From: a virus | Lineage: Duplodnaviria > Caudoviricetes | IMG/VR virus record: IMGVR_UViG_3300032233_000652 | Span: 1 to 31,612 of that record | DNA: 31,612 nt | Strand: one strand, 5' to 3' | Part shown: in pieces, positions 1 through 31,612 of the stretch | Layout: each line of letters begins with the position of its first letter | Position numbering within the stretch: position 1 is the first letter of the stretch | Program-made: the position numbers and the translations under genes | Notes under the pieces: generated by a model | What the model was told of the DNA's origin: nothing | The model's input: only the letters and a program-made list of their open reading frames with translations | Database searches by the model: none

Positions 1-2
1 GG

Positions 3-149
3 CTGTCCATGGAAGATGGGCGGTCGCTTTCCAATTTGGTAGCGTTTGGTATCGAATGGTATGTGGTACAGCGCAACGAAGCTGAGCAGGTAAAGACGCA
101 AACCAGTTTACGTACTGGCACAAGTCAAATGGCAAAGTGGGCTGGATAA
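3..149 (+). CDS. 3' part of a CopG/Arc-like ribbon-helix-helix DNA-binding protein (5' end outside window)
   Basis: Own translation: ...LSMEDGRSLSNLVAFGIEWYVVQRNEAEQ...KWAG*. The GRSLSNLxA..IE pattern matches helix B of cyanobacterial RHH proteins. TAA at 147-149. Confidence 0.6.
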   Translation: MSMEDGRSLSNLVAFGIEWYVVQRNEAEQVKTQTSLRTGTSQMAKWAG

Positions 150-156
150 GCGCATC

Positions 157-300
157 ATGGTTCTGTGGTCGGAACCCACGAAACAATGACGCCTGTAGAG
201 GGTCTACATAACTGAGGTGATGAGCCTTCGTGATCCGGCAGCGTTAAAAGCCTTATCGCCGTGGTGTGTGGCGCTTGAAATAACACACCAAACCAATTCC
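157..300 (+). ncRNA. Candidate structured non-coding/cis-regulatory RNA (possibly related to cyanophage manA/wcaG-type motifs)
   Basis: Intergenic. Hairpins at 159-165/170-176, 194-199/203-208, 214-218/224-228, 237-239/250-252 and 262-269/283-290, with a possible long-range pairing 187-192/241-246. Confidence 0.55.
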
Positions 301-309
301 CACGACTAA

Positions 310-507
310 GTGTCGTACAACGGCTGTAAGTACGTGCCCGAAGCTTTACAAGAACGTCTTTCTCGTCAATTCTGCGTGCTCATGGCCACACTAGTGGACT
401 GTGAGTGCGACTTAGAATGCATCCAAGAGCTAGAGCGCTCTTACAAACTTACTTCTTACAGTGGCGAGAAAGGATCCTTTTCCCAACGAATGGGACGATG
501 TGAGTAA
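310..507 (+). CDS. Hypothetical early protein
   Basis: 65-aa GTG ORF filling the gap after the structured segment and overlapping the next ORF. No recognisable motif. Confidence 0.35.
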   Translation: MSYNGCKYVPEALQERLSRQFCVLMATLVDCECDLECIQELERSYKLTSYSGEKGSFSQRMGRCE

Positions 508-757
508 CACAGAACCAGAAGATTTTGAGACAGCTACTTTTGAGGAAGTCATGCAAGATCTTGCTCGATGGTACTTACCAGATCCCTATTTCTGTGTTAT
601 ACGTTCATTCAACCGTAAACAAAATAAGCTGAGAGAGTTTGCTTACAAACAAGAAGGCAAAGCTACTCAACGCTTATTACAACTCTCTGCTGATGGAGAG
701 GAGGTGACCATCTACACCCAAGGAGTCCTTGGAGTTGTTAACTACGAACCAGACTAA
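461..757 (+). CDS. Hypothetical early protein (cyanopodovirus type)
   Basis: 98-aa ORF with protein-like composition, tightly packed with the next ORF (3-nt offset). Confidence 0.7.
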   Translation: MARKDPFPNEWDDVSNTEPEDFETATFEEVMQDLARWYLPDPYFCVIRSFNRKQNKLREFAYKQEGKATQRLLQLSADGEEVTIYTQGVLGVVNYEPD

Positions 758-759
758 CC

Positions 760-951
760 ATGCACATGATTACCGATGCAGAGATGCAGCAACTTGCAGT
801 GGATTACCCCTTTTCACTGCATGAATCCCTTCTTGCGTATATCGCATATGAGGAGAGGGTTCTAAATGAATGCTCCGAAATGCATCAGTGTGCTGATAGC
901 ATTGTTCCATTAACGCAATGCACAGGTGCTAAGGTACAAGCGTACTACTGA
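760..951 (+). CDS. Hypothetical early protein
   Basis: 63-aa ATG ORF starting immediately after the previous stop. Confidence 0.55.
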   Translation: MHMITDAEMQQLAVDYPFSLHESLLAYIAYEERVLNECSEMHQCADSIVPLTQCTGAKVQAYY

Positions 952-972
952 GGGGTGGGAGGAGGGCTCTCG

Positions 973-1146
973 ATGAATCTTTTTTATATCAATGGACTTT
1001 ATGTCCGCTGGGAGTGCAGCGCTTTAACTGCACCGTTGCTACGTTATGACGCCTCTGGTGGCATCCATTTGGGCATAGGTCGGTTAGAGTTGTTCTGTGA
1101 CTGGTTTTGCCGATCCAATGAGTTCCACTCAGGTATTGACCGTTGA
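973..1146 (+). CDS. Hypothetical early protein
   Basis: ATG at 973 preceded by GGAGGG (961-966). 57 aa. Confidence 0.55.
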   Translation: MNLFYINGLYVRWECSALTAPLLRYDASGGIHLGIGRLELFCDWFCRSNEFHSGIDR

Positions 1147-1501
1147 TCCTGAGGCACGTGTGCTTTATGAATCCTTTGAGCTGTTAAGGCTCTTGGATAC
1201 AGAAATGCCAGCCCAGCTGATTGCCACGTACTTCTTCATCGCGGCCCACGGACCGGTGGATACGGTGACAATTGCCAAGCGTCTCAATATGAAAGCTAGC
1301 AGTGTCAGCCGTAATACTGATTGGTTATCTGCAAACCATCGCTTACCAAACAAGTCCGGACTCGGACTCATCATCAAGGAGGAACACCCAACGAATTGGC
1401 GAACCAGGCTATGTCGATTATCACCAAAAGGTGAATCCTTAATCAGACAAATCAAGGAGAAACTCTATGGAGACCTTCACGAAATTAGGCCAGTGTATTG
1501 A
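1118..1501 (+). CDS. MarR-like winged-helix transcriptional regulator
   Basis: HTH TIAKRLNMKASSVSRNTDWL and wing GLIIKEEHPTNWRTRLCRLSPKGE. Position before the integrase matches P-SSP7-like phages. ATG at 1118 chosen as start. Confidence 0.85.
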   Translation: MSSTQVLTVDPEARVLYESFELLRLLDTEMPAQLIATYFFIAAHGPVDTVTIAKRLNMKASSVSRNTDWLSANHRLPNKSGLGLIIKEEHPTNWRTRLCRLSPKGESLIRQIKEKLYGDLHEIRPVY

Positions 1502-2501
1502 CTTTACGTACAAGACCAGGGATGCCTGGATCCGTGAACGTCAGCGCATGGCTAAAGGTGACACCAGCAACTGTTGTGCAAGCGTCGTGGTTGGGCATTT
1601 GCTCAATGCAAGAGGCGCAGCTTTCCCGATCAAGAATCTTGATGAGGAGCATGTCTCAGAGTTGATGTATGAGTTGGAAGATGAGCGTGACTGGTCACCT
1701 CGAACAACCAACATGATACCCAAGTATCTAAATACAATCCTCACCCATTGCTGGAAGAAGCGTAAGATCAATTCTCTTCCTTACAGGCACTATGACAAGC
1801 GCAAGGTATCTGAACGCCGTATTCATTGGTTCACAACTGATGATGTGGAGAACTTATACTTTACGTGCTTAGATGTCTTTAAACGCAAGGACGTAGCCGA
1901 GAACATCTTGGTTGCTGCCTATTGTGGTGCTCGGCAAACTGAGATCCTCAAGCTCACCACTCGGGACATTGATTTAGGGAGGCGTCAGTTTCACTTTGGT
2001 GGCAGGCCAGATGGTCACGTCACGAAAGCAGGTAATTGGCGTGAGGTACCTATTCACGAGCGGATCTTTGACATTGTTGCAAGACGTTGTCAAGAGAATC
2101 CCAGTGGACGCTTGTTCTCTGACTTTAAGTCAGCTAAACAATTGCGGGATCAATACAACCGGGTTCGTGACTATCTTAAGTTTGAATCCTGTTATGTTTA
2201 CCACTGTTTGCGTCACTCATTTGCTACTTGGCAGAATGATGCCGGGACACCTGTTGTAACTATTCAAGGGTTACTTGGCCACAAACATATTGAATCTACC
2301 ATGGTGTATACCAAGGTAAGTTCTAAGGCCAAACAGGATGCAATGGATCGGATGGTACCCCAACTTGTGGTACCTGAGCGAGTCATTCAACCGGTAGCTA
2401 TACCTCCTGTTGATGCTCAATTGTGGGAGCAATTCCTCCAATTCCAAGCGTTTCAACAGTCCCAACAGCTGGCTCGTTTGGAGGCTTTGCAGGCTGTCTA
2501 A
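1467..2501 (+). CDS. int: Tyrosine recombinase/integrase
   Basis: All catalytic residues visible: R (CGARQTEI), K (VTKAG), HxxR (YHCLRHS), H (LLGHK), Y (TMVYTK). Confidence 0.95.
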   Translation: METFTKLGQCIDFTYKTRDAWIRERQRMAKGDTSNCCASVVVGHLLNARGAAFPIKNLDEEHVSELMYELEDERDWSPRTTNMIPKYLNTILTHCWKKRKINSLPYRHYDKRKVSERRIHWFTTDDVENLYFTCLDVFKRKDVAENILVAAYCGARQTEILKLTTRDIDLGRRQFHFGGRPDGHVTKAGNWREVPIHERIFDIVARRCQENPSGRLFSDFKSAKQLRDQYNRVRDYLKFESCYVYHCLRHSFATWQNDAGTPVVTIQGLLGHKHIESTMVYTKVSSKAKQDAMDRMVPQLVVPERVIQPVAIPPVDAQLWEQFLQFQAFQQSQQLARLEALQAV

Positions 2502-2604
2502 GAGAGTCGAGTGACCTTGCTAGATTACGGTAGTTCTTGGATTTGGAGGACAAAAGCCGAATCGTCGCTAGACAAAATGGGCTGAGATCGCAGTCCACAA
2601 CAGG

Positions 2605-2646
2605 GGGAGCGTGGCGGAATTGGTAGACGCATTCGACTCAAAATCG
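2605..2646 (+). other. tRNA-Leu(CAA) 5'-half, probable attP core (not a complete tRNA)
   Basis: GGGAGCG-TG-GCGGAATTGGTAGACGC-A-TTCGA-CTCAAAA-TCG gives the acceptor 5' strand, D arm and anticodon loop with CAA. No T arm or 3' acceptor strand follows. Lies ~100 nt downstream of the integrase. Confidence 0.85.
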
Positions 2647-2676
2647 GTGGGAATCTACGTTCCACTAAAAGATTCG

Positions 2677-2704
2677 AGCCGGGGGAAACCTCGGCTTTTC
2701 TTTT
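2677..2704 (+). terminator. Rho-independent terminator
   Basis: AGCCGGGG-GAAA-CCTCGGCT stem with a GNRA loop, followed by TTTCTTTT. Confidence 0.85.
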
Positions 2705-2806
2705 GGCAGTACTGCGTTTGGGTGGATTCCACTAGAGCATCATCTAATGGCGAAGTCTAGTTCGCAATTGGTAACAACGTTCAACTACACACATTGAAAC
2801 AACCCT

Positions 2807-5140
2807 ATGCCCACACCCGCTCAGATCGATGAGCAAATCGAATTTGAATTAAAAGCTCAAAGCTCAGGCATTCAGCAGCTCCACAGCAACACCCAGAAGC
2901 TCCTAGAGCGCAGCTACGGCAGCGCCACGGTATATGGGTGCGCTTCGATCAAAGCCGCCTTGCCAGCCGTTACGAGAATCATTGAGGCGACGCTCAACCG
3001 CATCCATGAACGCCACAACGGCAAATGCTTTGCGGAAATTCACCGTTACCTGCATCCCATCGAACCGGTAGCCGCCGCGTCGATTGCCCTAAAGATGGTG
3101 TTTGACAAAGTGACCAGTTCCCGGGAGCGCTCCAACGAGCTGGTTGAGGTGGTGGAGGCGATAGGGGCCGCTTTGGAGCAGGAAGCCCAGCTGCGTTGGT
3201 ACAAAGCCCAAGATCCCGACCTATTGGAACGGATCAAGAAGCGGTACTGGCACAGCAGCTGTGGAGCCCAGCAGAAGGTCACTGTGGCCCGCACGATGAT
3301 GAATCGCGCTGACTACCAGTGGGACCGTTGGAGCCGACCAGTCAGGGCCAAGTTGGGGGGTTGGTTGCTGGATTGCATTATTCAAGCCACCGACTGGTTT
3401 ACCCGAGACATCCGCCAACGGGGCAACAAGAAAGTGTCGGTTGTTATTCCAACACCAACATTCATCGCTGTCCGCGACAAGCTGATGACCGATGCGGAGT
3501 TATTTAGCCCGCTGGCGTGGCCAATGTTGATTGAACCCAATGATTGGACCAATGAACGTCAAGGGGGATACCTCCTTAATGAGGTAATGCGGGGGCACGA
3601 TTTGGTTCGTAGGGGCAAGGACGGATGTGTACAGGGAGAGGTGCCCTTGGCCTTTCTCAACCGGTTACAACGCACGGCCTACACATTAAACAACTTTGTT
3701 GTGGAAGTGGCAGAAGTGTTGTTGGAGCGGGGCTACAGCGTGGGGAAATTCTTACCCATCGTGGAAATCCCGATGCCGGTCAAACCCGTTGACATTGCGG
3801 AGAATGAAGAAGCGCGGCATGCCTACCGGCGAGCTGCTGCAGAAACCATGAACCGGAATGCTGCAGCCTTTCGGCGCAGCTGTCGTACCCGGCTGACGAT
3901 GAACACCGTAAAACTGTTTAAAGGTCGCGAGCGTTGGTATCTACCAGCGTCGTTTGACACACGAGGACGGTGTTATTTCATCCCAGCCACATTGACACCG
4001 CATGACACGGATTTTGGAAAGTCGTTAATCAAGTTTGCTGACCCATCGTTTATGACGGATGAAGCAGAAGGTTGGTTAGCTTTCCATGTAGCAACTTCTT
4101 ATGGTCTTTCGAAAGCCACCATGGCTGAACGCCAAGAGTGGACCAAAAGCAACCATGAATTGATTGCGCGTGTGGCATCAAATCCACTTGAGCAATTGAG
4201 CGAATGGGAAGCTGCTGATGATCCCTGGCAATTTCTCGCTGCTTGTGAGGAGTACAACGCCTGTGTCATTGAATGTTTAAGGCACTGGACCAACTTACCA
4301 GTTGGTGTTGATGCAACCTGCTCAGGATTACAGATCTTGGCAGCCATCAGTAGGGATGCCAACACGGCACGATTAGTCAACGTTATTCCATCAAGTCGCC
4401 CGCAGGATGCGTACAAAGTGGTGGCGGAGGCAGCCAAGCCAAAGCTACCCGCCCATCTAGCTGCTTTGTTAGATCGGAAGGTGACCAAAAAAGCCACAAT
4501 GGTTATCCCTTACAACGGGAGCCGTCACGCCATCAGATCGTACATCCGAGAAGCGTTACGAGAAAAAGGTGCTGAATTTACTCCCGATGAACTGACGTTA
4601 ATTACTAACGCAGTGTGGGGCAGCATGGAGGAAGTTATTCCTGGCGCCATGCGTGTCATGGAATGGATGAAGACAGAGGTTGGTAACGCATTTAAGCGCG
4701 GAGCTGATCATCTGGAGTGGGTCACTCCCACGGGCTTCCGTGTCTATCAAGATAGGCGCGTGATTAACTTAAAAACGATCAGGTTACAAATTCTTGGTCG
4801 TTGTGAAATAGAAGTGGGTGACGGTTTTAAGGGACCGGACATTGCACGGCACAAGTCATCGACAATGCCAAATGCAATTCATTCACTGGATGCAAGTCTT
4901 CTCCAACTTGCATTTCTCAGATTCAATGCACCATTTACTGTGATACATGACTGCGTGTTATGTAGAGCAACTGAGATGGGTGAATTGAACAGAGTTATTA
5001 GAGAAACCTTTTACGAGTTATTTGCACACAACAATTTCTTGCAAGATTTTGCGGAAATGCTTGGCGCAGAGACAGAGCCACCAATTATTGGTGACTTAGA
5101 TCTAAACTCGATCCACGAATCAACCTACTTTTTTTGCTAA
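2807..5140 (+). CDS. T7-like single-subunit DNA-dependent RNA polymerase (gp1)
   Basis: 777 aa. Motifs PMLIEP, FDTRGRCY, DATCSGLQ (A), RKVTKKATMVIPYNG (B), PNAIHSLDAS, IHDC (C) and C-terminal YFFC. Confidence 0.98.
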   Translation: MPTPAQIDEQIEFELKAQSSGIQQLHSNTQKLLERSYGSATVYGCASIKAALPAVTRIIEATLNRIHERHNGKCFAEIHRYLHPIEPVAAASIALKMVFDKVTSSRERSNELVEVVEAIGAALEQEAQLRWYKAQDPDLLERIKKRYWHSSCGAQQKVTVARTMMNRADYQWDRWSRPVRAKLGGWLLDCIIQATDWFTRDIRQRGNKKVSVVIPTPTFIAVRDKLMTDAELFSPLAWPMLIEPNDWTNERQGGYLLNEVMRGHDLVRRGKDGCVQGEVPLAFLNRLQRTAYTLNNFVVEVAEVLLERGYSVGKFLPIVEIPMPVKPVDIAENEEARHAYRRAAAETMNRNAAAFRRSCRTRLTMNTVKLFKGRERWYLPASFDTRGRCYFIPATLTPHDTDFGKSLIKFADPSFMTDEAEGWLAFHVATSYGLSKATMAERQEWTKSNHELIARVASNPLEQLSEWEAADDPWQFLAACEEYNACVIECLRHWTNLPVGVDATCSGLQILAAISRDANTARLVNVIPSSRPQDAYKVVAEAAKPKLPAHLAALLDRKVTKKATMVIPYNGSRHAIRSYIREALREKGAEFTPDELTLITNAVWGSMEEVIPGAMRVMEWMKTEVGNAFKRGADHLEWVTPTGFRVYQDRRVINLKTIRLQILGRCEIEVGDGFKGPDIARHKSSTMPNAIHSLDASLLQLAFLRFNAPFTVIHDCVLCRATEMGELNRVIRETFYELFAHNNFLQDFAEMLGAETEPPIIGDLDLNSIHESTYFFC

Positions 5141-5142
5141 AC

Positions 5143-5694
5143 ATGGGTACCAAGTACTGCATTAAGGATAAAACCTTCCAACTTGAAGGGTTTCAATCAG
5201 CTTTCAAACCTGGTAAGTTTGGAACGTGCAAGATTGATGTCATTGTTGACCAGGCCACCGTGGAGGCTCTAGAAGCAGAGCGTGACGGTTTGATTGAGTG
5301 GAAGATTTCCAAGCAATCAGATCCCAGCAAATGGAGTGTTGCTCGCAATACAAAGTGGGTAGAAGTCTCCAAAAACAAATACAAGATCAGCTTCTCATGG
5401 AAGCCAGAAGATCGCCCTCCTTTTGTAGATACAGAAGGTACACTTATCACTGAAGAGATTCCTCTTTACAGTGGTAGCAAGGTCAAGATTGCGTTTGACC
5501 ATTATCCTTACCCAGACAATGTTAACAAGGCAATGAACACTACTTGCAAGCTCACCAAGCTACAAGTAATCAGCTGCAGCAGTGGTGCTGGTGTGGATAG
5601 CGGTAGCTCAGATTTTGGAACCACTGATGGTTTCAAGATTGCATCGCCCAATGTTACCCCTACTTCTGAAGTAGACGACAACGACGACTTCTAA
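5143..5694 (+). CDS. Single-stranded DNA-binding protein (gp2.5-like)
   Basis: Position after RNAP, LYSGSKVKI motif, and an acidic tail ending in Phe (EVDDNDDF). Confidence 0.9.
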   Translation: MGTKYCIKDKTFQLEGFQSAFKPGKFGTCKIDVIVDQATVEALEAERDGLIEWKISKQSDPSKWSVARNTKWVEVSKNKYKISFSWKPEDRPPFVDTEGTLITEEIPLYSGSKVKIAFDHYPYPDNVNKAMNTTCKLTKLQVISCSSGAGVDSGSSDFGTTDGFKIASPNVTPTSEVDDNDDF

Positions 5695-6047
5695 TGGCAT
5701 TCCGCTCTGGGTTGGAGGAGAGGGTCGCCGATCTTCTTACTAACCTGGGGGTCAAGTATGAATATGAATCCAAGCGTGTTCCATACACGTTGCGGTGTAA
5801 CTACACACCGGACTTTCTGCTACCCAATGGGATTTTCTTAGAAACAAAGGGTCAATTGACTACTGAGGATCGACGGAAGATGAAAGCAGTAAAGAAGGAT
5901 AACCCAGAGTTAGACATTCGATTTGTATTTCAGGCCCCATTTAACAAAATCTCCAAAGGTTCGTCAACAACCTACGCATCTTGGTGCGAAAAAAATGGCT
6001 TTCAATGGTGTTCCTACTCTTCCATCCCAATCGAATGGCTGACCTAA
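5694..6047 (+). CDS. Endonuclease I / Holliday junction resolvase (gp3-like)
   Basis: FRSGLEE, YTPDF, LETKG, DIRFVF and YASWCEKNGF motifs. Confidence 0.96.
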   Translation: MAFRSGLEERVADLLTNLGVKYEYESKRVPYTLRCNYTPDFLLPNGIFLETKGQLTTEDRRKMKAVKKDNPELDIRFVFQAPFNKISKGSSTTYASWCEKNGFQWCSYSSIPIEWLT

Positions 6048-6181
6048 AGCTCATTAAGGATCTAGCTACAAGCTTCATCATGGCTCTTGATAAACACTCT
6101 TCTTCGCAAGACATTATCGAGGCTATTGAGGAAGCATTGGATGACTACGAGTTCTTAATTAACCACTACAACCTGAAATGA
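6035..6181 (+). CDS. Small hypothetical protein
   Basis: 48-aa helical acidic ORF (MADLKLIKDLATSF...) overlapping both neighbours, with ATGA coupling to the primase. Confidence 0.6.
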   Translation: MADLKLIKDLATSFIMALDKHSSSQDIIEAIEEALDDYEFLINHYNLK

Positions 6182-7746
6182 GTTCTAGTGAATTCATAAG
6201 GCATGCGCCTTGTCCAAGTTGTGGTTCATCAGATGGCAATAGTTTGTACTCTGATGGCCACACTTTTTGTTTTGTTTGCAACACCCGTACATGGGGTGAT
6301 GGTGCAGTCCAATCACACAGCAACACAAGAAACACTGTGATCTTACAAGGTGCAGCTGAAAGGCTGAACAAACGTGGACTATCTGAAAAGGTATGCCAAC
6401 AATACAAAATCTTCCGTGATGGAGACCGCTTGCGTTTCTACTATCACGATGATGGTGGCGTATTGAAGGGATGCAAGATCAAATCAAAAGACAAAACATT
6501 CAGCTATGAAGGAGCGACAGCAGGGACCTTCTTTGGACAACATCTCTTTCCCGCAACAGGAAAGCGCGTGGTCATCACTGAAGGGGAACTCGATGCAGCT
6601 TCGTGTCAAGAGGCTATGCCGGGGTGGCCGATGGTATCTCTACCTAGCGGTGCCGCATCGGCAAGAAAAGCGGTCCAACGGAATCTCGAATGGTTACAGG
6701 GCTATGCAGAGATTGTCCTGTTTTTCGACGCAGACGATGTTGGCCGTGAGGCATCGGAGAAAGCGGCTGGGGTCCTACCACCTGGCAAAACAAAGATTGC
6801 TTCAATCTGCAGCCCATACAAGGATGCATCAGATGCCCTTCAAGCAAATGACGCTGAGGCGATTCGTCGCGCTATTTGGGACGCAAAACCCTTCCGTCCA
6901 GATGGAATCATTGACGGCAAATCGCTTCTTGAAGTAGTAACCACACCAAACCCACCGTGTGCTTATCACTATCCATACCAAGGTTTACAAAAGAAACTTC
7001 ATGGCATCAGATTCGGCGAACTCATTTGCCTCACCAGCGGATCCGGTTTGGGAAAATCGTCCTTCTGTAGAGAGCTTGCAACTCATCTACTTGAAAAAGG
7101 AGAACGAGTTGGATACTTGGCTTTGGAGGAATCCAACAGACGTACAGCTCTTGGACTGATGTCCTCTGCAGTCGGCAAGTCTCTTCACATTGGTGAGCAT
7201 GACCGGCAAACACTGACTGATGCGTATAACGCAACACTGGCAAACTGGAACTTGTTTTTGTTTGATGGGTTTGGCTCTTATGAACCAGACCTGATTTATA
7301 ACAGGATTGAGTATCTAGCTGCAGGGCTCGACACAAAGATCATCTTTTTGGATCACTTAAGCATTCTATTAAGTGGACTTGATGGAGATGAGCGTCGCAT
7401 GCTGGACGTTACGATGACAAAATTGAGATCACTTGTGGAACGACTTGGAATAACATTATTCCTTGTGTCTCACCTTAAACGTACCTCTAGTGATACTAAT
7501 CACGAAGAGGGGGCACGTGTAACATTGGGTCAACTTCGAGGTAGTGCGGCCATCGCACAATTGAGCGATTCTGTTATAGGTCTAGAACGCAATCAGCAGA
7601 CAAACAGTGCCACAACTGTCCGTGTCCTGAAGAACAGATTCTCTGGTGAAGTTGGTATTGCTTGTGAACTGACATATGACCTTGCATCTTGCAAATTCAC
7701 TGAACATGCACCTAAAGATGAACCAAAATCAAACCCGGACTTCTAA
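6178..7746 (+). CDS. DNA primase/helicase (gp4-like)
   Basis: Zn finger CPSC..CFVC, TOPRIM ITEGELDA and FDAD, Walker A SGSGLGKS, IFLDHLS, LRGSAAIAQLSD, KNRFSG. Confidence 0.98.
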   Translation: MSSSEFIRHAPCPSCGSSDGNSLYSDGHTFCFVCNTRTWGDGAVQSHSNTRNTVILQGAAERLNKRGLSEKVCQQYKIFRDGDRLRFYYHDDGGVLKGCKIKSKDKTFSYEGATAGTFFGQHLFPATGKRVVITEGELDAASCQEAMPGWPMVSLPSGAASARKAVQRNLEWLQGYAEIVLFFDADDVGREASEKAAGVLPPGKTKIASICSPYKDASDALQANDAEAIRRAIWDAKPFRPDGIIDGKSLLEVVTTPNPPCAYHYPYQGLQKKLHGIRFGELICLTSGSGLGKSSFCRELATHLLEKGERVGYLALEESNRRTALGLMSSAVGKSLHIGEHDRQTLTDAYNATLANWNLFLFDGFGSYEPDLIYNRIEYLAAGLDTKIIFLDHLSILLSGLDGDERRMLDVTMTKLRSLVERLGITLFLVSHLKRTSSDTNHEEGARVTLGQLRGSAAIAQLSDSVIGLERNQQTNSATTVRVLKNRFSGEVGIACELTYDLASCKFTEHAPKDEPKSNPDF

Positions 7747-7879
7747 TTATGAAGACCGTCTTAACCGTCCGAATCCAGCTTCACAAGCTGCTGTGCTCCG
7801 AGCACAACCATTTAGGGCTGACACTGTGAAAAAGATGGAAGCCATCATCAAAGATCCTTCGTATCAGATTACAGAATGA
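7718..7879 (+). CDS. Small hypothetical protein
   Basis: Fills the primase-polymerase gap with an ATGA overlap onto the next gene. Start uncertain. Confidence 0.5.
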   Translation: MNQNQTRTSNYEDRLNRPNPASQAAVLRAQPFRADTVKKMEAIIKDPSYQITE

Positions 7880-8397
7880 ACCTGCTGTTTGACATTGAGA
7901 CAGACGGCCTTTACAAAACAGTTACCCAAATTCATTGTGTTGCTATCAAAGACCTTGGTACCTCTGAGATTCATGTCTTTAATGATGTGGGCTCTCAACC
8001 GCCAATATCTCGCGCTATTGCGATGCTGGAAGAGGCTACAACGATCATTGCCCACAACGGGATTAACTTTGATATCCCGGTGATCCAAAAGTTCTACCCG
8101 TGGTTTACACCACCGAGGTGTCTGGACACACTATTGTTGTCTCGGCTTTACCACCCAGACCGCATGATACTAGATAAAAAGTTAAATCTAGCTGGCTACA
8201 TAAAGGATATGCCACAAATCCTGTATGGACGGCACTCACTTGAAGCTTACGGTTGGCGGTTAGGCGAACACAAAGGTACGTTTTCTAAACAAACCGACTG
8301 GAAAGATTGGTCCCAAGAAATGGAGGACTACATGGTTCAAGACGTTCAAGTCACTCACAAACTATGGAAACATTTCCACAAATACCTGAATGGGTAG
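7876..8397 (+). CDS. DNA polymerase A, N-terminal 3'-5' exonuclease part
   Basis: ExoI FDIETD, ExoII HNGINFD, HSLEAYG and ExoIII YMVQDV. Ends at TAG 8395-8397. Confidence 0.93.
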   Translation: MNLLFDIETDGLYKTVTQIHCVAIKDLGTSEIHVFNDVGSQPPISRAIAMLEEATTIIAHNGINFDIPVIQKFYPWFTPPRCLDTLLLSRLYHPDRMILDKKLNLAGYIKDMPQILYGRHSLEAYGWRLGEHKGTFSKQTDWKDWSQEMEDYMVQDVQVTHKLWKHFHKYLNG

Positions 8398-9659
8398 AAA
8401 TGGAGCACAAAGTCCAACAAATTCTTACTGAACAGGAGCTTCATGGATGGTATTTCGACGAACGATCCGCTTATGAGTTGGAATCGGAACTTCGATCTAC
8501 ACTTGAATCGTTGTCGAGAACTCTCAGAGAAAGACATCCTTTCGTTGCGGGAAGCGAGTTTACTCCTCGTCGCGCTAACAAGACCCAAGGATATTTCAAT
8601 GGATGCACTTTTACGCGCCTCAAGGATTTTAACCCGACCAGTAGAGACCACATCGCCTGGATACTCAGCAAGTTAGTTGATGCGGACATGAAGCCGGTAT
8701 ACGGCTGGGAACCAAAACAACTAACTGATACTGGTAAGGCAGTTATTGATGAAGTAGTTCTGAAGGAAATTGGTACACCGATTGCTCTTGACTTCTTCAA
8801 GATGTTGGAGCTTACAAAGCAGTTGGGAATGTTGTCTGAGGGTGTAAATGCTTGGCAAAAGCTAAGCATAAACAACCGTATACATCACCACTGTTCTGTA
8901 GCTACAAATACATACAGATGCGCCCACCGAAACCCAAATCTTGCACAGACACCTGCTGATGAGCGATTCAGACGATTATTTAAGCCCACTCCAGGACTAT
9001 GCATGGTTGGGGCGGATCTTAGCGGCATCGAACTCAGGATGTTCGCGCATTACCTTGCTAGGTATGACGGTGGAAGCTATGGCAAAATCTTGCTTAATGG
9101 CGATATCCACCAAGTCAATGCCGACCGGGTTGGCGTTAGTAGGTCTGATTGCAAACGGATCCAGTACGCCATTCTATATGGAGCAGGAAACGAAAAGATT
9201 GGACTCACATACGATCCTCAGCTTTCACCTGAAACAGCCAAAAGGAAGGGCGCAAAACTACGCAAAGCTTTTCTTGATGCAGTGGAAGGTCTTCAAGACC
9301 TTGTTATTGCCCTCAAGGCTAAAGTTCAAGCGGAAGGCTACATCAATTCTATTGACGGAAGGAGTGTTCCTGTCGATGGACCTCACAAATCACTGAACTA
9401 CCTACTTCAGTCTGGAGCCGGTATTGTGGCGCGTCGTTGGTTATTACTAGCCAACGATGAAATTAAAAAACAAAATATTGACGCTCATCAATTGGCATTT
9501 GTACATGATGAGTTGCAGTTTGAAGTATCCCCGGCGCAAGCCAACGACCTAATGCAGATTCTTGAGCACACAGCTCGCCTTGCTGGAGAGTTCTACAACC
9601 TCCGAGTGCCAATTGCAGCAGAAGCAACCCAAGGTTCGTCCTGGGCTGACACTCACTGA
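8364..9659 (+). CDS. DNA polymerase A, polymerase part (gp5-like, Tyr at the E. coli 762-equivalent position)
   Basis: FNPTSRDHI, PNLAQ, motif A DLSGIELR, motif B KRIQYAILYG, motif C VHDE. Lies in the -1 frame relative to the exonuclease ORF. ATG candidates at 8364 and 8400. Confidence 0.93.
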   Translation: METFPQIPEWVEMEHKVQQILTEQELHGWYFDERSAYELESELRSTLESLSRTLRERHPFVAGSEFTPRRANKTQGYFNGCTFTRLKDFNPTSRDHIAWILSKLVDADMKPVYGWEPKQLTDTGKAVIDEVVLKEIGTPIALDFFKMLELTKQLGMLSEGVNAWQKLSINNRIHHHCSVATNTYRCAHRNPNLAQTPADERFRRLFKPTPGLCMVGADLSGIELRMFAHYLARYDGGSYGKILLNGDIHQVNADRVGVSRSDCKRIQYAILYGAGNEKIGLTYDPQLSPETAKRKGAKLRKAFLDAVEGLQDLVIALKAKVQAEGYINSIDGRSVPVDGPHKSLNYLLQSGAGIVARRWLLLANDEIKKQNIDAHQLAFVHDELQFEVSPAQANDLMQILEHTARLAGEFYNLRVPIAAEATQGSSWADTH

Positions 9660-9957
9660 TAAGAGCCGTCTAGGAGATATCACCGAGCACGTGGTGATTA
9701 CAGAAGCACTTAAACGTGGCGCTGAAGTATACAAAAACTGCTCGTGTACTGGGAGCACAGATCTCATTATTGAACACAAAGGACGTGTTCTTCAGGTGGA
9801 TGTGAAAACTGAAAAAATGGACTTGGAAACAGGTAACTGGAAGTCTGTTGGTGTTGCTCGTGCGAAAAAACCACGAGTAATTGTAAATCCCGAGACATGG
9901 AAGTGTCGGTGGGTTAGAGGCAAAACACCCCCTGGTTGGGAAACATTCTGGAACTAA
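9562..9957 (+). CDS. PD-(D/E)XK endonuclease, possibly a free-standing homing-type nuclease (start uncertain)
   Basis: RLGDITEH...LKRGAEVY...GSTDLII...LQVDVKT fits the E...D...(D/E)xK layout. Confidence 0.75.
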   Translation: MSTQLALLESSTTSECQLQQKQPKVRPGLTLTDKSRLGDITEHVVITEALKRGAEVYKNCSCTGSTDLIIEHKGRVLQVDVKTEKMDLETGNWKSVGVARAKKPRVIVNPETWKCRWVRGKTPPGWETFWN

Positions 9958-9960
9958 TTA

Positions 9961-10098
9961 ATGGCAACCAAGGCTAAATCTGGACTAACACGTAAGACAT
10001 TTATGTCACGTGCGAAATTTAAACACACAAGACAGGGTAATGGCCTTAGATCACTTGCTAAACCAGGTAAAAAACTACGCAGAGGTCAAGGTAAATGA
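9961..10098 (+). CDS. Small very basic protein (45 aa, ends RRGQGK)
   Basis: Own translation: MATKAKSGLTRKTFMSRAKFKHTRQGNGLRSLAKPGKKLRRGQGK*. Fills the gap exactly, with an ATGA overlap onto the exonuclease. Confidence 0.75.
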   Translation: MATKAKSGLTRKTFMSRAKFKHTRQGNGLRSLAKPGKKLRRGQGK

Positions 10099-10877
10099 GT
10101 CTTCTAATTGATGCTGACTACCTGGCATACAAGACCTGCGCGGCATGTGAAGACGAGACTGACTTCGGTCACGATGTAATCATTGTCACCAGTCGATTCT
10201 CAGAAGTGTTATTGATGTTTAAGCGTGAGCTTGAAAACATCTGCAATCGTATTGGTCATTATGATGACATTACGTTGTTTTTTAGCAGCTCAACAAATTT
10301 TAGGAAGAAAATTTATCCTGATTACAAGGGTCACCGAAATCGCAAGAAACCCTGTGGTTACAAGAGACTACTAAATTGGTGTGGGGACAACTATCCAACC
10401 ATCATCATTGATGACCTAGAAGCAGATGATGCTTTAGGCATCTTTGCGACTGATCCAGTAGAAGCTGCTGCTGGTCACATACTCTGTAGTCCTGATAAGG
10501 ACATGCGTCAAATCCCTGGTCTTCTCTATGACCTAACAAATCCTGTGACTGAAATCACCAAGGAAGAGGGGGATCTTTGGCATTACATACAGACGATGAG
10601 TGGTGACCAAACAGATGGTTACGCGGGAGCCCCTGGCATTGGCATTAAACGTGCCAACGCAATACTTGAAAAGAACGGGTTCAGCTGGCAGACAGTTGTC
10701 GATGTATTTGTTGATAGAGAGATGACTGAAGATGAGGCTTTACTTAATGCACGCCTAGCAAAGATCCTTCAATTCACTGATTTTGATCATGAGTCAAACA
10801 CCCCAATCCTTTGGCAACCTCCCACCACCAGTGATGGAATTGACAATAGAGCAGCAGTTCAAGTTGCGGCGAATTGA
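10095..10877 (+). CDS. 5'-3' exonuclease (gp6-like)
   Basis: LIDAD, NFRKKIYPDYKGHR, LEADD, SPDKD and GDQTDGYAGAPGIG motifs. Confidence 0.96.
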   Translation: MSLLIDADYLAYKTCAACEDETDFGHDVIIVTSRFSEVLLMFKRELENICNRIGHYDDITLFFSSSTNFRKKIYPDYKGHRNRKKPCGYKRLLNWCGDNYPTIIIDDLEADDALGIFATDPVEAAAGHILCSPDKDMRQIPGLLYDLTNPVTEITKEEGDLWHYIQTMSGDQTDGYAGAPGIGIKRANAILEKNGFSWQTVVDVFVDREMTEDEALLNARLAKILQFTDFDHESNTPILWQPPTTSDGIDNRAAVQVAAN

Positions 10878-11022
10878 TGATCTTCTTCCAGGAGCATCCA
10901 AGGAAGACATTATAACTGTGTTCAAAGCATTGCAACATCAGAACTTTGTCCTATCAAACACTGTATCCAACCTTGTTAAACAATGGCCAACTCACCCTCC
11001 TATTACAAAAGAGGTACCATAG
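10789..11022 (+). CDS. nblA: NblA-like phycobilisome degradation adaptor
   Basis: ELTIEQQFKLR...SKEDIITVFKALQHQNF...NLVKQW matches the NblA L(S/T)xEQxF...S.E...Q...W helix-loop-helix pattern. Out-of-frame overlap with the exonuclease 3' end. Start at 10789 or 10834. Confidence 0.8.
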   Translation: MSQTPQSFGNLPPPVMELTIEQQFKLRRIDDLLPGASKEDIITVFKALQHQNFVLSNTVSNLVKQWPTHPPITKEVP

Positions 11023-11261
11023 AAGTATGGGACTTCATTAGAGATCAACAACTAAATTATCATCTAGGCAACGCAGTAAAATATATCTGCCGCTTAGGTC
11101 ATAAAGATGATGCACTTAAAGACATTGACAAAGCCATCCACTACCTTGAAAACGAACGTGAGTTTCTACGAGACCGCCGCAGCCGAATTCAGAAAAACAT
11201 ACAAGCTGCCGCAGAGTTTGACGACTACCTCTTTGAGTCTGCAACAGACTTTGATCGATGA
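10983..11261 (+). CDS. DUF3310 / T7 gp1.7-like protein (putative nucleotide kinase)
   Basis: SPSYY..G.IEVWDFI, LGNAVKYICR and DIDKAIHYL motifs. Confidence 0.88.
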   Translation: MANSPSYYKRGTIEVWDFIRDQQLNYHLGNAVKYICRLGHKDDALKDIDKAIHYLENEREFLRDRRSRIQKNIQAAAEFDDYLFESATDFDR

Positions 11262-11538
11262 GGAACATCTAGAACTGGCGCATGCTTACTTGGATCTAAA
11301 AGAAGACATTACAAACAAACGCGCTCGGGAGCACATGCTCAAAGAGCTCACTGATCTTGTATATGTCTGTCATCAAATGGCAGCAGCATTTGAATGGGAT
11401 CTAGATGTTGCCTATGCAAGGGTGCATGGAAGCAACATGAGCAAGTTAGATGACAATGGAGAACCAATATATCGTGAGGACGGAAAGATACTTAAGTCAA
11501 ATAACTTTTATCTACCATCATTGATTGACCTTGTTTAA
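11158..11538 (+). CDS. MazG-like all-alpha NTP pyrophosphohydrolase
   Basis: LIDEEHLE, LKELTDLVYV, RVHGSNMSKL and REDGKILK motifs. GTG 11158 assumed as start (ORF open from 11107). Confidence 0.88.
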   Translation: MSFYETAAAEFRKTYKLPQSLTTTSLSLQQTLIDEEHLELAHAYLDLKEDITNKRAREHMLKELTDLVYVCHQMAAAFEWDLDVAYARVHGSNMSKLDDNGEPIYREDGKILKSNNFYLPSLIDLV

Positions 11539-11544
11539 TTAACT

Positions 11545-12930
11545 GTGAATAAAGAACTAATTGCTCGCACCGGTCGGGTGCAATCATGGATTGATGATCC
11601 TAATGCAAGACTTCCTGTTAGCTGCACAGTCTTTGTAGTTGAAGATTCTATGAGTGAGGGTCCAGATTGTATTGAGGCAAGCTGGCGCTTTGCCAGTCAC
11701 GCCCTGCGGTATGGAGCTGGGTGTGCAATTCACCTTAGCAAGCTTCGCCCTAGGGGAGCTGAAAACAGTGAAGGACTAGTAGCGTCTGGACCTGTGTCCT
11801 TTGCAAAGATCTATTCAACGCTCAACGAGATCCTCCGCAGAGGTGGAGTATGGAAAAATGGAGCTATTGTATGTCATCTTGATATCAATCACCCTGATAT
11901 CATTGAGTTTGTCACTGCTAGCCGGGCTGATCTACCTTGGGTTAAACGTTGTGTCAACCTTACTACTCATAAGTGGGGTGAAGCAACTCAAGAAGTGAAA
12001 GATGCAGTACTGGCAGGCATCGCACGGGGTGACATCTGGCTGAACAAATCCAAAGTAGACAAAGATGGAAAACGAATCTACGGGAACGTATGCCTTGAAG
12101 TGTACCTGCCCTCACGCGGTACATGCCTACTTCAACACGTCAACCTTGGTGCCTGTGACATTGGAGACATTGAACCAGCCTTTGTGCAAGGAATGTCTGA
12201 ACTCATCGCACTCCATGGAAAGACTGGTGTCGGAGAAAGTGGCGAATACCTTAGTCCAGAAGTGGATCGCCAAGTGGGGCTAGGAATGCTTGGTCTTGCC
12301 AACCTACTGGCACGACACGGTGTTACCTATCAAGCCTTTGGGGAAGCCCTTGAGGATCTACGTGGAAATGAACCATATGAACGGACAGCGGCACATGTTA
12401 TCGCTATTAAATTACAACGTGGAATTGAAGCTGCTGCAGAGGTGGCTCGTTATAACGGGATGGTACGTGCATTTGCAATCGCTCCTACCGCTTCATGTTC
12501 GTACCGCTACACCGACTTACTGGGCTTCACAACAACGCCAGAAATTGCTCCCCCGATCTCTCGGCAAGTGGATCGCGATAGCGCCACTTTTGGGGTTCAG
12601 TCTTTCGACTACGGCAATGTGGAGATTGCCAGTGAGGTAGGTTGGGATAATTATAGAAAAGTATCTAACGGTATTGTTAGGTTACTTGACAATACGGGAC
12701 TTCTTCATGGGTACTCATTCAATAGTTGGTCCGATGTGGTCACCTATAACGAGGAGTTTATCGAAGAGTGGCTTGCGTCACCGCAAACCTCCCTTTATTA
12801 TTCTCTCCAAGTTATGGGTGATACTCAGGATAAATCAGATGTCTATGCGGCGCTGAAGGATGCTGATATCGATGCGTACTTGGGGGACATTTTAAACGAA
12901 CCTCCAATTACTTGTGATTGCGGCGAATGA
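11545..12930 (+). CDS. nrdA: Ribonucleotide reductase alpha subunit (compact cyanopodovirus type)
   Basis: PVSC, NVCLE (NxCxE), CLL, GLGMLGLAN, AIAPTASCS, SLYY and C-terminal CDC. No ATP cone evident. Confidence 0.92.
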   Translation: MNKELIARTGRVQSWIDDPNARLPVSCTVFVVEDSMSEGPDCIEASWRFASHALRYGAGCAIHLSKLRPRGAENSEGLVASGPVSFAKIYSTLNEILRRGGVWKNGAIVCHLDINHPDIIEFVTASRADLPWVKRCVNLTTHKWGEATQEVKDAVLAGIARGDIWLNKSKVDKDGKRIYGNVCLEVYLPSRGTCLLQHVNLGACDIGDIEPAFVQGMSELIALHGKTGVGESGEYLSPEVDRQVGLGMLGLANLLARHGVTYQAFGEALEDLRGNEPYERTAAHVIAIKLQRGIEAAAEVARYNGMVRAFAIAPTASCSYRYTDLLGFTTTPEIAPPISRQVDRDSATFGVQSFDYGNVEIASEVGWDNYRKVSNGIVRLLDNTGLLHGYSFNSWSDVVTYNEEFIEEWLASPQTSLYYSLQVMGDTQDKSDVYAALKDADIDAYLGDILNEPPITCDCGE

Positions 12931-13637
12931 ACCCTTATCAAAAACTACTTAATAGAAAGCGTACCTGGACACCAGTTCAAACATCAGCTGGTCAATTGGT
13001 GGAGGGTGCAGAAGAAACAATCTTCCGTGCCATGGCAATGCGCCACATGGAGCTACCCGTTGGCGACTTTATTAAAGACTCTCTAGATGAAATTCCAGAC
13101 CTATCGCGGGACCTACTGCGATCCAATATCACAGACGAAGAGAACCACGATGTGGCTCTCGGTTACATCACCAACGCTCTTGGGATGGATGAAAAAGCTG
13201 AGGCGGAAGCAAAGCGAATTAGAGATGCGTGGACGGCGCATCCAGATCACACGGTCCTCAAAGCAATGGTGGCCGAGCGTGCAATCTTCTTCGTATTACT
13301 CCCATTCTTCCGCTTTAATGGTGACGCTGGCTTACGAACGGTAAGTGCCGATATAAGTCGTGATGAACAGATCCACGTTGCCGCTAATTCTTTGGTCTGC
13401 CGTGAGTTGGGCCTTGTGGTCTCTCCAAGTCTTGACAAATTGAGAAAGGCTACCATTAATTGGGTGATGCAACCGTTAGGCAAGTCTACCAATAGATATT
13501 TGGACAAAAAATTTTGGCTGGATCAGAGTGACTCTTTGATGTATTCAGGTAAGGCAGAAGGTCTTCTTGAAACAAAGCGGTCACGGATGCCAGCATTCTT
13601 TGAGCATAACAATGTTGACCTCCCTCAGTACGCTTGA
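12927..13637 (+). CDS. nrdB: Ribonucleotide reductase beta subunit (ferritin-like)
   Basis: Two ExxH motifs (DEENH, DEQIH), ERAIFF, C-terminal Tyr, and ATGA overlap with the alpha subunit. Confidence 0.82.
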   Translation: MNPYQKLLNRKRTWTPVQTSAGQLVEGAEETIFRAMAMRHMELPVGDFIKDSLDEIPDLSRDLLRSNITDEENHDVALGYITNALGMDEKAEAEAKRIRDAWTAHPDHTVLKAMVAERAIFFVLLPFFRFNGDAGLRTVSADISRDEQIHVAANSLVCRELGLVVSPSLDKLRKATINWVMQPLGKSTNRYLDKKFWLDQSDSLMYSGKAEGLLETKRSRMPAFFEHNNVDLPQYA

Positions 13638-13791
13638 ACTTGGACTCACTGTTGACAAGCTTCTTTCAATATTGGAAGATACTTTTCCACCAGTGAAAGC
13701 AAGCCCAACGGATAGGATTGAAAACATTATGTACCACTCTGGTCAAAGGAGTGTGGTCGAGTACATCAAACAACTAATTGAGGAAGAATAA
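13612..13791 (+). CDS. Small conserved-type hypothetical protein (T7 gp6.5-like position)
   Basis: LEDTFPP...IMYHSGQRSVVEYI, tightly packed between RNR and the virion genes. Confidence 0.7.
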   Translation: MLTSLSTLELGLTVDKLLSILEDTFPPVKASPTDRIENIMYHSGQRSVVEYIKQLIEEE

Positions 13792-14681
13792 TGGCACAGC
13801 TAAGCGCAAAGCAAGCTGAAAAACTAAAGAATGTAGTCACAAATTCAAAGTCAACAAATACGTTATCCATTGCCAACAATAAAAGCACAACGGCACAAGA
13901 ACCTAAATCAAACTTATCCCCAGTTTCAAATCTGACGATAGGTCAAACGAAAGCTGCATCAGGCCAAGGTCCGCTGGCTCCGATATCTTCGGGGACTACA
14001 AGCAGCCCTAGTATGAGCATTGGTGGTGCTAACACAAACACATCATCAAGTACGGCTGCAAGTACCAATCCAATTTATACAAGACCTCCAGGACCACCTG
14101 AAGGTTACACTGGACGTACTGATATTACTTCGTTCCGTGGTGACGAAGTGAAGCAGCTGGATAAGATGCTAAATATGTTTTACAGTGGCAATGAAAAACA
14201 AGTTGCTAGAGCTACAAAAGATTTAACAAAGTTTAGTGTACGGATGGTTGGTGGTCCCGGTAATGAACGTAGTTTCTTACCCGGTTCATACGAAGACATT
14301 ATTGGATATGCCACCGGTTCAAAGCGAAACACAAAAGGTAGTATGGATAATACTTATTACCCAGTGTTTGGTAAAAAGCCTGCACCAACATTTAGCCCAT
14401 CTGAAGAGACTGGAATGGTTGGAACTGGCGTAACACCTGAGGCATTGCCTGTGCCTGAAGCAGTAACTCCGGATCCACCAACTTTTCCAGAATTCAATTT
14501 CACAATGCCTGATCCTGTGATGCAAGTCAACAGTGGAGCAGCGATTGCTGGTAATGCAACCGGCTTTAAACGTAAGGAATCAAAGGCAAAGAGTTCCGGG
14601 CGTACGAACAAAGGTACATCACAACTACGAATAAATCCCACAATGGGATCAAGTTCACTTGGTATTAATTTAGGTACATAA
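13791..14681 (+). CDS. Ser/Thr/Pro-rich pre-portal protein with a gp7.3-like basic C-terminus
   Basis: 296-aa ORF immediately before the portal, ending KRKESKAKSSGRTNKGTSQLRINP...GINL. Confidence 0.65.
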   Translation: MAQLSAKQAEKLKNVVTNSKSTNTLSIANNKSTTAQEPKSNLSPVSNLTIGQTKAASGQGPLAPISSGTTSSPSMSIGGANTNTSSSTAASTNPIYTRPPGPPEGYTGRTDITSFRGDEVKQLDKMLNMFYSGNEKQVARATKDLTKFSVRMVGGPGNERSFLPGSYEDIIGYATGSKRNTKGSMDNTYYPVFGKKPAPTFSPSEETGMVGTGVTPEALPVPEAVTPDPPTFPEFNFTMPDPVMQVNSGAAIAGNATGFKRKESKAKSSGRTNKGTSQLRINPTMGSSSLGINLGT

Positions 14682-14682
14682 C

Positions 14683-16293
14683 ATGTCTGCTAAAACTAGG
14701 TATGACGCACTCACGCGACACCGTGCCCAGTTTCTTGACGTAGCTGTGCAATGCTCAAAGCTTACTCTTCCGTATCTTATACAAGAAGATGAGTATTCAA
14801 GCAGGAACACTTGGCGGAAACTTATCACACCTTGGCAAAGCGTTGGCGCAAAGGGTGTAGTAACACTGGCATCAAAGTTGATGTTGGCTCTGCTACCTCC
14901 TCAGACCAGTTTCTTTAAACTACAGGTGAATGATTCAAAGCTTGGAATTGATCTTCCTGCTGAAGCTAAATCTGAATTGGATCTTAGTTTTGCAAAGCTT
15001 GAGCGTATGGTGATGGATTCGATTGCTGCTAGCAGTGATCGGGTTGTTGTTCATCAAGCACTGAAGCACCTTGTAGTAGGTGGTAACGCACTAATCTACA
15101 TGGGTAAAGATGGTCTTAAACTTTATCCGCTTAATCGCTATGTCATAGAACGAGATGGAAACGGTAACGTATTAGAGATCGTCACAAAAGAATTGGTTAA
15201 CCGTAAGCTAATTGCTGGGTTTATTGATGAACCGGTTCCAAATGCTGTTGGTGATGACGGTTCTTCAACAGACGAAGACATAGAGGTGTACACACATGTA
15301 CGACGAGACAACAATCGTTGGATGTGGCACCAAGAAGCTTTGAACAAAATCATACCAAACTCCATTGGTAAATCACCAATTGATGCTAGTCCGTGGCTAG
15401 TATTGAGGTTTAATACTGTTGATGGTGAAAGTTTTGGACGCGGTCGCGTAGAGGAGTTTCTTGGGGATCTTCGCTCACTAGAAGCTCTAATGCAAGCCCT
15501 TGTAGAGGGTAGTGCTGCTGCTGCCAAGGTTCTATTTTTGGTATCCCCTAGTAGCACCACAAAGCCACAAACAATTGCACAAGCTGGTAATGGCGCCATC
15601 GTCCAAGGAAGGCCTGACGACGTTGGTGTAATTCAAGTAGGTAAGACAGCAGATTTCAGAACTGCCTATGAAATGGCAGCCACACTTGAGCGACGTATTA
15701 GCGAAGCAATGTTGGTCATGAATGTCCGACAGAGTGAACGAACAACTGCTGAAGAAGTAAGAATGTCTCAGATGGAATTGGAATCACAATTGGGTGGCCT
15801 GTTCTCTCTGCTGACTGTTGAGTTCCTGATTCCTTACTTGAACCGTAAACTCAATGTGATGCAACGTACTGGTGAATTACAACGGCTACCAAAGAATCTT
15901 GTAAGGCCGACAATTGTTGCAGGTATTAATGCACTTGGTCGTGGTCAAGATCGCGAAAGTCTCACAGGGTTCCTGACGACTATTGCACAAACTCTTGGAC
16001 CTGAATCGTTGATGAAGAACCTAAATCAAGATGAAGCGATTAAACGCCTCGCAGCATCTCAAGGTATTGATGTTCTTAATCTCATCAAGACACAGGAGCA
16101 ACAACAAGGGGATATGCAGCAGCAAATGGCTATGCAAAAACAGCTGTCCTTGATTGGTCAGACTGCAGCTCTTGCTAAGGCTCCGATCTTTGATCCAAGT
16201 AAAAATCCAAACGCTCAAGAACAACTATTTAATGGACAAACAGCAGGCCAGCCGCCCACAACGGGTCAAGAACAAGCCGCTCCCCCCGGTTAG
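14683..16293 (+). CDS. Portal / head-to-tail connector (gp8-like)
   Basis: WQSVGAKGVVTLASKLMLALLPP, GESFGRGRVEE, ERTTAEEVR and ALGRGQD motifs. Confidence 0.97.
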   Translation: MSAKTRYDALTRHRAQFLDVAVQCSKLTLPYLIQEDEYSSRNTWRKLITPWQSVGAKGVVTLASKLMLALLPPQTSFFKLQVNDSKLGIDLPAEAKSELDLSFAKLERMVMDSIAASSDRVVVHQALKHLVVGGNALIYMGKDGLKLYPLNRYVIERDGNGNVLEIVTKELVNRKLIAGFIDEPVPNAVGDDGSSTDEDIEVYTHVRRDNNRWMWHQEALNKIIPNSIGKSPIDASPWLVLRFNTVDGESFGRGRVEEFLGDLRSLEALMQALVEGSAAAAKVLFLVSPSSTTKPQTIAQAGNGAIVQGRPDDVGVIQVGKTADFRTAYEMAATLERRISEAMLVMNVRQSERTTAEEVRMSQMELESQLGGLFSLLTVEFLIPYLNRKLNVMQRTGELQRLPKNLVRPTIVAGINALGRGQDRESLTGFLTTIAQTLGPESLMKNLNQDEAIKRLAASQGIDVLNLIKTQEQQQGDMQQQMAMQKQLSLIGQTAALAKAPIFDPSKNPNAQEQLFNGQTAGQPPTTGQEQAAPPG

Positions 16294-16459
16294 TAATCCA
16301 CTAACTGAGGCGGATAGGGAAGCGTTCACAGAAAACAGATACGCACGTCGTACACAACTAATTGGCAAACCTACAATTGGTATTCCTAATAAGGTTGAGA
16401 CGGTAGGTCTAGGCAAACTAAAAGTAGAAACATTTAATGGCATTCAATCTGACGTATGA
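16232..16459 (+). CDS. Small hypothetical protein between portal and scaffold
   Basis: 75-aa ATG ORF overlapping both neighbours and filling the gap. Confidence 0.6.
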   Translation: MDKQQASRPQRVKNKPLPPVSNPLTEADREAFTENRYARRTQLIGKPTIGIPNKVETVGLGKLKVETFNGIQSDV

Positions 16460-17228
16460 TCCTAGTGATGATCCGACTGCACTCGCAGAATCGGAAGCTA
16501 GGGATCAAGAAAACTACGCAATAGGTGAAAAATTAGAACAAGCTCAAGAGCAGCTTCTTGCTGGGAAATACCGCGATGCTGAAGAGCTGGAACAAGCCTA
16601 CATTGAACTACAACGTAAGTTAGGGGATCGTTCATCTACTGATGGAGCTGAGCCTGAAGAAGAACCCTCTGAAGAAGAGCGTGAGGTGGAAGTCGAGGAT
16701 GATGAAACTGTTGACTATTCACCAATCACTCGTCTAATTGAGGAGTCAAGTAGCGGAGAGTTTTCACAAGAAACTGTTGATGCTTTTGAACAAATGTCAG
16801 GAGCAGAAGTAGGCGACATGGTGCTTGCTTATGTGCAAGACAATCCAAAAACTGCAGAGAACTATGAGATGACCTCTCAAGACATCTCAGAGATGAAAGC
16901 AGTTGTTGGGGGTGACCAGCAATACGATCAAATGATTGGCTGGGCTGCTCAAAACATGTCCCCTGAGGAAATTCAAGTTTTTGATTCTGTCATTGAAAAG
17001 GGTGATCCTCAATCCATTTACTTTGCAGTACAAGCTTTGAACTATCGATATCAAGATGCAGTTGGATATGAAGGTCGTATGCTGACTGGCAATGCGGCCA
17101 AGAGCCAAGACATTTATCGTAGTCAAGCTGAGCTTGTTCGAGATATGAGTGATCCTCGATATGAAAAGGATCCTGCCTATCGTTATGACGTTCAAGAAAA
17201 GGTTGGGCGGTCTAACCTGCAATTTTAA
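16437..17228 (+). CDS. Capsid scaffolding protein (gp9-like)
   Basis: Acidic. LLAGKYRDAEELEQAY, VGGDQQY..MIGWA and MSDPRYEKDPAYR motifs. Confidence 0.95.
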   Translation: MAFNLTYDPSDDPTALAESEARDQENYAIGEKLEQAQEQLLAGKYRDAEELEQAYIELQRKLGDRSSTDGAEPEEEPSEEEREVEVEDDETVDYSPITRLIEESSSGEFSQETVDAFEQMSGAEVGDMVLAYVQDNPKTAENYEMTSQDISEMKAVVGGDQQYDQMIGWAAQNMSPEEIQVFDSVIEKGDPQSIYFAVQALNYRYQDAVGYEGRMLTGNAAKSQDIYRSQAELVRDMSDPRYEKDPAYRYDVQEKVGRSNLQF

Positions 17229-17282
17229 ATAAAAGGAAGGTGTAGATGAGTAAGCAATATAAAAGTTCTTCGCCTTAAACTC

Positions 17283-17588
17283 ATGCTATTGACACTAACA
17301 CTTGCTTCATTTGCTTCATGGTATGGCTTCCCTTATCACGGTAGAAAAACCGCATCGGGAGAAGTCTACAATCAAAACGCTTTGACAGCTGCACACCGAA
17401 CGCTTCCATTTGGAACCAAAGTGAAGGTATGTAGCAATCAAACAAAGAAATGTGTAACAGTTCGAATTAATGATCGCGGACCATTTAACTATGACCGGGA
17501 AATTGATTTAAGTCGTGCTGCAGCAGATACCATAGGCATCCGTAGTTCGGGTGTTGGTCAAGTAACTATTACTCCTACAAGAAAATGA
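17283..17588 (+). CDS. RlpA-like double-psi beta-barrel lytic transglycosylase
   Basis: ASWYG, TASGE, LTAAHRTLPFGT, VRINDRGPF and IDLSRAAA motifs. Confidence 0.93.
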   Translation: MLLTLTLASFASWYGFPYHGRKTASGEVYNQNALTAAHRTLPFGTKVKVCSNQTKKCVTVRINDRGPFNYDREIDLSRAAADTIGIRSSGVGQVTITPTRK

Positions 17589-17740
17589 AAGCTTACGATC
17601 CTAAAGTCTCTTCAGTTACAGTAAAGTATGTAACTCCCACATCAACAGCACCTGCATTTAGGTCTGCTTATAATCAAACCCTTACCAACCTTTCACCGTT
17701 TGGAACAAAAGTCCAAGCTGGTGGAGCTGCCTGGGTCTAA
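17585..17740 (+). CDS. Small hypothetical protein (51 aa)
   Basis: Own translation: MKAYDPKVSSVTVKYVTPTSTAPAFRSAYNQTLTNLSPFGTKVQAGGAAWV*. ATGA overlap with the RlpA-like stop. Confidence 0.65.
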   Translation: MKAYDPKVSSVTVKYVTPTSTAPAFRSAYNQTLTNLSPFGTKVQAGGAAWV

Positions 17741-17742
17741 TC

Positions 17743-17790
17743 ATGAAAGGAAAAGGCGGCAAAGGTGGTGGCGGCAAGAAAGGCTGCTGA
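17743..17790 (+). CDS. Putative Gly/Lys micropeptide MKGKGGKGGGGKKGC
   Basis: ATG 2 nt after the previous stop. Synonymous codons vary (GGA/GGC/GGT, AAA/AAG) while the amino-acid pattern is kept. Confidence 0.5.
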   Translation: MKGKGGKGGGGKKGC

Positions 17791-17797
17791 TTGGATT

Positions 17798-17832
17798 GGG
17801 CGCACCTCAGAGTAGGACGCCCTTTTCTTTTG
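17798..17832 (+). terminator. Terminator-like hairpin (large loop) with U tract, at the start of the structured capsid leader
   Basis: GGGCG-(15 nt)-CGCCC followed by TTTTCTTTT. Confidence 0.5.
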
Positions 17833-17980
17833 GCTATTGGCCCTCCAAGGAGGACACCCTTTAGTCAGTGACAGTCTGGAGAGACAGACAAACTATAAAA
17901 TGATTAATGAATGCTCGTGTCTATTACCGAGAATTCCTAAGTACTTAGGGAGAACGTAAACAACTCTCTCTTTTCTAACA

Positions 17981-19003
17981 ATGCCTTCTTACGCAGACGC
18001 TACCCAATCAGTATTGGGTACACTTAACAAGGCTGTTGCTGACACCAGTGGCAGTCGTGCATATGATACCAAGTACGCTACTTATTTGAAACTCTTCTCT
18101 GGAGAGCTGTTCAAAGCGTATGAAGCTGCGACAATCGCTCGCGATACTATTCAACGTCGCACCCTGAAGAACGGTAAGAGTCTTCAGTTCATCTTTACCG
18201 GTCGTATGACCGCTGGTTACCATACTCCTGGCACACCTATTTTGGGATCTGGTGATCCACCAGTGGCTGAGAAGACAATCGTTTGTGACGATCTTCTCGT
18301 CAGTTCTGCATTCGTGTATGACCTGGATGAAACCCTTGCTCATTATAGCCTCCGTGGTGAGATCTCTAAGAAGATCGGCTACGCTTTGGCTGAAGCTTAT
18401 GACAAGAAGATCTTCCGTCAGATTGCAAAAGCTGCTCGTGAAGCGCATCCCATCACAGCCGCTCCTGGTCCTGAGCCCGGCGGTTCGATCATCAAACTTG
18501 GTACTGGCAAACAGTACGATGCACAGGCTTTGGTGGATGGCTTCTTCGAAGCTGCCTCCATTCTTGACGAGAAGAATGTGCCCAAAGATGGCCGTGTTGC
18601 TGTCCTCAGCCCACGTCAATATTACGCACTTATTTCTCAGGTTGATACCAACATTCTCTACCGTGAATTTGGTAACACGCAGGGTTCTATGAACTCTGGT
18701 GACGGCCTGTATGAAATTGCTGGTATCTCCATCAAGCGTTCCAACAACCTGCCTTTCATGGCTGGTAGTGTTGCTGCTGTGACTGGCGAGAACAATGATT
18801 ACTCTGGTGATTTCACCTACCACTGCGGTCTTATCTACCAGAAAGATGCAGCTGGTGTTGTTGAAGCTATCGGCCCCCAAGTTCAAACCACTTCAGGTGA
18901 TGTGTCCGTTTTGTATCAAGGAGATGTCATATTGGGGAGGCTCGCTATGGGCTGTGGCACTCTTAATCCTGCCGCTGCTATTGAGCTGCAGGCAACCACC
19001 TGA
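17981..19003 (+). CDS. Major capsid protein (gp10-like)
   Basis: YLKLFSGE, RTLKNGKSLQF, DDLLVSS, GYALAEAYD and VLSPRQYY motifs. Biased codon usage typical of high expression. Confidence 0.97.
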   Translation: MPSYADATQSVLGTLNKAVADTSGSRAYDTKYATYLKLFSGELFKAYEAATIARDTIQRRTLKNGKSLQFIFTGRMTAGYHTPGTPILGSGDPPVAEKTIVCDDLLVSSAFVYDLDETLAHYSLRGEISKKIGYALAEAYDKKIFRQIAKAAREAHPITAAPGPEPGGSIIKLGTGKQYDAQALVDGFFEAASILDEKNVPKDGRVAVLSPRQYYALISQVDTNILYREFGNTQGSMNSGDGLYEIAGISIKRSNNLPFMAGSVAAVTGENNDYSGDFTYHCGLIYQKDAAGVVEAIGPQVQTTSGDVSVLYQGDVILGRLAMGCGTLNPAAAIELQATT

Positions 19004-19014
19004 GGTAACCCCTA

Positions 19015-19368
19015 ATGGCTACCCGTCAAAAGATTTCGGGGCTCTACAAGTCCTCGATTGCTAGTGAGACGTGGTATCCCAAACCTCCGATTGAATACAG
19101 TCGTGCTGGTGGCAAAGTTGCTTCTATTACTCTTACAGGTAATGGCGGTTCCGGTGCCACAACTATGACTAATAAAGCTACTACTTCGGATGGAAGGGGT
19201 ACAGGTCTAACTGTTAATCTGACTGCTGGTTCTGGTGTTGTCACAGCAGTTGCCGTTGGCAATGCTACTGGCACCGGTTACAGGATTGGTGATCAGATCA
19301 CTATTTCCACTGCTGTTGCTGGTACTGCTTCTGCTGTAACTGGCACAGTAGCTAGCCTCTCGTACTGA
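19015..19368 (+). CDS. Putative capsid accessory/decoration protein, Gly/Thr-rich
   Basis: GAGGT RBS at 19002-19006. GTGLTVN...VTAVAV..GTGY..GD.ITI beta-rich module resembles those in cyanophage structural proteins. Confidence 0.7.
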   Translation: MATRQKISGLYKSSIASETWYPKPPIEYSRAGGKVASITLTGNGGSGATTMTNKATTSDGRGTGLTVNLTAGSGVVTAVAVGNATGTGYRIGDQITISTAVAGTASAVTGTVASLSY

Positions 19369-19370
19369 TC

Positions 19371-19544
19371 ATGGCCGTTTCTAACTCTATTGGGGTTTGC
19401 ACCACTGATGCCCAGCGCATCTCTGTTGCCAAAACTCAACGCCGCTTCGGCGGCTCTGCTATTGCTGACTCCGCTGTTAAGTCTGTGACTAAAGGTCTCC
19501 GTCTTGCATACCCCAGCGTTGAGTGCAATATCACCGACGTTTAA
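19371..19544 (+). CDS. Small putative virion protein (57 aa)
   Basis: Own translation: MAVSNSIGVCTTDAQRISVAKTQRRFGGSAIADSAVKSVTKGLRLAYPSVECNITDV*. Capsid-like codon bias; ends just before the terminator. Confidence 0.7.
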   Translation: MAVSNSIGVCTTDAQRISVAKTQRRFGGSAIADSAVKSVTKGLRLAYPSVECNITDV

Positions 19545-19555
19545 TTAGTTAACAC

Positions 19556-19580
19556 GGGGATCTTTTGTGGTCCCCTTTTT
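19556..19580 (+). terminator. Rho-independent terminator after the capsid cluster (T-phi-like position)
   Basis: GGGGATC-TTTTGT-GGTCCCC followed by TTTTT. Confidence 0.8.
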
Positions 19581-19593
19581 CATTATAAGTGAT

Positions 19594-20214
19594 ATGACGC
19601 TTCCTACTTCTTTAGTTGCCACCGAACTGGCTGCCGTAAATTCTATACTCGGAGCGGTAGGACAGGCTCCTGTCACTACCATCGATAAGATTAACCCAGA
19701 TGTTGCTATTGCATATGACACGTTAACCGACATGAGTCGGGAAATTCAGGGTGAGGGTTGGTCCTTTAATAAAGAGCTTGAATATCCGTTTAACGCTGAT
19801 ACGAATGGAAATATTTTAGTACCACTAAATGTCTTGTCAATAAGCCTTAGTGATATATATGAAAATAGTGGGGCCGATGTGACCGTCAGAAATGGTATGC
19901 TTTATAACAAGACAACGCACACCTATACCTGGGACACAGACCGAACGGTTAAGTGTGATGTGGTTTGGTACTTAGAATTTAGTGATCTTCCTCAAGCTGC
20001 ACGCGATTATATTGTCGCAAGGGCAAGTAGCTTTGTTGCCATCAAGGTGATTGGTGACCCAAACATTCAACAAATGCTGGGTCAACGTGAAGTTTATGCA
20101 AGAGCTGCATTGATTGAATCAGACTGTAATCAGGGTAACTATTCTATCTTTGGGTTCCCTAACGGAAGTAATTACTATAACTCATATCAACCCTATAGAA
20201 CTTTAGCACGCTGA
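19594..20214 (+). CDS. Tail tubular protein A (gp11-like)
   Basis: TELAAVNSILGAVGQAPV, IQGEGWSFN and FSDLPQAARDYI motifs. Confidence 0.95.
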   Translation: MTLPTSLVATELAAVNSILGAVGQAPVTTIDKINPDVAIAYDTLTDMSREIQGEGWSFNKELEYPFNADTNGNILVPLNVLSISLSDIYENSGADVTVRNGMLYNKTTHTYTWDTDRTVKCDVVWYLEFSDLPQAARDYIVARASSFVAIKVIGDPNIQQMLGQREVYARAALIESDCNQGNYSIFGFPNGSNYYNSYQPYRTLAR

Positions 20215-20215
20215 T

Positions 20216-22651
20216 ATGACTGCAATCTCTCAACGGATTTCTAATTTCCTTTTAGGTGTATCTCAACAAACAGACGATCAGAAACGTCCGGGACAGGTAC
20301 GTGAATTAATCAACGGCTATCCTGACCCAACGTTTGGCCTAATTAAGCGTCCAGGTACAAAGTTTGTAGCAGAGTTAAAAGACTCTACTGGAGCTGTAAT
20401 TACACCAGCTACAATTTCTGGTGCAAAATTTTTTACCATATATCGGGATAATCAGGAGAAGTACCTGGTAGCACTGATTACCGGTCAAACAAATTCAGCT
20501 AACAACAGCGTCAAGGTTTGGAAATTAACAGATGGTTCACCAGTCACGGTTAACTATGGTACCAATGCCAAGTTGTACCTTACCAATACAAAGGTAGACT
20601 ATCAAGCACTGACCGTCAATGACTATACATTCATTACAAATACAAAGAAGACTGTTACAGCATTAGCTGCACCATCATTTACGTATGGCAAGTCAGCAAC
20701 GATTCGAGTACTGAACGTAGAATACAGTGCTCAATACAAGGTAACTGTCAATGGACAAGTAGCTTCAACCATAACCAAAAACAGTGATACACCTGGAAGT
20801 ACACCTGAGCGTATACTTAACTACGAAGACATCCTTGATGCACTAAAGACAGCTATTGATGGAAAGTCAATCAGTGGTCTTACCGTAACAAAAGTTGGTA
20901 GTGCTTTAGAACTCAGCTGCACAAGCCCGTTCACAATTGATGTGATTGGTGGTCGTGGCGGTGATGCCCTTTCAGTGTTTCAAGATACTGTTGACAACAT
21001 AAGCCGTCTACCGCAGAAAAGCGTTAGTGGTCGGATAGTCAAGATTGCTAATACAAATGCAAACCAAGATGACTATTACGTTAAATACGTAGCAGACTCT
21101 GCTGGTAATGGGTATTGGGAAGAGACCATTGCTCCATTTGTCAGCCCCGGTCTAGACACTGCGACAATGCCCCACCAACTGGTTAGGGAGGCAAACGGTA
21201 CTTTCACATTTAAACAGTCTGAGTGGGAGCCCAGGCTAGTTGGAGACCTTACAAGCAACCCTGATCCATCTTTTGTTGGAGAGACCATTACACAGGTCTT
21301 CTTTTATAACAATAGATTTGGCATGCTGTCATCTGACAACATTGTACTGAGTCAGTCAGGAGACTTCTTTAACTTCTTCAGCCAGTCAGGTCTTACCTCC
21401 ATTGCGTCTGATCCGGTGGACATCAGTTGTTCCTCTGTGAGACCGGCAGTACTTACAGCAGTTGTACCTGTAGCACAGGGTCTTGTACTTTTTAGCAGAA
21501 GTCAACAGTTCCTAGTAACAGCAGACAACGGAATACTTACACCACAAACCACTTCCATTAAGAGTATCTCTAACTATGAGATGGATACCTCTAATATGCC
21601 AGTGGACATGGGTACAACGATTAGCTTCATATCAAAGATCTCATCCTATACAAGAGTCTTTGAAATGGAAACACGTGGACAAGAATATAGTCCTGTTGTT
21701 GTTGATATATCTAGAGGGGTTCCAGAATGGATACCTAGCACGATTGATCAGGTAGTAAGCAGTCCACAAAACAGTTTGTTGTCTCTTGGATCTTCATCAA
21801 GTAATACCTTATATTTATTCAGGTTCTACTTTAATGGGGAGTCGCGGGAGATTCAATCTTGGTTTAAATGGCAGCTACCAGGCATAGTCTTACACCACTC
21901 TGTCTTTGAGGACATCATGTGGTCTGTGACGCAACAAGCAAATGCAATTGTTTTACAACGGATTGACCTAATTCAAAGTCCTGATAGCTCAACCATTCAG
22001 AGCAAGGAAGGGGTTAATGTTGATCCGCGTCTTGACCTGTGGACGTTGAATCCTACAAGGTCGTACAATTCAACCACAAAAATTTCCAAGGTTTATCTGC
22101 CATACAAGCATGATCCAAGTCTGAACATTTGTTTGGTGATTGGTAATAAGATTACCCAGGGATCAACTTTCCTTGATATTGGTCAAATTCAACTACCAAC
22201 AACTGTAAGCCAAGATGGTGGTGGGTACTACGTATCCATTAATGATATTGATCTTACCAATTCTGAAATTATTCTTGGATACACATTCTTAATGGATGTA
22301 TTCCTACCTGCAATTTATGCAAGGCTCAGCAGTGATGACACACTCACTGATTACACAGGGTCCCTTGTAATATCACGAATAAAAATTAGTACAGGTCTGG
22401 GGGGTGAACTGAATTTCCTTATTCAAGCAAGAGGTCGCGAAGATTGGCAAGATCTATTGGCAGTGACAGATGCTAATACATATGTAGCTAATGATGTTCC
22501 GCTTGTTGATTCACGAATTCACACAATTCCGCTGCACCAAAAACCATCTAACATGAAAATCAAGATCCAGGCATCTGGACCATTCCCTGTCAGCCTTTTA
22601 TCAATGGTATGGGAAGGTCAGTATTCTGGACGCTTCTATACAAGGAAATAA
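20216..22651 (+). CDS. Tail tubular protein B (gp12-like)
   Basis: GVSQQ, GLIKRPG, TMPHQL, PSFVG, FYNNR and terminal WEGQY motifs. Confidence 0.96.
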   Translation: MTAISQRISNFLLGVSQQTDDQKRPGQVRELINGYPDPTFGLIKRPGTKFVAELKDSTGAVITPATISGAKFFTIYRDNQEKYLVALITGQTNSANNSVKVWKLTDGSPVTVNYGTNAKLYLTNTKVDYQALTVNDYTFITNTKKTVTALAAPSFTYGKSATIRVLNVEYSAQYKVTVNGQVASTITKNSDTPGSTPERILNYEDILDALKTAIDGKSISGLTVTKVGSALELSCTSPFTIDVIGGRGGDALSVFQDTVDNISRLPQKSVSGRIVKIANTNANQDDYYVKYVADSAGNGYWEETIAPFVSPGLDTATMPHQLVREANGTFTFKQSEWEPRLVGDLTSNPDPSFVGETITQVFFYNNRFGMLSSDNIVLSQSGDFFNFFSQSGLTSIASDPVDISCSSVRPAVLTAVVPVAQGLVLFSRSQQFLVTADNGILTPQTTSIKSISNYEMDTSNMPVDMGTTISFISKISSYTRVFEMETRGQEYSPVVVDISRGVPEWIPSTIDQVVSSPQNSLLSLGSSSSNTLYLFRFYFNGESREIQSWFKWQLPGIVLHHSVFEDIMWSVTQQANAIVLQRIDLIQSPDSSTIQSKEGVNVDPRLDLWTLNPTRSYNSTTKISKVYLPYKHDPSLNICLVIGNKITQGSTFLDIGQIQLPTTVSQDGGGYYVSINDIDLTNSEIILGYTFLMDVFLPAIYARLSSDDTLTDYTGSLVISRIKISTGLGGELNFLIQARGREDWQDLLAVTDANTYVANDVPLVDSRIHTIPLHQKPSNMKIKIQASGPFPVSLLSMVWEGQYSGRFYTRK

Positions 22652-22654
22652 AGT

Positions 22655-23473
22655 ATGGCATTTATCATTGATGATCTGATAGCAGGTAATGCTGCTAAGA
22701 AAAATGAGAAGGCTCAAATCCTTGAAAAGTTCTGGGCTGATACTGAGCAATATAACTTTGCGTGGGATGAACAACTAAAGAATTATGAGTATACTCTTGG
22801 TCAGATTCAACAGAATAGGGCCAATGAAGCAACCCTTGCAAACTTCCAAGATGCCACAAACATTAGTAAATACAGTAATGATTTAAAGATCCGGGAGTAT
22901 GAGTACGGGAATGCACTTAAGCAGTTTAATGAATCAGAAAGAATCTTCAATAAACAGATTGGATTTAACCAACAAGCTGCTCAACGTGCAATGAGTTCAG
23001 AAAACCAAAAGCTGCAAGAGACATTCATGTCTTCAGCATTTGAGCACCAGGACATGTTGGTGCAAATGATGCAAGAAGAAGGGATGATGCAAGCTAGAGG
23101 TGTTTCTGGTAAGTCAGCCGGGAAGATGCTCCAAGGAGCACTTGCACAGTTTGGTAGAAATCAATCCGTCATGGCTGAAAGCCTAGTTAGTGCTGATAGG
23201 AGCAATCGCAAAGCATTAGACAAGATAGGCATGGATCAGTATCAAGCAAACATTGGTGCAGAGGCGAATCGGATGCTGCCACCAACAATGGCACCAGCAC
23301 CAGTTAAACCATTTGCTACCCCGCGTTCTGTGCTACTTGATCCACGCAAACCTGTTAAGGGTCCACCGCCCCGTAAGGGGATCCCCACAGTAACTAACGG
23401 GTCGATTGCTGCAAGTGTGGTAGGTAGTGCTGCGAACCTGGCGTTAAGTATTGCAGGTCTTGCAAAACAGTAG
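22655..23473 (+). CDS. Internal virion protein (gp14-like)
   Basis: Position after tail tube B, Gln/Ala-rich helical body, ARGVSGKS and a hydrophobic C-terminus. Confidence 0.7.
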   Translation: MAFIIDDLIAGNAAKKNEKAQILEKFWADTEQYNFAWDEQLKNYEYTLGQIQQNRANEATLANFQDATNISKYSNDLKIREYEYGNALKQFNESERIFNKQIGFNQQAAQRAMSSENQKLQETFMSSAFEHQDMLVQMMQEEGMMQARGVSGKSAGKMLQGALAQFGRNQSVMAESLVSADRSNRKALDKIGMDQYQANIGAEANRMLPPTMAPAPVKPFATPRSVLLDPRKPVKGPPPRKGIPTVTNGSIAASVVGSAANLALSIAGLAKQ

Positions 23474-23510
23474 ACAAAAAAGTAACACAAACAACTATCG
23501 GAGCTAATTA

Positions 23511-26500
23511 ATGGATCCGCTAAAATTCCGTGGGTACGCCCAAAGTGATGGCTTTGATCCTATAAAAGTTCCTGACACAGTATCACGTATTGCAAATGAA
23601 GGTCAGAATGTTCTACGGGGCATGCGTGACAATGCAAACCAAGAGGTACAAGTCAGGAACCAATTTCAGCAAGGTCTAGAGCGCAAATTCAACGTTGAAA
23701 GTGCAAACCGACAACAAGTGTTTGACTTTGAACGTTCATCTAGGATGCTTGCTCAGAAGGATGTTGAACGTAATCAACAGACTAAACTACAAAATCTTCA
23801 AACCAGTAATCAGGGTTTAACAGAGCAGCAGTTTGCTCAAGTAACTGCATTATCAGGTCTATCAAAAGCACTCACATCTCTTGTTGTTGACCAGGTCAAA
23901 CGTAAACAAGAAGAACAAGTACTAATTGGTAAGAACGTAGTATTTGAATCCAACGTACCGATTGATGTTCTTCAACGGTATAAGGAGGCAAAAAATCAAC
24001 TCAAAAAAGCAGACACATCCGTTCAACTCATTGCTAACAAGCTTGAGTTTGAAGGCTACTCCATTGAAACTCTTGAAAGGCTACGCTCTTTATCAGGTAA
24101 AGCTTGGTACGGGGCAGCGGCTGCTTATGCGCAGATGGGTGCTGATAATTACCCAATGTTCCGAGCCCAGGTATCTGATGTTCCCATTCCTTATCAGGGG
24201 GGGGAAATCACACTTGGCACCGCAAAATCAAAAGATGAGTGGGAGTTTGCCAATACTTATGTAAGAACACAATTCATCAAACAATACCAAGGAATTAATG
24301 ATGCTCTGTTAGATGAGCACCTATTTCCGAGGATGCGTAGTGCTGAGCAGACAGAGCGTGTTGCATACAGTGAAGGTATCATCAAGTCTAAGAAAGCTGC
24401 GTATAAAGATAGCCAACTTGAAGAGCTTCGCACAAACCTTAAAGGATCTAGTAACGCTGGTCAAACAATCCTTGAAACCATCAAAAACAAAGCTGGTTAC
24501 AATGAAGAAACTGGTGCTGGTGCAGAGTTTCTAGGGGCTAAGCGTGATGAGGTCTTTGGAAACCTTGTTGAACTTGCAAAGGCTGGTGAGTTCAAAGGGC
24601 CTCAACTAGATGAGCTACTTAAGTTTCAGTATAGACACAACGATGGCTCAATCCGCACATTTGGTGAGTCTTTTAAATTACAACTTCAAACACTTGTAGA
24701 TGCTGTAAATCAAAAAGACAAGCAAGATTATCAAAACCGTGAGTTTGCTTATACTCAAGCAGGTGAGCAGCTAGAAGAACTATTTCTTAAAAAGGTTGAG
24801 ACCGAAGGCTTTACTGAAGAAGAAAAGGCTCAAGCAATTGAGAAATACTCTCAGGTAACCCATGGACGCACGTCTCAGGTGCTCTCAGGTTTGATCACCA
24901 TTGAAAAGAAACAGGATGCTCTTGCAAGGACAGAACTTACACACAAATCACTGTATGGACTTGTTACCAGCAAAGAGTTAAGCATCCCGGGCAAATATAG
25001 TGACGCAATTAGGAAGGAGTTTGAAGCCGCTGCAAAAGATGGCGATTCACTAGCAACTCTAGATAAAGGGCAAGTTCAGGGTGCGCTTAGTTTTCTTTAC
25101 ATGCGTAATAGGGAGCTCCTTAATCAGCAAGGTACCCCTAATGAATCTTCAGCGCTGCTTTGGGCTAAGCCAAAGATTGAAGCTATCTTTAGAAGCAAGG
25201 TCCTGGAAGAACGCGCAAAGGGTAACATTAATGGCGCAATAGATGTCGCTCAAACCTACGTCCTAAACCTTCTTAATGATGGAAAGGTAAAAGGTACTGG
25301 TCCGTTTGCAATGACGGGGGACTTTAGCTCCCTTTCTCCATATTTGGGGATGGGCAAAGGATCATCAAATGTTGCTCAGGTTAACCGTGTTACTGACATC
25401 AGCAAAAAACTGATCACACAACCTAATTACCTTGAAACAAACGGCATTCTCAATGACGGAGAGTTGAAGCAACTTGAAAACTTCAGAGATGGACGCTCTT
25501 CTTCACTACCTCCGATTATTTCAGCACTTGCAGCCAAAAGTCGAACCAAGTCTGCAGTTGATATTATCAATGCCCAACTTCAAGCTTACAAGAAACCATT
25601 AATCACACTGAAGGTTCCAGATCAACTGCTCAATGGGATGTCACCATTGCAACAGCAGATCATGAACTACAGACCGTCAAATGCAAACACCTACCAAGCA
25701 TTTGGTATGTCTGGTGGTGATGACCCCTATCGACCTCTTCTGGACCTCATTGCGTCCCACGAAAGCACTTCGTATGGTGGGTATGATGCAATGAATGAAG
25801 GTGGCGATGACGGCGGACGTACTGCAATTAAGTCTGCAAACAGCGTAAATGTCTTTGGTATTGGTCTTACAAAGATGACCGTAGCTCAAGTTCTACAGCT
25901 GCAGTCCGACAAAAAAGTCTTTGCATCCGGGAGGTATCAGATTATCCCTAAGACACTACAAAGCTTGATGCAGAACAAGTATGGCTTTACTGGAGTTAAC
26001 GTCAACGACAAATACGACGCCAAGACTCAAGACAAGCTGGCCATTGCACTCCTACGTGGAAGGGCCGGAAAGTTCTTTAGCGGCTCAGGTAACCTAGGCG
26101 AAGCTGTTGTAGGCTTGGGTAATGAATGGCGTGGCCTACAGAAGCCGAGCATTCAAAAGACCATTGCACAACGTCTGGTAGCTGTTAAGGCCGTACTGGA
26201 CTCCCCAAGCCCCTTTAGACAACCTGAAAGCTTACGTGCTGGTGTTGTCTATCGAATTGGCAATCGTGGTTATGGATCAACTGGACCTCATCTAGATGTT
26301 AAACCAGTTGCTCGAGGCACGATGACAACTGATGGTGGATTGCCACGCATCAAGCAAGGGGATTTAGATCCCTATGTTTCAGTTAATGTCAAGGGGTCAT
26401 GGAAACCACTTTCCCAGGGAACTGTAACAACTGACAATGACCAACTACACCGTAATCGAGGTTCATTTGGTCATGACTTTGCTGCCCCTGATGGTACCCA

Positions 26501-26624
26501 AGTATCACTAAAAAATGGTGCCAGGGTTGTTGGTAGTTTCAAAGGTGATGGTGGAACTGATCATCTCATCATTGAACTTCCTGATGGAAGACGTTATCAA
26601 TTCTTACACGGCACCAACGCTTAA
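23511..26624 (+). CDS. Internal virion protein (gp15-like) with C-terminal lysozyme-like and M23-like domains
   Basis: N-terminal GFDPIKVPD. Lysozyme-like IASHES...ASGRYQIIPKTL...TQDKLA...EWRGL. M23-like GSTGPHLD, GHDFAAPDGT and FLHG. Confidence 0.82.
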   Translation: MDPLKFRGYAQSDGFDPIKVPDTVSRIANEGQNVLRGMRDNANQEVQVRNQFQQGLERKFNVESANRQQVFDFERSSRMLAQKDVERNQQTKLQNLQTSNQGLTEQQFAQVTALSGLSKALTSLVVDQVKRKQEEQVLIGKNVVFESNVPIDVLQRYKEAKNQLKKADTSVQLIANKLEFEGYSIETLERLRSLSGKAWYGAAAAYAQMGADNYPMFRAQVSDVPIPYQGGEITLGTAKSKDEWEFANTYVRTQFIKQYQGINDALLDEHLFPRMRSAEQTERVAYSEGIIKSKKAAYKDSQLEELRTNLKGSSNAGQTILETIKNKAGYNEETGAGAEFLGAKRDEVFGNLVELAKAGEFKGPQLDELLKFQYRHNDGSIRTFGESFKLQLQTLVDAVNQKDKQDYQNREFAYTQAGEQLEELFLKKVETEGFTEEEKAQAIEKYSQVTHGRTSQVLSGLITIEKKQDALARTELTHKSLYGLVTSKELSIPGKYSDAIRKEFEAAAKDGDSLATLDKGQVQGALSFLYMRNRELLNQQGTPNESSALLWAKPKIEAIFRSKVLEERAKGNINGAIDVAQTYVLNLLNDGKVKGTGPFAMTGDFSSLSPYLGMGKGSSNVAQVNRVTDISKKLITQPNYLETNGILNDGELKQLENFRDGRSSSLPPIISALAAKSRTKSAVDIINAQLQAYKKPLITLKVPDQLLNGMSPLQQQIMNYRPSNANTYQAFGMSGGDDPYRPLLDLIASHESTSYGGYDAMNEGGDDGGRTAIKSANSVNVFGIGLTKMTVAQVLQLQSDKKVFASGRYQIIPKTLQSLMQNKYGFTGVNVNDKYDAKTQDKLAIALLRGRAGKFFSGSGNLGEAVVGLGNEWRGLQKPSIQKTIAQRLVAVKAVLDSPSPFRQPESLRAGVVYRIGNRGYGSTGPHLDVKPVARGTMTTDGGLPRIKQGDLDPYVSVNVKGSWKPLSQGTVTTDNDQLHRNRGSFGHDFAAPDGTQVSLKNGARVVGSFKGDGGTDHLIIELPDGRRYQFLHGTNA

Positions 26625-26629
26625 CATAA

Positions 26630-29600
26630 ATGTACGCTAACACCACTTTTACTAAAGATGATTGGGATCAAGAAGCTCTGAATCAACAGGTCGTTGATAC
26701 CCAAAACTATGCGAGGGAAGAGGCTGCAAGGAATCAAGCACTTCAAGAAAGTGTGAAGTCCGAAACAGCTAAGACCAAAGCTGCACTAGAAGCTACTAAT
26801 GCCGATGGAACTTTAAAGTCAACACATGACACAAAGGCTCCAAAGCAGTATGGTTTAAAGGAGAATGCACAGGAAGCTGGTAATGCAGTACTAGCTGGTG
26901 CCCAAGATGTAGTCAATTCTGTCACTGCAATCCCACAGAAGATTGTTGACCCACGGTTCTACGGTGAGGCCAAGAGTCCTTATAAACCCGCTTGGGTACC
27001 GTTTGCACAGGATCAACAACCCATTACAAAGACCGTTTGGGGTAAGTTCCTTAGGGGTGCTGTAGAGATGGGTGGCCTTATGTGGGTTACAAGAAAGGCT
27101 GCAGGTGGGGCTGCAAAGGTAGCTGGTACTGAGTCTGCCATTGGTAAAGGGCTTACATATGTAGCCAAAGGTTCTCCAGTAGTTAAAGGTAAGCCACTAG
27201 CTAACCTTGCTAAAACTGCAATACATGGTGCAGTACTGGGTGCTCCAGCTGATTTGGTCTCTAGTTATTCGACTGAGTCAAATATGGCTGCTGAGCTGAT
27301 CAAGATCCGTCCTGATTGGGAGGATGCATTGAAGCCATTCTCCACCCATGAACGGATGTCTCCAGCAACCCGTTCCCTCTACAACATGTTTGAGGGTATT
27401 GGTCTTGGTGCTGCACTGGACATTGCTGTGTCGGGTGTCAGTGCAGGTATGAAAAGTTTGGGTCGTAGTTTCCCCAGCCCTAAACCGACTGATGCAGTAA
27501 TCAATCCGAATACTGCCAGATATGACGGGATGCGTGAGAAAGCCCTTAAGAACCTTGAATTCAAAGTTACTGAGGGTGCCAAGTATGAAACAGAAAAGGC
27601 TTTTATAAAAGATCCGACTGTAAATAAGTCTTGGCAGTTGATGACAACCGCTGAGCGTTACGAAGCAAAACAACTGTATGCAAGCCGTAAGGGTATTGAA
27701 TATGCAGATGACACACACCCAGCGCTCAAGCGTCAGGACTCTCAGGACAACGCTGAGATTAACCAAGGTGTAGCTCGTCTAGAGGCAGATCCACAAGGTG
27801 AGAAAGGCTTTGACGCCTACATCAACTCAGGTGGTGATGTCCATCAAGGACGGGCTCTAAGCAGCTCTAAGGCCTTTGTAGACAGCATGCGATCTGCTGA
27901 TGAGATGACTACCAATTGGGCTGATCTTGATGGAACACCCATTAATTTCATCACTGAACGGGAGCTTGACCGCATCAACAGCACACCTGGTGGTAAACCG
28001 ATCACCAGGGAAGAGTATATGGATGTCTTTAAAGACGACCCTGTTCTTAGAAAAGAGATTGCTGACCTGGGTAAATTAAAGCAACCGGTGGACTCGTTTG
28101 CCCCAGCAGTCTTTAAAGAGTTTGACGATGTAATTGCTGGTAGAAAGGCCCTTGGGTCTATGTCTGATCAAGAGTTTGAGTCCTTGTTCACACGCAATTA
28201 CGACAAATACGGTAATTATGCTGGGCGTGCGTACTACTCAAATGAGGATCACCTTAAAGCTGCAGTCCTCACCAAAGTACTGAATCATGAGATTCGAGAC
28301 CTGGCAAAGCTTGGTAAGTCAGTAGTTGACCAAGTCGACATCACTGCTAAAGATGGAACTATGGATCTGCTGCTAAGCCGTTACACTGCTGTTGGCATTG
28401 GTCTTAAGCAGTCCCGCTACTTACGTAGCATCTCTCTGTCTGACCTCAAGAACCTTAACGGAGAATCAAATCTACCAATTCCTGGTGGTAAGGAAATTGG
28501 TCAAGAACTAAAGGCTATTGCTGACAAGCAGAGCACTACTACTCAAATAATCCGTGAGTCACTTCAAGCAGACTCAACAGATGAACTGCTAAAGCTCATG
28601 CTGGATGCGTTCTCATCTAACGATAAACTCTCGACCTGGCAAGACCTCGATACTTTTTTTGCTAACAAGCTTGTTGGCTATAAGGATGGTGACGGTCATC
28701 ACCAAAGTGCTATCCAACGCGAGTTGGGTGCAATGATTATCCATAGTGTCATCTCTGGTCCCAAGACACCGGTAAGGGCTGTTGTAGGTACTGGCCTAGT
28801 GACAATGCTAAGGCCCGCTCAGACAGCCATTGGAGCAATGCTCAGTGGTGATCAGCGCTCCCTACGTGGGGCACATGCAACTATGAGTGGCATGTTTGAA
28901 AGTGTTGGTGAGTCACTCAAAATCTTTAGGGCACAACTGAAGTCAAACTTCTCGGGCGCAGAGATGGCTGACCTGAACACTGTTGCCACCCACTTTAACC
29001 GCACGGATAGTGATGCTGAATGGGAAACTATGGGTGAATGGGTCAAGACCCGTGGCTCAGAAGCTCACCAAGCAGCATATGGTTGGGCTAACACCTTACG
29101 TGGGATGAACAACAACCCATTCCTTACTTGGTCTTCCAAGGTAATGGGTGCTACTGATGCAGCTTTCCAACATCTTATTGGCCGTACTCGGCTAAGGGAG
29201 ATCGCCTATCACAAAGCATACGACTCAATCACAGAAGCTGGTGGTCTAGTTAGTGATGCCAACATGCCAGACCTTGTACGCAAGTATGAGACAGCATTCT
29301 ATGACGAAGTTTTCGATCAGAATGGAATGCTTTCAGACTCACTTGCAAAATATACAGCGTCTGAAGCTACTATGACTCGGGATCTTCCTAAGATCGTAGA
29401 AGCAGTTGAGAAAGCCTTTAACTCCAATCCATGGACAAAGCCGTTCATGTTGTTTACCCGTACAGGTTACAACGCATTGGAGCTAGTCGGTAAACACACA
29501 CCAGGTCTAAACCGTTTTATTGAAGAAGTAGCTGCTATTAAGAGCCTTCCAACAGGTCACCCCGATCTGATGAAGTACGGCATCACAACCTTTGACGAAC

Positions 29601-30688
29601 ACCAGGCTGCCAAGGCTCTTGTTCGTGGACGTGAGGCTATGGGAGCTGCTGTAGTGACCTCTGCTGTTGGTCTCTACATGTCCGGTGGTCTTACTGGTAA
29701 TGGTCCTTCAGATAAAACGCTGCGGGATGCCTGGCGCCAACAAAAGTGGGAACCACGGTCAATTCGCATTGGTGGTCAGTGGGTCTCCTATGACGCCCTA
29801 GAGCCATTCAACAGCTTCCTTGCAATGGTTGCCGACGTTGGGGACACTCAAAAAGAAATGGGTGGACCTTTTGTTGAAAAAATGCTTGGTCGCATGTGGT
29901 ACCTGGTACAGGCAAACGTTGTTAACAAATCATTCCTTTTTGGTTTGTCTCAATTGTCTGATGTACTCGGTGCACGAGACGCCGATCAACTCGGCACAGT
30001 TGCAGGCTCAATGCTGAATAGCTATGTGCCCATGTCAAGCATGCGGAATGAAATTGGAAAACTCTTTAATCCTGGTATGCGGGAACTGGAGTCTGGCTTC
30101 CAAGATGCTATCAAGAACCGCAACCTATGGGCTGGTGAACTAGCTGATCTACCTTATAAGTACGATGTCCTAAATGGACAACCACTTAAATTGTACGATT
30201 GGCCTACTCGGGCCTGGAATGCTGTTATGCCATTCCAAGTCAACACTAATGGTGGTGAAACTCGCGAAATGCTATGGCGGTCTTTGTATGACGTGAAGAT
30301 GACTGTCAACACTAATCCTGAAAGCGGTGAGATTCCTGCGCCACTAAAGAGTAAGTGGCAGATGATGATTGGTCGTCAAAATGTCGAAGCTCAACTTGCT
30401 GAGTTATTTAAGAATCCACAAATTCGTAACTCAATCATTGAGATGGAACTTGCTCGATCTAAAGGTAGTCCGAATGATCCAATGAGCTACCTGCACAATC
30501 AAGAGATTCACAGAATATTTAAAAACGCTAAGTCTCGTGCATGGGAAGAGCTATCAGCAACGACAGAAGCAAGTGCTTTGATCAAGCGCAATGCCATCAA
30601 GAATGCAGCTGCAAACTTAAGAAAGTCTGGTAACTACACACAAGCTGAACAGGCTCAGCAATTATTGAACCTCCCTTACGGTAAGTAG
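26630..30688 (+). CDS. Internal virion protein (gp16-like)
   Basis: 1352 aa directly before the tail fibre. ISGPKTPVRA, PFMLFTRT, GLTGNGP and WVSYDALEPF motifs. Confidence 0.88.
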   Translation: MYANTTFTKDDWDQEALNQQVVDTQNYAREEAARNQALQESVKSETAKTKAALEATNADGTLKSTHDTKAPKQYGLKENAQEAGNAVLAGAQDVVNSVTAIPQKIVDPRFYGEAKSPYKPAWVPFAQDQQPITKTVWGKFLRGAVEMGGLMWVTRKAAGGAAKVAGTESAIGKGLTYVAKGSPVVKGKPLANLAKTAIHGAVLGAPADLVSSYSTESNMAAELIKIRPDWEDALKPFSTHERMSPATRSLYNMFEGIGLGAALDIAVSGVSAGMKSLGRSFPSPKPTDAVINPNTARYDGMREKALKNLEFKVTEGAKYETEKAFIKDPTVNKSWQLMTTAERYEAKQLYASRKGIEYADDTHPALKRQDSQDNAEINQGVARLEADPQGEKGFDAYINSGGDVHQGRALSSSKAFVDSMRSADEMTTNWADLDGTPINFITERELDRINSTPGGKPITREEYMDVFKDDPVLRKEIADLGKLKQPVDSFAPAVFKEFDDVIAGRKALGSMSDQEFESLFTRNYDKYGNYAGRAYYSNEDHLKAAVLTKVLNHEIRDLAKLGKSVVDQVDITAKDGTMDLLLSRYTAVGIGLKQSRYLRSISLSDLKNLNGESNLPIPGGKEIGQELKAIADKQSTTTQIIRESLQADSTDELLKLMLDAFSSNDKLSTWQDLDTFFANKLVGYKDGDGHHQSAIQRELGAMIIHSVISGPKTPVRAVVGTGLVTMLRPAQTAIGAMLSGDQRSLRGAHATMSGMFESVGESLKIFRAQLKSNFSGAEMADLNTVATHFNRTDSDAEWETMGEWVKTRGSEAHQAAYGWANTLRGMNNNPFLTWSSKVMGATDAAFQHLIGRTRLREIAYHKAYDSITEAGGLVSDANMPDLVRKYETAFYDEVFDQNGMLSDSLAKYTASEATMTRDLPKIVEAVEKAFNSNPWTKPFMLFTRTGYNALELVGKHTPGLNRFIEEVAAIKSLPTGHPDLMKYGITTFDEHQAAKALVRGREAMGAAVVTSAVGLYMSGGLTGNGPSDKTLRDAWRQQKWEPRSIRIGGQWVSYDALEPFNSFLAMVADVGDTQKEMGGPFVEKMLGRMWYLVQANVVNKSFLFGLSQLSDVLGARDADQLGTVAGSMLNSYVPMSSMRNEIGKLFNPGMRELESGFQDAIKNRNLWAGELADLPYKYDVLNGQPLKLYDWPTRAWNAVMPFQVNTNGGETREMLWRSLYDVKMTVNTNPESGEIPAPLKSKWQMMIGRQNVEAQLAELFKNPQIRNSIIEMELARSKGSPNDPMSYLHNQEIHRIFKNAKSRAWEELSATTEASALIKRNAIKNAAANLRKSGNYTQAEQAQQLLNLPYGK

Positions 30689-30692
30689 TACA

Positions 30693-31612
30693 ATGGCTAC
30701 CACTCAGAATACTTATACAGGGAACGGTTCTACCGTTCTCTTTTCTTTTACATTCCCATATCTTGAAACCACTGACATTAAAGTAAGCGTCAATGGTACC
30801 ACCACAACTGCATATACACTTGCCAACGCTACAACGATACAATTTACAACAGCTCCAGCAAGTGGGGCCGCCATTAAGATCTATAGGGCTACAGATGATG
30901 CAACACTTCAAGCAACCTTCTATCCTGGATCTGCCATCCGATCCTCAGATCTGAACGATAACTTCACGCAGAACCTATATGTTACCCAGGAAGCCAATAA
31001 TGTAGCAGCTTCTGCGACAACAATTGCAGCTACAGCGCTATCAACTGCAAATACAGCATCTTCAAACGCCACCACTGCAGTCACTACAGCCAACAGTGCT
31101 GTCACCGCAGCCAACACAGCAACCAACACTGCGAACAGCGCGGTAACCACAGCCAATTCTGCAGCTGCTACCGCTGGGTCTGCCTCTACTAATGCGACCA
31201 CAGCTCTTAATACTGCCAACTCTGCATCGTCTTCTGCTACAAGTGCTACATCTACTGCCAATACGGCATTAAGTACCGCCAACACAGCACTATCTACTGC
31301 AAATACTGCATCAACTAACGCAACAACTGCGGTTACAAATGCAAACACTGCATTGTCTTCAGCTAATTCTGCTGTATCGACTGCAAACGCTGCCACAACA
31401 ACAGCTAACGCAGCATCAACATCAGCCACTGCAGCTGGTGTCACGGCAAATACAGCAACTACAACAGCTAATACCGCCAACAACAAGGCCGACCAGGCCA
31501 TTTCTGCTGTATCAAACTCAATCAACTATCAGCTAAAGACAAACGTTGCTGCTATCCCAGCGACCCCTGCCAACGATACTTACATTGAAGTACAGGATTC
31601 CACAGGACTTGA
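30693..31612 (+). CDS. Tail fibre protein (gp17-like), N-terminal part, runs off the window end
   Basis: Own translation: MATTQNTYTGNGSTVLFSFTFPYL...IYRATD...FYPGSAIRSSDLNDNFTQNLYVTQE is the T7-type fibre attachment domain. Frame stays open to the window end. Confidence 0.93.
   Translation, partial: MATTQNTYTGNGSTVLFSFTFPYLETTDIKVSVNGTTTTAYTLANATTIQFTTAPASGAAIKIYRATDDATLQATFYPGSAIRSSDLNDNFTQNLYVTQEANNVAASATTIAATALSTANTASSNATTAVTTANSAVTAANTATNTANSAVTTANSAAATAGSASTNATTALNTANSASSSATSATSTANTALSTANTALSTANTASTNATTAVTNANTALSSANSAVSTANAATTTANAASTSATAAGVTANTATTTANTANNKADQAISAVSNSINYQLKTNVAAIPATPANDTYIEVQDSTGL
31035..31500 (+). repeat. Degenerate 21-bp/7-aa repeat (AxxxANT-type heptads) in the tail fibre
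   Basis: ALSTANT ASSNATT AVTTANS AVTAANT ATNTANS..., about 22 heptads counted by eye. Confidence 0.8.

Follow-up and report, generated by a model that had tools for sequence, protein, structure and literature searches.

A conserved, uncatalogued leader RNA at the head of a T7-like cyanophage early operon, and its candidate role in antitermination

How T7-like cyanophages transcribe their own RNA polymerase gene across the terminator that lies behind attP is a question touched by a short intergenic region at the start of a phage contig. The window, by which we mean the whole stretch of 31,612 nucleotides that was analyzed, is an IMG/VR virus record and belongs to a T7-like cyanophage whose closest cultured relative in the phage collection is S-SRP01, a freshwater Synechococcus phage. 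A first-pass annotation, made from the sequence alone, had proposed that positions 157 to 300 encode a structured RNA controlling the early genes upstream of MarR and integrase. Homologues and covariation bear out the view that a conserved, structured RNA stands ahead of the early genes in a cyanophage, and gene annotation bears out its position. Comparative data indicate that it is a real, conserved and uncatalogued phage leader RNA. Its distribution among phages, which excludes that of boxA, is our main reason for preferring an antitermination-type leader over other functions.

The leader and its genomic setting

The flagged stretch is the intergenic leader of an early operon that encodes MarR, integrase and RNA polymerase, because positions 1 to 149 are the end of a ribbon-helix-helix gene, the following gene has its GTG start codon at 334, and positions 150 to 333 between them are intergenic (Table 1). 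A near-identical contig (L002), which extends 1445 bases further upstream, shows the start of the ribbon-helix-helix gene, beyond the first base of the window. The product of the first gene behind the leader matched no PHROG or Pfam family above cut-off, and two different first genes stand behind the RNA in different lineages. The first codons of this gene are boxA-like in the window (339-351) and its homologues, at 8-10 of 12 positions in carriers of the RNA; they are in frame and perhaps reflect coding constraint only. At the far end of the window (30691-31612), an Ala/Thr/Asn-rich repetitive open frame, typical of the start of a tail fibre, runs off the contig end.

Table 1. Coordinates of features in the window (position 1 is its first base)
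Feature	Position	Strand	Details
CopG/Arc-like ribbon-helix-helix gene, 3' end	1..149	+	Pfam RHH_5, E 3e-7, above cut-off; stop codon 147-149
Predicted host-type promoter	130..158	+	Weak -35-like hexamer 130-135, 17-base spacer, -10-like CATCAT 153-158
P1 hairpin (GUGG/CCAC), at predicted 5' end	165..179	+	4/4 pairs in 6/6 window-type sequences, loops differ; also in two further contigs
P2 hairpin	188..204	+	Consensus fold of 6 window-type sequences
A-rich single-stranded linker (C-Y-N-N-A-U-A)	204..211	+	C, A, A invariant in 27/27; AUA in 24/27
Px small hairpin, window's subfamily only	214..228	+	5/5 pairs in all 6; A-U/G-C exchange and U-G/U-A change
P3	230..259	+	Outer helix 230-234/255-259, 2x2 pyrimidine internal loop, inner helix 237-239/250-252, conserved loop L3 240-249
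P4, 13-base conserved loop L4 (270-282)	262..290	+	Two-sided change 267/285 in L073 and one further contig
P5 hairpin (ACGAC/GUCGU), variable loop	302..316	+	5/5 pairs in window-type; relatives have the same hairpin, loop lengths differ
P6 hairpin, into GTG start codon (334-336)	320..336	+	6/6 pairs in three relatives; 4/6, degenerate, in window
First gene behind leader, 57 aa	334..507	+	Start conserved in relatives
Transcriptional regulator (MarR)	1097-1501
Integrase	1467-2501
tRNA-Leu-like 5' half behind integrase, probable attP	2606..2645	+	tRNA, E 0.4
Intrinsic-terminator-like hairpin between attP and RNA polymerase gene	2676..2705	+	Presumed read-through target
RNA polymerase	2807-5140

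A hexamer with A at its second and T at its sixth position stands six bases before the first helix in all 30 homologues, and a purine follows this -10-like hexamer in 29 of the 30. We chose the list of variants from which this hexamer was taken, and a consensus promoter scan called none at its threshold in the window; the promoter is a prediction, as is the transcription start that we place near position 165.

Behind the integrase, the operon passes through the probable attP and a terminator-like hairpin before it reaches the polymerase gene. In related phages, attP has been shown to lie in tRNA-Leu, according to the relevant passages of PMC8776855. The tRNA-Leu half in the window differs from the word common to most relatives and may correspond to another tRNA-Leu target. 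Across the group, whether or not the RNA is present, a like hairpin with a U-tract lies ahead of the polymerase gene. The terminator is followed by a short conserved motif, TCCACT...CTAG, which is possibly an operator or a phage promoter; the CATCAT word before the window's polymerase gene is not conserved in relatives. A T7-like RNA polymerase, 36-40% identical to the window's, is encoded 2-3 kb downstream of the RNA in 5/5 divergent carriers tested. For LUZ100, a phage of related layout, terminator read-through has been proposed in the text available of PMC10134795.

Our consensus fold was built from six window-type sequences. P1 is absent from L026, L040, L041, L049 and L051 and is thus optional in the family, and in the wider family the place of P2 is taken by a hairpin of other sequence. 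Px gains a G-U to G-C change in a further contig. P3 and P4, separated by a linker of 2-3 bases, occupy the stretch from 65 to 125 bases after the predicted start. The element extends past the flagged 157 to 300, since two more conserved hairpins, P5 and P6, carry it to the start codon at 334.

The eight pairings named in the first-pass annotation are all present in the window as written, with every window row fully paired. Stems alone, however, are no evidence, because the single sequence folds no better than chance: against shuffles, z is -0.21 on the plus strand and -1.02 on the minus strand for positions 150-305 and -0.89 for 165-299, and folding energy is not significant across the family (28 sequences, z +0.4 to -2.1). 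The statement that stems account for nearly all of the intergenic stretch is accordingly right that the stems exist, but they are no more stable than shuffled sequence would give. Three distinct close relatives (L065, L073 and L074) separate the pairings further. The helix 214-218/224-228 is kept at 5/5 pairs in each of the three, with one two-sided change; 237-239/250-252 is kept at 3/3; and the core of 262-269/283-290 persists at 5-7 of 8 pairs. The helix 194-199/203-208 is also kept (5-6 of 6 pairs), yet it competes with a helix at 188-194/199-204 that the wider family backs. The remaining pairings break in these relatives: 159-165/170-176, which also straddles the predicted transcription start, retains 2/7 pairs, the alternative 177-182/227-232 retains 4/6, the pseudoknot 187-192/241-246 retains 4/6, and the alternative 158-162/291-295 retains 1/5. 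One of the two TGGYG words that had drawn attention, at 269, does fall in the conserved P4 loop, yet it is changed in 2/4 window-type sequences.

The proposal that mutually exclusive pairings make this leader a switch is therefore unsupported, because the three alternative or pseudoknot pairings beneath it are not conserved. All four window-type sequences examined can form a different alternative helix, 216-224/252-260 (8-9 of 9 pairs); it has no covariation of its own and is absent from the wider family, and in the window it lies 3.1 kcal/mol above the comparative fold. Switching through this helix is possible within the window-type subfamily.

Homologues, covariation and descent

We collected homologues from IMG/VR and metagenomes, using as anchor the conserved gene at 461-757 together with loop patterns. 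Twenty-nine distinct homologues were collected, of which L083 was dropped as chimeric-looking, and four near-identical divergent members (29-31 bits) were added; the homologues amount to about 30 distinct phage sequences, the cultured S-SRP01 included. In L083 (1235-1483) the P3-P4 part is fused directly to the RNA polymerase coding sequence, probably through chimeric assembly. At 10 of the 38 anchored loci, no such RNA is present in the available upstream sequence.

Covariation in related phages, which the first-pass annotation had named as one check, is strong among 19 sequences of the major type. In a sequence-only alignment of these, 96.7% of 304 cells are paired, compared with only 39-57% in slid controls, and two-sided change occurs at 9/16 pairs, a level that 0/500 shuffles reached. 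The seven-pair inner helix of P3 is 100% paired, with two-sided changes at 5/7 pairs, and the lower helix of P4 has two-sided changes at 4/5 pairs. In loops L3 and L4 and in the linkers, the sequence itself is conserved. The six window-type sequences are close kin and their covariation is weak (24/500 shuffles are as high for two-sided pairs); two further contigs aligned to the window add consistent and compensatory changes.

A model built from the major type (R1) matches only P4 in the window, at 15.7 bits, a score to be read against pattern-selected chance matches that reach 17.9 bits. Common descent is nonetheless supported, with the window form as the derived one, because the two forms share synteny and promoter spacing and because the integrase tree groups the window with the major-type carriers L049 and L051 at support of 100/100. 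More divergent carriers (L166, L170, L192 and L199) have a boxA tail word without a boxA core on both sides of P3-P4. In L170 and L199 (minus strand, ~575-800), members of a divergent T7-like group, the leader is longer, has a long 5' hairpin, and contains the P3-P4 module between two boxA-tail words. A pattern scan of 185,579 prokaryote genomes for chromosomal homologues returned 24 matches, none titled cyanobacterial, the best of which (17.9 bits) we judge to be chance. The sequencing-run listing shows no carrier of the RNA. Eight cultured marine or estuarine podoviruses (S-CBP1 whole, the early regions of seven others) gave no convincing model match.

Rfam 15, its riboswitch, ribozyme and C4 families included, gives no match to the window at gathering score; nothing meaningful appears at E up to 10 for the window's first 520 bases and nine loci, and none at E up to 1 for three further loci, so the RNA is uncatalogued there. 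Orphan cyanophage RNA motifs, namely manA, wcaG and PhotoRC, were reportedly described by Weinberg in 2010. Our RNA resembles them as a structured RNA of unassigned function in a cyanophage intergenic region and differs from them in lacking an Rfam match and in its context, a T7-like early leader; the same lack of a match rules out identity with manA or wcaG. We found no description of the RNA in the literature searched. The accessible portion of the S-SRP01 paper has no occurrence of promoter, terminator or antitermination (PMC8557907). Fremin et al. 2023 predicted 10,006 viral RNAs from IMG/VR, and the part of their supplement that was searched holds no match; our RNA may be among their unnamed candidates (PMC10690425).

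The conserved loops raise the prospect of a tertiary contact. A candidate contact of 3-4 pairs would join 240-243 of L3 to 272-275 of L4; its pairs are canonical in 27, 27 and 23 of 27 sequences, with one A-U/C-G exchange, between subfamilies only. We rejected it as a pseudoknot: it lacks covariation within the 19 major-type sequences, fits equally well when slid by two, and is lost in the L166 group. Both loops end in T-loop-like pentamers, compatible with a T-loop consensus. Two neighboring loops ending in purine-rich pentamers, on hairpins of similar length, are reminiscent of the interdigitated double T-loop of T-box stem I, RNase P and the L1 stalk, as the relevant parts of PMC4919913 and PMC3664808 describe it; unlike the T-box, our RNA has no specifier loop or T-box antiterminator, and double T-loop contacts are non-canonical and thus beyond the reach of covariation (PMC4919913, in the part available).

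Exclusion of boxA and a second upstream element

We searched early regions with a single pattern, the picocyanobacterial boxA taken from a published primer (PMC9769826, in the portion available to us), allowing at most one mismatch. Each of the six sister phages in which the RNA is missing next to the shared marker gene has a boxA match on the coding strand, 2.7-3.3 kb upstream of that gene; the pattern had been widened after four of these six matches were seen, which leaves only two fresh tests. The four matches inspected lie outside long reading frames and agree with the host boxA region at 13-18 of 20 positions. None of the 18 carriers has a boxA match in its early region, and 15 of the 18 have at least 4.8 kb of upstream sequence. 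Among cultured phages, S-CBP1, S-CBP3 and S-TIP37 have boxA-like sites (14, 17 and 18 of 20) and no match to the RNA model, and five of eight have neither boxA nor the RNA in the stretches examined. A host-type boxA with a multi-armed fold behind it is found in non-coding early leaders of the sister phages and of S-CBP3, S-TIP37 and S-CBP1 (L223:1501, L219:1501(-), L222:1501(-), L228:662(-), L118:4917, L119:459, L113:46339).

The integrase tree places the 18 carriers in a single clade (98/93) with the six boxA contigs as its sister group, and boxA is found further out as well, which suggests that boxA is the older state and was replaced once in the carrier lineage. Three further carrier lineages, which are not among the sequences of this tree, also lack boxA. 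Read in this way, the exclusion of boxA by the RNA rests on few evolutionary events, mostly one.

Does the RNA itself contain a disguised boxA? Taken alone, the linker is no more like the host boxA tail than expected by chance (5.2 versus 5.5 of 8), the sequence before the linker matches the boxA core at only 0-4 of 12 positions, and the loops scored as boxA reach a best match of 8.0 versus 7.7 of 13 in shuffles. L3 begins with a lambda-boxA-like word (7/8) in 10 of 23 major-type sequences; the hairpin loop that holds this word is closed, position 5 of the word is G in 13/23, and the window lacks it.

A second uncatalogued element of ~85 bases stands upstream of the ribbon-helix-helix gene, at L002:1250-1335 (~110-195 bases before window position 1) and at L001:5836-5925 in S-SRP01. 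It consists of an extended -10 promoter, an A-rich 5' end like the boxA tail, a covarying hairpin (two-sided change at 5/7 pairs in 13 sequences) and a very strong terminator (-22.7 kcal/mol), and it has no Rfam match. It co-occurs with the leader RNA in 28/28 anchored loci, and both are absent in 10; a pattern for the element found no new contexts among 11 new loci. It is likely a small RNA or an attenuator. An antisense relationship between the two RNAs, of the P1/P7 C4 or P4 CI immunity type, was rejected, since the cognate duplex has a mean rank of 12.5 where 12 is expected (23 phages). Paralogy is not backed by profiles: the two elements look alike by eye, and neither model R1 nor a profile of the upstream element links them. 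Between them lie conserved GTTACGA...GGACGCA words (L002:1360-1390 and homologues), a candidate operator or initiation signal that precedes the ribbon-helix-helix gene and other early genes. In L065-L067 the ribbon-helix-helix gene has been lost, and these words and both RNAs are retained.

What the RNA may do

Judged by distribution and position, an antitermination-like role is the likeliest. The fuller proposition, that a conserved multi-hairpin RNA at the predicted 5' end of the early transcript serves in cis as an antitermination or anti-pausing leader in place of boxA, is the one that we tentatively favor. Under such a scheme, host RNA polymerase would start at about position 165 and P1 and P2 would fold first; the A-rich linker and the adjacent P3 and P4, probably packed loop to loop, would then bind the elongating polymerase or NusA/NusG. 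The polymerase would thereby pass the terminator behind attP and, in relatives, also the U-tract that follows P4, and the phage's own polymerase would be made.

The proposal has counterparts in systems of known function. To our knowledge, hardly any antitermination RNAs that work without a protein are known outside HK022 and its kin. The passages of PMC9378689 that concern these put RNAs describe two stems behind early promoters that need no phage protein. Like HK022 putL and putR, our RNA would act in cis through two adjacent interrupted stems with a very short linker behind a predicted early host-type promoter, and no phage protein partner is evident (PMC9378689, same passages); no N-like family occurs among the early proteins scanned, such proteins being hard to detect. 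The put RNAs are ~70 bases long, come in two similar copies and bind the beta-prime zinc-binding domain of E. coli polymerase, as those passages have it (PMC9378689). Ours differs in its extra hairpins, its conserved apical loops of 10-11 and 13 bases and its cyanobacterial host, and the two leader elements have no likeness to each other that profiles detect. We regard it as a working analogue of HK022 put, not as a member of put. The comparison with rrn and lambda nut is also instructive: the AUA of the linker, present in 24/27, equals the trinucleotide reported critical for NusA binding, the sister phages have a host boxA in the early leader, and lambda antitermination survives deletion of boxA and needs the NusA-binding spacer, although our RNA, unlike these systems, has no boxA core within it (sections seen of PMC2724277, PMC3177189 and PMC9769826; the lambda deletion from PMC2724277).

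Among the observations that speak against antitermination are the U-tract at the end of 19 of 23 major-type sequences, which suits a discrete small RNA equally well, and the very strong terminator that follows the upstream twin at once, which is awkward for an antiterminator. It is conceivable, if unlikely, that the RNA is instead an independent small RNA, ~120-145 bases long, that has a promoter and a terminator of its own and works in trans alongside the 85-base RNA, for instance by serving as a decoy of a Nus protein or some RNA-binding protein of the host. The predicted start at the first helix, the U-tract, the different first genes downstream in different lineages, and the make-up of the upstream element and its strict co-occurrence with the leader all accord with that reading; but the U-tract is found in 0/4 window-type sequences and is weak in L026 and L040, the P4 stem, with its large conserved loop, is weak as a terminator (five cases, -8 to -14 kcal/mol), and no second promoter is seen for the downstream genes. 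No intrinsic terminator was called in the window's first 1200 bases. The lack of a terminator to control in the window type weighs against an attenuator or riboswitch-like sensor, in which a ligand, protein or tRNA at the P3-P4 loops would choose between termination and read-through. Such a sensor would account for loops and linkers conserved in sequence beside freely covarying stems, for the T-loop-like pentamers and for the possible three-pair contact between L3 and L4 with its single exchange between subfamilies, and the helix 216-224/252-260 would offer it an alternative state; we consider it quite unlikely, as no antiterminator helix is conserved, the alternatives proposed in the first-pass annotation break, and the contact has the failings given above. 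Pairing of the linker with the U-tail can be seen by eye in a few members, and the window type lacks it.

Early leaders of T7 carry RNase III sites, and a hairpin stands at the predicted 5' end in most members of our family, so that the 5' hairpins and compact fold could steer cleavage of the early mRNA or shield it from nucleases of the host, and P5 and P6, the latter covering the start codon, could tune translation of the first gene. This we find distinctly improbable, since the helices here are short and interrupted compared with the long substrates of RNase III, and protection alone leaves the invariant loops and the exclusion of boxA unexplained. A new class of self-cleaving ribozyme would suit a compact phage RNA with conserved unpaired bases; it is extremely improbable given that no Rfam ribozyme matches even at E up to 10, that the RNA begins at the predicted transcription start, where cleavage would be of little obvious use, and that no pseudoknot is supported.

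The cis-acting antitermination leader thus remains our preferred reading. A bolder version of it, which we hold to be somewhat doubtful, would make P3-P4 a new class of cis antitermination RNA and the first for cyanobacterial RNA polymerase and T7-like phages, a loop-to-loop fold that supplants NusB/NusE-boxA and gates the phage polymerase across the attP terminator, with the 85-base RNA as its regulatory twin or a Nus decoy.

An uncatalogued fold that is mutually exclusive with boxA lends itself to a direct test, as a carrier, S-SRP01, is in culture with its host. Whatever its function, the leader constitutes a new conserved family of phage RNA, common to phages with polymerases that are only 36-40% identical.
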